A stretch of DNA of 64,000 nt, from positions 2,500,473 to 2,564,472 of the forward strand of contig OZ271840.1 of NCBI GenBank assembly GCA_965601735.1, in the 5' to 3' direction. The stretch comes from Alphaproteobacteria bacterium (GTDB taxonomy: Bacteria; Pseudomonadota; Alphaproteobacteria; JBBDQX01). This document shows, one piece after another, positions 1 through 64,000 of this stretch (the stretch's first letter is position 1; each line of letters starts with the position of its first letter). Position numbers and translations under genes: made by a program. The notes under the pieces were generated by a model. That model ran no database searches and was not told where the DNA came from. It worked only from the letters and a program-made list of their open reading frames with translations.

Positions 1-89
1 GCCGGGTTGTTGAGGATCACCGTGGCGATCGCGCCGTCGTCGCTGCGCTCGACCAGGATGCCGGTTTCGGGGTCGGGAAAGGCGGTCAT
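1..89 (-). CDS. 5' fragment (N-terminus) of an enoyl-CoA hydratase/isomerase (crotonase) family gene; the rest lies beyond the window start
   Basis: Minus-strand ATG at 89..87 gives MTAFPDPETGILVERSDDGAIATVILNNP, a typical crotonase N-terminus. It lies 1 nt downstream of the stop (93..91) of the preceding minus-strand gene. Confidence 0.45.
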   Translation of the reverse strand, partial: MTAFPDPETGILVERSDDGAIATVILNNP

Positions 90-90
90 G

Positions 91-834
91 TCAGGGCGTC
101 GTCTCCATGGCTTGGCGCGCGTGGGCAAAGCGGGTGGGGCCGGGGGTGCCGGCGATCTCGCGCAGTAGCTTGCGCTGCACCGCGCGCTGGAAATCCTCAA
201 AGTTCTGGGCCACGACCATAAACGCCGCCGGGCCGCCGATCACCTCTTCGCGGAAGTAGGTGTCCAGGTTGAGGGGAGGAAGCCGGCTCTTGAAGAAGCG
301 GCTGTAATTGACGATCGGCAGGCCGTTGATGGTGATGCCGCGCGCAATGGCGTCGGCGCGGGCGTCGGCCAACGGCCGGCCCTTGTTGTTGCGCCCGTCG
401 CCGGACACGTCGATGACCTTACGGCGCCCCTCGAAGCCATTGGTCTCGATATGGTTCACCGACACGTCGATGGCGCGGCTGATCGAGGTGTGGAAGCCGG
501 TGCCGATGGGCTCGGCCGCTAGGCGGTCGGCGAAGGCCCGGGCGTCGGCGGGGTTTTCGATCAGCATCCAGTCGACCAGCAGGCGCTGATTACCGGCGTC
601 CGCCCACTCCATGTAGGCCAGCGCGATGCGGCCCAGCGTACCGTCCTTGATGGCGCGCATGGTATCGGGGCTGGTGATGGCCGCGAGGTAGCCCTCGCGC
701 TGCAGCTGGGCCTCGTCGGGCTGGATGGAGTCGGAGACATCCACCGCCAGCATCAACTCGACATCGACCTCAAGCGCGGCCGCGGGCGGGGCCAGCAGGC
801 AGAGGGCCAGGATTGTGGAGGAAAGCCGGCGCAT
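91..834 (-). CDS. DUF1194 (vWA-like) secreted protein
   Basis: ORF 91..951. The internal Met at 834 begins a signal-peptide-like MRRLSSTILALCLLAPPAAALE. The upstream 39 codons are Arg-rich and lie inside the oppF-like gene region. The sequence is DUF1194-like throughout. Confidence 0.6.
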   Translation of the reverse strand: MRRLSSTILALCLLAPPAAALEVDVELMLAVDVSDSIQPDEAQLQREGYLAAITSPDTMRAIKDGTLGRIALAYMEWADAGNQRLLVDWMLIENPADARAFADRLAAEPIGTGFHTSISRAIDVSVNHIETNGFEGRRKVIDVSGDGRNNKGRPLADARADAIARGITINGLPIVNYSRFFKSRLPPLNLDTYFREEVIGGPAAFMVVAQNFEDFQRAVQRKLLREIAGTPGPTRFAHARQAMETTP

Positions 835-845
835 GGCGCCGCGGA

Positions 846-1840
<995 letters not shown>

Positions 1841-1844
<4 letters not shown>

Positions 1845-2851
1845 GAGACCGTCTCCATGCTGCTGGCCCCGGCGCGGGTTTCGTCGGGCGAGAGCACGCA
1901 GCGGTAGCCGCGGCCCTCGTCGAGCCAGTTGATGTCGACCGCGTTCGGTGCGCAGCGGTCATTGGCCAGCGCACAGCGGTCGCGGAAATGGCAGCCGGGA
2001 ATTTCGCCCACCAGGCTCGGCACAATCCCCGGGATCGAGCCCAGGTGGTCGCCGCGCTTGGTCTTGCCGGGCACCGGGATGCAATCGAGCAGGCCGCGGG
2101 TATAGGGATGCAGCGGATCGCCGAATACCGCTTCCGCGCTACCCTTCTCGACGACCTGGCCGGCATACATCACGCAGACCCGGTCGGCCATGCGGGCGAC
2201 GACGCCGAGATCGTGGGTGATCAGAATCAGGCCCATGTGGAACTCGTCCTGCAGTTCCTTCAGCAGCAGCAGGATCTGTGCCTGGATGGTCACGTCGAGC
2301 GCGGTGGTGGGTTCGTCCGCGATAATCAGGTCGGGACCGCACATCAGCGTCATGGCGATCATCACCCGTTGGCGCAGACCGCCTGACAGCTGGTGCGGGT
2401 ACTGGCCAAGGCGCCCGGCCGCACCGGTAATGCCGACCTTTTCCAGCAGATAGACCGCGCGGTCGCGCGCCTCCTGACGCGACACCTGGCGGTGCCGCAG
2501 CATTGCCTCTTCCATCTGGTTGCCGATGGTGAAGGACGGATTGAGGCTGGTCATCGGCTCCTGGAAGATCATCCCCATGCGGTTGCCGCGGATGTCCGCC
2601 ATGTCCCGCTCGGGCGCATTCAGCAGGTCGATGCCGTCGAGCTCGAGCTTGTTGCCCGCACGGCTTGCGCGCTTCGGCAGCAGGCCCATGATCGCCAGTG
2701 AGGTCAGCGATTTGCCGCATCCCGACTCGCCGACGATGCACAGGGTCTCGCCCTTGTCGACGTGGAACGACACGTTCTGCACCGGGTGCAGCACGCCCGA
2801 CGCAAGCGGAATGTCGACGGTCAGGCCGTCGACCTCAAGCAGGACGCTCAA
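1841..2851 (-). CDS. Dpp/Opp-type peptide ABC transporter ATP-binding protein (DppD/OppD-like)
   Basis: Walker A GESGCGKS, signature LSGGLRQR, and an oligopeptide ABC C-terminal domain. 4-nt overlaps on both sides. Confidence 0.85.
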
Positions 2852-3798
2852 TTGCGGTTCTCCGGGGCGAGGATGTCGCGGGCACCGTCACCCAGCAGGT
2901 TGATCGCCAGCACCAGGGTGAAGATCGCAAAGCCCGGGATCATGATGAGGTACGGCTCGAACAGCATGTAATCGCGGCCCTCGGCCACCATCAGGCCCCA
3001 GGACGGGGTCGGCGGCTGCACGCCCACGCCGAGGAAGGATAGGGCGGCTTCCAGCAGGATCGCGTGCGCTACCTCGAAGGTCGCGATGACCAGCAGGTTG
3101 CCGAGCACGTTGGGCATGATTTCTGAGAGGATAATGCGCCGGGTCGAACAGCCAATGGCCTCCGCCGCCGCGACATAGTCGAGCGAGCGAATTTGCTGCG
3201 TCGTACTGCGCATGACCACGGTGAAGCGGTCCCATAATAGGAATCCGAGCACCAGGATGACCGTTGTCAGCGAACCGCCGACGACCACCACAAGGGCCAG
3301 GGCGACCATCACCACCGGCAGGGTCAGCCGGGTGGTCAGCAGGAAGGTGATCACCATGTCGACCCGGCCGCCGAAATAGCCGGCCATGATGCCCATGGTG
3401 GTGCCGAGCACACCGGAGATCGCCATCGCGGTGAAGCCGATCAGCAGTGAGATTTGCGAGCCATAAATGATGCGGCTGAGATAGTCGCGCCCCAGGGCGT
3501 CGGTGCCCAGGGGGTGCGCCCAGCTGCCGCCCTCGGCCCACACCGGGTAGACCAGCCGGTTGCCCAGGTCCTGGGCGTAGGGGTCGTAGGGCGCCAGCAG
3601 CGGCGCCGCCAGCGCCATGAAGATGATACCGAGGATGATCACCGCGGCGATCATGAAGCTGCCATGGCCGACGACGCGGCGCATGAACAGGGTCTGTGCG
3701 CTGGGCTCGTCGCGGCTCTCGACGCCGAGCGGATCGGCGCCGCCGGGGACGTCGCCGGAATCGGCCGGCGACACGCGGGTCATGGTGGGGGGTGCCAT
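2848..3798 (-). CDS. Dpp/Opp-type ABC permease (DppC/OppC-like)
   Basis: Multi-TM protein with an EAA-like permease loop. Start may be at the internal Met (MTRVSP). Confidence 0.8.
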   Translation of the reverse strand: MAPPTMTRVSPADSGDVPGGADPLGVESRDEPSAQTLFMRRVVGHGSFMIAAVIILGIIFMALAAPLLAPYDPYAQDLGNRLVYPVWAEGGSWAHPLGTDALGRDYLSRIIYGSQISLLIGFTAMAISGVLGTTMGIMAGYFGGRVDMVITFLLTTRLTLPVVMVALALVVVVGGSLTTVILVLGFLLWDRFTVVMRSTTQQIRSLDYVAAAEAIGCSTRRIILSEIMPNVLGNLLVIATFEVAHAILLEAALSFLGVGVQPPTPSWGLMVAEGRDYMLFEPYLIMIPGFAIFTLVLAINLLGDGARDILAPENRN

Positions 3799-3813
3799 TG
3801 TCCGGTCCTCCCG

Positions 3814-4731
3814 TCAGCTGACCCGGATGCGCGGGTCGAGCCACGCATTGAGCAGGTCGCCCAGCAACACCAGCACGATGTAGAAGGAGGCCACCAGCAG
3901 CAGAACTGCCTGGACGACGGCGAAGTCGTTTTTCAGCACCCCGTCATAGGCGAGTTTGCCGAGGCCCTGGATCTGGAACACCGTCTCGGTGACGATCGAA
4001 CCGCCCAGCATGTTGCCGAACTGCACCGCAGACAGCGCGACCACCGGGATCACCGCGTTACGCAGTGCGTGTTTGAACAGGATCACCCCGGTGCGCAGGC
4101 CCTTGGCCTTGGCGGTGCGGATGTAATCCGAGGACATCACTTCCAGCATGCCGGTCCGGGTCAGGCGCATGACCGCGGGGGTGGAGTAATAGCCCAGTGA
4201 GATCGCGGGCAGGATGAAGTGCCAGTAGGTGTCGGAGCCTGATATCGGCAGCCACGCCAGATACAGCCCGAACATGAACATCAGCATCAGGGCGAACCAG
4301 AACCCTGGTAACGCCTGTCCTAGAACGGCGATTGTTAACGCCGTTCTGTCGACCCATGAGTCCGGTCTAAGCGCCGCCAGCACGCCCATCGGGATCGACA
4401 GGCTCATGGCGAAGACGAGGCCGAACCCGGCCAGCGTCAGCGTGTTGCCAATGCGGTCCTGGATCAGGTTGGTGACCGACTGGGGATAGAACATGGATTC
4501 CCCGAAGTCGCCCTGGATCGCGCCGCCGACCCAATCGAGATATTGGATGTAATAGGGGCGGTTGAGGCCGAACCGCTCGCGGATGACTTCGACTTCCTCC
4601 GCGGTCGCATCGTCGCCGGCCAGCATGACCGCGAGGTCGCCCGAAATACGCAACAGGGAAAAGGCGATGATCGAGACGGTGAAGGCAACCAGGACTGCGA
4701 CAAACAGCCTGCGTGCCATGAATACGAGCAT
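3814..4731 (-). CDS. Dpp/Opp-type ABC permease (DppB/OppB-like)
   Basis: MLVFMARRLFVAVLVAFTVSIIAF... is a classic DppB N-terminus. Carries the BPD-transport permease motif. Confidence 0.85.
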   Translation of the reverse strand: MLVFMARRLFVAVLVAFTVSIIAFSLLRISGDLAVMLAGDDATAEEVEVIRERFGLNRPYYIQYLDWVGGAIQGDFGESMFYPQSVTNLIQDRIGNTLTLAGFGLVFAMSLSIPMGVLAALRPDSWVDRTALTIAVLGQALPGFWFALMLMFMFGLYLAWLPISGSDTYWHFILPAISLGYYSTPAVMRLTRTGMLEVMSSDYIRTAKAKGLRTGVILFKHALRNAVIPVVALSAVQFGNMLGGSIVTETVFQIQGLGKLAYDGVLKNDFAVVQAVLLLVASFYIVLVLLGDLLNAWLDPRIRVS

Positions 4732-4790
4732 GACGCCGGAACCCCGCTAAATCGTCAAAAGTTTAATTGAGCCGTTGGCTGAAGGTTTGA

Positions 4791-4818
4791 GGGCCGGCGG
4801 GATGTTTCCCGCCGGCCC
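4791..4818. other. Intercistronic GC-rich hairpin between the SBP gene and the permease gene (11-bp stem GGGCCGGCGGG / CCCGCCGGCCC, 6-nt loop)
   Basis: A perfect inverted repeat sits in the 104-bp gap between the dppA-like stop (4836) and the dppB-like start (4731). No U-tract follows on the transcribed (minus) strand, so it is more likely an mRNA-stabilising or partial-termination element than a full terminator. Confidence 0.45.
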
Positions 4819-4835
4819 CCGAACCGTTTCAGGCC

Positions 4836-6356
4836 TTACTTCCAGCGCGCGTTCCAGAACCGCGGCACTTCGTCCGGGCTCGGCGTGAACTCAAGCTGGT
4901 CGCTGTAGGCGTAGTTGTAGGCCCAGTTGAACAGCGGCAGCGCCAGCGCCTCCGAGGCGATCCGCTTGAGGGCGGCCGCATAGGCCTCCTTGCGGACTTC
5001 CTCGTCGGTGGTGTTGCCCTTGTTCATCAGGTCGATGACCTGCTGGTCCTTGGCCTGGTCGTCGGCACCGCCCTGGAACCAGTTGCCCATGATGGCGGTC
5101 ACGTCGTTGATCGACGACGAACCCCAGGTGCCGAAGTACAGGCGCAGGCCCTGCTCACGGCGCATCTTGCGCACCGCGCCCGAGCTGACGTAGGTCAGCT
5201 TCGGCTTGATGCCGACGGCCGTCAGGTTCCCGATCATCGCCTCGGCGATGGGACGGTCACGATAGGCGGCGAAGTCGGTCTCGAAGCCGTTCGGGTAGCC
5301 GGCCTCGGCCAGCAGCTGCTTGGCCTTGGCGGGGTCGTAGTCGTACTTGACCACGTTGTCGTCGATGCAGCCGAACTGGGTCGGGTAGCAGAAGACGTGC
5401 AATACGTCCGATGCCTCACCCATCAGCTCCTTGGCGATCTGCGGCCGGTTGATGGCGTGGCTGATCGCCTGACGGACCTTCTTGTTCAGCATCGGGTTTT
5501 CGCCCGGGCCGCCGGTCTTGCCCTGCACGTCGAAGGTCAGGAAGCCAACACGCATGGTGGCGCCCTGGGTGACGGTCAGGCCGCGCCGGCCGTCGAGCTT
5601 CTTGGCCTGGTCGGGCGGCACCCGCCAGATCCAGTCAAGGCCGCCGGACAGCAGTTCGGCGATCTGGGTGTTGCGCTCCTCGAGCCGGCGGAAGGTCATC
5701 TTGCCGATGGTCGCCTTCTTCGGGCCGTGGGCGTAATCGGCGTTGCGCTCGAACTCAAAGCGGTTGCCGTAGTCGATCGAGGTGGCCTTGTACGGGCCGG
5801 TGCCGACCGGAGCGGTCGCCATGCCGTCCTTGCCGACCTTGGCGTAGTACTCGTTCGGGTAGATGACCACGACGCTCGCCATGTACTGCATGGCCGAGGG
5901 GAACTCGGTCTTCAGCTTCACGCGAACGGTGTAGTCGTCGACCTTCTCGGCGCCAGCAATGAACTTGGTGCGGCTGACCGCAGTGATCTTGCTCGACGGG
6001 TCCGCCAGGTAGTTCATGGTGAAGACGACGTCGTCGGCGTTGAACGCCTCGCCGTTATGGAACTTGATGCCTTGCTTCAGCTTGAACTCGATGGTCTTGG
6101 AATCGATCCACTTGAACGACTCCGCCAGCGCCGGGCGGAAATTGCCGTTGGTGGGGTCGACTTCCATCAGCGAGTCCCAGACGTGGCGGCCCAGGATGAT
6201 GCCTTCACGCAGGGTGTTGTAATACATGTCGAAGTTATCGGGCTCGGAGTTCGAGGCCCAACGCAGGGTATCGTCGCTCTTGCCTGCCATCGCCTGGCCG
6301 GCCGTCAGAGCGATGCCGACGGCGAGCGCCGGCGCCATGAGGTGACGGATATTCAT
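4836..6356 (-). CDS. Family-5 ABC transporter periplasmic substrate-binding protein (DppA/OppA-like)
   Basis: ORF 4836..6431. The Met at 6356 starts the signal peptide MNIRHLMAPALAVGIALTAGQAMA, with a GAGGGAG RBS upstream. SBP_bac_5-like sequence. Confidence 0.8.
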   Translation of the reverse strand: MNIRHLMAPALAVGIALTAGQAMAGKSDDTLRWASNSEPDNFDMYYNTLREGIILGRHVWDSLMEVDPTNGNFRPALAESFKWIDSKTIEFKLKQGIKFHNGEAFNADDVVFTMNYLADPSSKITAVSRTKFIAGAEKVDDYTVRVKLKTEFPSAMQYMASVVVIYPNEYYAKVGKDGMATAPVGTGPYKATSIDYGNRFEFERNADYAHGPKKATIGKMTFRRLEERNTQIAELLSGGLDWIWRVPPDQAKKLDGRRGLTVTQGATMRVGFLTFDVQGKTGGPGENPMLNKKVRQAISHAINRPQIAKELMGEASDVLHVFCYPTQFGCIDDNVVKYDYDPAKAKQLLAEAGYPNGFETDFAAYRDRPIAEAMIGNLTAVGIKPKLTYVSSGAVRKMRREQGLRLYFGTWGSSSINDVTAIMGNWFQGGADDQAKDQQVIDLMNKGNTTDEEVRKEAYAAALKRIASEALALPLFNWAYNYAYSDQLEFTPSPDEVPRFWNARWK

Positions 6357-6546
6357 CCTCGTCAATCTCCCTCTGTGACGTGTGGTTGCCAAAATCGCGG
6401 GGGCCTGTTCTGGTCTCTCCCGCGCACTCACTCCCCCCGCCCGGCACCGGAACCTGGCCTGGCAACGCAGCCAGGTTCGGTCGGAATGTTGCCGACGCGG
6501 TTTGTTGAAATCACGTTACACAACGCTTTGAGCGTCCCGCAAGACC

Positions 6547-6572
6547 GAATCTGCGCGATTCAGACCCGATTC
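6547..6572. promoter_or_regulatory. Helically phased GAATC / GATTC half-sites (GAATC-N5-GATTC palindrome plus a third GATTC 11 bp on) in the divergent dpp/hydrolase-array control region
   Basis: GAATC at 6547, GATTC at 6557 and GATTC at 6568 lie in the 309-bp divergent intergenic region (6357-6665), about 95-120 bp upstream of the PrpD-like ATG. Confidence 0.3.
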
Positions 6573-6665
6573 CGGCGGCGCGAATTGCGGGGGGTTGGCT
6601 GCTGGTTGTATTCTGGTGGAAAGCACCGGCGGCTCGTCCTGCGCCGGCCACTCCGGGAGAAGATC

Positions 6666-8087
6666 ATGGAAGCGACCAAGGCGCTGGCCCAGTGGGCCGC
6701 TGAGGCGGAAGTTCTGGATTCTGCGGTGGTGCGCGAACGGGCGCGCGACGCGATCTACGACGTCATCGGCTGCATCGTCGCCGGTGCGGGAGACGCGGGC
6801 TCCGCCCGGGTGCGCCAGGCGATGGCCGGCTGGGGCGACGGGCCGGCAACCGTGATCGGCAGCCGCGCCAAGGCATCCGCTCCTTGGGCGGCGCTGGCCA
6901 ACGGGATGGCGGCCCATGCCCTTGATTTCGATGACAATTACGGCCCCGCCTTCACCCACGCCACGGCGGTGCTGATCCCCGCGCTGTTGCCCTTGGCCGA
7001 GGAGATTGATGCCTCGGGCCGGCAACTGATGGATGCCTATATCGTTGGCCTCGAGGCCCAGGCCGGTGTCGGCCTCGGCGTCAATCGGGCGCACTACGAT
7101 ATGGGCTGGCACGGCACATCCACGGTCGGCTGTATTGGCGCGGCAGCGGCCTGCGGCCGGCTGCTCGGCCTCGACGCGAGACAGATGGCCTACGGTATCA
7201 GCCTTGGCGTCAGCATGGCGTCGGGCCCCAAGGTGCAGTTCGGCACCATGGCCAAGCCCTATCACGCCGGCATGGCAGCGCAGCATGCGGTGATGGCCGC
7301 CAGCCTCGCGGCCCAGGATTTTGAGGCCCGCGACGTGGCGCTGGAGGGCAAGCTTGGCTTCCGCGACCTCTATGCCGGCGACGTTGCCCAGGGCTGGGAC
7401 GACGTGATGCCCCATCTCGGCAATCCCCTGAAGCTCGAGCGCTACGGCCTGTCGCCGAAGCTCTATCCCTGCTGCGGCAGCGCCCACAAGGTGCTCGACA
7501 TGGTCATCGCCCTGCGTAACGAGCACGGCTTCACCGCCGACGATGTCGCGGGCGTGGAGACCAAGATCGGCTTCGGCAACCGCCGCAACCTGATGTACGA
7601 CGACCCCCAGCAAGAGATGGAGGCGCGTTTCTCGCTGACCTACTGCGTCGCGGTGGCGCTGCTCAACGGCCGGATGTCCCTGGGGGACTTCACGCCGGAC
7701 GCGGTACATCGTCCGGAAATCCGCCGCCTGCTGCCGCTTACGTCTATCGAGGCCTATCCCCAGGATGCGGAGACTGCTGATCCGGAATCGCGCATGCCCC
7801 ACGATGTGACCATTCGCCTGAAGGATGGCCGGGTGCTGTCGGAGAGCCGCAAGTGGGCGCGCGGCACCATCTATGACCCGTTCGGCCCTGAGGACTATGA
7901 CGCGAAGTTCGCTGATTGCTGCGCCGGCTTCCTGTCCGACGAGGACATGGCGGCAGCCCAGGCGAAGCTGCGTGACATAGAAGATCTCGGTTCAGTCCGT
8001 GATCTCACCGCGCATTTGGTGTTCGAGGCCGGCAGCGACCGCGGCGAGCGCTTTGCCACCCGCTTTGGCAAGGTGGCGGCCCAGTGA
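6666..8087 (+). CDS. MmgE/PrpD family protein (2-methylcitrate dehydratase superfamily), paralog 1
   Basis: Start MEATKALAQW at 6666. The 896-aa six-frame ORF upstream of it is antisense to the SBP gene. The sequence is PrpD-fold along its length. Confidence 0.8.
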   Translation: MEATKALAQWAAEAEVLDSAVVRERARDAIYDVIGCIVAGAGDAGSARVRQAMAGWGDGPATVIGSRAKASAPWAALANGMAAHALDFDDNYGPAFTHATAVLIPALLPLAEEIDASGRQLMDAYIVGLEAQAGVGLGVNRAHYDMGWHGTSTVGCIGAAAACGRLLGLDARQMAYGISLGVSMASGPKVQFGTMAKPYHAGMAAQHAVMAASLAAQDFEARDVALEGKLGFRDLYAGDVAQGWDDVMPHLGNPLKLERYGLSPKLYPCCGSAHKVLDMVIALRNEHGFTADDVAGVETKIGFGNRRNLMYDDPQQEMEARFSLTYCVAVALLNGRMSLGDFTPDAVHRPEIRRLLPLTSIEAYPQDAETADPESRMPHDVTIRLKDGRVLSESRKWARGTIYDPFGPEDYDAKFADCCAGFLSDEDMAAAQAKLRDIEDLGSVRDLTAHLVFEAGSDRGERFATRFGKVAAQ

Positions 8088-9223
8088 GCGCCGCCAACCC
8101 TTTCGGGCTTCGCGCCAACAGCCTGCTGTCTGGCATCCGCAAGTGGGTCGAGATCGAGTCGCCCAGCGACGACAAGGCCGCCGTCAACAAGATGATGGAC
8201 CTGGCCGAGGCCGAACTGAACGACATCGGCCTCGCCGTCGATCGCATCCCCATGAAGGGCGGGGTCGGCGACTGCCTGCGCGGGCGCAGCGCGCCGGATG
8301 ATAAGCGGCCGGGCATTCTGGTGATGAGCCACCTGGATACGGTGCACCCCATCGGCACCCTGGCGGGGCCGCTGCCCTTCCGGGTCGAGGAGGACCGCGC
8401 CTACGGTCCCGGCATCGCCGACATGAAGGGCGGCGCCTGGATGGGGGTGAACGCGCTCCGGGTGCTGGCCAAGCGTGGCGAGGCGACGCCGTTGCCGGTG
8501 ACCGTGCTGCTGACAACAGACGAGGAGCTGGGCAGCCGCGAATCCCGCGCGCTGATCGAGGAAGAGGGTGCCAAGGCGAAATACGTGCTGGTGACCGAGC
8601 CGGGCCGCGACGGCGGTCATTGCGTCACCGGGCGGCGCGGCGGCGGCCGCTACCGCATGGAGGTGACGGGCCGGCCGGCCCATTCGGGCGTTGCCCACAA
8701 GGACGGCCGAAGCGCGGTGCATGAACTGGCCAAGCAGATCGTCAAGCTCGAGGCTATGACCGACTACGACAAGGACATCTCGATCAATGTCGGCACCATC
8801 GGCGGCGGCACCAAGAACAATGTGGTGCCGGAACATGCCTGGGCCGGCATCGACCTGCGGGTCAGCCGCCCCGCGGACGCGGCGCGGATGGACAAGAAGG
8901 TCCGCGGCCTGAAGCCGCTGGGCAAGGACGTCACCGTGGAGGTGACCGGGGGCCTGACCCGGCCGCCCTTCTCCAAGAGCGCGGGGATCGAGGCGCTGTA
9001 TCAGCACGCCAAGAACCTGGCGGCAGAGATCGGCACGCCGCTACCCGACATGAGCACCGGCGGCGGGTCGGACGGCAACTTCACCGCGGCGCTCGGCATT
9101 CCCACCCTCGACGGACTCGGCGCCGACGGCACGGGGTTCCATACCCATGATGAGTACATCCTCGTCTCCCAGCTAATCCCGCGGCAGACGCTGATGATCC
9201 GGCTGCTGCAGACCCTGGCCTGA
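8084..9223 (+). CDS. M20 family metallopeptidase, carboxypeptidase G2 (glutamate carboxypeptidase)-like, paralog 1
   Basis: HLDTVHP, GPGIADMKGG, EEEG and SGGGSDGNF motifs of M20A CPG2-like enzymes. ATGA overlap with the upstream gene. Confidence 0.8.
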   Translation: MSAANPFGLRANSLLSGIRKWVEIESPSDDKAAVNKMMDLAEAELNDIGLAVDRIPMKGGVGDCLRGRSAPDDKRPGILVMSHLDTVHPIGTLAGPLPFRVEEDRAYGPGIADMKGGAWMGVNALRVLAKRGEATPLPVTVLLTTDEELGSRESRALIEEEGAKAKYVLVTEPGRDGGHCVTGRRGGGRYRMEVTGRPAHSGVAHKDGRSAVHELAKQIVKLEAMTDYDKDISINVGTIGGGTKNNVVPEHAWAGIDLRVSRPADAARMDKKVRGLKPLGKDVTVEVTGGLTRPPFSKSAGIEALYQHAKNLAAEIGTPLPDMSTGGGSDGNFTAALGIPTLDGLGADGTGFHTHDEYILVSQLIPRQTLMIRLLQTLA

Positions 9224-9228
9224 GCGCG

Positions 9229-10647
9229 ATGATTCCCGCCGACCGCAGCATCCGTGATCTTGCCGCCGACCTGGCGTCGGGCAAGGTGCGCGCCGCCGAC
9301 CTGGCGGAAATGGCGATTGCCGGCCATGACGCCCATGGCGGACCGCTCGACGCCTACAAGCACTGGGAGCCGGATGCGCTGCGCCAGCAGGCCGCGGCGC
9401 TGGACGCCCTGTTCGCAGCCGGCTATCCGGCGGGCCCGCTGGGCGGAATGCCGGTTTCGGTGAAGGACCTCTATGGCGCGGCGGGCATGCCGATCTTTGC
9501 CGGCACGCCGAAGGAACTGCCCGCCGAATGGCAGCGCGACGGCACCGTGGTCCGCGCGGTGCGCGATGCCCATGGCATGGTCACCGGCAAGACCCACACG
9601 GTGGAGTTCGCCTTCGGACCCGTCGGCACCAACGCCCACTGGGGCGCCCCGCGCAATCCGTGGGACGCGGCGGCGCACCGGGTGTGCGGCGGGTCCAGCG
9701 CAGGGGCCGGCGTGTCGCTGGCGGAAGGCTCGGCCGTGGTCGCGCTGGGCTCGGACACTGGCGGCTCGATCCGCATTCCGGCCAGCGTGACCGGCCAGGT
9801 CGGCCTCAAGCTCACCATCGACCGCTGGCCGGTCGACGGCATCGTGCCGCTCAGCCCCAGCTTCGACACGCCCGGGCCGCTGACCCGGACCGTCGAGGAC
9901 GCGGCCTTCGCCTTCGCCGCCATCGACCCGGCCTGGTCCGACAGCGAGTCCCTGTTCGCCTATCTCGACGGGCTGGGCGCCGCGGACCTGCGCCTCGCGG
10001 TCTGCGACGACTACTTCTTCGACAATTGCGATCCCGGCGTCGCCGAGGGGGTGAAGGGCGCGCTCGACGAACTCACCGCCGCCGGCGCGCGGCTGCGGTC
10101 GCTCGACATGCCTGAGGCGCTGGAAAGCCGGGAGCGTTTCTTCCGAGGCGGCTTCCTGGGCGTGGAGGGGGTCGGTTTCGTCGACGAGCTGTTCCCCGAC
10201 CGGATCGAGACGCTGGACCCGGATGTGGGCAGCCGGTTCGAGCATGTGCGCGGGGTCTCGGCGATCGAGTACTACACCGAGCTGCGCCATGTCCGCGCGC
10301 TGGCCGCGCAGGTGGACGCGAAGCTGCGCCATGTGGATGCGCTGGTCACGCCCACCGTGCCGATCACGCCGCCGACGGTGGATACGGTGTCCAACCGCAA
10401 GGACTACAGCCGCGCCAGCGTGAAGATGACCCAGAACACCCAGCCGGTGAATTTCCTCGGCCTGTGCGCGATCACCCTGCCGGTGGCGCTGGATGCGGTG
10501 GGCATGCCCGTCGGCATGCAGCTGGTCGGCCGCGCGGGGGACGAGGAACGGCTGCTGGCGGCGGCGCTTGCCGTGGAACGCAAGATCGGCACCGGGCGGG
10601 CACGAATCGGCACGCCGCCCCTGTGCAGCGGCGCTGCGCCGGACTAG
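9229..10647 (+). CDS. Amidase signature (AS) family amidase
   Basis: GGSSAGAG...GSDTGGSIRIPAS core (Ser-cisSer-Lys family). Confidence 0.85.
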   Translation: MIPADRSIRDLAADLASGKVRAADLAEMAIAGHDAHGGPLDAYKHWEPDALRQQAAALDALFAAGYPAGPLGGMPVSVKDLYGAAGMPIFAGTPKELPAEWQRDGTVVRAVRDAHGMVTGKTHTVEFAFGPVGTNAHWGAPRNPWDAAAHRVCGGSSAGAGVSLAEGSAVVALGSDTGGSIRIPASVTGQVGLKLTIDRWPVDGIVPLSPSFDTPGPLTRTVEDAAFAFAAIDPAWSDSESLFAYLDGLGAADLRLAVCDDYFFDNCDPGVAEGVKGALDELTAAGARLRSLDMPEALESRERFFRGGFLGVEGVGFVDELFPDRIETLDPDVGSRFEHVRGVSAIEYYTELRHVRALAAQVDAKLRHVDALVTPTVPITPPTVDTVSNRKDYSRASVKMTQNTQPVNFLGLCAITLPVALDAVGMPVGMQLVGRAGDEERLLAAALAVERKIGTGRARIGTPPLCSGAAPD

Positions 10648-10692
10648 GCTTCAATCAGGCTTCGGACAGGTTTCGGGACAAGGGAGAGCGCG

Positions 10693-12012
10693 ATGAACGT
10701 GCAGCAGAAGGTTAACTCGCTGGAGGAGTACTGGCTGCCGTTCACGCCGAACCGGCATTTCAAGAAGAACCCGCGGCTTCTGGCCAAGGCCGACGGGATG
10801 TATTTCTGGAACCACCGCGGCGAGAAGATCCTCGACGGGGTGTCCTCGCTGTTCTGCTGCAACCTCGGCCATGGCCGGCGTGAGATCGCGGACGCGGTCA
10901 CCGCCTCGATGCAGGAGCTGGACTTCGCGCCGCCGTTCCAGTTCGCCAATCCGATGGCGTTTGAGCTGGCGCGCCAGATCGCCGCGATCACGCCGGGCGA
11001 CCTCAACCGGGTGTTCTTCGCCAACTCCGGCTCCGAGGCGGTGGAGTCGGCGATCAAGATCGCCCTGGTCTATCACCGCGCCAAGGGTCAGCCCCAGCGC
11101 CAGCGGCTGGTCGGGCGCGAGCGCGCCTATCACGGGGTGAACATCGGCGGCATGTCGCTGGGCGGCATGGTCAAGAACCGCGAGGCCCACGGCCTCGGCC
11201 TGCCGGGCGTGGCCCATATGCGCCACACCTGGCTGCCGGAGAACCGCTTCACCCGCGGCCAGGCGGACAACGGCGCGGAACTGGCCGAGGACCTGCAGCG
11301 CTTCGTCGAGTTGCATGGCGCGGACACCATCGCCGCCTGCTTCGTCGAGCCGATCGCCGGGTCGACCGGCATCCTGGTACCGCCGAAGGGCTATCTGGAG
11401 CGGCTGCGTGAGATCTGCGACGCCCACGGCATCCTTTTGGTGTTCGACGAGGTGATCTGCGGCTTCGGGCGCACCGGCAAGGCGTTCGGCGCGGACAGCT
11501 TCGGCGTTACGCCGGACATCATGACCATGGCCAAGGGGCTGACCAACGCGGTCATCCCGATGGGCGCGGTGGCGGTGCGCGAGGACATCTACGAGGCGGT
11601 GACCGACTCCTCGCCCGCCGAGGGCGCGGTGGAGTTCTTCCACGGCTACACCTACTCGGCCCACCCGGCGGCCTGCGCGGCGGGCCTGGCGGCGCTGAAG
11701 ATCTACCGCGACGAGGACATCTTCACGAAGGGGGCGGCCCTGTCGCCGGGCTTCCTCGACCGGGTGTTCGCCTTGCAGGACATCCCCGTGGTCACCGATA
11801 TCCGCGGCTACGGCCTGCTCGCCGCCGTCGACCTGGCGCCGGAAGGCGGTGTCGGCGTGCGCGGCTACGAGGTTCTGCAGCGCCTGTTCGAGGAAGGGGT
11901 GATGCTGCGCATCATCGGCGACACGGTGGTCTTCGCGCCGCCGCTGATCGCCGAACACGACCATATCGACCAGCTTTGCAGCACACTCAGAAAGGTGCTC
12001 GAAGCGCTCTAA
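10693..12012 (+). CDS. Class-III (omega-amino acid / beta-alanine--pyruvate type) aminotransferase
   Basis: PLP-fold class III motifs (FDEVICGFGRTGKAFG, TMAKGLTN). AAGGGAGAG RBS upstream. Confidence 0.85.
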   Translation: MNVQQKVNSLEEYWLPFTPNRHFKKNPRLLAKADGMYFWNHRGEKILDGVSSLFCCNLGHGRREIADAVTASMQELDFAPPFQFANPMAFELARQIAAITPGDLNRVFFANSGSEAVESAIKIALVYHRAKGQPQRQRLVGRERAYHGVNIGGMSLGGMVKNREAHGLGLPGVAHMRHTWLPENRFTRGQADNGAELAEDLQRFVELHGADTIAACFVEPIAGSTGILVPPKGYLERLREICDAHGILLVFDEVICGFGRTGKAFGADSFGVTPDIMTMAKGLTNAVIPMGAVAVREDIYEAVTDSSPAEGAVEFFHGYTYSAHPAACAAGLAALKIYRDEDIFTKGAALSPGFLDRVFALQDIPVVTDIRGYGLLAAVDLAPEGGVGVRGYEVLQRLFEEGVMLRIIGDTVVFAPPLIAEHDHIDQLCSTLRKVLEAL

Positions 12013-12036
12013 CGACCGAGTTAAGGCAGCACACGC

Positions 12037-13173
12037 ATGACGCAGAATCCCCTCGGCTTCGATGCCGGGACGATCCTCGACGGCATCCGCGAATGGGTCG
12101 AGATCGAGACGCCCACCACCGAACCGGACGCGGTGAACCGGCTGATTGACCTGGTGCAGTCCCAGCACGAGGCGCTGGGCGCCACGGTGCGGCGCATCCC
12201 GGGCCGCGACGGCCGGGGCGACCATCTGGTTTCGCGCGCGCCATGGGGCGGCGATGGGCCGGGTATCCTGGTGATGAGCCATCTCGACACGGTGCATCCC
12301 CTGGGCACCATCGACGGCCCGCTGCCCTTCCGGGTGGATGGCAACAACGCCTACGGGCCCGGCATCGCCGACATGAAGGGCGGCGCCTACTTTGGCTACA
12401 ACGCCCTGCGCTACCTGGTGGAGAAGGGCGAGGAGACGCCGCTGCCGGTGACCTTCCTCTACAACTCTGACGAAGAGACCGGCAGCTTGACGTCCCGCGA
12501 CCTGATCGAGGAAGAGGGCGCCAAGGCGAAATACGTGCTGGTCACCGAGCCGGGCCGCAACGGCGGTTCCGTGGTCACTGCGCGCAAGGGCTCGGGCCGC
12601 TTCCAGATGCACATCCAGGGCCGGCCGTCCCATAGCGGTTCGCGCCATGACCTGGGCCGCAGCGCGCTCAAGGAAATGGCGCACCAGATTCTCGCGCTGG
12701 AAGCGATGACCGACTATGAACGCGGCGTGACCGTGAATGTGGGCACCGTGCAGGGCGGCACCCGGCCCAACGTGGTGCCCGGCGAAGCCTTCGCCGAGAT
12801 CGACATGCGCGCAGACTCACCGGAAGACGCCGACGACATGCTCGCGCGCATCCTCGCGCTCAAGGCGGTCGACCCGGACGTCACCGTGACGGTGACCGGT
12901 CAGATCAACCGCTATCCCTACAAGAAGAGCGCGGAGATCGACGCGCTCTACCAGCACGCCAAGGGACTTGCCGCCGACTATGACTTCCCGCTGCCCGAGA
13001 CCCATACCGGCGGCGGTTCGGACGGCAACTTCACCGTTGCCATCGGCATTCCGTCGCTCGATGCGCTCGGCGCCGACGGCGACGGCGGCCATACCCTCGA
13101 AGAGCATATCTACATCGACAAGCTGGTGCCGCGTCAGACGCTGATGGTGCGGCTGCTGCAGACACTCACCTGA
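12037..13173 (+). CDS. M20 family metallopeptidase, carboxypeptidase G2-like, paralog 2
   Basis: About 55% identical to the 8084..9223 product, with the same motifs. Confidence 0.8.
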   Translation: MTQNPLGFDAGTILDGIREWVEIETPTTEPDAVNRLIDLVQSQHEALGATVRRIPGRDGRGDHLVSRAPWGGDGPGILVMSHLDTVHPLGTIDGPLPFRVDGNNAYGPGIADMKGGAYFGYNALRYLVEKGEETPLPVTFLYNSDEETGSLTSRDLIEEEGAKAKYVLVTEPGRNGGSVVTARKGSGRFQMHIQGRPSHSGSRHDLGRSALKEMAHQILALEAMTDYERGVTVNVGTVQGGTRPNVVPGEAFAEIDMRADSPEDADDMLARILALKAVDPDVTVTVTGQINRYPYKKSAEIDALYQHAKGLAADYDFPLPETHTGGGSDGNFTVAIGIPSLDALGADGDGGHTLEEHIYIDKLVPRQTLMVRLLQTLT

Positions 13174-13196
13174 CGGCCGCGCGCCGGGAGACGACA

Positions 13197-14594
13197 ATGC
13201 CGGGATCGAGAGACGGCGCCATCGGGCGCGCCCATGACTATTTCGACAACGGGCGCTTCATCGACGAACTGAGCCGCCGGGTCGCCATCCCCAGCGTCAG
13301 CCAGCAGGACGACAAGCGCGACGCGCTGGACCGTTATGTCGACGAGGAGATGACCGGCAGCCTTGAGGCGATGGGCTTCACCTGCGTCAAGCACCCGAAC
13401 CCGTTCGACGACGCCGGCCCCATCCTCGTTGCCCACCGCACCGAGGATGCGTCCCTGCCGACGATCCTGACTTATGGCCATGGCGACGTGGTGCGCGGTC
13501 TTGAGGCGGGATGGAGCGACGGGCTCAACCCTTGGACGGTGACCCAGGATGGCGACCGGCTCTACGGCCGGGGTACCGCCGACAACAAGGGCCAGCACAC
13601 GGTGAACTTGGCAGCGCTGGACGCGGTGATGGCCGAACGCGGCGGCAGCCTCGGCTTCAACGTGATCTTCCTGCTGGAGATGATGGAGGAGCGGGGCTCG
13701 CGCGGCTTGCGTGAGTTCTGCGACGCCAACCCGGACCTGCTGAAGGCCGATGCGCTGATCGCGTCCGACGGGCCACGCCTGCATCCGGGCTTTCCCAACA
13801 TGTTCCTCGGCAGCCGCGGCGGCTTCAATTTCCGGCTCGACGTGGCGCTGCGCGAGGGCGGCCACCATTCCGGTCACTGGGGCGGCGTGCTTGAGGACCC
13901 GGAGATCATCCTGTCCCACGTCATCGCCTCGCTGGTGGACAAGCGCGGCCGCATCCTGATCCCCGAATGGGTGCCCAAGGAAGTGCCGCCGCTGATCCGC
14001 GAGATGCTGAAGGACGTGCAGATCGAGTCCGGCGCCGACGCCCCCGACTTCCCGGACGATTGGGGCGAGCCCGGACTGAGCCAGGCGGAGAAGATGCTCG
14101 CCTGGACCAGCTTCATCGTGCTGGCGAGCCAGAACGGCAATCCGGATAACCCGGTGAATGCTGTCTCCGACGTTTCCTCGGCCTGGTGCCAGCTGCGCCA
14201 CACGGCGGATGTGAACGCGGACCGCTTCGAGCCGGCGCTGCGCGAGCATCTCGACGCTAACGGCTTTGGCATGGTGTCGATCACCGTGGACGAGCGCCGC
14301 CGCCGGCGCGCCTCGCGCACCGATCCGGCCAATCCGTGGGTCGGCTGGGCGCGGAACTCGATGGCGCGCAGCATGGGCGGCAAGCCGGTGCATGTGGCGC
14401 CGAACCAGTCCGGCGGCCTGCCCAATGACGTGTTCGAGGACCTGGGCATGCCGACGCTCTGGTTCCCGCATTCCTATAACGGCTGCAGCCAGCACGCACC
14501 GAACGAGCACATGCTTGCCTCGGTTGCGCGCGAGGGGCTGGGCATCATGGCGGGTCTGTTCTGGGATCTGGGGGAGACCCCGCCGCAAGCTTGA
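13197..14594 (+). CDS. M20/M25/M40 family dipeptidase-like metallohydrolase (about 465 aa), tandem paralog 1 of 4
   Basis: HGDVV, YGRGTADNKGQ and SGHWGG motifs. GGGAGACGAC RBS upstream. Confidence 0.8.
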   Translation: MPGSRDGAIGRAHDYFDNGRFIDELSRRVAIPSVSQQDDKRDALDRYVDEEMTGSLEAMGFTCVKHPNPFDDAGPILVAHRTEDASLPTILTYGHGDVVRGLEAGWSDGLNPWTVTQDGDRLYGRGTADNKGQHTVNLAALDAVMAERGGSLGFNVIFLLEMMEERGSRGLREFCDANPDLLKADALIASDGPRLHPGFPNMFLGSRGGFNFRLDVALREGGHHSGHWGGVLEDPEIILSHVIASLVDKRGRILIPEWVPKEVPPLIREMLKDVQIESGADAPDFPDDWGEPGLSQAEKMLAWTSFIVLASQNGNPDNPVNAVSDVSSAWCQLRHTADVNADRFEPALREHLDANGFGMVSITVDERRRRRASRTDPANPWVGWARNSMARSMGGKPVHVAPNQSGGLPNDVFEDLGMPTLWFPHSYNGCSQHAPNEHMLASVAREGLGIMAGLFWDLGETPPQA

Positions 14595-14605
14595 GGGAGA
14601 GAGCG

Positions 14606-16012
14606 ATGGCGGACCGAGACGACGCCCTGAACCGGGCGCGGGAGCATTTCGACAGCGGCGCGTTCCTAGACGCGCTGGCCCCGCGCATCGCCATCCCGAC
14701 CGAAAGCCAGATCCCCGAGCGCCAGCCCGAGCTCTACCGCTATCTCGAAGACGAAATGCGCCCCGAGTTCGAGGCCATGGAGCATGAGGTCCAGGTCTAT
14801 GACAACCCGGTGGACGGGCGCGGCCCGGTCCTCATCGCCAGCCGGGTCGAGGATGCGTCCCTGCCGACCGTGCTGAGCTACGGCCATGGCGATGTCGTCA
14901 CCGCCTTCCCAGAGGAATGGGACGACGGGCTCGACCCCTACGTGATGAAGATCGACGGCGACCGGGTTTACGGTCGTGGCGTGGTCGACAACAAGGGGCA
15001 GCACTGCCTCGGCATGGCGGCGACCAAGGCGGTGCTCGACGCGCGCGGCGGCAGCCTCGGCTACAACAGCAAATTCATCATCGAGACCGGCGAGGAGCAG
15101 GGCTCCCACGGGCTCGAGGATTTCATCAAGGCGCATACCAGCGAGCTTGCGACCGACATCTTCCTCGGCATCGACGGCCCGCGCCATTCGCTGTCCATGC
15201 CCGAGGTGGTGCTGGGCAGCCGGGGCGCGGACTATCTCGACCTGATCGTCGATCTGAAGCGGGAAGGGGGCCTGCATTCGGGCCACTGGGGCGGCGTGAT
15301 GCCGGATGCCGGGATCATCCTCGCCCAGGCGATCAGCACCATCACCACGCCCAAGGGCAAGCTGCTGATAGAGGACTGGCTGCCGAAGCAGGTGCCGAAC
15401 TCGGTGCGCGCGGCGGCCCGCGACCTGGTGGTCGACAAGATGGACAACATCCCCGAGCCTGAGGACCCGGAATGGGGCGACACGGCGCTGACCACCGAAG
15501 AAAAGGTGATGACCAGCACCAGCGTCATCGTGCTCGCGTTCAAGTGCGGAAATCCGGACAACCCGGTGAACTCGGTGCCGTCGAACGCCTGGGCGCGGCT
15601 GCAGGTGCGCCATGTCGCCGACGTCAAACGCGAGGCGCTGGCACCCGCGCTGCGCAAGCATCTCGACGACCATGGCTACGGCAATATCGAGATCGTCGAG
15701 ACCGGCCGCGACCTGTTTCCGGCGCACCGTGAGGACCCGGACAATCCCTGGGTGCAGCACATCGTGAAGTCGCTGCAGACCACCCATGGCGGGCGCATCA
15801 ATGTGTGTCCCGGCGCAGGGGGCAGCGGGCCGCGCGGCTTCTTTGCCAACCATCTCGACTGCGTGGCGATGATCGTGCCCAATTCCTATGCCGGCTGCGG
15901 CCAGCATGGCCCGAACGAGCATGGGCTGATCCCGCTGTTCCGCGAGGGCATCGCCAACCTGGCCGGCATCTACTGGGACGCCGGCGAACCGGACGCGCCG
16001 CGCCGCGGCTGA
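14606..16012 (+). CDS. M20/M25/M40 family dipeptidase-like metallohydrolase, tandem paralog 2 of 4
   Basis: ORF from 14591. I prefer the ATG at 14606 (MADRDD...), which has a strong GAGGGAGAGAG SD. Same motifs as paralog 1. Confidence 0.75.
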   Translation: MADRDDALNRAREHFDSGAFLDALAPRIAIPTESQIPERQPELYRYLEDEMRPEFEAMEHEVQVYDNPVDGRGPVLIASRVEDASLPTVLSYGHGDVVTAFPEEWDDGLDPYVMKIDGDRVYGRGVVDNKGQHCLGMAATKAVLDARGGSLGYNSKFIIETGEEQGSHGLEDFIKAHTSELATDIFLGIDGPRHSLSMPEVVLGSRGADYLDLIVDLKREGGLHSGHWGGVMPDAGIILAQAISTITTPKGKLLIEDWLPKQVPNSVRAAARDLVVDKMDNIPEPEDPEWGDTALTTEEKVMTSTSVIVLAFKCGNPDNPVNSVPSNAWARLQVRHVADVKREALAPALRKHLDDHGYGNIEIVETGRDLFPAHREDPDNPWVQHIVKSLQTTHGGRINVCPGAGGSGPRGFFANHLDCVAMIVPNSYAGCGQHGPNEHGLIPLFREGIANLAGIYWDAGEPDAPRRG

Positions 16013-16039
16013 CGCAAGACCTGAGGAGGAGGGAGCATC

Positions 16040-17455
16040 ATGGCCAGCCGCGAAGGCGCCATCGAGCGCGCAACCAAGCATTTCGACGATGGCGCCTTTA
16101 TCGACGACCTGACCCGCTGGGTCGCCATCCCGACCCAGAGCCAGCTGCTCGACCATCAGCCGGAGCTGTATCGCTACCTGCGCGAGGAGATCGGCCCGTT
16201 CTGCGCGTCGATGGACCATGACTACGAGATCTTCGACAACCCGGACCCGCAGCGCGGCCCGATCCTGGTGGCGACCCATATCGAGGACCCGGCGCGGCCG
16301 ACCCTGCTGACCTACGGCCATGGCGACGTGGTCACCGCCTTTCCCGAGGAATGGAGCGACGGCCTCGACCCGTGGACCGTCAAGGTGGTGGGCGACAAGG
16401 TCTATGGCCGCGGCACCGTCGACAACAAGGGCCAGCATCTGATCGCCATGACCGGCATCGCCAAGGCGATGGAGGAACGCGGCGGCAAGCTCGGCTTCAA
16501 TTCCAAGATCATCATCGAGACCGGCGAGGAGCAGGGATCGGTCGGCCTGAAGGAGTTCATCCTCGACCACACCGACCTGCTGTCCTGCGACGTCTTCTTT
16601 GGCCTCGACGGCCCGCGCCGCTCCTTCAAGCGCCACGAACTGAACCTCGGCAACCGGGGCGCGGTGGTGTTCGACCTGATCGTCGATCTGAAGCGGGAAG
16701 GGGGCCTGCATTCGGGCCACTGGGGCGGCGTCATGCCGGATGCCGGGATCATCCTCGCGCAGGCGATCAGCTCCATCACCACGCCCAAGGGCAAGATCCT
16801 GGTGGAGGACTGGCGTCCGAAGGCCATCAAGGACTCGGTGCGCAACGCCGCCCGGGATATCGAGGTGGAGCCGGTGGAGAACCTGCCGCCACTCGATCCC
16901 GAGTGGGGTGAGCCGGGTCTGGAAAGCCAGGAAAAGGTCATCATCTGGACCAGCTTCGTGGTGCTGGCCTACCAGACCGGCAACCCGGACAACCCGGTCA
17001 ATTCGGTCCCGTCCTACGCCAAGGCCCGCTGCCAGGTGCGCCACACGGTGGATGTGGAGCAGGAAACGGTGATCCCGGCGCTGAAGGCGCATCTCGCTGA
17101 GCAGGGCTTTGGCGACCTGGTGGAGGTGAGCACCAATGTCGGCCGCCTCGGCCACTACGCCGCGCGCACTGACCCCGACGACCCCTGGGTGCAGTACATC
17201 GCCAAGTCGATGGAGAAGACGTCTGGCGCCTGGCCCAACGTGTCGCCGAATACGGGCGCCAGCGGCCCGCGCTCGATCTTCAAGGACCCGCTGCAATGCC
17301 CGGCAATCATGGGGTCGCACTCCTATCCCGGCTGCGGCCAGCACGGCCCGGACGAGCACGGCCTGCTGTCCCTGTTCCGTGAGGGGCTGCAGGTCATGAC
17401 CGGGGTCTATTACGACCTGGGCGAGCCGGACACGCCGCCGGCGAAGGGCGCCTGA
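16040..17455 (+). CDS. M20/M25/M40 family dipeptidase-like metallohydrolase, tandem paralog 3 of 4
   Basis: GAGGAGGAGGGAG SD. Shares a near-identical 120-bp stretch with paralog 2. Confidence 0.8.
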   Translation: MASREGAIERATKHFDDGAFIDDLTRWVAIPTQSQLLDHQPELYRYLREEIGPFCASMDHDYEIFDNPDPQRGPILVATHIEDPARPTLLTYGHGDVVTAFPEEWSDGLDPWTVKVVGDKVYGRGTVDNKGQHLIAMTGIAKAMEERGGKLGFNSKIIIETGEEQGSVGLKEFILDHTDLLSCDVFFGLDGPRRSFKRHELNLGNRGAVVFDLIVDLKREGGLHSGHWGGVMPDAGIILAQAISSITTPKGKILVEDWRPKAIKDSVRNAARDIEVEPVENLPPLDPEWGEPGLESQEKVIIWTSFVVLAYQTGNPDNPVNSVPSYAKARCQVRHTVDVEQETVIPALKAHLAEQGFGDLVEVSTNVGRLGHYAARTDPDDPWVQYIAKSMEKTSGAWPNVSPNTGASGPRSIFKDPLQCPAIMGSHSYPGCGQHGPDEHGLLSLFREGLQVMTGVYYDLGEPDTPPAKGA

Positions 17456-18873
17456 TGCCGGCCAGCCGCGATAGCGCCATCGGCCGCGCCCATGAGGCGT
17501 TCGACGACGGCCGTTTTCTTGGCCGGCTCGCCCAATGGGTGGCGATCCCAACCGAAAGCCAGGTACCCGAACGCACGCCGGAGCTCGGCCGCTATGTGGA
17601 TCAGGCCCTGGTGCCGGTGCTCAAGGCGATGGGCTTCGAGACGGCGGTCTTCGCCAACAGCGTCGAGGGGCGCGGCCCCTTTGTGGTCGCCAGCAAGATT
17701 GAGGACCCGGCGAAGCCAACCCTGCTGCTCTACGGCCATGGCGACGTGGTCCGTGCCGTGCCGGAGGAATGGAGCGACGGCCTCGATCCCTATGTGATGA
17801 AGATCGACGGCGAGCGGGTCTACGGGCGCGGCGTGGTCGACAACAAGGGCCAGCATTGCCTCGGCATCACCGCGCTGGAGGCGGTGATGGCTGAACGCGG
17901 CGGCACGCTGGACTTCAACTGCAAGGTTCTCATCGAGACCGGGGAAGAGCAGGGTTCGCCAGGACTCAAGGCCTTCGTCGATTCCCATACCGACTTGCTG
18001 AAATGTGACCTGTTCGCCGGGCTTGACGGGCCGCGCCGCTCGTTCAAGCGCATGCAGCTCGACCTCGGCTGTAAGGGCGGCGTGTTCTTCGACATGATCG
18101 TCGACCTGAAGCGGGAAGGGGGGCTGCATTCGGGCCACTGGGGCGGCGTGATGCCCGACGCCGGCATCATCCTGGCCCAGGCGATCAGCACCATCACCAC
18201 GCCCCAGGGCCGCATCCGGGTCGATGAATGGCGTCCGAAGTCGGTGCCGCCCGCTGCGATTGATGCGGCGAATGCGCTGGAGACCGACCCGATCCCCGGC
18301 ATGCCGGAGCCGGACCCAGACTGGGGTGAGACGGAGCTCGGCCCCATGGCCAAGGGCTACTGCTGGACCGGCTTCATCGTCCTTGCCTACGAGTGCGGCA
18401 ACCCGGACAACCCGGTGAACTCGGTGCCCTCCTACGCCAAGGCGCGCTGCCAGGTGCGTCACACGGTGGATGTGGCTGCCGAGGATGTGATCCCCGGCCT
18501 GCGCCGCCATCTCGCCGAGGCCGGTATCGATGGCGTCGAGGTCACCGCCGAGCACATCAAACGCGATGCCTTTCCCGCCTCGCGCACCGACCTGGACGAC
18601 CCCTGGGTGCGTTTTGTCGCCGCCTCGTTTGAGCAAACAACCGGCGTGGCGCCCAACATCACGCCCAACACCTCGGGCAGCGGCCCCAACGAGATGTTCA
18701 AGGCGGGGCTTGGCGTGCCGACCATGTGGATTCCCCATTCCTATTTTGGCTGCGGTCAGCACGGCCCCGACGAGCACGGCCTGAAGGGCCTGTTCCGCGA
18801 GGGGCTCGGTGTGATGGCCGGGCTCTACTGGGACCTCGCTGAAGGGGATACGCCGCCGCCGAAGGGACCGTGA
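17455..18873 (+). CDS. M20/M25/M40 family dipeptidase-like metallohydrolase, tandem paralog 4 of 4
   Basis: TGATG overlap with paralog 3. Same motif set. Confidence 0.8.
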   Translation: MPASRDSAIGRAHEAFDDGRFLGRLAQWVAIPTESQVPERTPELGRYVDQALVPVLKAMGFETAVFANSVEGRGPFVVASKIEDPAKPTLLLYGHGDVVRAVPEEWSDGLDPYVMKIDGERVYGRGVVDNKGQHCLGITALEAVMAERGGTLDFNCKVLIETGEEQGSPGLKAFVDSHTDLLKCDLFAGLDGPRRSFKRMQLDLGCKGGVFFDMIVDLKREGGLHSGHWGGVMPDAGIILAQAISTITTPQGRIRVDEWRPKSVPPAAIDAANALETDPIPGMPEPDPDWGETELGPMAKGYCWTGFIVLAYECGNPDNPVNSVPSYAKARCQVRHTVDVAAEDVIPGLRRHLAEAGIDGVEVTAEHIKRDAFPASRTDLDDPWVRFVAASFEQTTGVAPNITPNTSGSGPNEMFKAGLGVPTMWIPHSYFGCGQHGPDEHGLKGLFREGLGVMAGLYWDLAEGDTPPPKGP

Positions 18874-20432
18874 TGCCGGGCGATTTCCACCAGAACTGGG
18901 ACCTGCGCAAACCCGCCGTGACATCGAAGGGCGGGCTGGTCGCGGCCCATAACCTGACCGCAGCGGAGATTGGCGCCGCGGTGCTGGCGGACGGCGGGAA
19001 CGCTTTCGACGCGGCCATCGCCACGTCGCTCGCCATGTCGGTGGTCGAGCCGTGGATGAGCGGTATCGGCGGCGGCGGGTTTGGCCTGATCTGCGATGCG
19101 GCCGGCGGCGATGTCCATGCGCTGGACTACGGCATGATGGCGTCGCGCCATCTCGATCCGGCGGACTATCCCCTGGCGGGCGACGCCAGCGATGCGCCCG
19201 AGGCGCTGCCCGATGTGGTGGACGATCGCAACGCTGTCGGCCCACTGTCCATCGCGGTGCCCGGTCTGGTGGCCGGGCTCGGCCTGCTGCATGACCGCTT
19301 CGCCACCCGGCCCTGGGCTGATCTCGTGACGCCCGCGGTTGAGCTGGCGCAGCAGGGCCTGCCGGTTACCTGGAACACCACCCTGCGCATCACCGAGAGC
19401 GCGGCGGCCTTGCGCCGCTTCGAGCCCGGGGCCAGCCAGTATCTGCCGGACGGACTGCCGCCGGCCCCGGCAGCGCAATTGCCGCTCGACCGGTTGCCGC
19501 TCGGCGGGCTCGCGGACACCCTGGCGCGGCTCGCGGAGGCAGGGGCGGCGGATTTCTACCGCGGCGATCTCGCCGCCGCGCTTGCCGCGGACCTCAAGGA
19601 CGTCGGCGCACGGGTGGCGGCGGACGACCTCTCGGCCTGCAACGCGGTGTTGCGCAAACCGCTCGCCGCCGACCATGGCCCGGCGCGGGTCTATGCGGCG
19701 CCGGGGCTGACCGCCGGGCCGACCCTGATCGATGCGCTCGCCCGCTTCGCCGGGGATGTCCCCGAGGGGCCGCCCGATGCGCAGGCTTATATGGCCTGGG
19801 CCGGGGCGCTGGCCGCCGCCTACGCGCGCCGTTTCGAGACCATGGGCCATGGCGGCAGCATGCGCCATCCGGGCTGCACCACCCATTTCTCGGTGGTCGA
19901 CAAGGACGGCAACCTGGTGGCCTGGACCCAGACCCTGCTCACGGCCTTCGGCAGCAAGGTGGTGCTGCCGAAGACCGGGGTGCTGATGAACAATGGGGTG
20001 GCCTGGTTCGATGCCCGGCCCGGCCGGATCAACAGCCTCAAGGCCGGGGTGCGGCCCCTGTCGAACATGTGCCCGGCGATCGCGCTGCGCGATGGCAAGC
20101 CCTGGATCGCCACCGGCGCGTCCGGCGGCCGCCGTATCCTGCCCGCCGTGGCGCAGCTGCTGTCGATGCAGATCGATGGCGGGCTCGATCTGGAAGCCGC
20201 CTTTCACACCCCGCGCATCAGCGTGCCCGGCGCGCCGCCGGTGGTCCTCGACCGGCGGCTGCCCCACGATGTGGTGGTGGCGTTGGCCGCTGCCTATCCA
20301 GTGCGCGAGGAACAGGAGGCGGCGTTCCCACGGCTGTTCGCCTCGCCCAACGCTGTGCGTATCGAGGAAGATGGCACCCGCACTGGCATGGCGGACGTCT
20401 TTTCGCCGGTGTCCGGCGTCGCCGCCGGCTAG
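18873..20432 (+). CDS. Gamma-glutamyltransferase family Ntn-hydrolase (no signal peptide, likely cytoplasmic)
   Basis: GGT family with catalytic TTHFS and GASGG motifs. TGATG overlap with the upstream gene. Confidence 0.8.
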   Translation: MPGDFHQNWDLRKPAVTSKGGLVAAHNLTAAEIGAAVLADGGNAFDAAIATSLAMSVVEPWMSGIGGGGFGLICDAAGGDVHALDYGMMASRHLDPADYPLAGDASDAPEALPDVVDDRNAVGPLSIAVPGLVAGLGLLHDRFATRPWADLVTPAVELAQQGLPVTWNTTLRITESAAALRRFEPGASQYLPDGLPPAPAAQLPLDRLPLGGLADTLARLAEAGAADFYRGDLAAALAADLKDVGARVAADDLSACNAVLRKPLAADHGPARVYAAPGLTAGPTLIDALARFAGDVPEGPPDAQAYMAWAGALAAAYARRFETMGHGGSMRHPGCTTHFSVVDKDGNLVAWTQTLLTAFGSKVVLPKTGVLMNNGVAWFDARPGRINSLKAGVRPLSNMCPAIALRDGKPWIATGASGGRRILPAVAQLLSMQIDGGLDLEAAFHTPRISVPGAPPVVLDRRLPHDVVVALAAAYPVREEQEAAFPRLFASPNAVRIEEDGTRTGMADVFSPVSGVAAG

Positions 20433-20450
20433 AGGATCAGGGAGGAGACC

Positions 20451-21977
20451 ATGGCGCGCATCGCCGTTGGCGGCCTGCATCACGAGACCAACTGCTTCGT
20501 TTCGGGCCGCACCGACTACGCCTACTTCGCCATGCACCGGGACCGGCCGCCGCTGGTTCGTGACGCGGAGATTTTCGACTGGCTGCCGAACGCCAATTTC
20601 GGCCTGTCGGGCTTCATGGAACGGATCGGCAAGCACCATGAACTGGTGCCCACGGTTTGGACCAGCGGCGGGGCCGGGGCGCTGGTCTCGCGCGACGCGT
20701 TCGAGCGCATCGCCGGTGAGCTGGTCGGCACCCTGTCGCGGCGGCTGCCGGTGGACGCAGTCTATCTCGACCTGCACGGTGCGGGCTGCACCGAGGATTT
20801 CGAGGATATGGAGGGGGAGCTGCTGCGCCGGGTCCGCGCGGCCATCGGCCCCGATATCCCGCTGGTGATCAGCCTCGATTACCACGCGACGGTGACGCCG
20901 ATCATGGTCGAGCTGACCGACGCGCTGCTCGCCTATCACACCTATCCCCATGTCGACCGGCCGGGCACCGGCGAGCGGGCGGCGGATTCGCTGGAACGCA
21001 TCCTGCGCGATGGCCGGCCCAAGGGGCGCGCCATGCGCAAGATCCCCTTCCTGATTCCACTGACCTGGCAGTGCACCCAGGTCGATCCCTCGAAGATGAT
21101 CGTCGAGCGCACCAAGGCGGGGGTGGGCGGCGACATTCTGAGCTTCGCCTATCTCGCCGGCTTTCCACCATCGGACCTGTCCTGGTGCGGCCCCACGGTG
21201 ATCGCCCATGCCTACAGCCAGAACGCCGCGGAAGCGGCGGTCGCGGGCCTCGCCCATGAGATCGCGATGCAAGAGGCCAACTTCGAGGTGCCGGAATATG
21301 ACCCGGACACCGGGGTGAAGAAGGCCATGGAGATCGCCGCGTCGGCCTCGAAGCCGGTGACCATCTCCGACACCCAGGACAATCCCGGCGCCGGCGGCAC
21401 CGCCGATACCACCGGGGTACTGGAAGCCCTGGTGCGCAACGGGGCGGAGGGCGCGGTGCTTGGCCTGTTCTGCGACCCGGACGCGGCCGCCGCCGCCCAC
21501 GCGGCGGGGGAGGGAGCGACCGTCTCCCTCGCGCTCGGCGGTAAGCATGGGCCGGAGGGCGTCGTGCCCTACGAGGCGGACTTCACCGTCACCCGGCTTG
21601 GCGACGGCAAGTTCAAGACCACCGGGCCGAACCTCGGCGGGCGCAATATGGACCTCGGACCCATGGCGCTGCTGACCGTTGGCGGGGTGTCCATCGCGGT
21701 CACCAGCAAGCGCGGCCAGGCGGCGGATCAGGCGATGTTCCGCCATCTCGGCGTTGAGCCCGCGGAACAAAACATTCTGGCGCTCAAGAGCTCGGTGCAT
21801 TTCCGCGCCGACTTCCAGCCGATCTCCGAGGCGGTGATCGTGGTGCTGGCTCCAGGCGGGCATATCTCGGACGCCACCCAGTACCCTTACCGCCGGCTGC
21901 GGCGCGGGGTGCGGCTTGCGCCGCTGGGGCCGGAGCACCGGCCCGAGGTCGGCGTCGGCCACTATCCGTACGGTTGA
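20451..21977 (+). CDS. M81 family metallopeptidase (microcystinase C / MlrC-like), paralog 1
   Basis: MARIAVGGLHHETNCF N-terminus and an MlrC C-terminal domain. GGGAGGAG SD. Confidence 0.75.
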   Translation: MARIAVGGLHHETNCFVSGRTDYAYFAMHRDRPPLVRDAEIFDWLPNANFGLSGFMERIGKHHELVPTVWTSGGAGALVSRDAFERIAGELVGTLSRRLPVDAVYLDLHGAGCTEDFEDMEGELLRRVRAAIGPDIPLVISLDYHATVTPIMVELTDALLAYHTYPHVDRPGTGERAADSLERILRDGRPKGRAMRKIPFLIPLTWQCTQVDPSKMIVERTKAGVGGDILSFAYLAGFPPSDLSWCGPTVIAHAYSQNAAEAAVAGLAHEIAMQEANFEVPEYDPDTGVKKAMEIAASASKPVTISDTQDNPGAGGTADTTGVLEALVRNGAEGAVLGLFCDPDAAAAAHAAGEGATVSLALGGKHGPEGVVPYEADFTVTRLGDGKFKTTGPNLGGRNMDLGPMALLTVGGVSIAVTSKRGQAADQAMFRHLGVEPAEQNILALKSSVHFRADFQPISEAVIVVLAPGGHISDATQYPYRRLRRGVRLAPLGPEHRPEVGVGHYPYG

Positions 21978-21991
21978 GGGGAGGACCGGCC

Positions 21992-23497
21992 ATGGCACGA
22001 ATCGCCGTCGGCGGCATGCAGCACGAGACCAACAGCTTCATACCCGGAACCACCGATTACGACTATTTCGCCGAGCTGCGCGACCGCCCGCCGCTAGTGC
22101 GCGGCGACGATGTGGTGCCCTGGCTGACGGGCGCCAGCCTTGGCCTGTCCGGCTTCATCGACGAGATCGGCGACGATCATGAGCTGGTGCCGCTGGTCTG
22201 GGCCGGCGGCGGCGCGGGGGCGACCGTGTCCAGCGACGCCTTCGAGCGCATCGCCGGCGAGATTGTCGACGCCCTGTCGCGGCAGATGCCAGTGGACGCG
22301 GTCTATCTCGACCAGCATGGCGCGATGGTGACTGAGGATTTCGAGGACGGCGACGCCGAGCTGCTGCGCCGGGTGCGCGCCGTGGTCGGGCCCTATATCC
22401 CTGTGGTCGCGAGTCTCGACTACCACGCCAACGTCTCACCCGACATGGTCGCCCACGCGGACGCGCTGATCGCCTACCGCACCTATCCCCATGTGGACCG
22501 GCCCGAGACCGGCGCCCGCGCCGCGCGGGCGGTCCGGATGATGCTGGAACGGGGCATTCCCCAGGGCAAGGCGCTGCGGCAGTTGCCCTACCTTGTGACG
22601 TCCCATGCCCAGCCCACTGAGATGGAACCCAACAAGACGGTGATTGCCCTGTGCGACGCGGGCCAGAACGACACGGTTCTGAACCTCTCATATCTCAGCG
22701 GCTTCCGGCTGTCGGACACCTACGACTGCGGCATGTCGATCGTCGCCAATGCCTATACCCAGGAAGCAGCGGACGCTGCCGCCGACCGGGTCGCGCGTGT
22801 GTTGCTGGAGCGCGAGGCCGAGTTCGACGAGCCCATGTACGAACCCGACGAATGCGCCGCAAGAGCGATCGCCATTGCGTCAAAGGCATCCAAACCCGTG
22901 CTGATCTGCGACCCCCAGGACAATCCGGGTGGCGGCGGCAGCGGCGACACCACCGGCATGCTGGCCGCCCTGGTCAAGGCCGGTGCCGAGGGCGCCGTCG
23001 TCGGTCCGATGTTCGACGCCGAGGCCGCCGCGGCTGCGCACGAGGCGGGGCAGGGGGCCGTGATCGATATCGCCCTGGGCGGCAAGACCCGCTTTCCCGG
23101 GGTCGCGCCGTTTGAGGGATCGTTCACGGTCACGGCGCTGGGTGACGGGGCAATGACCACGACCGGCCCCGCGGTTGGCGGCCGCAAGGTGGACCTCGGC
23201 CCGATGGCCGCGCTGACCATCGGCGGGGTGACGGTGGTGCTGGTGTCCAAGCGGGTGCAGGGGCACGACCAGGCCTTCTTCCGCCATGTGGGCGTGGAGC
23301 CGAAGGACCAGAAGATCCTCGGCCTGAAGAGCGCGGTGCATTTCCGCGCCGATTTCGAACCGCTGGCCGAGACCGTGCTGGTGATCAAGGCGCCGGGCGG
23401 CTGTCCCGCCGATGCGACGGAACTGCCATACCGGCGGCTGAAACCGGGCATGCGCCTCGGGCCGCTTGGCCCGGAGCATCGCCCGGACGGCGTTTGA
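21992..23497 (+). CDS. M81 family metallopeptidase (MlrC-like), paralog 2
   Basis: Start MARIAVGGMQHETNSF at 21992 (ORF from 21974), with a GAGGGGAGG SD. About 60% identical to paralog 1. Confidence 0.75.
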   Translation: MARIAVGGMQHETNSFIPGTTDYDYFAELRDRPPLVRGDDVVPWLTGASLGLSGFIDEIGDDHELVPLVWAGGGAGATVSSDAFERIAGEIVDALSRQMPVDAVYLDQHGAMVTEDFEDGDAELLRRVRAVVGPYIPVVASLDYHANVSPDMVAHADALIAYRTYPHVDRPETGARAARAVRMMLERGIPQGKALRQLPYLVTSHAQPTEMEPNKTVIALCDAGQNDTVLNLSYLSGFRLSDTYDCGMSIVANAYTQEAADAAADRVARVLLEREAEFDEPMYEPDECAARAIAIASKASKPVLICDPQDNPGGGGSGDTTGMLAALVKAGAEGAVVGPMFDAEAAAAAHEAGQGAVIDIALGGKTRFPGVAPFEGSFTVTALGDGAMTTTGPAVGGRKVDLGPMAALTIGGVTVVLVSKRVQGHDQAFFRHVGVEPKDQKILGLKSAVHFRADFEPLAETVLVIKAPGGCPADATELPYRRLKPGMRLGPLGPEHRPDGV

Positions 23498-23506
23498 AGG
23501 GAGACT

Positions 23507-25339
23507 GTGATGCGGGTCGATCCCGACATCATGGTGACGACGCGCGACGGAGTGCGCCTCGCAACCGATGTCTACCGTCCGGAGGCCGGCGGGCCGTTTC
23601 CGGTGATCCTGGAGCGCACGCCCTATGGCAAGACCCAGGCGAGCCGTTCGGAGATCAGTCTCGCACGGCCCGAAGAGCCCTACACCCGGCCCGAGATCGC
23701 GGCCTATTTCGTCGAACAGGGCTACGCGGTGGTCTATCAGGATTGCCGTGGCCGGTTTGGCTCCGAGGGCGTCTTCACCAAGTATCTCGACGACGGGCCA
23801 GACGGTGCCGACTGCATTGACTGGATCAAGGCGCAGGACTGGTGCAACGGGCGGATCGGCATGATGGGCCTGTCCTACGCCGCCCACACTCAGGCAGCGG
23901 CAGCCTGCCTCAACCCGCCGGGTCTCTCATGCCTGTTCCTCGATTCCGGCGGGTTCTCCAACGCCTACCAGGGCGGCATCCGTCAGGGCGGCGCTTTCGA
24001 GCTGAAGCAGGCCACCTGGGCCTACAAGAACGCCTGCGACAGCCCCGAGGCGGCGGACCCGGTGGTGCGCGCCGCGCTCGAAGCCCAGGACATGCGCGAC
24101 TGGTTCACCCGCATGCCCTGGCGCACCGGCCATTCGCCGGTCGCCGCCGTGCCGGAATACGAGGACTACCTGCTCGACCAGTGGCGTCACGGCACCTTCG
24201 ATGACTATTGGCGTCAGGTCGGCATCTACGCGGCGGGCTACTACGACGACTTCAGCGATGTGCCGATGGTGCATATGTCGAGCTGGTACGACGCCTATCC
24301 GCGCACCGCGACGGAGAACTATGTCGGGCTAAAGGCGCGCAAAAAGGGGCCGGTGCGCCTCATCATGGGGCCTTGGACCCATGGGGATCGGTCCCAGCGC
24401 ATCTTTGGCGACGTGGACTTCGGTGACGCCGCGCCGCTGGACGGACAACTCGCCGAGGACCACCGGGCGCTCCGGCTGCGCTGGTTCGACCGCTGGCTGC
24501 GGGACATCGACAATGCGGTCGATGCCGAAGCCCCGGTGCGCCTGTTCGTGATGGGCGGCGGGTCGGGGACGAAGACGGCTGACGGCAAGCTCGACCATGG
24601 CGGGCGCTGGCGCGACGCGGCGGACTGGCCGCTGCCCGAGACCGCCTACACCAACTATTACCTGCATGCCGATGGCGGGCTTCGCACCGACGCGCCGGAC
24701 GCGGACGAGTCCGCCCTGACCTATGACTACGACCCGCGCCACCCGGTGCCGACCATCGGCGGGACGCTGACCTCGGGTGCGCCGGTGATGGTCGGCGGCG
24801 CCTTCGATCAGCGCGAGGATGCGCGCTTCTTCGGCTGCACGCCGCCCTACCTGCCGCTGGCCAGCCGCCCGGATGTGCTTGCGTTCCAGACCGAGCCGCT
24901 GGCCGGGGACGTTGAGGTGACGGGGCCGATCACGGTGAAGCTGTGGGTCGCCTCGGATTGCCCCGACACCGACTTCACCATGAAGCTGATCGACGTCTAC
25001 CCGCCGTCCGAGGACTGGCCCGCCGGCTTCGCCATGAACATCACCGATGGTATCCAGCGCTGCCGCTACCGCGATTCATGGTCCGAGCCCACCCTGATGG
25101 AGCCCGGCAGGGTCTACGAGGTCAGCGTCGAACCGTTCCCCACCAGCAACCTGTTCAAGGCAGGGCATCGCATCCGGCTCGACATCTCCAGCAGCAACTT
25201 TCCGCATTTCGACGTCAATCCGAATACCGGGGAGCCCGAGGGCACGTCCCGGCGCACGCGGATCGCGGCGAACACGGTGTTTATGGACAAGGCCCGCCCG
25301 TCCCATGTGGTGCTGCCGGTCATTCCGGCGGGCGGCTGA
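23507..25339 (+). CDS. CocE/NonD family (peptidase S15, X-Pro dipeptidyl-peptidase-like) alpha/beta hydrolase
   Basis: GLSYAAH nucleophile elbow, about 610 aa, with an S15 C-terminal beta-sandwich domain. Confidence 0.8.
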   Translation: MMRVDPDIMVTTRDGVRLATDVYRPEAGGPFPVILERTPYGKTQASRSEISLARPEEPYTRPEIAAYFVEQGYAVVYQDCRGRFGSEGVFTKYLDDGPDGADCIDWIKAQDWCNGRIGMMGLSYAAHTQAAAACLNPPGLSCLFLDSGGFSNAYQGGIRQGGAFELKQATWAYKNACDSPEAADPVVRAALEAQDMRDWFTRMPWRTGHSPVAAVPEYEDYLLDQWRHGTFDDYWRQVGIYAAGYYDDFSDVPMVHMSSWYDAYPRTATENYVGLKARKKGPVRLIMGPWTHGDRSQRIFGDVDFGDAAPLDGQLAEDHRALRLRWFDRWLRDIDNAVDAEAPVRLFVMGGGSGTKTADGKLDHGGRWRDAADWPLPETAYTNYYLHADGGLRTDAPDADESALTYDYDPRHPVPTIGGTLTSGAPVMVGGAFDQREDARFFGCTPPYLPLASRPDVLAFQTEPLAGDVEVTGPITVKLWVASDCPDTDFTMKLIDVYPPSEDWPAGFAMNITDGIQRCRYRDSWSEPTLMEPGRVYEVSVEPFPTSNLFKAGHRIRLDISSSNFPHFDVNPNTGEPEGTSRRTRIAANTVFMDKARPSHVVLPVIPAGG

Positions 25340-25341
25340 CG

Positions 25342-26685
25342 TCAGTCTGGCTGCGGGTCGTAATCGCTGACGACGGTGTAGACCTCGGTCGGTGCGGCGC
25401 GGCCGCGCACGGTGATCTCACCAATATGGCGGAAGGTGAAGTCCTCGCCTGCCGTCTCCATCGTCCGGTCGGTCACCAGGATGTAGGTGCCGTGCTCCTT
25501 GTTCAGCGCCTCGAGCCGCGCCGCCACGTTCACGTCATCGCCATGCACGGTGTAGAGCAGCCGATCCTCGGCCCCGACCGCGCCGGCGACGATGTCGCCG
25601 GTGTTCACGCCGCAGCGGGTGCGCAGTTTGATGCCGCCGGCGAATGTGGTTTCGGCGCAGACTTTCTGCAGGTCCAGCGCCGTGCGCACCGCGTTGGCGG
25701 CGTGGTCCGGGTCCGGCTCGGTGGTGTTGAAGGTGATCAGCATGGCGTCGCCCTGGAACTGGGTGATGACGCCGCCATAGCGGTCGATCACCGGGGAGAC
25801 CGCGCGGAAATAGTCGTTCAGCATTGCCACCAGGCCCTGCGGCGTCAGCCGCTCTGACACGGTGGAGAAGCCTTCAAGGTCGGTGAAAAGCACCGTGGCC
25901 TGCACCACCTCGCCGTCGCCGGGCTTCATCTCCTTGTCGGCGTGGGTGATGCGGTCCGCCAGTTCCGGCGACACGAAGCGCGACAGGTCGCGCGCCGCGA
26001 TGCCGTCGAACACCGAGCGCGTCAGCAGCCGCTGGGCCCGGATGATCGCCACCGCCAGTACCGCAGTGACCAGCAGGATGGAGATCACCTTGTCGATCTC
26101 CGCCCCGATCAGCACCGAATTGGTGGTCAGGTACTGCACATAGTCGCGGGTGATGACGTCGATGATCGCGTCATTGTGTGCCAGCGCGTAGCCCAGCATG
26201 CAAAGCCAGCCGAACGCCGCGGTCAGGCCCGCCAGCAGGACGTAACGTGCGTCGAATCGCAGCGCGCGCAGGGCGATAAAGATGAAGACGTAAAGCAGGG
26301 TCGGCGCCTTCAGGTAGAACGGCGCGGGCTGCTCATATTGCAGATGAAAGCTCCAGATCAGCACCATCAGCAGGGCGATGTCGGCGACTACCGAGCCGAA
26401 CACCAGCCAGATCGGCATCATGTCCTTGTAGGCCAGCGCGAGCCGCAGGATCGTGAACAGCATGTACAGGCCGAGCGCCCAGGGCACCGTCTGGAACATG
26501 GTGTCCTGGCTGGTCTTTGGCGCGATCGTGTAGAGCAGGATGAAAAAGGCGACGAGGGTGAACTGCACCCAGGCGATCAGGATTTCGCTCTGCGCCTGCT
26601 GTTCGGCGATGACCGCGCGCATGCGTTCGGGCAGCGCGTCATCAGGGCGCTTGCCGAACAGGAAATTGCCGAGGGATTCGAACAT
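25342..26685 (-). CDS. Membrane-anchored class III adenylate/guanylate cyclase
   Basis: An N-terminal multi-TM region, then a CYCc catalytic domain (FTDLEGFS...GDAML...GVNTGD). Confidence 0.8.
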   Translation of the reverse strand: MFESLGNFLFGKRPDDALPERMRAVIAEQQAQSEILIAWVQFTLVAFFILLYTIAPKTSQDTMFQTVPWALGLYMLFTILRLALAYKDMMPIWLVFGSVVADIALLMVLIWSFHLQYEQPAPFYLKAPTLLYVFIFIALRALRFDARYVLLAGLTAAFGWLCMLGYALAHNDAIIDVITRDYVQYLTTNSVLIGAEIDKVISILLVTAVLAVAIIRAQRLLTRSVFDGIAARDLSRFVSPELADRITHADKEMKPGDGEVVQATVLFTDLEGFSTVSERLTPQGLVAMLNDYFRAVSPVIDRYGGVITQFQGDAMLITFNTTEPDPDHAANAVRTALDLQKVCAETTFAGGIKLRTRCGVNTGDIVAGAVGAEDRLLYTVHGDDVNVAARLEALNKEHGTYILVTDRTMETAGEDFTFRHIGEITVRGRAAPTEVYTVVSDYDPQPD

Positions 26686-26726
26686 CGAAGGACCGTGCCG
26701 TAGATCGCCGGCCCTGGGAAGCCGGT

Positions 26727-26750
26727 GGCGGGATGATAATCCATCCCGCC
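26727..26750. other. Perfect 9-bp-stem hairpin (GGCGGGATG-ATAATC-CATCCCGCC) between the hydratase and cyclase genes
   Basis: Inverted repeat in the 93-bp gap. No U-run follows on the transcribed strand. Confidence 0.35.
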
Positions 26751-26778
26751 CTCACGGCCTGTTCACATTTGCGCGCGC

Positions 26779-27579
26779 CTAGCGGCCCTTCCAGACCGGC
26801 TTGCGCTTCTCCATGAAGGCGGTGCGGCCTTCGGTGTAGTCCTCGCTATCGAAGCACTGGCGCGATAGTTCGCCGATGCGGTCGTAGTCGCGGTCGGCCA
26901 GGTCCTTCACCGTCTGGTCGATGGTGAACTTGGACGCCAGGATCGACAGCGGCGCGTTGTCGACGATGGCGTCGCAAACCTCGCGCACCGCGGCTTCCAG
27001 GCCGTCGGACGTGGTCACCCGGTTGATCAGGCCCATCTCGTAGGCCTCCTGGGCCGGGACCCGGCGTGCGGTGAACAGGATGTCCTTGGCGCGGGAGGAG
27101 CCGACCAGCTGCACCAGCTTGCTGAGGTTGTCGAAGCCGTAGGCGATCGACAGGCGCGCGGCCGGAATGCCGAGCTTGGCGTCATCAGAGGCGATGCGCA
27201 TGTCGGCGGCCATGGCGATGCCCAGCCCGCCGCCGAGGCAGTAGCCCCGGATCATGGCGATCAGCGGCTTCTCGATGGTCTCCAGCAGGGTCTTGCCCTC
27301 CTCGGAGATCTTCGCGTAGTTGGCCGCCGCTTCGGCGTTGGCCCGCTGGTCCTTGAACTGGGAGATGTCGGCGCCGGACACGAAGGCCTTGTCGCCGGTG
27401 CCCTTCATCACGATGACCCGGACCTCGGGATCGTTGGCGAAGTCGGTGAGGATCTCGGTTACGCCTTCCCACATCTCCAGCGACATGGCGTTGCGGCGTT
27501 CCGGGTTGTTGAAGGTCATCCAGCCGATGCCGCCTTCCTTCTCGGCGATCATCTTCTCGGTGCTCAGCTTCTTCAGCAT
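26779..27579 (-). CDS. Enoyl-CoA hydratase/isomerase (crotonase) family protein
   Basis: Crotonase fold motifs (VSGADI, GGGLGIAMAAD). Confidence 0.85.
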   Translation of the reverse strand: MLKKLSTEKMIAEKEGGIGWMTFNNPERRNAMSLEMWEGVTEILTDFANDPEVRVIVMKGTGDKAFVSGADISQFKDQRANAEAAANYAKISEEGKTLLETIEKPLIAMIRGYCLGGGLGIAMAADMRIASDDAKLGIPAARLSIAYGFDNLSKLVQLVGSSRAKDILFTARRVPAQEAYEMGLINRVTTSDGLEAAVREVCDAIVDNAPLSILASKFTIDQTVKDLADRDYDRIGELSRQCFDSEDYTEGRTAFMEKRKPVWKGR

Positions 27580-27609
27580 GTTGCTGTTCCTTCTCGGATT
27601 AGGTGGGGG

Positions 27610-28800
27610 TCAGACCGCGCCCTTATCGTGCATGGCGGCGATCGACGCGTCGTCGTAGCCCAGCTCGCGCAGGATCTCGTCGGTGTGCTCGCCGAGTTCC
27701 GGGGTCGGCAGGCGCATCTCCGTAGTCTGGCCGGTGCGGTCCAGCTTGACCGCCTGGCCGACCACCTTCACGTCACCCATGGTCTTGTGGTGGGTCACCG
27801 GGTCCATGTTCAGAGTCTGCACTTGGGGGTCGCCCCAGGTCTCGTCCATGGAATAGATCGGCCCGCAGGGCACGCCGGCCTTTTCCATGATGTCGATCCA
27901 CTCCTGCTTGCCCTTCTTGACCGTCTGCGCCTCGATATCGGCGTTGAGCTGGTCGCGGTTGGCGAGGCGGGCGGCCTCATCGGCGTATTCGGGCTTGTCG
28001 TAGATCTCCGGCGCACCGATGCCCTCGCACAGGCGCTTGAACAGGTGGTCCGAGCCGGCCTGGATGTTGATGGCGCCATCCGAGGTCTGGAAAACGCCGG
28101 TCGGCACGTTGGTCGGATGGTTGTTACCCTGCTGCTCGGGGACGTCCTTGTCCTTCAGGTAGCGGGCGGCCTGGAAGTCCATCATCTGGATCATGGCTTC
28201 CAGCAGCGAGGTGTGGACCCACTGGCCCTTGCCGGAAATCTCACGCTCCAGCAGGGCGATCAGGATGCCCTGGGCGAGGAACATACCGCCGGTCAGGTCG
28301 GCGACAGGAATGCCCACGCGCACCGGGCCATTGCCCGGCAGGCCGGTCACCGACATCAGCCCGCCCAGGCCCTGGGCGATCTGGTCAAGACCGGGACGCC
28401 CTGCATAGGGGCCTTCCTGGCCAAAACCAGACAGGCTGCCGTAGATAATGCGCGGATTGACCTTGGCGCAGGCCTCATAGTCAATGCCGAGGCGGTGCTT
28501 TACGCCGGGGCGGAAATTCTCGACCACCACGTCCGCATCCTCGACCAGCTTGAAGAACACCTCCTTGGCGGCGTCGTCCTTCAGGTTCAGCGTCAGGCTG
28601 CGCTTGTTGCGGTGCAGGTTGTTGAAGTCGAACCCATGCCGCGCGCCCGACACATCGGACTGGGACATCGTCGGCGGGGCCTCGATCTTGATGGTCTCGG
28701 CACCCCAATCGGCCAGCTGCTTGACGCAGGTGGGTCCGGCGCGTGCACGGCAGAGATCAATGACCTTGAAGCGGGACAACGGCAGGGGGCTGGCCACCAC
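27610..28800 (-). CDS. Family III CoA-transferase (CaiB/BaiF; formyl-CoA / dicarboxylate-CoA transferase-like)
   Basis: Conserved LSRFKVIDL N-terminus and CoA_transf_3 sequence. The six-frame ORF begins at a TTG at 28821. I prefer a GTG at 28800 or 28797, but the start is uncertain. Confidence 0.75.
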   Translation of the reverse strand: MVASPLPLSRFKVIDLCRARAGPTCVKQLADWGAETIKIEAPPTMSQSDVSGARHGFDFNNLHRNKRSLTLNLKDDAAKEVFFKLVEDADVVVENFRPGVKHRLGIDYEACAKVNPRIIYGSLSGFGQEGPYAGRPGLDQIAQGLGGLMSVTGLPGNGPVRVGIPVADLTGGMFLAQGILIALLEREISGKGQWVHTSLLEAMIQMMDFQAARYLKDKDVPEQQGNNHPTNVPTGVFQTSDGAINIQAGSDHLFKRLCEGIGAPEIYDKPEYADEAARLANRDQLNADIEAQTVKKGKQEWIDIMEKAGVPCGPIYSMDETWGDPQVQTLNMDPVTHHKTMGDVKVVGQAVKLDRTGQTTEMRLPTPELGEHTDEILRELGYDDASIAAMHDKGAV

Positions 28801-28888
28801 GGGCGGTCTCCATAAATGCAATTTCGCGAGCGGAAATGACGCCTCTGAAGCGCAGGGCGTGTCCGTCTGGGGCCAACTGACCGGATAA

Positions 28889-28900
28889 CGGATCGATCCG
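28889..28900. promoter_or_regulatory. Perfect 12-bp palindrome CGGATCGATCCG in the divergent CoA-transferase-operon / tfoX-N promoter region
   Basis: Self-complementary 12-mer preceded by a CCGGATAA direct half-repeat, 75-90 bp upstream of both divergent starts. Confidence 0.3.
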
Positions 28901-28978
28901 CAGCCGTTTCTTAAGCAACAATGGGGGCGGCGTCAAACCGCGCGGTCATGGCGCCGGACTGCAAAAGGGGCGGAAACC

Positions 28979-29320
28979 ATGCCCAATTCACATGAATTCG
29001 TCGCGCATCTCTTGGATTCGCTCGAACCGCTGGGGGGTGTTTCGGCGCGGCGTATGTTTGGCGGCCACGGCCTGTTCCGCGACGGGCTGATGTTCGCGCT
29101 GCTGGCGAACGACGCGCTGTACTTCAAGGTGGACGCAGAAACCCAGCCGGCATACGAGGCGGCGGGCAGCGCGCCGTTCACCTACCGGCGCGCGGGCAAG
29201 CCGGCACGGCTGGTGTCCTACTGGCGGGCGCGCGAGGAAGCGCTCGATGATCCCGACGCGCTGTGCGACGCGGGCCGCCAGGCTTTCGAAGCAGCGCTCC
29301 GGGTGCGCCGCAAGGGCTAA
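28979..29320 (+). CDS. TfoX N-terminal domain protein
   Basis: RRMFGGHGLFRDGLMFALLANDALYFKVD is a TfoX_N signature. Confidence 0.75.
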   Translation: MPNSHEFVAHLLDSLEPLGGVSARRMFGGHGLFRDGLMFALLANDALYFKVDAETQPAYEAAGSAPFTYRRAGKPARLVSYWRAREEALDDPDALCDAGRQAFEAALRVRRKG

Positions 29321-29328
29321 GTGTCGCC

Positions 29329-29502
29329 CTAAACGATGTCGTCGAGGTCGACCAGCAACATGTCGTCGAGGCTGTAGTCTCCAGCCATCTCGTCGACATA
29401 GCGCGTGGCCGCGTCGCACTGGGCGCCATGGGCGATCAGCGCATCGATATCGAAGGTCTCGTCGTCGCGGAAGTCGTTCGGGCCGTGGAATCGGTTCGAC
29501 AT
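29329..29502 (-). CDS. Small acidic hypothetical protein (57 aa)
   Basis: ORF 29329..29544 with Met at 29502 (MSNRFHGPNDFRDDE...). No recognisable family and a weak RBS. Confidence 0.3.
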   Translation of the reverse strand: MSNRFHGPNDFRDDETFDIDALIAHGAQCDAATRYVDEMAGDYSLDDMLLVDLDDIV

Positions 29503-29615
29503 GGTCACAATCCCTGAGCAGTGAAGCATTGGCTCCTTTCTCACCCACCCTCAGCGTAGGTGCCCAAACCTTGCCAATCGGTTAATAAGAACCGCGCATT
29601 CGATAAGGGGAAAAA

Positions 29616-30362
29616 ATGGTTCGAACGGCGATTGCCAGCCATCGGGGCGGGGCGGGCACCTGGCCCGAAAACAGCATCACGGCCTTCCGCAAAACCGCAT
29701 CGCTGGACCTGGAGTTCGTCGAGTTCGACCTGCACCCGTCGCGCGACGGGGAACTGGTGGTGCATCACGACCCGGTGCTGGAGCGGACGACGTCCGGCAC
29801 TGGCGCGGTCCGCGATCTGGACTGGGCCGATCTGGCGAGGCTGACCGTCAACGGCAGCGACGGTGAGCCGATTCCCCGGCTGGCGGACGTGGTGGCGATC
29901 TTCGCCGACACCCCGATCCGCCTGCGCGTCGAGATCAAGCCCGACCCCGCGCGGCGGCCCTATCCCGGTTTCGAAGCCCAGGTCGCGGATGCCCTGGCGG
30001 GCCATGGGGTCCTGGAAAACGCTACGGTTTCGTCCTTCGCCATCGATATCCTCGACCGTTTCCGCCGGCACGGCACGGCGGAGAACCTGGTCTGGCTGAT
30101 CCACACCCGGGTGCTGGCCAGCCTGGGCGGCATCGCGCCTCTGGCCGCGGTTGCGCGCGAGCACGGGGTGTCTGAACTGGCGATCCGCGCCGATGACCTG
30201 GACGCGGACCGGATGGCAGAGGGCCGCGACGCCGGCGTCGCCATCGGCGCATTTCACGCCAACACCGAAGCGCAGATCACCAAGGTCCTCGACCTGGGCG
30301 TTACCGCGTTTACGTCGGATTACCCCGAATGCGCCATCGCCTTGCGCGCGGCCCGCGGCTAG
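29616..30362 (+). CDS. Glycerophosphodiester phosphodiesterase (GDPD family)
   Basis: HRGG...PENS...EFDLH...E.K motif series. AAGGGGAAAAA RBS. Confidence 0.85.
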   Translation: MVRTAIASHRGGAGTWPENSITAFRKTASLDLEFVEFDLHPSRDGELVVHHDPVLERTTSGTGAVRDLDWADLARLTVNGSDGEPIPRLADVVAIFADTPIRLRVEIKPDPARRPYPGFEAQVADALAGHGVLENATVSSFAIDILDRFRRHGTAENLVWLIHTRVLASLGGIAPLAAVAREHGVSELAIRADDLDADRMAEGRDAGVAIGAFHANTEAQITKVLDLGVTAFTSDYPECAIALRAARG

Positions 30363-30365
30363 GCC

Positions 30366-31067
30366 ATGTGCGGGCGATATACCCAGACCAGTCCGGCTGA
30401 TGCGGTGGCGCAGCTGTTCGGCATGGAAGGGCCGCTGCCCAATCTCCAGGCGCGCTACAACATTGCGCCGACGCAACAGGCCCCGGTGCTGCGGATGGAT
30501 AGCGGGGCGCGCGTCCTGACCTCCCTGCGCTGGGGGCTGGTGCCGGCCTGGGCCAAGGCGCTGGATGACGGACCGCTCTTGATCAACACCCGTTCCGAGA
30601 CGGTTGCCGAAAAGCCGTCTTTCCGTGCCGCCTTCCAGGCACGCCGTTGCCTCATACCGGCCGACGGCTTTTATGAGTGGCAGCCGGTCGGCAAGGCGAA
30701 GCAGGCCTGGCACATCCACCGTCCCGACGGCGGCCCCTTTGCGTTCGCCGGCTTGTGGGAGCGTTGGGAGAGCCCAGACGGTGGCACCGTGGAGTCCTTC
30801 GCCATCGTCACCACCGATGCCAACGCGACCCTGGCGCCGATCCACCACCGCATGCCGGTCATCCTGCCGCCGGACGCCTTCGGAACCTGGCTCGGCAGCG
30901 ATCCTGCAGCCGCAGGCGTACTGATGCGTCCATTGCCCGACGATGCGCTGGCGGCGCATCCGGTGTCCGACCGGGTCAATAAGGTGGTGAACGATGACGC
31001 GGCACTGATCGAACCGGCGGAGCCAATTGCCGAGCAGCCCCCGGCCCAAGCCGACCTGTTCGGCTAG
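30366..31067 (+). CDS. SOS response-associated peptidase (SRAP/YedK, DUF159), an abasic-site processing protein
   Basis: N-terminal MCGRY with catalytic Cys2, plus NIAPTQ and PADGFYEW motifs. Confidence 0.85.
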   Translation: MCGRYTQTSPADAVAQLFGMEGPLPNLQARYNIAPTQQAPVLRMDSGARVLTSLRWGLVPAWAKALDDGPLLINTRSETVAEKPSFRAAFQARRCLIPADGFYEWQPVGKAKQAWHIHRPDGGPFAFAGLWERWESPDGGTVESFAIVTTDANATLAPIHHRMPVILPPDAFGTWLGSDPAAAGVLMRPLPDDALAAHPVSDRVNKVVNDDAALIEPAEPIAEQPPAQADLFG

Positions 31068-33448
31068 CGGCGCAAGACGGTGACGTGCCGGGCCCCAGCG
31101 CGCAAATCCTCAATCCTGAACGGCGCCTCGCGCAGCTGTCCCTTGGCCATGGGGCCGGTCAGCTGATCGGCGAAGTGGTGTGATGCCGGGTCGCCCGATT
31201 GTCCGTAGACCGAGGCGGCCCGTGCCCCCACGCTGGATGGATTCAGCACCACCGCCAGCAGCGCGACACTGCCGAAATCCGGCGGCCGCCAGGCATCGTC
31301 CGGTCCGAAGGGCCTGAAGCGGGCGTTCTCGCTGGCATGCAAGGCGCCGGCGAACTGCGGAGCACCGGGGATGGCGGCGCTGGCGCCGCGACCTGCGCGA
31401 ACCGCTGATGGCCGCCGGGTCAGGCGGTTGACCGTGCCCCACGGCGGATCGATGCGTCCGAAGTGCTGCCGGGCGTAGGCAGCGGCGCGGTCCAGCGCTT
31501 CCAGCGGTGCAGGGGCATCTGCCGCTGCCTGACCCCGCAGGTCGCTGCCCAGCGCGTGGACGTAGAGAAGGTAGAGCAGGGGGGCGCGGCTCTCGGGTGT
31601 GGCGCGTCCGTCCCAACGGCGCAGCAGATCGATGGCGGGCGCAAGCTGCGCTGCCGACAGCTCCTGCGCCTGCCGCTCCCACGCCGCCAGCAACTGCGGC
31701 AGATGTCCGCATTCGCCTGCGACAGGGTCCGCGCCATCGAGGCAGCCGCCAAGCGGGGCGGGGTAGCGCGCGCCAGTGACATAGGCGTCGAGATAGACGG
31801 ATGCCGCGTCCGCCAGCTGTGCCACATTCATGGCCTCCAGTCGCTGAGCCTGGCGCAGGGCGCGCAGGTTGTTCCGCAGGACCGGGTGTTCGCGGCACGG
31901 CACGATCTCTGCCGGATAGGCGCAATCCCCGTCACCCAGCCGTGCGGCGGTCCAAGGCGGGCTGTTGGCCATTTGCAGCCAGCCGGAGGGGGGATTGCTG
32001 ATGCGCGGAAAAGCGCTGAAAGGGTGCAGCGGGCCAGGCAGGGTCTGGGATGTCCAGCCGGGGATGCCGGGCAGCACGCCGCCCCAGTCCGCCAGTGCAG
32101 GGCAGGGCGTATCGGCGCGGGCGCTGTCGTCCCACCAGTCGACCGCGAGGGGACCGCAGCCCAGGTCCGCGCTATCCACCGCACGCCGGTCGCGCCGGTG
32201 GACCCGGCCGAGATAGCCATAGAACAAGTCACCCGTGGAATCGGCCCGCAGGACGGCGTAATTGGGCAGCTGCTGCATTGCCAGCGCCGCTTCGAAGGCG
32301 GGCCGACCGGCCGCTGTGGCCATGCGGTAGAGCTGTTCCGGCATCCCGGTCGCCCCGCGGGTTGCCCATTGGAGGGCGACCCGATGCCCATTGGACAAGT
32401 CCGCGATGACCGGCCCGTGGGCAGCCTCCCGGATGGTATGCGGCACGGGTGGTGCGCCGCGCACGGCGATGGATTCGGTGCGGGTTTTGAACGCCCGCCA
32501 TGCACCATCAAAGCGGTATCGCCCGTTCTCGGCAATCAGGTAGGCCCGGTCGAAGACGTCCGGGTAGCCGATAGTCACCGCCCAGGCGCTGTCGGCGCCA
32601 TGGCCGAAGATGGGTAGCGGCAGGCCGATGAACGTCCAGCCGCGCATGTCGATGCGCGCGCCCTTCAGCCGCACCTCAGTCATCAGGAAGGGTGGATAGA
32701 GCGCGATATGCGGATTGGCGGCAAGGATGGGGTGGCCACCCGCGGTACGGCGGCCGGAGAGCGCGATGCCATTGGATGCTGGCGGCGGCGTTGCGCCGCC
32801 GGGATGACCCCAGGGGCCGGCGGCCACGGCGTGTCCGTAACGCCAGGCATCGTTCGCCATCGATAGCACGAAGCCGTAGAAGCCATGCAGGGCGAGGACA
32901 TCGGCCTCGGTCACTGGCAGCGTCGTGACAGCCCAGGCGGGCATCGCCCCCGCGACCGTTGCGGCGTAGGCGTTGATGCCCGCGGCGAAGGGGCGCAGCA
33001 CCGTGTCGCGGATCTCCGGGTTCACTCTTTCAAGACCCGCTTGCGCATCGCGGTGAAGACCCAGGGTCCGCAGTTGCCGGTCGCTCTCAAGGCAGTCCAC
33101 GCCCAGGGCGCCGGCCAGGTCGCCGCGCACCTGGCGCACCAGAAAAAGCAGCTCGGGCAGGTGGTCCTCACCCTGGGCAAAACCATGGCCGAACAATGCG
33201 TCGGCGTCGCTCTCAGCGACCACGGCAGGAATTCCCCAGCGGTCGCGCAGCAGTGTGGCCGCCGCACGCTGCCCACTGGTCTTGATCGCGGGCGGCAGGC
33301 TGCCCGCTATGATCCGGTCCGCCGCAGCAACGCAGCTCTCTTCGGCCACCGGAAGTGCGAAGGGCGGTGGAGGCGCGGTCGCAGCGCATGCAGCCAGCAG
33401 TGGTGCGAACAGGGCCGCTTGCAGCGCGGGCCGGACGCGGGCTATCAA
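31064..33448 (-). CDS. Penicillin amidase / acyl-homoserine-lactone acylase family (Ntn hydrolase S45) lipoprotein
   Basis: LLRDRWGIPAVVAESDADALFGHGFAQGEDHL resembles the PvdQ/PGA alpha-subunit. SNGIALSG is the beta-subunit Ser nucleophile, and ANPH is present. The 1134-aa six-frame ORF has a 340-aa N-terminal antisense artefact. My start is the TTG at 33448, giving MIARVRPALQAALFAPLLAAC, a lipobox signal peptide. Confidence 0.7.
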   Translation of the reverse strand: MIARVRPALQAALFAPLLAACAATAPPPPFALPVAEESCVAAADRIIAGSLPPAIKTSGQRAAATLLRDRWGIPAVVAESDADALFGHGFAQGEDHLPELLFLVRQVRGDLAGALGVDCLESDRQLRTLGLHRDAQAGLERVNPEIRDTVLRPFAAGINAYAATVAGAMPAWAVTTLPVTEADVLALHGFYGFVLSMANDAWRYGHAVAAGPWGHPGGATPPPASNGIALSGRRTAGGHPILAANPHIALYPPFLMTEVRLKGARIDMRGWTFIGLPLPIFGHGADSAWAVTIGYPDVFDRAYLIAENGRYRFDGAWRAFKTRTESIAVRGAPPVPHTIREAAHGPVIADLSNGHRVALQWATRGATGMPEQLYRMATAAGRPAFEAALAMQQLPNYAVLRADSTGDLFYGYLGRVHRRDRRAVDSADLGCGPLAVDWWDDSARADTPCPALADWGGVLPGIPGWTSQTLPGPLHPFSAFPRISNPPSGWLQMANSPPWTAARLGDGDCAYPAEIVPCREHPVLRNNLRALRQAQRLEAMNVAQLADAASVYLDAYVTGARYPAPLGGCLDGADPVAGECGHLPQLLAAWERQAQELSAAQLAPAIDLLRRWDGRATPESRAPLLYLLYVHALGSDLRGQAAADAPAPLEALDRAAAYARQHFGRIDPPWGTVNRLTRRPSAVRAGRGASAAIPGAPQFAGALHASENARFRPFGPDDAWRPPDFGSVALLAVVLNPSSVGARAASVYGQSGDPASHHFADQLTGPMAKGQLREAPFRIEDLRAGARHVTVLRR

Positions 33449-33484
33449 GCCGCTGACAAAGGAATGGGCGCGGGAGGCGCTGCC

Positions 33485-34444
33485 ATGACGCGGGTCGCCG
33501 TTCTGGACGACTACCTGAAGATCGCGCCGGAGGTCGGTGGCTGGGACAGGCTTCCTGACGGCTGCAGCGTTGATTTCTTCCACGATCATCTCACCGAAGA
33601 GGCCGACATCGTCGAACGGTGCCTGCCCTATGACGCCATCGTCATGACCCGCGAGCGGACTCCGTTCCCCCGCAGCCTGATCGAGAAGCTGCCGAACCTC
33701 AAACTGCTGATCACGGTAAGCGCCCGCAACCGGTCGATCGACTTCGCGGCCTGCGCGGACCGCAACATCACCGTCTGCCACACCCTGCAGGGCAATGGCC
33801 CGACGTCGGAGCACACCTGGGCGCTGATCCTGGCGCTGTTCAAGAATCTGCCGGTCGAGGACCGGGCGATGCGCGACGGCGAATGGGGCATCGCGGTTGG
33901 CCAGGAAGTGCTGGGCAAGACCATCGGTCTGATTGGGCTGGGCAAGCTCGGCAAGAAGGTGGCCAAGGTCGCCCAGGCCATGGAGATGGACGTCATTGCC
34001 TGGAGCCCCAACCTCACCGACGAGCGCGCCGCCGAGGTGGGGGTGCGCCGGGTCGACAAGGACGACCTGTTCGCCGAGTCCGATGTGGTCTCGGTGCACA
34101 TCATCTCCAGCGACCGCACCCGTGGCCTGGTGGGGGCGCGGGAACTCGGCCTGATGAAGCCGACCGCCTTTCTGGTGAACACGTCGCGCGGACCGATTGT
34201 CGAGGAGGCGGCGCTGATCGACGCGCTGCGCAACGGCACCATCGCGGGGGCGGGGCTCGATGTCTACGACACCGAACCGCTGCCGCTGGACCATCCGCTG
34301 CGCGACATGCCCAACACCGTGGTGACGCCCCACACCGCCGGCTTCACCCGCGAGACCTTCACCCTTTGGTATGGCGGCGCCTGCGAGGATGTCCTCGCCT
34401 GGCTCGACGGCAAGCCGATCCGGCTGCTCGCCCCGCCCGACTGA
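33485..34444 (+). CDS. D-isomer-specific 2-hydroxyacid dehydrogenase (NAD-binding), tandem paralog 1
   Basis: GLIGLGKLG Rossmann motif and a catalytic R/E/H region. GGGAGG SD. Start MTRVAVLDDY. Confidence 0.85.
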   Translation: MTRVAVLDDYLKIAPEVGGWDRLPDGCSVDFFHDHLTEEADIVERCLPYDAIVMTRERTPFPRSLIEKLPNLKLLITVSARNRSIDFAACADRNITVCHTLQGNGPTSEHTWALILALFKNLPVEDRAMRDGEWGIAVGQEVLGKTIGLIGLGKLGKKVAKVAQAMEMDVIAWSPNLTDERAAEVGVRRVDKDDLFAESDVVSVHIISSDRTRGLVGARELGLMKPTAFLVNTSRGPIVEEAALIDALRNGTIAGAGLDVYDTEPLPLDHPLRDMPNTVVTPHTAGFTRETFTLWYGGACEDVLAWLDGKPIRLLAPPD

Positions 34445-34460
34445 TTGCCGGGAGAGATTC

Positions 34461-35426
34461 ATGACCAAGATCGCGATCCTCGACGACTACCAGAATGTCG
34501 CCCTGTCCATGGCCGACTGGGACGCGCTGCCGGACGGCTGTTCGGTGCAGGCGTTCCACGACAACATCACCGACCGGGAGGCGCTGGTCGCCCGGCTTGA
34601 GCCGTTCGACGTGCTGGTGATCATGCGCGAGCGTACCCGGTTCCCCGGCGATCTGATCGCGCGGCTGCCGAACCTCAAGCTGCTGATCACGTCCGGCGGC
34701 CGCAACGCCGCCATCGATCAGGCGGCCTGCGCCGAGCGCGGCATCGCGGTGGCCGGCACCGGCGGCTTTGGCGCGCCGACCTCGGAGCTCGCCTGGGCGC
34801 TGATCCTCGCCATGTTCAAGCGGGTGCCCGAGGAGGATCGCGCCACCCGCGCGGGGCACTGGAGCCTCGGCCTGACCCGGACGCTGGAAGGCAAGACGCT
34901 GGGCGTGCTGGGCCTCGGCAAGCTGGGGGCGCGGCTGGCCAAGGTCGGCCAGGCGTTCGAGATGGACGTCATCGCTTGGAGCCAGAACCTCACCGACGAG
35001 CGCGCCGCCGAGGTGGGCGTGCGCCGGGTGGAGAAGGACGCCCTGTTCGCCGAGTCCGACGTGATCAGCATCCATCTGGTGCTGAGCGAACGCTCCCGCG
35101 GCCTGGTGGGCGCGCGCGAGCTGGGCCTGATGAAGCCGACAGCCAGCATCGTGAACACGTCGCGCGGCCCGATCATCGACGAGGCCGCCCTGATCGATGC
35201 CCTGCGCAACGGCACCATCGGCGGCGCCGGGCTGGATGTATTCGACGTCGAGCCATTGCCCGCCGACCATGCGTTCCGTAGCCTGCCGAACACGGTGATC
35301 ACGCCGCATCTCGGCTACGGCACCGAGGAGAACTACCGCATCTATTTCGGTGAGGCGGTGGAGAACATCCGCAACTGGCTTGAGGGCAAGCCGATCCAGG
35401 CCATCGCACCGCCGCGCCAGCCCTGA
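34461..35426 (+). CDS. D-isomer-specific 2-hydroxyacid dehydrogenase, tandem paralog 2
   Basis: Start MTKIAILDDY at 34461 with a GGGAGAG SD. About 70-80% identical to paralog 1, with long identical peptide runs. Confidence 0.85.
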   Translation: MTKIAILDDYQNVALSMADWDALPDGCSVQAFHDNITDREALVARLEPFDVLVIMRERTRFPGDLIARLPNLKLLITSGGRNAAIDQAACAERGIAVAGTGGFGAPTSELAWALILAMFKRVPEEDRATRAGHWSLGLTRTLEGKTLGVLGLGKLGARLAKVGQAFEMDVIAWSQNLTDERAAEVGVRRVEKDALFAESDVISIHLVLSERSRGLVGARELGLMKPTASIVNTSRGPIIDEAALIDALRNGTIGGAGLDVFDVEPLPADHAFRSLPNTVITPHLGYGTEENYRIYFGEAVENIRNWLEGKPIQAIAPPRQP

Positions 35427-35442
35427 TCGTACGGCCCCGATC

Positions 35443-35937
35443 CTAGATCGGGCGGCCCGCCTTCACGCCCATCACCCGGCCGACCGGTTTGGGCCGGGGC
35501 AGGCTGTCGTGGGACGCCTTGATCTCGGCCAGCCGGTCGAGGATGTGGGGCGCCATCGGCGCGACCCGGCGCGCCTCGGTGTCGAGATGCAGCGAGACCA
35601 GTTCGTAGGTGGCGGCCAGGTAGCCTTCCGTGCCGTGGAACATCTCGTGGTAGTAGTGCATCCGCTTCTCGTCGTAATCCAGCAGCACCGACGTGAAGAC
35701 CAGCGGATCGTCCACCTTCACCTCGCGCACATAGACCGTGTGGCACTCCGCCGCCATGGTCGTGACCTTGGCTGAGTCCCGGTAGGCCGGCCCGAGGCCG
35801 AGATACTCATGCCACTCGTCGACCAGCAGGTCGAAGGCGAGCGTGTAATAGGCCACGTTCATGTGGTCGTTGTGGTCGATCCAATCGGGCTTGACCGAGA
35901 CGGTGTAGAGGTCGGTGACGGGCGCGGGGATGCTCAC
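35443..35937 (-). CDS. Hotdog-fold acyl-CoA thioesterase (4HBT/YbgC-like)
   Basis: DHNDHMNVAYY motif, about 160 aa. Confidence 0.75.
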   Translation of the reverse strand: MSIPAPVTDLYTVSVKPDWIDHNDHMNVAYYTLAFDLLVDEWHEYLGLGPAYRDSAKVTTMAAECHTVYVREVKVDDPLVFTSVLLDYDEKRMHYYHEMFHGTEGYLAATYELVSLHLDTEARRVAPMAPHILDRLAEIKASHDSLPRPKPVGRVMGVKAGRPI

Positions 35938-35982
35938 GGGGCAGGGTCGTCCTGATGTCGGGGAAGGCGCGAAGGATGCGCC

Positions 35983-36222
35983 CTAGGGCAGGGTGCGGTT
36001 GTGGGTCGAGATCAGCTTCAGCGATCCATAGTCCTTCCGCTTGAAGCGGTCCAGCGCCAGCGCGACGATCTGCGCCTTCAGGTCCGCATCGAAGTCGGGG
36101 TCATCCTCCACCAGGATGATGTCGGTCATGATGACAAGGGAGAACTTCACCTCCTGCTTGTCGTTCATGGTGTGGGTCTCATAGACCGTCAGGATGTGGT
36201 CGGACAGGTCCGGCGTGGTCAT
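35983..36222 (-). CDS. Small hypothetical protein (79 aa)
   Basis: The C-terminal in-frame portion of ORF 35983..36723, starting MTTPDLSDHILTVYETH. Its ATG overlaps the stop of the TPR-GT9 gene (ATGA), indicating translational coupling. Confidence 0.5.
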   Translation of the reverse strand: MTTPDLSDHILTVYETHTMNDKQEVKFSLVIMTDIILVEDDPDFDADLKAQIVALALDRFKRKDYGSLKLISTHNRTLP

Positions 36223-37685
36223 GGTCGGGGCTCCTCTCGGGCGAGCGCCGTGGCGATGGCGGCGAAGACGCCGTCCCAGTCGCCGGGGGTCGGCTGCCGG
36301 AACAGGCGCATGGTGGGGTACCAGGGGCTGTCGTCCCGGCCGCGCATCCAGCGCCAGTCGGGCATATGGGGGAGGGCAAGCCAGACAGGCCGCCCGGTCG
36401 CGCCGGCCACATGGGCCAGCGCCGTATCGGACGTGATGACGAGGTCGAGGGATTGCAAGACCGCGGCGGTGTCGGTGAACGCGCCACCGTCCTCGTCGAG
36501 CTGAGGCCCCAGGTCGGTCAGGCTGACATCCGCCGGCAGGCCGGTGAACTGCTGTCGGCCCGGCCCCTTCTGCAGGCTGATCAGGGAAACATCCGGCAGC
36601 CGGGCCAGCGGCGTGAAGGCGGCCAGCGGGATCGAGCGCCGGGCATCGCCCGCATAGCCCGGGTCCCCTTGCCAGCCGATGCCCAGCTTGAGGCCGGGCA
36701 GGGGCGCCAGCGCCTTGCGCCACTTCTCGACCCGCGCCGGGTCCGGATGCACATAGGGCACCTGCGCCGGCACCGTCTCCGGTGTGGTGCCGAGGATATG
36801 CGGCAGGCTCATCAGATGCGCCCAGGCGTCGAAGGCCGGAGGGTCCTCGCGCTCGCTGACAATGGCGTCGATGCCGTCGGCGTTCGACAGCAGCTCGACC
36901 AGCCGCGGCCGGCAGCGCAGCACGACCTGCGCACCCGACGCCTTTGCTACCGCGGCGTAGCGGGAAAATTGCAGCACGTCGCCCAGACCCTGCTCACCTT
37001 GCAGCAGGAGGGTCTTGCCCGGCAGTGGTCGGCCATCCCAGACCGGCCCGTCCAGGTCACGCCGGGCGTGGCGGAAATGTGGGGTATGCCAGCGCGCCTC
37101 ATAGGCGGCCCAGCCGTTGGCGAAGTCTCCGTCGAGCAGCAGCGCAAGGGCCAAGTTGTAGCGCGCCCCCGCGTTGCCGGGATCGGCGGCCAGAACCTGC
37201 TTGTAGGTTTCGACGGCAGCAGCGGTATCGCCGCTGTCCTTCAGCGCGATACCCAGGTTGACCGCGCATTCCGGGTCGCGCTGCCCGGCTGCCAGCGACC
37301 GGCGGTAGAGCGCGATGGCCTCGTCGAGCCGCCAGTCCTGCTGCCGGGCGAGGCCGAGGTTGTAGAGCGCGTTGGGATGATGCGGGAATAACGCCAGCGC
37401 GCGTTCCAGCGCGGCCGCCGCCTGTTTTGTCGATCCGGCGTCCAGCAGCGCCGCGCCAAGATTGGCATGGGCCTCGGGATCGTTGGGACTGAGGGACGCG
37501 GCCTCGGTGAAGGCGGCAACCGCGTCGTCGCGCCGGTTCAGCGCAGCCAGGGCGTAGCCCAGCAGGTTGAGCAGGTCCGGACGGCGGCCCGTCCCAGCGT
37601 CAAGTGCCGCCTCGCATCGGGCGAGGGCCTCGTCGGCCGCCCCGCGCGCGAGGCAGGCGCTGATCGCGGCCAGGTCTGCGGCCAC
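36219..37685 (-). CDS. TPR-repeat protein with a C-terminal glycosyltransferase family 9 (heptosyltransferase-like) domain
   Basis: About 6 TPR motifs at the N-terminus. C-terminal GxGDxLxxxR, ITSDTALAHVAGA and PVWLAL motifs of the GT9 fold. GTG start 2 nt after the upstream stop. Confidence 0.75.
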   Translation of the reverse strand: MAADLAAISACLARGAADEALARCEAALDAGTGRRPDLLNLLGYALAALNRRDDAVAAFTEAASLSPNDPEAHANLGAALLDAGSTKQAAAALERALALFPHHPNALYNLGLARQQDWRLDEAIALYRRSLAAGQRDPECAVNLGIALKDSGDTAAAVETYKQVLAADPGNAGARYNLALALLLDGDFANGWAAYEARWHTPHFRHARRDLDGPVWDGRPLPGKTLLLQGEQGLGDVLQFSRYAAVAKASGAQVVLRCRPRLVELLSNADGIDAIVSEREDPPAFDAWAHLMSLPHILGTTPETVPAQVPYVHPDPARVEKWRKALAPLPGLKLGIGWQGDPGYAGDARRSIPLAAFTPLARLPDVSLISLQKGPGRQQFTGLPADVSLTDLGPQLDEDGGAFTDTAAVLQSLDLVITSDTALAHVAGATGRPVWLALPHMPDWRWMRGRDDSPWYPTMRLFRQPTPGDWDGVFAAIATALAREEPRP

Positions 37686-37687
37686 CC

Positions 37688-38248
37688 TCAGCTCTGCGGC
37701 AGTTCTGGCATGTCCACATAGCCGCGGGCGATGGCGCGGGTTAGGGCATCGAAGGCGTGTACGGCCTCTTCATACATGTGACGGCGCTCGGAGACTTCCC
37801 GGACGCGCGCGTCGTCCGGCGCCTGCCCATCCTGCAGGTGCAGGCGCAGCAGCGCCGATTCCAGGTAACGCGCACGCAGTTCCGCAACGCTGGCGGCCAG
37901 CTTCAGCACCTTCTCACGGTCCAACTCCGGAATATGCTGCGATACCGTACTGCGGTTGATCTCCCTGATCTCCTCCGCCAGCCCCTCCACGAAGTCAGCA
38001 TGGACGAGCGGTGCGTCGAATTCCCCTTGCTTGTTTGCCATTGAGTTTTCCCCGGCTGTGAGAGGGTGCCGTAACTTTATCAGCAGCGCCGCGACATTGG
38101 TGGCCAACTGCTGCACCTTCTCGCGGTCGAGTTCAGGAATTTGCTGCGATCCCGTACTGCGGTTGATCTGCCTGATCTCCTCCGCGAGCCCTTCGACAAA
38201 GTCGGCATGGACGAGGGGTGCTTCTAGTTCCCCTTGCTTGTTTGCCAT
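37688..38248 (-). CDS. Small hypothetical protein with an in-frame tandemly duplicated N-terminal module (186-aa fused form; 117-aa form if initiated at the second ATG, 38041)
   Basis: Two copies of MANKQGE[L/F][E/D]APLVHADFVEGLAEEIR.INRST.SQ.IPELDREKV lie 207 nt apart (ATGs at 38248 and 38041). The RBS-proximal sequence is duplicated with them, and the second copy continues into the unique C-terminus. The 389-aa six-frame ORF upstream of 38248 is an Arg/Pro-rich antisense artefact. Confidence 0.55.
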   Translation of the reverse strand: MANKQGELEAPLVHADFVEGLAEEIRQINRSTGSQQIPELDREKVQQLATNVAALLIKLRHPLTAGENSMANKQGEFDAPLVHADFVEGLAEEIREINRSTVSQHIPELDREKVLKLAASVAELRARYLESALLRLHLQDGQAPDDARVREVSERRHMYEEAVHAFDALTRAIARGYVDMPELPQS

Positions 38249-38291
38249 TGAGGGTTTCCCGGCTGTGTGAGGTTGCGGCAATCTTATCACG
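37880..38291. repeat. Two-copy direct tandem repeat, 207-bp unit (about 88% identity), covering the 5' UTR/RBS and first about 54 codons of the small gene
   Basis: Copy 1 is about 38087-38291 and copy 2 about 37880-38084. The period is exactly 207 bp (69 codons), so the duplication is in frame. Confidence 0.8.
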
Positions 38292-38310
38292 GGCAGGGGG
38301 GATTGAGAGC

Positions 38311-39690
38311 ATGACTGAGACCTACATCCGCGACCGTCTGGCCGAGCGGGTCCTGTCGATTGGTTTTGACGACCTGCCGCCAGAGACGGTGCATCAGGCC
38401 AAGCGCATGGTGCTGGACAGCATGGCCTGCTTGCTTGGCGGCTTTGCAAGTCGGCCGGCGGAGATCGTGCGCGAGACCGGCCGCATCCTCGGCGGTGCGC
38501 CTTTGGCGCGGGTCTACGGCACCGCCGAGGCCACCTCGCCGACCCAGGCGACACTGGCCAACGGTACGGCGATCCGGTTCCTCGACTGGAACGATTACTA
38601 TTTCCGCCGCGATCCCTCCCACGCCAGCGGCAACCTTGCCGCAGCCTTGGCGGTGGCAGAGAGCGAGGGGCTTGGTGGACGGGAGATGCTGCTTGGCCTG
38701 GTCGTCGGGTACGAGGTGCAACTCCGTCTGGTCGATCATGCCGGGGTGCCGAACCTGTGGGAGCGCGGCTGGCACCACGCCACGAATATGGCTTTCTCCA
38801 GCGCCGCCTTGTCGGCGCACCTGATGGGCCTGGATGCCGGGGCGACCGCCAACGCACTGGCCATCGCCGGCAGCCACAACAACACGCTGACCCAGTCCCA
38901 GCGCGGCAATATCCCGATGATGAAGGCGACCGCCGAAGCCGCCATTGCCCGCGGCGGTGTAGAGGCAGCGCTGCTGGCCCGCGCCGGGCTGAGCGGCCCA
39001 GAGGAGGTGTTCGAGGGTAAGTTCGGTTGGATCCCGGTCGTTGCGGGCGAGGTCGATATCGACGGCCTGCTGGCGCCCATAGGCGACCGGTTCCGCATCA
39101 TGGATACCTGCATCAAACCGTATGCCGCGGAAATGATGACCCAGTCATCGATCCAGGCGGCCATCGACGTGGTGTCGGAGAGCGGCCTCGACGTCGGCGC
39201 AATCGACCATGTCGAAGCGCGGTTTCACGACTACGCCTTTAAGAAGCCCTCCTGGGACCCGAAGAAGCTCCACCCCAAGGACAAGGAAACGGCGGACCAT
39301 AGTTTCCCCTACTGCATTGCCGTGGCGATGATCGACGGCGATTGCGGGCCGGAGCAGTACACCGATGCGCGGCTTGCAGATCCGCAGGTCCGCGCATTGA
39401 TGGACAAGGTGGAATTGACCGTGGATCCGGCGCTGACGGCGTTGTTGCCGGACAGGTTCGGCACGGCGGTGAAGGTGACGATGGCGGATGGTTCCGTCTA
39501 CGAGGCGGTGTGCGATTGCCCGCCTGGCCACCCGGACAATCCGCTGAGCGACGCGGCACTGGAGGACAAATTCCGCCGCCTCGCGGAAGGGTTGCTGAGC
39601 CCGGCGCAAACCGATGCAGCCATCGCCGCGACCTGGTCGCTGGACGGTTTAGACAGCATGTCAGAGTACGCAGATCTGTTTCTAATCTGA
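38311..39690 (+). CDS. MmgE/PrpD family protein, paralog 2
   Basis: Start MTETYIRDRL at 38311 (ORF from 38218). PrpD-fold sequence. Confidence 0.8.
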   Translation: MTETYIRDRLAERVLSIGFDDLPPETVHQAKRMVLDSMACLLGGFASRPAEIVRETGRILGGAPLARVYGTAEATSPTQATLANGTAIRFLDWNDYYFRRDPSHASGNLAAALAVAESEGLGGREMLLGLVVGYEVQLRLVDHAGVPNLWERGWHHATNMAFSSAALSAHLMGLDAGATANALAIAGSHNNTLTQSQRGNIPMMKATAEAAIARGGVEAALLARAGLSGPEEVFEGKFGWIPVVAGEVDIDGLLAPIGDRFRIMDTCIKPYAAEMMTQSSIQAAIDVVSESGLDVGAIDHVEARFHDYAFKKPSWDPKKLHPKDKETADHSFPYCIAVAMIDGDCGPEQYTDARLADPQVRALMDKVELTVDPALTALLPDRFGTAVKVTMADGSVYEAVCDCPPGHPDNPLSDAALEDKFRRLAEGLLSPAQTDAAIAATWSLDGLDSMSEYADLFLI

Positions 39691-39722
39691 GCGCACCGGC
39701 GCCCGCCCGCGCGGGTTTTTTT
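39691..39722 (+). terminator. Putative intrinsic terminator 1 (GC-rich CCGCCCGCGCGGG palindrome followed by T7)
   Basis: Lies immediately after the prpD-like stop. GC stem followed by TTTTTTT at 39716-39722. Confidence 0.5.
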
Positions 39723-39738
39723 GAAGAAACGTGGAATC

Positions 39739-39758
39739 GCCCGGAATCCGGGCTTTTT
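39739..39758 (+). terminator. Putative intrinsic terminator 2 (GCCCGG-AAT-CCGGGC followed by TTTTT)
   Basis: Perfect 6-bp stem, 3-nt loop, then a T5 run. Tandem with terminator 1. Confidence 0.55.
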
Positions 39759-39784
39759 CCAGCCCAAAAACAGGCCCTTAAATG

Positions 39785-39813
39785 TTGACCCCCATGATGC
39801 GGGGTGTTTAAGT
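39785..39813 (+). promoter_or_regulatory. Putative sigma70-type promoter for tctC (TTGACC - 17 bp - TTAAGT)
   Basis: -35 TTGACC at 39785-39790, 17-bp spacer, -10 TTAAGT at 39808-39813, about 100 bp upstream of the tctC ATG. Confidence 0.35.
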
Positions 39814-39916
39814 GACCGCCGTTTTGCCCGATCCGAGGTCGCGAGAAAGGCCGAAGACGCCACAGCGCGGACGGGAAATACGGATAGGGCAGAGATTCAC
39901 TCTAGGAGAGGCAGCA

Positions 39917-40888
39917 ATGCATCTTTCGACCAAGCTTCTGGGCGCGGCTGCGGCCGTTTCCATGCTCGCCGCTGCGGCCGTGTCCGCGCCGGCGCAGGCG
40001 GCCGATTGGCCGAAGAAGACCATCACCTGGATCGTGCCGTTCGGCGCGGGCGGTGGCACCGACCGTTGGTCGCGCATCATGGCGGCGACCGCGTTCGACC
40101 ATTTCGACGGCAACGGCTGGCACGTCCGCAACCGCCCGGGCGGTTCGGGTATCGCCGGCTGGAAGTGGCTGCTTGACCGTCCCGCCGACGGCTACAGCAT
40201 CCTGATGAACAGCTCCACGCCGGTGATCGCGCTGGCCCTGGAGTCCAAGCCGGCCCTGGATCCGCGCAAGGACATCAAGATCTGCGCCTTCGTTAGCGCG
40301 TTTCGTTCCTACGCGATGTCGCTGAAGGGATCGAAGTACCAGTCGGTTGACGACGTGGTGAAGGCAGCCAAGGGCGGCGAGAAGATCACCATGGGCGGCA
40401 CCCAGTCGCATCTGCTGGGCCAGGCCAACTTCTGGAGCCAGCTGGGCGTCGAGCTCACCTACGTCAGCTATGACGGCTCCGGCCAGACCATGGCGGACTT
40501 CCTGGGCGGCCACGTTGATCTGGGCGCTGCGACTGGTACCGCGACCACCGGTGTTGCACCGGAGAAGGCGACCGTGCTGGCCAACACCAGCGACCTTGGC
40601 AATCCGAAGGGCTTCGAAGAAGCCGTCGGCGGCAAGGTTCCGACCGCTGAGAGCCTGGGCCTGTCGGGCCTGAGCTTCCCGCGTTGGGTTGGTGTCCACC
40701 CGGATACCCCGGACGCGGTCTGCGAGCAGATCTCGACCCGTGTCGGGACCCTGGTGAAGGACAAGTCCGTCACCCGCCTGATCAGCCGCGTTAAGGAAGA
40801 GGTTATCTACTTCCCGATGGCTGAGGCACAGGCCAAGTACAGCGCAGCCGTTGAGAAGTTCACCAAGGCTGCGGCGATGCTGAAGTAG
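39917..40888 (+). CDS. tctC: Tripartite tricarboxylate transporter substrate-binding protein (TctC/Bug family)
   Basis: Start MHLSTKLLGAAAAVSMLAAAAVSAPAQA (signal peptide) with an AGGAGAG SD. Bug-family sequence. Confidence 0.8.
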   Translation: MHLSTKLLGAAAAVSMLAAAAVSAPAQAADWPKKTITWIVPFGAGGGTDRWSRIMAATAFDHFDGNGWHVRNRPGGSGIAGWKWLLDRPADGYSILMNSSTPVIALALESKPALDPRKDIKICAFVSAFRSYAMSLKGSKYQSVDDVVKAAKGGEKITMGGTQSHLLGQANFWSQLGVELTYVSYDGSGQTMADFLGGHVDLGAATGTATTGVAPEKATVLANTSDLGNPKGFEEAVGGKVPTAESLGLSGLSFPRWVGVHPDTPDAVCEQISTRVGTLVKDKSVTRLISRVKEEVIYFPMAEAQAKYSAAVEKFTKAAAMLK

Positions 40889-40913
40889 GATCGCTGACTG
40901 CTTGAGACGCAAG

Positions 40914-40946
40914 GGCCCGGGCCGCGGTTTCCACCGCGCCCGGGCC
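40914..40946. other. Intercistronic GC-rich hairpin after tctC (about 12-bp stem with one bulge, 7-nt loop)
   Basis: GGCCCGGGCCGCGG-TTTCCAC-CGCGCCCGGGCC in the 120-bp tctC-tctB gap. Confidence 0.4.
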
Positions 40947-41008
40947 TGCGTGTCCTAGCACCAATTTCATTAGATCATTCTCACATAACGTAAAGCCGGG
41001 GTAAGCGC

Positions 41009-41527
41009 GTGAGCGATTCCAACGAAACCCCTCAGCACGGCGTGCCGCCGCTGTTGCGTACCAACCGGGGCGTCGGCGTGATTTTGAGTGCCGTCGCGGG
41101 GGCGCTGCTGCTCTACGTGATCGTCGGTACCGACAGTTTCCGGGTGCTACGGGACGGTTTCTACCTCGGTACCTTCCCGATGATCGGGGCCGGTGCTTGC
41201 CTGGTGCTCAGCCTGGTCCTGCTGGTCGACCGCTTCAAGAACCAGGAAGTGGAAGAGATGGAGGACCTCACCAAGTCCGGCCTGTTATTCGTGGTTGGCG
41301 CGGTGATTGCCGGGGTCATTTTCATCCAGCTGGTGCGGTTCACCGGCTTCGGCGTGGCGGGGACAGTCTACCTTGGCACGATGCTCAGCATCGCTGGGGT
41401 GCGGCCGATCCGAAATGCCATCCTCTATGGTTTCGGCATGACCGCCGGCGTCTTCTTGCTCTTCACGATCGTGGGCATCAACCTCGATCTGATCCCTGAG
41501 TGGCTTGCTGACCGGATGCTCGGTTAG
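41009..41527 (+). CDS. tctB: Tripartite tricarboxylate transporter small membrane protein TctB
   Basis: Four-TM small protein of the TctB family. GTG start. Confidence 0.7.
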   Translation: MSDSNETPQHGVPPLLRTNRGVGVILSAVAGALLLYVIVGTDSFRVLRDGFYLGTFPMIGAGACLVLSLVLLVDRFKNQEVEEMEDLTKSGLLFVVGAVIAGVIFIQLVRFTGFGVAGTVYLGTMLSIAGVRPIRNAILYGFGMTAGVFLLFTIVGINLDLIPEWLADRMLG

Positions 41528-41563
41528 CCGCGGCACTTGATAATATTCTAGAGAGGTTAGCCC

Positions 41564-43168
41564 GTGGCTTTTGACGCATTCGCCTTCCAGGAAGCGCTGG
41601 CACTCGTCTTCCGGCCGGAAACCCTGATGTGGCTGGCCTTCGGTGTCACGGTCGGCACCGGCGTCGGGGCCATGCCCGGTCTCACGACATCGACCGGCCT
41701 CGCGCTGTTCCTGCCGCTCACCTTCAACATGGACACGGCCAACGCGCTGGGTCTGCTAATCGGTCTCTACAAGGGCTCGATCTGGGGCGGCTCGATCTCG
41801 GCGATCAGTTTCGCCACACCAGGCGCGCCGGATTCAGCAGCGACAGTCTATGACGGCTATAAGCTCATGCTGCGGGGCAAGGGCAAGAAAGCCATCCTTG
41901 TCGCCTTGTATTCGTCTGTGACCGCGGACTTCCTCAGCGACGTCGTCACCATCATCGCAGCCCCGCTGCTGGCCATCGTCGCGCTGAAGTTCGGTCCGAC
42001 AGAAAAGTTCTGGGTCATGGTGCTGGCCATCGCGCTGCTGGGCGCCTTGAGCGGCGCGCATTTGGCCAAGGGCATGTTATCGGCGGCGATAGGTCTGTTT
42101 ATCGGCACCATCGGCACCGACCCGGTCGCCTTCGTGGAGCGCATGACATTCGGCGTCTGGTGGCTCAATGAGGGCGTCAAGCTGGTGCCGCTGATCATCG
42201 GCATCTTCGCCTTCTCGCGGATGCTTGAGGAATCGCTAAAGCTCTTCATCGAGCGCAAAAGCGAGGTGAACCTCAGCGAACGCATCTCCGCGATGTTCGG
42301 CAAGGGTAGTGAGGGCCTGACTTTCCGGGAGTTCCTGTCGTGCTGGCGGGAAATGGCCATCGGCTTCTTCGCCGGGACCATCATCGGTGCGCTGCCGGGG
42401 CTGGGCGCTACGGTTGCGGCCTTTGTCTCCTACAGCCTGGTAAAGCAGATCTTCCCCGAGAAGAAGATCGGCACCGGCCGGATCGAAGGCATCGCGGCGG
42501 CGGAAGCGGGCAACAACGCCACTGTCGGCCCGACCCTGATCCCGCTACTGGCCTTCGGCATTCCGGGAAGTTCGTCGGCGGCGCTGATCGGTGCGGCGCT
42601 GACCCTGCAGGGCGCGGACCCGAACCCGCGCTTCTTCTCGCTCTACCCGGAAATTGTCTACTCGTTGTTCATGATCCTGATTATCGGCAACGCGATGAAC
42701 CTGTTCATCGGCCGGGTGTTTGGGCTGATGTATGCCCGGATCGGGCAGCTGCCGCGTGAGCTGCTGATACCGCTGGTCATGATGATGGCGATCATCGGCT
42801 CCTTCGTCTTCCGGGGCGAGTTCACCGACGTCTATGTCATGCTGTTCTTCGGGTTTGTCGGCTTCTTCCTGCGCATCTTCGGCATTCCCGAGGCGCCGCT
42901 GGTGGTGACCTACATCATCACGCCGCTGCTGGAAGCCAACATCCGCCGGGCGCTGTTGATCCAGGACGGCAGCATGTTCCAGGCCCTGTTCCACAGCAAG
43001 CTGGCCATCGGGCTCGCCGTCACCGCGGCGGTGCTGACGTACTTCTCCGCCAAGCTGCAGGTGATGGAGCGCATCGCCCATGCGGCGCAGGATGACGCCA
43101 AGGCCGAGCGGAACCAGCAAGCTTCCGGTGGCGACGGCGACGGCAACCAGAAACCGCCGACAGCCTAG
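41564..43168 (+). CDS. tctA: Tripartite tricarboxylate transporter permease TctA
   Basis: Large multi-TM TctA family protein. GTG start with an AGAGAGG SD. Confidence 0.8.
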   Translation: MAFDAFAFQEALALVFRPETLMWLAFGVTVGTGVGAMPGLTTSTGLALFLPLTFNMDTANALGLLIGLYKGSIWGGSISAISFATPGAPDSAATVYDGYKLMLRGKGKKAILVALYSSVTADFLSDVVTIIAAPLLAIVALKFGPTEKFWVMVLAIALLGALSGAHLAKGMLSAAIGLFIGTIGTDPVAFVERMTFGVWWLNEGVKLVPLIIGIFAFSRMLEESLKLFIERKSEVNLSERISAMFGKGSEGLTFREFLSCWREMAIGFFAGTIIGALPGLGATVAAFVSYSLVKQIFPEKKIGTGRIEGIAAAEAGNNATVGPTLIPLLAFGIPGSSSAALIGAALTLQGADPNPRFFSLYPEIVYSLFMILIIGNAMNLFIGRVFGLMYARIGQLPRELLIPLVMMMAIIGSFVFRGEFTDVYVMLFFGFVGFFLRIFGIPEAPLVVTYIITPLLEANIRRALLIQDGSMFQALFHSKLAIGLAVTAAVLTYFSAKLQVMERIAHAAQDDAKAERNQQASGGDGDGNQKPPTA

Positions 43169-44544
43169 CGCTTGGCGGGGGCGGCAAGCCGCTCCATGAA
43201 ATCGGCGATCCCGGCCGGGTCGAGCTCCTCGATCCGGCCGGTGTCGTTTATCAGCGCCTCGATCGCCGCCGCGTCGTGATGCGTGGCCAGGCAATCGACC
43301 ACCTTCTCGCGGTGCTGGGCCGCGCTCACCGGCTCATCGCCCCAGGGCCCCGGCGGGCCGTCGCAACGCTCGGTGAATTCCGTGCCGTCGGCAAGGCGGA
43401 CGGCAATCGCCACATGCATCGCCTCGAAATGCGCCGGGATCGCCTCGTCGGCGATCAGCGTGACCTTTGGCAGCAAGGCCTCCATATCCGCGGCGAAGCG
43501 CCGTTCGTCGGTGAAGCTGGCGATGCTTACCGCGCCGTCGAGCAGGCCGCAGGCAGCGGTGTATTGCAGGCTGAACTTGCCTTCTAGGCCGCTGCCCGGG
43601 GCGGGCTTGTCGATATAGGGCATAACCGGCGCGGTGACGGTGACGGCCGCGATGGCGGCAGGGTCCGCCGGCAGCCGGTCATGCAGGGCGCGGCCGGCAG
43701 TGATCGCGAAATGGGTGCCGTACTGGGCCGGGTACAGCTTCAGGGCATAGCCCGGATCGACCACACGGTAGGGCGCCATGAAGCCAGTGAAGGCGGCCGG
43801 ATCGAACTTCGGCAGGAAGGTCTCCGCATAGCCCAGCGGGGCCTCAAGGATATCGGGCCTGCCGGTGAAGCCGCGTTCGGCCAGTAGCGCTGCCTCCAGG
43901 CCGTGGGCGGTCGCTAGGCCACAATGGGTGGCCTTGGTCATGGTCCCGGCGTTGGCGAGCAGGCCGCCGGCGCGCGAGGCAGCGATGCCGAGGGCGTGGC
44001 AGGTGTGTGCAACGTCCAGACCGAGCAGCTTCGATGCCGCGAGTGCGCTGCCCAAGGCACCGGTGGTGCCCGGCGGATGGAACTTGAGCTGGCGCGGCTC
44101 GTATTGGCGCGAGGCGGCGCGGATCATGCCCTGGACCTCGATACCGGCGATCATGGCGGTGACCACGGCGCGGCCGTCGAGCCCGCGCCATTGCGCCAGC
44201 GCCAAGATCGCGGGCAGGGAGGTGGATAGCTGATGGTTGGCGGGGCTCCACATCGGCTCGTAGTCGAGCACATGCATCGCCGCGCCGTTGATCGTGGCGG
44301 CCTGCACCACCGACGCACGGGCGCCAAAGCCGATCAGGCTCGCCTGGGCATGGCCGCCCAGGGCGGCGGCCTGTTCCGCCAGCAGGCGCGGCCCTTGTTG
44401 GCGCGACCCGGCGACGGCGACCGCGATCCCGTCTAGGATCAGTTGCCGGGCGGCGTTCAGCGTCTCCGGCGGCAGGTCGTCGAAGACCAGGGCTAGCGCT
44501 TGGCGCGCGGCGGCTTCGGTGAGGGAATGCGGGGCGTCGTTCAT
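43165..44544 (-). CDS. MmgE/PrpD family protein, paralog 3
   Basis: Start MNDAPHSLTEAAARQALALVFDDLPPE at 44544. The 615-aa ORF N-terminus is antisense to the ridA-like gene. Confidence 0.8.
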   Translation of the reverse strand: MNDAPHSLTEAAARQALALVFDDLPPETLNAARQLILDGIAVAVAGSRQQGPRLLAEQAAALGGHAQASLIGFGARASVVQAATINGAAMHVLDYEPMWSPANHQLSTSLPAILALAQWRGLDGRAVVTAMIAGIEVQGMIRAASRQYEPRQLKFHPPGTTGALGSALAASKLLGLDVAHTCHALGIAASRAGGLLANAGTMTKATHCGLATAHGLEAALLAERGFTGRPDILEAPLGYAETFLPKFDPAAFTGFMAPYRVVDPGYALKLYPAQYGTHFAITAGRALHDRLPADPAAIAAVTVTAPVMPYIDKPAPGSGLEGKFSLQYTAACGLLDGAVSIASFTDERRFAADMEALLPKVTLIADEAIPAHFEAMHVAIAVRLADGTEFTERCDGPPGPWGDEPVSAAQHREKVVDCLATHHDAAAIEALINDTGRIEELDPAGIADFMERLAAPAKR

Positions 44545-44589
44545 GGCGGTCCGTCTAAAATGAAACGCGAAGAGGGAGGAGATCGCATT

Positions 44590-44979
44590 ATGGCGCAACG
44601 TCTTCACAACCCGGAAACCATGCCCAAACCCTTCAGTGCCTATGCACAGGGCGTGGAAGTGCCCGGCGACAGCCGTCTGCTGTTCGTCTCCGGCCAGATG
44701 GGCGTGACACCGGCAGGTGAATCGGTGGTGTCGGATTTCGACAGCCAGTGCAAACAGGCCTTCGACAACATCATTGCGGTGCTCGAGTCCGCCGGCATGG
44801 GGGTGGAGAACATCGTCAAGCTGAACGCCTATCTGACCCGCAGGGAAGACGTGCCGCGTTACCGGGCGGTGCGGGATTCGGTGCTGGGCGGCCATCTCGC
44901 GGCGTCCACGGTGGTCACCATCGCGGCGCTCACCCATGAGGAACTGTTCGTCGAGATCGAAGCGGTCGCGGCGGGGTAG
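44590..44979 (+). CDS. RidA/YjgF family reactive-enamine deaminase
   Basis: Start MAQRLHNPETMPKPFSAYAQGVEV at 44590 with a GGGAGGAG SD. Conserved YjgF fold. Confidence 0.8.
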   Translation: MAQRLHNPETMPKPFSAYAQGVEVPGDSRLLFVSGQMGVTPAGESVVSDFDSQCKQAFDNIIAVLESAGMGVENIVKLNAYLTRREDVPRYRAVRDSVLGGHLAASTVVTIAALTHEELFVEIEAVAAG

Positions 44980-44983
44980 GGAC

Positions 44984-45841
44984 ATGAAGGTCACGCTCCT
45001 GGGCACCGGCAACCCGGTGCCGTCCGCGAGCCGCGTCGGCTCCAGCTATCTGGTCGAGAACGGCGATGCCCTGATGCTGTTCGATCATGGACACGGGTCG
45101 CACCAGCGGCTCCTCGATGCGGGCCATACGGCCGCCGACATCAGCCACCTGTTCCTGACCCACCTGCATTACGACCATTGCTGCGATGTGCCCAGGCTGC
45201 TGCTGCACCGCTGGGATCAGGCGGCGCATTCGGCGGCCCCGCTGGTTATCCACGGCCCGCCGGGCACCCGGCAGTTCCTCGACCGGCTGCTCGGCCCCTC
45301 GGGGGCCTTTTCGCCGGATTTGCGCGCGCGCATCAACCATCCCATGAGCATCGAGATCTTTCGGGAGCGCGGCGGCGGCGCGGACCGCCCCTGGCCGGTT
45401 TATCCCGCGACAGAGGTGGGTCCAGGCGACAGCATCGACGGCGATGGCTGGGCCATGCGAGTCGCCGAGGTGCCCCATGCCCAACCCTATCTTACCTGCC
45501 TAGCTTACCGGCTTGAGGCGGCGGACGGCGTGCTGGTCTATTCCGGCGATGCCGGGCCATGCGCATCAATGCGCAACCTGGCGCAGGGCGCGGACCTCCT
45601 GATCCATATGTGCGCCAATGTCAGCGGCGAAGAGGCGGCGCCCATGTCCGGCGCCTCGGCGATGCCGCACAGGGCTTTGGCCATGCTGGCCGAGGACTGC
45701 GCGGTGAAGACCCTGGTGGCGTCGCACATCAATCCGGGTATGGATCGGCGGCGCAACGAACTGCAGGCGGATATGCAGGCGATCTACAACGGCCGCCTGG
45801 TCTGGGCCGAGGACATGATGGAGCTCACCGTCGGCGGCTAG
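44984..45841 (+). CDS. MBL-fold metallo-hydrolase
   Basis: HLHYDH metal-binding motif. Start MKVTLLGTGNP. Confidence 0.75.
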   Translation: MKVTLLGTGNPVPSASRVGSSYLVENGDALMLFDHGHGSHQRLLDAGHTAADISHLFLTHLHYDHCCDVPRLLLHRWDQAAHSAAPLVIHGPPGTRQFLDRLLGPSGAFSPDLRARINHPMSIEIFRERGGGADRPWPVYPATEVGPGDSIDGDGWAMRVAEVPHAQPYLTCLAYRLEAADGVLVYSGDAGPCASMRNLAQGADLLIHMCANVSGEEAAPMSGASAMPHRALAMLAEDCAVKTLVASHINPGMDRRRNELQADMQAIYNGRLVWAEDMMELTVGG

Positions 45842-47397
45842 TCCACGGCATCCCAGGGGGCGAGCGCGGCGGTCTCCGCGCCAGAGATGCGACCGGTGAT
45901 GAAGCACTCCGACAGGTTGCCGCCGGTCATGTAGAGGTGGCCCCAGATGCTGCCGCACTCGCCCGCCTCATAGAGCCGGGGGATCGGCTCTCCGAAGCTG
46001 TTTAGCACCCGCTGACGGGTGTCGTGGCGCGGGCCGCCCTGGGTGTTGGAAACGACCGGCCAAACCTCCGCGATGTAATAGGGCGGCGTCTTGATGGGCG
46101 TCATGCTGCCTGGCGGACGGCGGAAGTCGGTGTCCTCACCCGCGTCGCACAGCGCGTTCCAGCGGTCGATGGAGGCGGACAGAACCGCCGCGTCGCAGCC
46201 GATCAGCCCGGCGAGCTCTTCCAGCGTATCCGCCTTCTTCAGCATGCCGTTCTCTAGCTCGGCAAGGTTGTCGTCGCTCCACTTGTAGTAGGGCACGTCC
46301 CGATCATTGAAGACGGTCTGGGCCAGGGGATACATCTTGCGGCCGTCCTCGTCGATCACGCAGAAGGCCGGGATGTAGGGATACTCCTGGTCGATCGGCT
46401 CGAAATGGTCGATCGGCCGATGGCTGGTATCCTGCGCGTATGGCGGGCATTCGTTCATGAACCGCTTGCCGGTCTTGGACAGCAGGATCCACGACATCTG
46501 CACATCCATCGGGTCACTGCCGGGCGTCCAGTCCGGCAGCCGCTTCATGCGGATGGCGAAGGGATAGGCCGGATCGTAATGGCGGATGCCGTAGGACCCA
46601 TGGAAATGCCACATGTGCCACAGCTCCGCGCCCAGATCCTGGGCCATACGGAGGCCGTCGCCGGTATTGCCGCGCCCGGTGGCGTAGAGCACGGGCTTCA
46701 GCTGCCAGAACTGCTTCTTCATCTCGTCCGCGTTCTCGAAGCCGCCGCAGGCCAGGACCACCCCGCGCCGCGCCTTGACCGCCTTGCGCTCACCGCCATG
46801 CTCGATCCATACGCCGCGCACCTCGTTGCCGCCGTCGGTGATCAGCCGCAGCGCCGGGGTGGATAGCCGCACCTCGATGCCCCGTTCGCGGATGTTGTCT
46901 TCCAGCACCTTGAAGATCTTCGGCCCCCCGGCGCGCGCGCGGGCGTGGGGATAGTCGCGCTCCGCATTGAAGCCGGGCACCTCGTCGACCTCGATGAAAT
47001 AGAAGGTCTTGTAGCCGGGCAGGGGGTAGTTGGCCTCGCGCTCGCGCCATAGCAGCTTGGCGTCGCTGACCTTGGCCAGGTCTTTCCAGTAATCCTCGAG
47101 CTCCATCATGCCGTCGCAGAAGGTGCGCAGGATGTCATCCGGCGTGGTGCCGGCGGCCTGGGCCTTGAGGTATTCGAAGGCCTGCTCCTTATCGTGGGCG
47201 AGGCGCATACCGCCACCCGAGCAAATCGAGATGCCGCCGGGATCGGCCATCTTTTCCACCAGCAGCACCTTGGCGCCCGCGTCATGGGCAGCGATGGCCG
47301 TCGCCGCGCCGGCGAAGCCATAGCCGATCACCACCACGTCGTAGGTCTCATCGAAGGCGGTGGTATAGCGGTCAGGCGCGGCCGATTGATCGTTCAT
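45838..47397 (-). CDS. FAD-binding dehydrogenase (fumarate-reductase / 3-ketosteroid-dehydrogenase-like flavoprotein)
   Basis: Start MNDQSAAPDRYTTAFDETYDVVVIGYGFAGAATA (GxGxxG) at 47397. The upstream 110 codons are an artefact. Confidence 0.75.
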   Translation of the reverse strand: MNDQSAAPDRYTTAFDETYDVVVIGYGFAGAATAIAAHDAGAKVLLVEKMADPGGISICSGGGMRLAHDKEQAFEYLKAQAAGTTPDDILRTFCDGMMELEDYWKDLAKVSDAKLLWREREANYPLPGYKTFYFIEVDEVPGFNAERDYPHARARAGGPKIFKVLEDNIRERGIEVRLSTPALRLITDGGNEVRGVWIEHGGERKAVKARRGVVLACGGFENADEMKKQFWQLKPVLYATGRGNTGDGLRMAQDLGAELWHMWHFHGSYGIRHYDPAYPFAIRMKRLPDWTPGSDPMDVQMSWILLSKTGKRFMNECPPYAQDTSHRPIDHFEPIDQEYPYIPAFCVIDEDGRKMYPLAQTVFNDRDVPYYKWSDDNLAELENGMLKKADTLEELAGLIGCDAAVLSASIDRWNALCDAGEDTDFRRPPGSMTPIKTPPYYIAEVWPVVSNTQGGPRHDTRQRVLNSFGEPIPRLYEAGECGSIWGHLYMTGGNLSECFITGRISGAETAALAPWDAVD

Positions 47398-47437
47398 GGC
47401 TCGGAACGGTCTCCGTTTCGAGGGGTTAGGGCGGGGT

Positions 47438-48361
47438 TTAAGAGGCGTCGCGCAGGCCGTCGGCCCCGGCGCGTGCAGCGAGCAGGCGATGCAGCTTGCC
47501 CGACAGTGGCTTGCCAAGGAACGCCTCCATCTGCACCGACAAGGCGGCAACGGCGTTGATGTCGACGCCGGTTTCCAGCCCCATGCCGTGCAGCAGGTCC
47601 GCGGTGTCCTCGGTCGGGATATTGCCGGTGGCGCCCTCGATGAACGGGCAGCCGCCCATGCCGCCGAGTGCGGTGTCGAAGGCGGTGACGCCGCTCTCCA
47701 CCGAGGCGAGCACGTTGGCCAGGCCACGGCCCCAGGTGTCGTGCAGATGCATGACCAGGGGAATATCTCCGACCGCCGCCTGGAGGTCGCGCAGCAGTGC
47801 TTTCACCTGGCCCGGATGGCCCATGCCGGTGGAATCGGAAATGGTGATCGCATCCGCGCCGAGTTCGGCATATAGCTCGGCGATCTCCAGCACTTGGCGC
47901 GGCGGCACCGCGCCTTCATAGACGCAACCGAAGCAGCACATGATGCCGGCGCGCACGCCGAGGCCCTTGCCGCGCGCGAGCGCATACATGTCCCGATAGG
48001 CAGCGATAGACTCGGCGCGTCCCCGCCGGGCGTTCTTCTGCTGATGGGTGTCGCTCGCTGACATTGATAGTTCGATGACTGAAATGCCGGCGGCAGCCGC
48101 GCGCTCTACGCCGCGGCCATTGAGCGCAAGGCCGGTATAAGTCACCCCGTTGTCCTGGTTGAGGCCCGCGCAGACATCCTCGGCATCGGCCATCTGCGGC
48201 ACATATTTCGGATGCACGAAGGAGGTAGCCTGGATGCGCTTCAGCCCCGCGGCCGCCAGGCCGTGAATGATCGACAGCTTGAGGTCGGTCGGAATCAGCT
48301 TTGCTTCGGGCTGAAAGCCGTCGCGCGGCCCGACCTCGATCAGGGTGGCTTTGTCGCTCAT
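47438..48361 (-). CDS. Hydroxymethylglutaryl-CoA lyase family (HMGL-like) C-C lyase
   Basis: EVGPRDGFQ motif and DRE-TIM barrel sequence. Confidence 0.8.
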   Translation of the reverse strand: MSDKATLIEVGPRDGFQPEAKLIPTDLKLSIIHGLAAAGLKRIQATSFVHPKYVPQMADAEDVCAGLNQDNGVTYTGLALNGRGVERAAAAGISVIELSMSASDTHQQKNARRGRAESIAAYRDMYALARGKGLGVRAGIMCCFGCVYEGAVPPRQVLEIAELYAELGADAITISDSTGMGHPGQVKALLRDLQAAVGDIPLVMHLHDTWGRGLANVLASVESGVTAFDTALGGMGGCPFIEGATGNIPTEDTADLLHGMGLETGVDINAVAALSVQMEAFLGKPLSGKLHRLLAARAGADGLRDAS

Positions 48362-48471
48362 GGACGGTTCCTCTTGGGTTGCCGCCTTCTTAGCAGAGCG
48401 GCGGCGGGGTTGGAACGCCGTGCTGGCGCGCCCCCGGGGCCGCCCGCTACAAATCCTTCCGGAGGACCGCC

Positions 48472-49587
48472 ATGCGCATTACCGATATCGAAACCATCGT
48501 CCTGCGGCTGCCCGAGGTGCAGCTGATCGGCGACGCCCTGCAGGACCTGCTGATCGTACGGGTCCACACCGATGAGAGCGTGACGGGCATTGGCGAGGTT
48601 CACACCCTGCCGCTGGCCGCCAAGGCGATCATCGAGGCGCCCAGCGCCCATATCTCGGCCCAGGGCCTGAAGGACCTGCTGATCGGCGAGGACCCCCGCG
48701 ATATCTCCCGGCTGTGGGACCGTATGTATCACTACAGCCAGACCTATGGGCGGCGCGGACTGGCGATCCACACCATCAGCGGCATCGATATCGCGCTGTG
48801 GGACATCCTGGGCAAGATCGCTGGCCAGCCGGTCTATCGCCTGCTTGGCGGTGCCCGGCGCAAGATGGTCGATGTCTATGCCAGCGACCTGGCCCGCGCG
48901 ACCCCCGAAGCCGAGATCGAGCGTGCACAGGAGCTTGCGGCGCGCGGCTACAAGGCGGTGAAGTTCGGCTGGGGCGACCTGGGCGGCGATACCGACAGCG
49001 ACATTGCGCGTTTCGCCAAGCTGCGCGCGGCGCTCGGCCCCGACGTGGACATCATGGTCGACATGGGTCTGCCGGTACCGCTGGCTGACGCCATCCGGCT
49101 TGGTGAGGCACTCGCCGAGCAGCGTGTCTTCTTCCTTGAGGAGCCCCTGTCCCCGGATGATTTCGAAGGCTGGCAGCGGCTGGTGGCGGCGTCGCCGACA
49201 CCGATCGCGACCGGCGAGAAGGAGGCGACGCGCTTCGGGTTCCGCGACCTCATGGAACGTGGCGGTTTGCGGATCATCCAGCCGGACGTGGCGCGCGCTG
49301 GCGGTCTCACCGAATGCCTGCGTATCGCCGCCCTGGCGGAACTGCGCGGCGTGCAGGTCATCCCCCATTGTTGGAGTTCCGACATCCTGGTGGCCGCGAC
49401 CCTGCATTTCATCGCCACCCTGAAGGACTGCCCCTACCTGGAGTACAACGTCATGGAGCAGCCCCTGCGCACCGACCTGGCGGTCGATCCCATCGTGCCG
49501 GTGGCGGGGCGGGTTTCGGTACCCGAGGCGCCGGGCCTTGGCATCGCGTTGTGCGATGACACCATCGAACGGTTCCGGGTCGCCTAG
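48472..49587 (+). CDS. Enolase superfamily (mandelate racemase / muconate lactonising enzyme family) protein 1
   Basis: MR_MLE N- and C-terminal domains and metal ligands (D...E...D). Confidence 0.8.
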   Translation: MRITDIETIVLRLPEVQLIGDALQDLLIVRVHTDESVTGIGEVHTLPLAAKAIIEAPSAHISAQGLKDLLIGEDPRDISRLWDRMYHYSQTYGRRGLAIHTISGIDIALWDILGKIAGQPVYRLLGGARRKMVDVYASDLARATPEAEIERAQELAARGYKAVKFGWGDLGGDTDSDIARFAKLRAALGPDVDIMVDMGLPVPLADAIRLGEALAEQRVFFLEEPLSPDDFEGWQRLVAASPTPIATGEKEATRFGFRDLMERGGLRIIQPDVARAGGLTECLRIAALAELRGVQVIPHCWSSDILVAATLHFIATLKDCPYLEYNVMEQPLRTDLAVDPIVPVAGRVSVPEAPGLGIALCDDTIERFRVA

Positions 49588-50477
49588 GCGGCGTTCTCGC
49601 TGATCAGTAGGGTCGCGCCGAGTCCATCCGCCGCATCCACCACGAGCCGTCCGCCAGCCTCGGTGACCGGGACGCCGCGTGAACGCAGTGCCGCGCGGGT
49701 CTGCGGCAACGACCGGCAGCGCAGGCACAAAGCGCCGATGAAGGGCAGGGCGGGAATCCCTGCATCTGGCAGCGCGGCGGTGAACTCCGCTTCTGACATG
49801 AACCGCAGCGCGCCCCGCGCCGTGCGCAGGGTGCGACTCTGGCGGCAGCCAGTGAAGCGCGCGTAGCGGGCTGCGGCGGCATCGGGGTCCGCAGTGCAAA
49901 TCCACAGCGCATCCAGAGCAATGATGCCATTGGGGTGGGCGAGCCAGTCGTCGCGCCAAACCTGCGCCGGTGTGACGTGTTCGCAAAACTGTACCCGGCC
50001 TTCCTCCATGGTTCCGGGCGGCACGCGGGTGACGCGAAAGCGGACCTCGGCGGGCCGACCGTCTGCGCCGGTTACCTCCCGGCGCAGGTCCACCACCGGC
50101 TGTGGCGCGAAGCCGTCGGCGACCAGCCGCGCGCGGTGTGCACCGGCATCCGCTGATCCGAAGGCGATGAGGTGGAGCCCCGCATAGCGGGCAAGGGCCG
50201 CATGATGCTGATCGGCAAGCGGGGTGTCCTCGCCCGTGGGCGCAAGGATTTCGAGGTAACCTTGTTCGAACACGGCCAACCGGTTGCCGGTCCCTGCTGG
50301 CGTCAAGTCGGCACCGGGCTCGGAGCGGTGCATCTGCTTGGTGAAAGGGGACAGGAAGAAACCCAGCCGGTACAAGGCGGTCTCAGCCTCATCCATGTCT
50401 GCGACGAAGAAGGCGGCATGGTCCAGGGTGCAGGAGCCGGGTCGCGGTGCCTGGTATCGATGTATGAGCTTAGTCAT
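49584..50477 (-). CDS. VOC/glyoxalase-like two-domain protein
   Basis: Weak VOC-like pattern. Function unknown. Confidence 0.45.
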   Translation of the reverse strand: MTKLIHRYQAPRPGSCTLDHAAFFVADMDEAETALYRLGFFLSPFTKQMHRSEPGADLTPAGTGNRLAVFEQGYLEILAPTGEDTPLADQHHAALARYAGLHLIAFGSADAGAHRARLVADGFAPQPVVDLRREVTGADGRPAEVRFRVTRVPPGTMEEGRVQFCEHVTPAQVWRDDWLAHPNGIIALDALWICTADPDAAAARYARFTGCRQSRTLRTARGALRFMSEAEFTAALPDAGIPALPFIGALCLRCRSLPQTRAALRSRGVPVTEAGGRLVVDAADGLGATLLISENAA

Positions 50478-50582
50478 CTATTCGAAAAGCACGCCGTACA
50501 CTATAAATTCCCTTGTCTCGCCAGGGCCCGACAGGGTTCTTAAGGCTCAATATACCAGCCTGCGTTCTGGAGTCGCCGGACC

Positions 50583-51689
50583 ATGAAAATCGAGGAAATC
50601 GTCGTCAGTCTTGCCAAGTTCCCGCTGACAAAGCCCTACCGCGTTTCCTATCGGGTTTATGAAGATTTCGATCCGATCATCGTCACCATGCGCGACGCCG
50701 ACGGGCGCATTGCCTGGGGCGAGGGGCATATCTCTCCTGGCTATAGCCATGAGACCATCGAGGGCGGCTGGGCCTACGCGCTGGAGCACGCCGCTGCGAT
50801 GCTCGGCAAGACGACAGAGGAGGCCCGCGCGCAGCTGTCACCGGCGGTGATCGCCGAAAGCCCGTGTGCTGCAACGGCGCTGCTGACCTGCATCGACATG
50901 CTGGAATGGCACCCGCTGCTGGAAATCCCGGAAGAGGCGCGCCTGCCGCTGCTGGAGCCCATCAGCGCGAAGACCGTCGAGGCGGTTCCCGACGAGATTG
51001 AAGAGCTGATCGAGAAGGGTTTCCGCACCCTGAAGCTGAAGGTGGGCTTCGACGTGGATGCGGACCTCGCCAAGCTCGCCGCGGTGCAGAAGGCGGTCGC
51101 TGGCCGGGCGCTGATCCGGCTCGACGCCAACCGGGCGTTCAATGCCGAGGATGGCCGCCGCTTCGCCGCGAATCTCGATCCCGAGGGCGTGCAACTGTTC
51201 GAGCAGCCCTGTGATTCGAAAGACTGGGCGGCGAATGCCGCGGTGGCAGAGGTCTCGCGGGTACCGGTAATGATGGACGAGTCGATCTATGGCCTGCCCG
51301 ATATCGACAAGGCGGGCGGCATGAAGGGGGTCGGTTTCGTCAAGCTGAAGCTGAAGAAGTTCGGCTCCACCGACTTGCTCAAGGAGGGTCTCGACCGGAT
51401 CGCCGCGAACGGTCTGACCAAGGTGCTGGGCGATGGCACTTCCACCGAGCTGAACTGCTGGATGGAGGGCTGTGTCGCCCGCGTTGCCATCGACAATGCC
51501 GGTGAGTTCAACGGTTACCTGAAGCCCAAGGTACGGCTGTTTGCCGATCCGCTGCCCTTCGACAAGGGCGATATGGTGCTGCGTCAGGGCTACCGCCCGG
51601 TGGTCGACACCGACATCCTCGATGCCCATACGGTGCGTACGGAGCGTTTCGCCCCCACCAGCAGCGGCGGCAGCCGCGCCGCGGAGTAA
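50583..51689 (+). CDS. Enolase superfamily protein 2, MLE subgroup (KxK motif; dipeptide-epimerase-like)
   Basis: TLKLKVG KxK motif and catalytic Asp/Glu pattern. Confidence 0.75.
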   Translation: MKIEEIVVSLAKFPLTKPYRVSYRVYEDFDPIIVTMRDADGRIAWGEGHISPGYSHETIEGGWAYALEHAAAMLGKTTEEARAQLSPAVIAESPCAATALLTCIDMLEWHPLLEIPEEARLPLLEPISAKTVEAVPDEIEELIEKGFRTLKLKVGFDVDADLAKLAAVQKAVAGRALIRLDANRAFNAEDGRRFAANLDPEGVQLFEQPCDSKDWAANAAVAEVSRVPVMMDESIYGLPDIDKAGGMKGVGFVKLKLKKFGSTDLLKEGLDRIAANGLTKVLGDGTSTELNCWMEGCVARVAIDNAGEFNGYLKPKVRLFADPLPFDKGDMVLRQGYRPVVDTDILDAHTVRTERFAPTSSGGSRAAE

Positions 51690-51691
51690 CC

Positions 51692-51707
51692 GAGATCAAT
51701 TGGCACG
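51692..51707 (+). promoter_or_regulatory. Sigma54 (-24/-12)-type promoter candidate: TGGCACG-N4-TTGTA
   Basis: TGGCAC at 51692-51697 and TTGT at 51703-51706 match the consensus TGGCACG-N4-TTGCW at 15 of 16 positions. It lies about 95 bp upstream of the pentapeptide-repeat gene, in an AT-rich gap. Confidence 0.45.
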
Positions 51708-51801
51708 AAATTTGTAAAAAATTGCGTTGCTGTGTCGTTCGTCACACGGAAGCGATACAGACAGAGTCTAGTGTGAGCCACTGGCAGCGCGGAGGAGTCG
51801 C

Positions 51802-53031
51802 ATGACTCCCGACGATTTCGTCGAGATTTACAAGGCACATCAACGCTATCTGAGCGGCACCGATGATGGGGACCGCGCGGATTTCAGTGAGCAGGACCTT
51901 GCCGGCCTGCGTCTTGTGAAAGCCAATTTGCAATATGCGACGTTCTCGCATGCCAATCTGACGCGCTCGACTCTCGCAGAATCGGATTTGAGCTTTGCCG
52001 ATCTTCTGGGCGTAAAGCTTGAGCAGGCTGACCTCTCAGGGGCAAAACTGTTCCGCGCTGATGTGCGCGGCGGCATGTTGCACCGCGCCAAGCTGACCGA
52101 TGCGGACCTGCGCGAATGCGACCTGCGCAATGCGGTGCTGACCGAATATCGGGGCGACATTCCCACCGTGGTGGTCACCAGCGCCAACCTGACCAGCGCC
52201 GACCTGGACCGGGCGGTGATGCGTCAGGCCCAGATGGCGAAGGCCGATCTGACAGGCGCGTCGCTCTATGCAACCGACCTCAGCGGTGCGGACCTTTCCG
52301 ATGCGGTACTGGAGTCCGCGCAGTTGAAGGGAGCCAACCTCACTGGCGCGAACCTTAGCCGGGCCAACCTGAAAAACGCCGATCTGCGGGGTGCGAACCT
52401 GCGCCGCGCGATGCTCGATGGCACCGATCTTGAAGGCGCACAGTTGCAGGACGCGATCCTGTTGCGCGATCCCGACAAGCTGCCTGAAAAGGTGCGTGCG
52501 GCGGTGGCCGCCCATGACCGGTGGATCGACAGCAACGGCAAGGAGGGTGAGCGCGCGGTGCTCGCCGGCCAGGACCTGTCAGGGATCGACCTGTCTGGCG
52601 TGGACCTCAGTGGCGCAGACCTCAGCGGCGCGGACCTCAGCGGGGCCGTACTGCGAGACTGCCTGTTCATGATGGCAGGCCTGTCCGAGACCAACCTGGA
52701 GGGCGCCGATCTGGCCCGCTCCGATCTCGGCGGGGCGGACCTCAAGAAAGCGAAGCTCGATAACGCCGCCCTGCAGGATTGCAACCTCGGCAAGATTGAG
52801 CTGAAGCGGCCCGATGGATCGGCGACCGGGCGCTTCTGGTCGGCCAACTTGTCCGGCGCTTCCCTGATCGGCGCGGACCTCACCGACGTGAACCTTCAGG
52901 GGGCGGTGCTGCAAGGCGCCAATCTGACCGATGCGGACCTCACCCGCGCGCTGCTCGCGGAATGCGACCTCACCGATGCAGTGATGCGCGGTGCGACCCT
53001 CAGCGGCGCCAGGCTGCCCGGCGCCGACTGA
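51802..53031 (+). CDS. Pentapeptide-repeat protein (two long A(D/N)LxG-type repeat tracts, 409 aa)
   Basis: Dozens of consecutive pentapeptide units (ADLSG, ANLTG, ...). GGAGGAG SD. Confidence 0.85.
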   Translation: MTPDDFVEIYKAHQRYLSGTDDGDRADFSEQDLAGLRLVKANLQYATFSHANLTRSTLAESDLSFADLLGVKLEQADLSGAKLFRADVRGGMLHRAKLTDADLRECDLRNAVLTEYRGDIPTVVVTSANLTSADLDRAVMRQAQMAKADLTGASLYATDLSGADLSDAVLESAQLKGANLTGANLSRANLKNADLRGANLRRAMLDGTDLEGAQLQDAILLRDPDKLPEKVRAAVAAHDRWIDSNGKEGERAVLAGQDLSGIDLSGVDLSGADLSGADLSGAVLRDCLFMMAGLSETNLEGADLARSDLGGADLKKAKLDNAALQDCNLGKIELKRPDGSATGRFWSANLSGASLIGADLTDVNLQGAVLQGANLTDADLTRALLAECDLTDAVMRGATLSGARLPGAD

Positions 53032-53104
53032 GCGCCCTGCGCGCGACCGGCGGCACCGGTTTCCTTGCGCTTTTCAATGGAATGCGGCAACGATAGGCCC
53101 CCAG

Positions 53105-53123
53105 CGGTTCCCCGCCGGAACCG
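53105..53123. promoter_or_regulatory. Perfect 7-bp inverted repeat CGGTTCC-N5-GGAACCG immediately upstream of the RBS of the sigma54 activator gene
   Basis: Lies in the 111-bp gap. It could be an operator or a small attenuator hairpin. Confidence 0.3.
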
Positions 53124-53142
53124 TGCGTGTGCCTGAGGATCG

Positions 53143-54603
53143 ATGGCCGATTCGCCCTCACCGACCGTGCTGCTCGTGGAAGACACGCTGTCGCTGGCCC
53201 GTGTCTATCAGGAATATCTGAAGAGCGAACCCTACGAGGTCGTCCACGCGGAAACCGGGGGCGAGGCCTTGGCCTTCCTCGAAGACCGGACGCCCCAGGC
53301 GATCCTGCTCGACCTCAAGCTCCCGGACATGGACGGCCTGGAAATCCTGCGCCAGGTGCAGACGCGCGAACTGCCGACATCGGTGGTGGTGATCACCGCG
53401 CATGGTTCGATCAACATCGCGGTCGAAGCAATGCGCTCAGGCGCGTTCGATTTCCTGGTCAAGCCGTTCAATGCCGAACGCATGGTCTTCACCCTGCGCA
53501 ACGCGGTCGAGCGCCAGCGCCTGAACGAGATGGTCTCGAGCCTCAAGGACGGGATGGACCGCAACGAGTATTGCGGGTTCATCGGGGCCTCGCCGCAGAT
53601 GCAGGCGGTCTACCGGACCATCGACAGCGTCGCCGACAGCAAGGCAACGGTCTTCATCACCGGTGAGAGCGGTACGGGTAAGGAGCTCGGCGCAGAGGCC
53701 GTGCACCGCATGAGTTCGCGCCGCGACGGCCCCCTGGTCGCCATCAACTGCGGCGCCATTCCGCACGACCTGATGGAAAGTGAGATTTTCGGCCATGTGA
53801 AGGGCGCCTTCACTGGGGCCGTTTCGGACCGCGAAGGTGCGGCGAAGCGCGCCGACGGGGGCACGCTGTTCCTGGACGAAATCTGCGAAATGGATCTGGA
53901 CCTGCAGACCAAGCTTCTGCGCTTCGTCCAGACAGGTACCATCACCAAGGTGGGCGGGTCCGCCACCGATCATGTGGATGTGCGCTTTGTTTGCGCGACC
54001 AACCGCGATCCCCTTGAAGAGGTCGAGGCCGGGCGCTTCCGCGAGGACCTGTACTACCGGCTTCACGTGATCCCGATCCACTTGCCGGCCTTGCGGGAGC
54101 GCGGTGAGGATGTGGTGGCAATTGCCGAGCGAATCCTCGTGGACATCGCGGGGGAGGAGAAGCGCCAGTTCACGGGGTTCGATGAAGAGGCCCGCGCTGT
54201 GCTGATGGCCTATCCATGGCCCGGTAACGTGCGCCAGTTGCAGAACGTTGTGCGCAATGTGGTGGTGCTGAATGACGGCGAGGTGGTGACCCGGGACATG
54301 CTGCCGCCACCGCTCGATCGGGTGACGGTGGAGGGCATGTTCCCGCCGCCGACCTCGGTGCCATGCGCGCCGGCTGCGCCCCAGTCGGCTCCCGCCGCTC
54401 CGGCGCCAGCGCCCGCTGCCGCCCCTGTGCCGGCGGCTCCGACGGAGATCCGGCCGCTGTGGGTGGTGGAAAAGGAGGCCATCGAGCAGGCGATCGCCTT
54501 GTGCGACGGGAATATCCCGCGCGCCGCAGCACATCTGGAGATCAGTGCCTCGACCATCTATCGCAAGAAATCCGCCTGGGCAGCAGATGACGAGGCTGGA
54601 TGA
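53143..54603 (+). CDS. Sigma54-dependent response regulator (NtrC family, LuxO-like): receiver + AAA+ sigma54-interaction domain + Pro/Ala linker + Fis-type HTH
   Basis: Receiver Asp in LLDLKLPDMDG, GESGTGKE, GAFTGA (GHVKGAFTGA), an ESELFGH-like motif, FREDLYYRL, WPGNVRQLQNVV and a C-terminal HTH. Long identical stretches to Vibrio LuxO as I recall them. Confidence 0.85.
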   Translation: MADSPSPTVLLVEDTLSLARVYQEYLKSEPYEVVHAETGGEALAFLEDRTPQAILLDLKLPDMDGLEILRQVQTRELPTSVVVITAHGSINIAVEAMRSGAFDFLVKPFNAERMVFTLRNAVERQRLNEMVSSLKDGMDRNEYCGFIGASPQMQAVYRTIDSVADSKATVFITGESGTGKELGAEAVHRMSSRRDGPLVAINCGAIPHDLMESEIFGHVKGAFTGAVSDREGAAKRADGGTLFLDEICEMDLDLQTKLLRFVQTGTITKVGGSATDHVDVRFVCATNRDPLEEVEAGRFREDLYYRLHVIPIHLPALRERGEDVVAIAERILVDIAGEEKRQFTGFDEEARAVLMAYPWPGNVRQLQNVVRNVVVLNDGEVVTRDMLPPPLDRVTVEGMFPPPTSVPCAPAAPQSAPAAPAPAPAAAPVPAAPTEIRPLWVVEKEAIEQAIALCDGNIPRAAAHLEISASTIYRKKSAWAADDEAG

Positions 54604-54609
54604 GGCGTT

Positions 54610-55005
54610 TCAGGCTGTCCGCATGGCATCCGCCTTGCGAATGACCCGAATGATTTCACACCAAAGGTTGAAGCGGCCCAGTTCTGCCAGCGGGGCCCAA
54701 TAGACGGACATCGCGTCGTCACCGGCGCAGGCCTCGCCGCCACGCCATTCGGCGGCGACATCGACCAGGGTGTAGTGCTTGTCGACACCGCCCACATGGT
54801 CGTGGGAGATGGCGTCAACCACGTCGACGAGGCCAATGATGCCGACGTCGAGCCCGGTTTCCTCCAGCGCCTCGCGGTGGGCAGTTTCGAAGATGGTCTC
54901 GCCCCATTCCTGATGCCCGCCGGGCAGGCTCCATTGGCCGCGCCGCGGCGGTTTGCCGCGCTGGATCAGCAGCACGTGGGAGTCGCGCAGAATGATGATC
55001 CCCAC
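54610..55005 (-). CDS. NUDIX hydrolase
   Basis: Nudix box GX5EX7REALEETG. GTG start. Confidence 0.75.
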   Translation of the reverse strand: MGIIILRDSHVLLIQRGKPPRRGQWSLPGGHQEWGETIFETAHREALEETGLDVGIIGLVDVVDAISHDHVGGVDKHYTLVDVAAEWRGGEACAGDDAMSVYWAPLAELGRFNLWCEIIRVIRKADAMRTA

Positions 55006-55046
55006 GCCAACATGGGGCAGCCGGCGGTCAGGCCCGCCGGTGGTGT

Positions 55047-56174
55047 TCAGGATGAGGCTTCCTGGTCGATCAGGTCGGCCTGACGGCGCAGGAAGACGTC
55101 GGTCTTCCAGTCTGGCAGCTTATAAGCCCAGCCGCGGAAACGGGCAGCGGCCTCCTGCGCTTCCTGCTTTACCGCCTCGGCGTCCTTGAGGATCGACTCG
55201 GTCGGCTGCGAGTCTCCCGCGGTGGCAGGCGGCGGCGGGGAACCGGATACGCCATCGGGATTGAACCCAGCATCCAGCACAATCCAGCGCTCGTCCTCAC
55301 CACCGGCCCCTGGACGGGTATGCACGGCGACGTCGATGATCAGGCCGTCGAAGGTCTCGAACCGCGCGAAGCCCTCAGCCGGGCGGCTGACGATCTCTTC
55401 GGCCGGCAGCACATCGTCCAGGATCAGAAACTCAAGTGCGTTGGCCATATCGTTGGCCCGGAACTGGTCTGCCTTCTTACCCGGGGGCAGGTCGTCGACG
55501 GTAACATCGGCTGCGTCGACACCGGCGCGGCTGACGCTCAACAGGTCGCCCTCGGGCCGGGTGTTGGTGACCGCGCGGATACGGGCCCGCGGCACATTGA
55601 CCAGGTCTCGCTCCAGCCACTGGTTGAGACCGCCGAGCACCGAGGGAATGTCATTGGCCAGCACGCTCTGGGCCTCACCGACCCGACGGACATAGAGGTC
55701 ATCCGTACCGGCAGCAAACTGCCCGCGCAGGCGCCGCTTGCCGATGATCAGCCCGGCGACCTGGTTGCCGTTGGCATCGCGCATGATGACCTGACCCGAC
55801 TTGGCGTCCGGCGAATCGATGTCCTCGACCTGCAGGCGGGTGTACAGCTCCGGCTTGCTGGTGCGTTCCTCAAGAATCCGCGCCTTGGCGATGCCGAGGA
55901 TCAGCTCGCGCATCTTGTCGATCTTGGCCGGGTAGCCGCTCTTCTCGACGATCTGCCAAGTGTCGTCGGTTAGCCGTGCTGTGATGGTGCCGTCGGTATT
56001 GCGGATCTCAACCTCAGTCACCGCGTTCACCCCATCAACAAGCTGCGGGAACAAGGGCGCACCGTCTTCCAGCTGGGTGATGACCGCCGCCTGGCGGGCA
56101 TTGAGCAGGTAACCGGCGGCGGCGACCGAAATGGCGGTCACGGCGGCGAGGACGATCAGCGGGTTCTTGCGCAT
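55047..56174 (-). CDS. DUF4340 domain protein (accessory to the GldG-type ABC system)
   Basis: N-terminal TM anchor, about 375 aa, AAGGAGA SD. In the position typical for DUF4340 downstream of gldG-like genes. Confidence 0.65.
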   Translation of the reverse strand: MRKNPLIVLAAVTAISVAAAGYLLNARQAAVITQLEDGAPLFPQLVDGVNAVTEVEIRNTDGTITARLTDDTWQIVEKSGYPAKIDKMRELILGIAKARILEERTSKPELYTRLQVEDIDSPDAKSGQVIMRDANGNQVAGLIIGKRRLRGQFAAGTDDLYVRRVGEAQSVLANDIPSVLGGLNQWLERDLVNVPRARIRAVTNTRPEGDLLSVSRAGVDAADVTVDDLPPGKKADQFRANDMANALEFLILDDVLPAEEIVSRPAEGFARFETFDGLIIDVAVHTRPGAGGEDERWIVLDAGFNPDGVSGSPPPPATAGDSQPTESILKDAEAVKQEAQEAAARFRGWAYKLPDWKTDVFLRRQADLIDQEASS

Positions 56175-56199
56175 GCTCGGCGTCTCCTTGCTCGGCGGC

Positions 56200-58164
56200 T
56201 CAGCCTTGGACCGTGGGCCGGCGGCGGCGCATCCGCATCAGACCCATGCCCAGGGCGATGGCCAGCACCAGCAGTGGCATCAGCGCGATGTTGATGAACT
56301 TCACGGCGGCGCCAAGGGTCTCGATCTCCTGGCGTAGCGCCCCCTGCACATCGCGCAGCTGGCGGCGAATGTCGATCATGTCGGCGCGGAACTGGTCGAT
56401 CTCGGCCTGCTGCTCCTGGGTGAGGATCGCCGCACCCTGACCGGAGCTGCCCTCGCGCTGGAGACTGCGCAGCTTGGCCTCAGTGTCTTCGAGGCGTTCG
56501 CGCAGCTCGCGCTCGGTGGCCCGGTAGGCCAACTCGGCATTCTGGCGCATACGCTCCACGACGACGAACGGGCGACCGCCTTCGCGCCGGCTACGCAGCG
56601 AGATCAGGTCCGCGCTACCCGACATATGCTCGATCATATTGATCAAGAAGGCGCCGTTGTCCGCCACCGGTGTCGCGGTCGGCGTGCCGAAGAAGTCCTG
56701 CACCGTCACCCAGAAGCGGTCTTCAAGAAGGTCGACATCTGCGACCACGGCGATGGTTGCGGAGCCCTCGGTCGCCGCCTTGTGCGCAGCGACGCGGGCC
56801 TCATGGTCGGCCTTGTCCTGTTCGGCGGCCTGCTTCTCGGCATCCGTCTGGTTCTCCGCGCCGGACGCGCCGGCCGGTTCCGGTGGACCATCCGGGAAGG
56901 CTGTGCTGAGGGGCCCGGAAATCCGTGCCGCGATGGTCAGCGGCTCCGTACCGGACTCGAAGTCCGCCAGCAGCTGCACCGGGTTTGGCTCGGTCACACG
57001 AACCTTGTCGGCCTCGAACAGCATGGCGTCGGGGCTGGACTGGAGCAGCGGGATGATCTCGGTGGTGCCACCTTCGACCGGCTTGATTGCGCCGACGCTG
57101 GCTACGTTGATGCGCTGGAGGTCGCCGGTGACGACATCCTCGCCGTTGATACGGTCACCGTCGAGACCGAACCAGGCGATGTAGTCGACCGCGTTGACAC
57201 GCTCGCGCGGCCCGGCTTGCACCCGGAAGGCCCCGCGCAGGTCGCCGACGAGCTCATCGGCGTTGACGGTGAAGCCCCAGGCCTCGAACAGCTTGTTGAG
57301 GTCGGAATGGGTGCGCGGACCCTGGCCGGCATCCGGGTTGGGTCGGATGCGCTCGGCTTCGGCGTGGGGGTCGACCATAAAGATCGCCTTCCCGCCGTTC
57401 ATTACATGCTGGTCGAGGGCGTAGAGCGTCTCGTCCGACAGATTCTTCGGATGAATTACCAGGAGGATGTCGATGTCTTCGTCGAACTCAGTCGCGTTCG
57501 CCAACAGTTCCCGGACCTCGAAGAACTGATTCATCTGCTCCCAGATGACCCAGGGACGGGCACCGGAACGGAAGGGCGGCCGCACATCGCCGGTCAGCGA
57601 AAGGGTGGTCAGCACGCCCAGCACCGGCTTCTCCGGGTTGGCGAGCTCATAGATGAAATTGGTCAGGTCGTATTCGAGGAAGCGCTCACGCTCCGGCTGG
57701 AAGAACGGGATCACCCGCTCATCGTCGACGCTGTTGGTGCCCGCCAGGCCGAAATAGACCTGGGCGCCGGACTGATCGATGGGGACGCCCTGCAGGCCTA
57801 GGCCCACTGCCCGGTCTTCAACCTCGGAGAATGGCTCCGGCTCGTAGATATCGAGTCGGATCTTGCCGTCGGAGAGTTCCACGTAGCGGTCGAGCAGCTC
57901 GCGGACACGCTCGGCGAAGCTGCCATAGGCCGGGATTTCCTCGCCGAGCTTGCTGGAATAAAAGAACTCAAGCTTCACCGGCTCATCGAGCGAGCCGACG
58001 ACGCCGCGGGTACCGTCCGACAGGCTATAGAGGCCACCTTCGGTCAGGTCGACACGGGTCGTGCTCAGGGTCTCGTTGGAGATGATGTTGACGGAGACCA
58101 CGAGGATCGCCGACAGCACCAGCGCGATGACGCCATAAACGGTTCGGGTGTTGGCCTTGCCCAT
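56200..58164 (-). CDS. GldG-like ABC-transporter accessory protein (ABC-type uncharacterised transport system)
   Basis: N- and C-terminal TM anchors and a large periplasmic domain with a coiled-coil C-terminus. AAGGGGGAG SD. Confidence 0.7.
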   Translation of the reverse strand: MGKANTRTVYGVIALVLSAILVVSVNIISNETLSTTRVDLTEGGLYSLSDGTRGVVGSLDEPVKLEFFYSSKLGEEIPAYGSFAERVRELLDRYVELSDGKIRLDIYEPEPFSEVEDRAVGLGLQGVPIDQSGAQVYFGLAGTNSVDDERVIPFFQPERERFLEYDLTNFIYELANPEKPVLGVLTTLSLTGDVRPPFRSGARPWVIWEQMNQFFEVRELLANATEFDEDIDILLVIHPKNLSDETLYALDQHVMNGGKAIFMVDPHAEAERIRPNPDAGQGPRTHSDLNKLFEAWGFTVNADELVGDLRGAFRVQAGPRERVNAVDYIAWFGLDGDRINGEDVVTGDLQRINVASVGAIKPVEGGTTEIIPLLQSSPDAMLFEADKVRVTEPNPVQLLADFESGTEPLTIAARISGPLSTAFPDGPPEPAGASGAENQTDAEKQAAEQDKADHEARVAAHKAATEGSATIAVVADVDLLEDRFWVTVQDFFGTPTATPVADNGAFLINMIEHMSGSADLISLRSRREGGRPFVVVERMRQNAELAYRATERELRERLEDTEAKLRSLQREGSSGQGAAILTQEQQAEIDQFRADMIDIRRQLRDVQGALRQEIETLGAAVKFINIALMPLLVLAIALGMGLMRMRRRRPTVQG

Positions 58165-58178
58165 TGTGCCGCTCCCCC

Positions 58179-58913
58179 TTAGCCGTTCCGCCGGGCCTGA
58201 ACCGCCACCGTGGTGGCGAACAGCCAGAACAGAATCATGCTGCCGAAGTAGACAAAGTCCCGGGGGTCGATGACACCGCGGGTGATTGAGTTGAAGCGCT
58301 CAATCACGCTGAAGAAGCGCAAGATGTCGATGGCGGCCGCCGGCGCCCAATCGGACAGGAAGCTCACCACCACGGGGCTGCCGCTTGCCGCCAGTGCAAA
58401 GGCGGCAGCCACGCCGATGACAAAGGCGATGACCTGATTTCGGGTCAGCGCCGACAAGCAGCTGCCGAGTGCGAGGAATACGCCGGCGATCAGCGCGCTG
58501 CCGGCATAGCTCGCCACGATAACGCCATTGTCGGGATCGCCCAGATAATTGACCGTAATCCACATCGGGAAGGTCAGCGCCAGGGTGGTGACGGTGAATG
58601 CCCAGGCAGCAAGGAACTTGCCGATCACGGCCTCCGCCGGCGTGATCGGCAGGGTGAGCAAGAGCTCGATGGTGCCGGACTTCCGCTCCTCGGCCCAGAG
58701 CCGCATCGTTAGCGCCGGCAGGAATGGCAAATAGAGCCAGAGCTGGAACGAGAAGAACGAGACAAGGTTCGCCTGGCCGCGCTCAAAAAAACCGCCGATG
58801 GTGAAAGTCAGCGTGTTGAGCAGCGCCAAGAAGATGACGATGAACACATAAGCCACCGGTGTGGAGAAATATCCGGCGAACTCGCGTTTGAAGATGACGA
58901 AGACGTTATGCAT
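58179..58913 (-). CDS. ABC-2 family permease (GldF-like)
   Basis: Six-TM ABC-2 permease pattern. Confidence 0.75.
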   Translation of the reverse strand: MHNVFVIFKREFAGYFSTPVAYVFIVIFLALLNTLTFTIGGFFERGQANLVSFFSFQLWLYLPFLPALTMRLWAEERKSGTIELLLTLPITPAEAVIGKFLAAWAFTVTTLALTFPMWITVNYLGDPDNGVIVASYAGSALIAGVFLALGSCLSALTRNQVIAFVIGVAAAFALAASGSPVVVSFLSDWAPAAAIDILRFFSVIERFNSITRGVIDPRDFVYFGSMILFWLFATTVAVQARRNG

Positions 58914-58939
58914 GGCGGTGCAGCGCTTTCCCCGACTTC

Positions 58940-59887
58940 CTAATTCCCGCTAGCGGTAATCTGGTTGAACACATCGTCCAGCCGGCCCTGGTTCACGACC
59001 ATGTTGGCGACCGCCCACTTCTTGGTCTTGGCAAAGCCACGCACGGTGTCGGCGATGTCCTTGCCGCCCTTCGGGACGACGGTGATAGTGGCGCGCCCCG
59101 AGACACTGCCACCGTCCTCGACCTCGAGGACGTCTTCATGGCTCAGCAGCAGCTTGCGGATCGCCGCGGTCTGACGGTTTTCCAATTGGATGCGGATCGA
59201 ATTGTGATAACGCGAGCGCGCCTGAAGGTCTGCGGGCGTGCCGTCGGCGACGATCTTGCCCCGCGCGATGACGACGGCACGGGTGCAAACCGCCTCGACT
59301 TCCTCAAGGATATGCGTCGAAATGACAATGGCCTTGTCCTTGGCCATCTCCTCAATGAGGTGGCGCACTTCCAACTTCTGATTTGGGTCGAGGCCGTCGG
59401 TAGGCTCGTCGAGGATCAGCACCTCGGGGTCGTGGATCAGCGCTTGCGCGAGGCCAACACGACGCTTGAAGCCCTTCGACAGATTATCGATGGGATCGTA
59501 GAGCACCTCGGCGAGGTTGCACTTGTCGATCACCCATTCGATCCGCTCCTTGCGCGTCTTACCCTCTAACCCACGCACTGAGGCAACGAAGCCGAGCAGC
59601 GCCGAGGCCGACATGTCCGCGTAGAGCGGGGCGCCCTCGGGCAAGTAGCCGATGCGCTGCTGTGCGGCAATCGGCTCATCAAGAATGTCGTGGCCGCAAA
59701 TCTCAGCGGTGCCGGCAGTGGGCGAGACAAAGCCCGTCGCCATCTTCATGGTGGTCGACTTCCCGGCGCCGTTCGGGCCGAGGAAGCCCAGCACCTCGCC
59801 CTTCTGAACGGTCAGCGAGATGTTATCGACCGCCAGCACGGTGCCGTACCTTTTGGTCAGGCTCTTGAGCTCGATCAGGTTCGTCAT
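58940..59887 (-). CDS. ABC transporter ATP-binding protein (GldA-like)
   Basis: Walker A GPNGAGKST, signature LSKGFKRRV, Walker B ILDEPT. Confidence 0.85.
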   Translation of the reverse strand: MTNLIELKSLTKRYGTVLAVDNISLTVQKGEVLGFLGPNGAGKSTTMKMATGFVSPTAGTAEICGHDILDEPIAAQQRIGYLPEGAPLYADMSASALLGFVASVRGLEGKTRKERIEWVIDKCNLAEVLYDPIDNLSKGFKRRVGLAQALIHDPEVLILDEPTDGLDPNQKLEVRHLIEEMAKDKAIVISTHILEEVEAVCTRAVVIARGKIVADGTPADLQARSRYHNSIRIQLENRQTAAIRKLLLSHEDVLEVEDGGSVSGRATITVVPKGGKDIADTVRGFAKTKKWAVANMVVNQGRLDDVFNQITASGN

Positions 59888-59938
59888 CGAAGCGCAGTCC
59901 CTCGCTTACTCGCCGGATAATGGCCGGCTTGTTGCTGT

Positions 59939-59960
59939 GCCGCCGCGCGGGCGCGGCGGC
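59939..59960. promoter_or_regulatory. Perfect 10-bp GC-only inverted repeat GCCGCCGCGC-GG-GCGCGGCGGC, 52 bp upstream of the gldA-like start
   Basis: Exact revcomp arms with a 2-nt spacer. Confidence 0.3.
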
Positions 59961-59993
59961 GTTGCGGGTTTAGTTAGTCAAACAGGTCGCGTG

Positions 59994-60008
59994 TTGCAAC
60001 CACTGCAA
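59994..60008. promoter_or_regulatory. TTGCA-N5-TGCAA palindrome flanked by GTGTTG direct repeats (candidate enhancer-binding-protein or dimeric regulator site)
   Basis: Lies in the 257-bp divergent region between the gldA-like and cNMP-binding genes. Confidence 0.3.
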
Positions 60009-60144
60009 CCCGTGTTGTTTCAAGGCGCTGGAGCCTATCGCCGATAACCCGCCCAGGCGGGCGCGGTTGCCTTGGTCCCGAGCCGGTGGAATACTCGCGT
60101 CGAACCACACGTTAGACCAGTAATTTACGAGGCCCCATCCGCGC

Positions 60145-60519
60145 ATGGCTGCCGGCGAACCCAAGATACTCAATCGGGGCGTATTCCAGACCGGACAGCA
60201 TGTTTTCCGTGAAGGCGACACGGCCAACACGGCCTATTTCGTCGAGTCTGGCGAGATCGAGATCTACCGCGGGGATGAGGACAATGATCCAAGCATCCTT
60301 GGCATGATTGGACAGGGGGGCATTTTCGGGGAGATGGGCCTCGTCGACGATCAGCCACGCATGGCCTCAGCCCGGGCGTCCAAGGAAACGGTGCTGATAT
60401 CCGTCGGACGAGATGCCTTCAAGCAGAAGCTCGCCAAGACCGACCCCTTCATCCGCGGCCTGCTGACCATTTTCGTGCGCAATATCCGGGCGCTGACGCG
60501 CGAGAAGAACAAGGACTGA
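60145..60519 (+). CDS. Stand-alone cyclic-nucleotide-binding (cNMP/CAP effector) domain protein
   Basis: FREGDTANTAYFVESGEIEIY...GEMGL...RMASARA matches the cNMP-binding beta-barrel motifs. No DNA-binding domain. Confidence 0.7.
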   Translation: MAAGEPKILNRGVFQTGQHVFREGDTANTAYFVESGEIEIYRGDEDNDPSILGMIGQGGIFGEMGLVDDQPRMASARASKETVLISVGRDAFKQKLAKTDPFIRGLLTIFVRNIRALTREKNKD

Positions 60520-60585
60520 TCCGGGTCTCGGTGCGTGCTATAAACCCGCGCCATCGGAAGTGAGAGCGCGCGGAAAACCAAATCC

Positions 60586-61341
60586 ATGACTGACGACGAC
60601 TCCAACGCCGCCGCGCCCGAAAGGAAGCCGCGCCCTGGGCTCCTTTCGCGGATGCTGCTGCGGCTGTGGAGCCGGTTGCGCGCCTATCTGCTGACTGGTT
60701 TCCTTGTCACCGCACCCATTGGCCTGACGCTCTACGTCGTTTGGCTGTTCATCTCCTTCGTCGACGGTGCGGTCACGCCGATGCTGCCCGTGCCGTATCG
60801 GCCGGAGACCTATCTGCCCTTTGCCATTCCTGGAACCGGCATCATCGTGGTGGTGGTCGGCCTTACCGTCGTCGGCTGGATTGCGGCGGGGATTGTCGGA
60901 CGTTATGTCGTCCATCTTGGCGAGCGTATCGTCAATCGCATGCCGATCGTGCGGTCGGTCTACGGGTCCATCAAGCAGATCATGGAAACCGTCATCCACA
61001 CCCAGAACCAGGCGTTCCGGGAGGTGGTGATGTTCGAATACCCGCGCCGCGGTATATGGGTGATTGGGTTCATCACGAACCGGACCGGCGGCGAGATTCA
61101 GAACCTTTCCGCGGACGAAATGGTCAACATCTTCTTGCCGACGACGCCGAATCCGACGTCGGGGTTCCTGCTGTTCGTGCCGAAGCGCGATGTCATCATT
61201 CTCGATATGTCGGTGGAGGAGGGGGTGAAGCTGGTGGTTTCCGGCGGAATCATCACCCCGCCCGACCGGCGACCCTTGGCGCAGCAGCAGGTCCCGCAAA
61301 TCTCGGCGGGGGGACGCATCCTGCGCACGCCCGAATCCTGA
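60586..61341 (+). CDS. DUF502 family membrane protein
   Basis: Two N-terminal TM helices plus the conserved VYGSIKQI...EYPRRGIWVIGF core. Confidence 0.7.
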   Translation: MTDDDSNAAAPERKPRPGLLSRMLLRLWSRLRAYLLTGFLVTAPIGLTLYVVWLFISFVDGAVTPMLPVPYRPETYLPFAIPGTGIIVVVVGLTVVGWIAAGIVGRYVVHLGERIVNRMPIVRSVYGSIKQIMETVIHTQNQAFREVVMFEYPRRGIWVIGFITNRTGGEIQNLSADEMVNIFLPTTPNPTSGFLLFVPKRDVIILDMSVEEGVKLVVSGGIITPPDRRPLAQQQVPQISAGGRILRTPES

Positions 61342-61344
61342 AGC

Positions 61345-63426
61345 TCACCCCGAGCGCAGAAGCCGCGCCGCGGCGTCCCGTTCGAATAGGTAAAGCAGTG
61401 CCCGCAGGCTATCACCGCGCGGTCCGGTCAGGCCGTCATCGCGCTCTAGAATGAGCTGTGCCTCCTTTCGTGCGGTGTCCAGCAGGTCCCCATGCAGCGC
61501 CAGGTCGGCCAGCCGGAAGGTGGGCAGGCCGCTCTGACGGGTGCCTAGCACCTCGCCCGCACCGCGCAGCCGCAGGTCTTCTTCGGCGATGCGGAAACCG
61601 TCGTCGGTCTCGCGCATGATGGCGAGCCGCGCCCGTGCGGTTTCTGAGAGCGGCCCGCCATAGATCAGCAGGCATGTCGATGGCGTGTCGCTGCGTCCGA
61701 CCCGGCCGCGGAGCTGGTGCAGCTGCGCCAGGCCGAACCGCTCGGCGTGCTCCACCACCATCACCGTGGCTTCGGGCACATCCACGCCGACCTCGATCAC
61801 CGTGGTAGCAACCAGTACATCGGTTCGCCCAGCGGCGAAGTCGGCCATGGCCGCGTCCTTTTCCGCCGCCTTCAGCCGGCCATGCACGAGCCCGACCCGT
61901 TCGCCCAGCGCTTTGCGCAGGGCGCCGTAGCGCTCCTCGGCAGCCGCCATATCCGTGGTTTCGGACTCCTCGACCAGCGGGCAAACCCAGTAGCAACGCG
62001 CGCCGTTGGCGATCGCCCGCTGCACGCCTGCCACCACCTCGCCAAGGCGCGTGGTCGGCAGGGTCCGCGTATCCACCGGCTGCCGCCGCCCGGGTTTCTC
62101 CAGCAAGCGAGATACCTCCATGTCGCCATAACTGGTGAGCACCAGCGTGCGGGGAATCGGGGTTGCGGTCATCACCAGGACATCGACCGCGCCGCCCTTG
62201 CGCGCCAGGTTCAGCCGCTGATGCACGCCAAAACGGTGCTGCTCGTCGATCACTGCGACGCCCAACGCCTTGAACGCGACATCGTCCTGGAACAGGGCGT
62301 GGGTGCCAACGGCGATCCCTGCGCGCCCATCCGCCAGGGCCTCCAGCGCGGCGGCGCGCACCTTGCCCTTGTCGCGGCCGGTCAACAGTACCGTCTCGAC
62401 GCCTGCCGCAGCGGCGAGGGGCGCGATGGTGTCGGCGTGCTGGCGTGCGAGGATCTCGGTTGGTGCCATCAGGACCGCTTGCTGGCCGGCCTCCACCGCC
62501 GCCAGCATTGCCATCAGCGCGACCACCGTCTTGCCGCTGCCGACATCGCCCTGCAGCAACCGCAGCATACGGCTGTCTGACGCCATGTCGCCGGTAATCT
62601 CCTCAATCGCCTGGACCTGGGACGCTGTGAGCGCGAAGGGCAAGGCGTCCGTTGCCCGCTGGCGCAAGGTGCCGTCTCCGGTGATGGCGCGGCCCGGGAC
62701 CTTGCGCATGCTCTGGCGCACCAGCGACAGGGCTAGCTGGTTCGCCAGCAGCTCGTCATAAGCGAGGCGTTGCCGCGCCGGGGCGTCGGGTTCCAGATCG
62801 GCGGCGTCTGCTGGCGCGTGGGCCTGCTGCACTGCCGCCTGCCAGCCGGGCCAGCCGCGGGTCGTCACCAGAGCGGGGTCCAGCCATTCGGCGAGTTCCG
62901 GCATGCGATCGACTGCCCCGCGTACCGCTTTTTGCAGGGTCTTCGCTGCAAGCCCGGCGGTCATCGGGTAGACCGGCTCGACCCGACGGATTTCGTCGGC
63001 CTCTGCCGGTGGCACGATGTGGTCGGGATGGGGCATCTGCAGATCATCGCCGTAGCGCTCAAGCCGCCCGCTGATCACGCGGCGCTGGCCTTCCGGCAGC
63101 TTGCGCTTGAGGTAGTCCTCGCGCGCGTGGAAGAAGACGAGGGTGAGGGCCGCACTTCCATCGCTTACCCGTACCCGGTAGGGAACCCGCCGATTGGGCG
63201 ACGGCTGGTGCTTTTCTACCGTGACCTCAATAGTGAGCACGCGCCCGACTTCGGCCTCGGACAGCGCCGGCGCGTAGCGGCGATCGATGACGCCGCTGGG
63301 CAGATGCCAAAGCAGATCGACCACATGCGGGCCCGCCAGGCGTGTCAGAGTCTGCGCCACCTTCGGGCCGACGCCCGGCAGGGTGGTGATCTCGGCAAAC
63401 AGGTCGTAGAGAATTTCCGGGCGCAT
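61345..63426 (-). CDS. recG: ATP-dependent DNA helicase RecG
   Basis: Wedge domain and SF2 helicase motifs (GDVGSGKT, DEQHRFG, the TATPIPRT arginine finger, HQLRGRVGR), 693 aa. Confidence 0.9.
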   Translation of the reverse strand: MRPEILYDLFAEITTLPGVGPKVAQTLTRLAGPHVVDLLWHLPSGVIDRRYAPALSEAEVGRVLTIEVTVEKHQPSPNRRVPYRVRVSDGSAALTLVFFHAREDYLKRKLPEGQRRVISGRLERYGDDLQMPHPDHIVPPAEADEIRRVEPVYPMTAGLAAKTLQKAVRGAVDRMPELAEWLDPALVTTRGWPGWQAAVQQAHAPADAADLEPDAPARQRLAYDELLANQLALSLVRQSMRKVPGRAITGDGTLRQRATDALPFALTASQVQAIEEITGDMASDSRMLRLLQGDVGSGKTVVALMAMLAAVEAGQQAVLMAPTEILARQHADTIAPLAAAAGVETVLLTGRDKGKVRAAALEALADGRAGIAVGTHALFQDDVAFKALGVAVIDEQHRFGVHQRLNLARKGGAVDVLVMTATPIPRTLVLTSYGDMEVSRLLEKPGRRQPVDTRTLPTTRLGEVVAGVQRAIANGARCYWVCPLVEESETTDMAAAEERYGALRKALGERVGLVHGRLKAAEKDAAMADFAAGRTDVLVATTVIEVGVDVPEATVMVVEHAERFGLAQLHQLRGRVGRSDTPSTCLLIYGGPLSETARARLAIMRETDDGFRIAEEDLRLRGAGEVLGTRQSGLPTFRLADLALHGDLLDTARKEAQLILERDDGLTGPRGDSLRALLYLFERDAAARLLRSG

Positions 63427-63454
63427 CGTGACGGGCAGGGCCTGACAGGCGGGG

Positions 63455-63769
63455 TTGGAGGCTCTATATACCTCGCCGGACTATAACGGAGGACAGGTGT
63501 TGACCGATGCCCGCGAGCGGCGCCTGAAGCGGCTCTATTACCGGAGCTTCTATCGCGGCACCCACGAGAACGATCTCCTCATCGGCCGGTTCGCCAAGGA
63601 GCATCTCCCTGAGATGTCCGATAACGAACTCGACCAGTTTGAAGTCATCTTGGAACAGAGTGACACCGATCTCTACAACTGGATCACCGGGCGCACAGAT
63701 ATCCCCGCCGACCAGGACAGCGCGGTCATGCGGCAGCTCTGCCGCTACCACGGCCATCCCGGCCTCTGA
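63455..63769 (+). CDS. sdhE: Succinate dehydrogenase flavinylation/assembly factor SdhE (DUF339)
   Basis: RRLKRLYYRSFYRGTHENDLLIGRFA carries the RGxxE motif. The ORF starts at TTG 63455, only 28 bp from the recG start. A more likely start is GTG 63497 or TTG 63500, preceded by GGAGGA, giving an 89-aa protein. Confidence 0.7.
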   Translation: MEALYTSPDYNGGQVLTDARERRLKRLYYRSFYRGTHENDLLIGRFAKEHLPEMSDNELDQFEVILEQSDTDLYNWITGRTDIPADQDSAVMRQLCRYHGHPGL

Positions 63770-64000
63770 CGCCCTTGCCGCGGCGGCACGCCTGGAAGAG
63801 GCGGGCCGGCTCGCGCTGAGTGGGGTTCCCGAGGGATTCGACGCCCTCACGCTGGCGACGCTGGCGTCGGAGGCTGCGACGCCGGTGTTGCATGTCGCGC
63901 GGGACGACCGCCGGATGAGCCGGCTGGCGGGACAGATCGCCTATTTCGCTCCCGAGATCGAGGTCCTGACGTTCCCGGCCTGGGATTGCCTGCCCTATGA
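63660..64000 (+). CDS. mfd: Transcription-repair coupling factor Mfd, 5' fragment (continues past window end); start uncertain
   Basis: Frame reads ...LALSGVPEGFDALTLATLA...EVLTFPAWDCLPYD, the Mfd N-terminal D1a motifs. No ATG/GTG/TTG lies in frame between 63663 and 63822, so the only canonical starts are GTG 63660 or TTG 63639, overlapping sdhE by at least 110 nt. Confidence 0.55.
   Translation, partial: MTPISTTGSPGAQISPPTRTARSCGSSAATTAIPASDALAAAARLEEAGRLALSGVPEGFDALTLATLASEAATPVLHVARDDRRMSRLAGQIAYFAPEIEVLTFPAWDCLPY

Follow-up and report, generated by a model that had tools for sequence, protein, structure and literature searches.

An old in-frame tandem duplication places a small alphaproteobacterial gene and its start signals inside a longer open reading frame

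Introduction

Genes can grow by repetition. In gene elongation, of which hisA and hisF are the familiar examples, a whole gene is duplicated in tandem, and the first stop codon is then lost so that the copies become one (PMC7284861). Genes can also yield more than one product from a single frame: bacterial N-terminal proteoforms arising by in-frame internal initiation have been catalogued with retapamulin Ribo-seq (bioRxiv 10.1101/520783) and by riboproteogenomics (PMC11005335), and long and short forms of AerR are found in a purple bacterium (PMC6199135). Within the limited coverage of our literature search, we found no described bacterial duplication that spans a ribosome binding site (RBS) and is fused in frame.

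The locus presented here resembles both of these systems and departs from each. It lies in a stretch of 64,000 nt of an alphaproteobacterial genome (hereafter the window), and came to attention through an earlier note, made from the sequence, which described a 207-bp tandem duplication over the start of a small gene. As in gene elongation, the duplication is head-to-tail within one locus, its copies have diverged, and a single open reading frame (ORF) contains two paralogous modules. Unlike in the classical cases, what was duplicated is not a whole gene but part of its 5' end (47% of the gene and 41 nt in front of it); there was no stop codon to lose, the copied piece is an incomplete folding unit, and a 5' untranslated region (UTR) has been turned into the code for a linker. 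The event still counts as gene elongation through tandem duplication, and its mechanism is known, unsurprising and not new. As in the known proteoform systems, two in-frame starts, each with a Shine-Dalgarno sequence, could give products that share a C-terminus; whereas in those systems both starts have been measured, their use here is deduced from sequence, and the internal start is the ancestral one, made internal by the duplication rather than newly evolved. Set against the unnamed family of proteins of about 110 aa to which the gene belongs, the core of the long product is alike from end to end, while the duplicated N-terminal module is absent from the other listed members and loci. In what follows we describe the repeat, its age and the selection acting on it, and weigh what the duplication may do.

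A 207-nt repeat with readable breakpoints

Two copies of a 207-nt unit lie head to tail on the minus strand, with no spacer between them and no indels (Table 1); the upstream, promoter-proximal one is called copy A and the downstream one copy B. A repeat search of the window returned this one family, at a spacing of 207 and with the boundaries given in the table, and TRF reported an array at 37891-38276 (period 207, 1.9 copies, 85% matches, 0% indels, score 590), the sole one within the 64 kb to score at least 80. The tandem duplication of the earlier note, and the 207-nt periodicity by which it was to be checked, are both present; its dimensions need adjusting. By direct count the copies are identical at 172 of 207 positions (83%), where about 88% had been given, so that the divergence is 17% and not about 12%, and the stretch of 5' UTR in each copy measures 41 nt instead of about 45 bp. 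Each copy does carry the start of the gene, as had been said, with a coding part of 55 codons plus 1 nt rather than about 54 codons, which amounts to 55 of the 117 codons of the gene (the first 47%) in addition to the 41 nt of upstream sequence. Split at the ATG, identity between the copies is 32/41 ahead of it and 140/166 over the codons. The region is, as the note had also remarked, lower in GC than its surroundings, with 0.575-0.595 over 37900-38400 against 0.66-0.76 in the flanks.

Table 1. Positions in the window of the duplicated copies, the open reading frames and motifs that they contain, and the adjacent genes
Feature	Position	Strand	Description
Long ORF, 186 aa + stop	37688..38248	-	Uninterrupted from ATG 38248 to TGA 37690-37688; public annotation P0001
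Nested ancestral ORF, 117 aa + stop	37688..38041	-	Colinear with every homolog; predicted three helices
Copy A (upstream, promoter-proximal)	38083..38289	-	TGATAAGATT, 5' UTR, Shine-Dalgarno GGGAA, ATG 38248, 55 codons
Copy B (downstream)	37876..38082	-	TGATAAAGTT, former 5' UTR, Shine-Dalgarno GGGGA, ATG 38041, 55 codons running into the remainder of the gene
Motif TGATAAGATT	38280..38289	-	41 nt before ATG 38248; its TG opens the repeat unit exactly
Motif TGATAAAGTT	38073..38082	-	41 nt upstream of ATG 38041; inside the long ORF, encodes L-I-K-L
TPR/GT9-like gene, 488 aa	36219..37685	-	GTG start 2 nt past the stop of the small gene; pairing kept in orthologous loci
MmgE/PrpD-family gene, divergent	38311..39690	+	ATG 62 nt from ATG 38248, 21 nt from the left edge of the repeat

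Such similarity lies far from the chance level, for which the median best 207-nt self-match over lags of 30-999 in the whole window is 85 matches. Over the same lags, 172 of 207 is reached elsewhere only once, at a lag of 976 (33958-34164 against 34934-35140, plus strand), by two tandem paralogous D-2-hydroxyacid dehydrogenase genes at about 33480-34444 and 34460-35426. This pair is also present at the related loci L001 and L005; it thus goes back to an old duplication of a whole gene and has no connection with the 207-nt repeat.

Immediately outside the unit the sequence reads CTGCCCG before and TG after the left breakpoint, and CTGC before and GTG after the right one, so that a short imperfect direct repeat (CTGCCCGTG and CTGCGTG) brackets the event; this similarity suggests slippage or microhomology-mediated joining, either of which would fit it. 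That the repeat might instead be an artefact of assembly, or two separate genes misread as one, we regard as excluded. Duplications made by assembly come out identical, whereas these copies differ at 35 of 207 positions; the intervening stop codon that the earlier note had allowed for does not occur in frame between the copies; and an independent public annotation, made on a 3.27-Mb contig, also has the 186-aa ORF.

A gene nested within its own extension

Because 207 nt are 69 codons, the duplication turned the locus into a nested gene. A single ORF crosses the junction with no stop, the length of the repeat being a multiple of three, and its layout is that of a duplicated helix 1 and half of helix 2, followed by a linker and the complete 117-aa core. 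The earlier note had it that copy A reads through the second UTR into the full gene, and this is what the frame shows: the linker, IKLRHPLTAGENS, corresponds to the former 5' UTR of copy B. The two ATGs that it named, 38248 and 38041, do open ORFs of 186 and 117 aa respectively, and the public record annotates only the longer. Their products would begin MANKQGELEAP in the long form and MANKQGEFDAP in the short, and the long form would be marked by the peptide LLIKLRHPLTAGENSMANK across the junction of copies A and B, in a stretch that contains AALLIKLRHPLTAGENSMANK. On the opposite strand, an antisense shadow ORF of 104 aa (37956-38270, plus) spans both copies; no homolog supports it, and the GC-rich coding sequence probably gives rise to it incidentally.

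We propose that a single tandem duplication in the lineage of the window's genome copied a 207-bp segment reaching from the TG of a conserved upstream motif, through the 5' UTR, Shine-Dalgarno sequence and ATG, to codon 55 of the 117-aa gene. ATG 38248 would now open a 186-aa protein made of three parts, namely a diverging copy of helix 1 and of the front half of helix 2, a flexible linker and an intact three-helix core, whilst ATG 38041, with its own Shine-Dalgarno sequence and possibly its own promoter (TGATAAAGT), would continue to give the ancestral 117-aa protein. Our favoured reading, which we hold to be rather probable, is that translation yields the long form, on which purifying selection acts in relaxed form, and that the cell probably makes both proteoforms. 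With the ancestral start intact inside the long ORF, the 117-aa form is probably still produced, and we think that it is this core that carries the function.

Relatives hold a single copy

At syntenic loci, the nearest relatives of the small protein are P0002 (85% identity, 117 aa) and P0003 (62%, 119 aa), the latter from an Acetobacterales metagenome-assembled genome. In the protein comparison that gave P0001, the window's own and sole entry of 186 aa, every other homolog is 113-123 aa long; over all comparisons, homologs are 103-127 aa long with a single match each. The comparison with orthologous loci that the earlier note had called for gives one copy: no tandem repeat was found in the syntenic orthologs L001 and L005. 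Likewise, none of 61 genome loci holds two domain hits in one ORF, and no metagenome contig matched the pattern of the duplication junction. Longer ORFs do occur among the 61 loci, as upstream extensions of the open frame in which the profile match sits at the C-terminal end. Since no second copy is present in the other listed members or the examined loci, the duplication is, as far as public data go, specific to this lineage.

Age, asymmetric divergence and selection

Besides being confined to one lineage in public data, the duplication is old. By the Nei-Gojobori method, dS is 0.57 between copies A and B and 0.97 between copy B and L001 over the same codons, which places the event at about 0.6 of the time since the split from L001 and bears out the earlier note's view that it was not very recent. 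By now the copies are too diverged for efficient homologous loss.

The two copies have not diverged at the same pace. When changes were polarised by parsimony with L001 and L005 as outgroups, which are themselves near synonymous saturation (dS 1.0-1.6), and with two changes ambiguous, the copy A lineage received 18-20 changes (3/4/11 by codon position for the 18 counted), including 8-10 replacements, and the copy B lineage 6-8 (1/0/5 for the 6 counted), including 2-3 replacements by path counting. Copy A has evolved about three times faster than copy B (p 0.009-0.02 for the difference in rate). This excess is what copy A would be expected to show as a decaying leftover, with function residing only in the 117-aa protein from ATG 38041 and the long protein a tolerated by-product. 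Several features of copy A point in the same direction: its replacements include V33G, in a nearly invariant hydrophobic column of the family; against a family profile from which the window was left out it scores 37.7 bits to the 45.5 of copy B, a loss of 8 bits; and its GC3 has come down to 0.71 from 0.82 in the inferred ancestor. The open frame is weak evidence by itself, because the neutral chance that no stop would arise is about 0.4-0.6 and a duplication is in frame with a prior of 1/3, values with which an unselected copy A sits comfortably.

Other features argue against decay. With 10 synonymous and 8-10 nonsynonymous changes, the copy A lineage has a dN/dS of 0.20-0.25, below the neutral expectation in a test made on only some 20 changes; the neutral probability of so few nonsynonymous changes is 0.002-0.07 for kappa of 1-4 and a GC-to-AT bias of 1-4, the value of 0.07 being reached when strong GC-to-AT bias is combined with high transition bias. 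Neither copy has acquired an indel over a dS of 0.57. ATG 38248 and its Shine-Dalgarno sequence are intact and occupy the ancestral start position relative to the conserved motif, and on a transcript begun at the ancestral promoter this ATG is the first that ribosomes would reach. Codon-position bias alone cannot identify the strand that is read, because the shadow ORF shares its third codon positions with the gene. The earlier note's statement that the reading frame has been maintained thus draws strength from the low dN/dS and the lack of indels, and little from the openness of the frame. We consider decay of copy A unlikely, though with a chance that deserves to be taken seriously; the pattern of substitutions suggests instead that copy A is translated under relaxed constraint.

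A widespread family without a name and its predicted three-helix fold

The 117-aa core is a member of an unnamed proteobacterial family of proteins of about 110 aa. It aligns with the members over its full length, scores 127 bits against a family profile from which the window sequence was left out, and carries the family invariants F17, R26, N29, R30, P38, R56, Y59, EE91-92 and GYV107-109; copy A retains F17, R26, N29, R30, P38 and A49. When the small protein was searched against Pfam, NCBIfam and PHROGs, E-values were at best 0.003-0.1, short of the curated cut-offs in every case and at the level of noise. A profile made from the first seven homologs and searched against 1.84 billion proteins matched 270 representative clusters, 150 of them at E <= 1e-10 and typically 105-125 aa in length; in an indexed collection the same profile found 277 clusters, all unnamed or hypothetical and none with a Pfam domain. 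The 150 listed representatives have one profile match each, save for an 88-aa entry whose match is split, and the few longer entries in the family match in their C-terminal part only. Matches in genomes fall in Rhodospirillales, Hyphomicrobiales, Thalassospiraceae and Lysobacterales (Silanimonas, Pseudomarimonas). A three-helix family of about 110 aa is, then, widespread in Alpha- and Gammaproteobacteria with neither a curated model nor a name.

AlphaFold2 run on a deep alignment predicts with confidence that the core forms three long helices, which in the numbering of the long form span 79-105, 111-136 and 146-174 (pLDDT 82-97), a model with which one from a shallow alignment agrees, as does the earlier note's impression of an all-alpha protein. 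For the copy A module it predicts an N-terminal helical hairpin (helices at 13-31 and 42-60) with a pLDDT of 47-73, and then some 18 residues of coil, the former leader among them. Low confidence of this kind would be expected of a copy left to decay, and would fit a floppy or a non-functional appendage equally well. The repeat unit stops in the middle of helix 2, so that the duplicated piece is not a complete folding unit, which likewise counts towards its being a leftover. Foldseek against the PDB, and a profile search of PDB sequences, returned nothing significant, and the fold thus yields no functional lead.

Two start sites with intact signals

Both ATGs are preceded by a G-rich Shine-Dalgarno sequence at a spacing of 7 nt. 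Against the canonical anti-Shine-Dalgarno sequence, the duplex energy is -4.3 kcal/mol for copy A and -5.7 kcal/mol for copy B, with -4.3 and -4.1 for orthologs, and the energy needed to open the mRNA around the start is similar in the two (9.0 and 10.4 kcal/mol). The stronger Shine-Dalgarno sequence of copy B stems from a substitution of G for A at -9 in the lineage of that copy, by which the signal at ATG 38041 equals or exceeds those at ATG 38248 and at the starts of orthologs. Were copy A a mere leftover, an internal start at least as strong as the upstream one is what would be looked for. In our favoured reading, a transcript from the ancestral promoter position would present ATG 38248 first, and the coding-like substitutions suggest that it is used. 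As far as can be read from the sequence, both starts keep intact signals and nothing appears to disable either.

A conserved motif in the leader

A motif, TGATAAnnTT, is invariant at -41 from the ATG in copy A, copy B and the loci L001, L002 and L005, in upstream sequences that have otherwise diverged and align without gaps. It has 3 matches in the window against 0.13 expected. TGATAAGAT, TGATAAAGT, TGATAAACT and TGATAATAT each match TGnTAnnnT, and the positions that this pattern fixes are the very ones that do not vary among them. An extended -10 promoter is defined by a TG placed one base before a -10 hexamer with T1, A2 and T6, and can act without a -35 element; we take TGATAAnnTT to read like such an element (TGnTAnnnT), putatively, and the motif of copy B may on this reading serve as an internal promoter. 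A sigma-70 scan that requires a -35 element and a terminator scan, both over 37400-38600, found nothing; with no canonical sigma-70 promoter, it is the reading of the motif that carries the idea of an internal promoter. Upstream of 57 distant family members TGATAA is absent, which speaks against a regulatory site common to the whole family. Read as a possible Fur box, TGATAAT has a poor second half-site. An Rfam search of the whole window found no RNA family.

The third exact match in the window, TGATAATATT at 41538-41547 (plus), lies in the 36-nt spacer between tctB and tctA, 17 nt before the GTG of tctA at 41564, and has the same letters as the motif that precedes the L005 copy of the small gene. 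No such motif was found at the equivalent place in L001 and L005, and the match could be a coincidence or a shared regulatory site.

The position of the motif raises the possibility that the duplication was kept for its regulatory content, with promoter or operator and RBS doubled and expression of the operon raised or rewired, and that the extended protein is incidental. The unit begins exactly at the TG of TGATAAnnTT and both copies retain the motif; the lineage of L001 and L002 has independently come to have two motifs upstream of the gene, with a second GTGATAAnnTT in the spacer 144 nt upstream of the conserved one; the downstream TPR/GT9-like and 79-aa genes are translationally coupled to the small gene; and the change at -9 strengthened the Shine-Dalgarno sequence on the copy B lineage. 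Set against these are the putative nature of the motif's function, the lack of a canonical promoter in the scanned interval, and the coding-like substitution pattern of copy A, which regulation would leave unexplained. As the reason for retention we hold this improbable, giving it a slim chance. It is compatible with our favoured reading and not exclusive of it, and the views that copy A is translated, that it is decaying and that its regulatory content was selected overlap.

Operon context

The small gene heads a conserved order: it is followed by the TPR/GT9-like gene (about 490-517 aa), a 79-aa gene, a 4HBT_2 thioesterase and two 2-hydroxyacid dehydrogenases, with tctCBA upstream and divergent, and in the window and L005/L006 an MmgE/PrpD gene too. 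In L001 (3274-3653) and L002 (683-1061) there is no MmgE/PrpD gene between tctC and the small gene, and a spacer of about 380 nt takes its place. The GTG of the TPR/GT9-like gene so closely follows the stop of the small gene (Table 1), and its own stop so overlaps the ATG of the 79-aa gene (ATGA), that the three genes are translationally coupled. The 488-aa protein has N-terminal TPR repeats and, in its C-terminal part, a marginal match to glycosyltransferase family 9 (GT9) over residues 404-434 that with 21.6 bits (E 1.6e-4) stays just under the cut-off of 22. The 79-aa ORF (35983-36222, minus; GC about 0.58) is without a Pfam or NCBIfam match, and matches in L001, L002 and L005 have E-values of 1e-41 to 1e-43; it is likely to be a real small protein and to belong to this coupled operon.

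Only in an Acetobacterales-like subclade does the small gene form an operon with the TPR/GT9-like gene. Across the 61 genome loci no constant neighbour of the wider family was found, so that genomic context gives no general clue to function; a histidine-kinase-like gene stands upstream in 15 of the 61, mostly in Lysobacterales. Tight coupling to the TPR/GT9-like gene is the sole contextual clue, and suggests a role as its partner or adaptor.

Conclusions

The locus shows gene elongation in nature part-way through, at a point where the ancestral state is preserved in syntenic relatives, the breakpoints can still be read and the event can be dated. It offers a convenient test case for how partial duplications with ends that disregard the boundaries of a fold come to be tolerated, for whether doubling a start leads to long and short proteoforms that are stable, and for how annotation should treat nested loci.

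One may go further and suppose that the 41-nt leader does double duty, as the code for a linker and as an internal extended -10 promoter and RBS, and that the long form has a distinct role of its own; we hold this doubtful, and distinctly so. If true, one duplication would have given rise to a nested gene with two promoters and two starts, and the role of the long form might be, for example, to modulate how the core associates with itself or how it interacts with the TPR protein to which it is coupled. The family of about 110 aa, for its part, is a candidate for a new domain-of-unknown-function entry.
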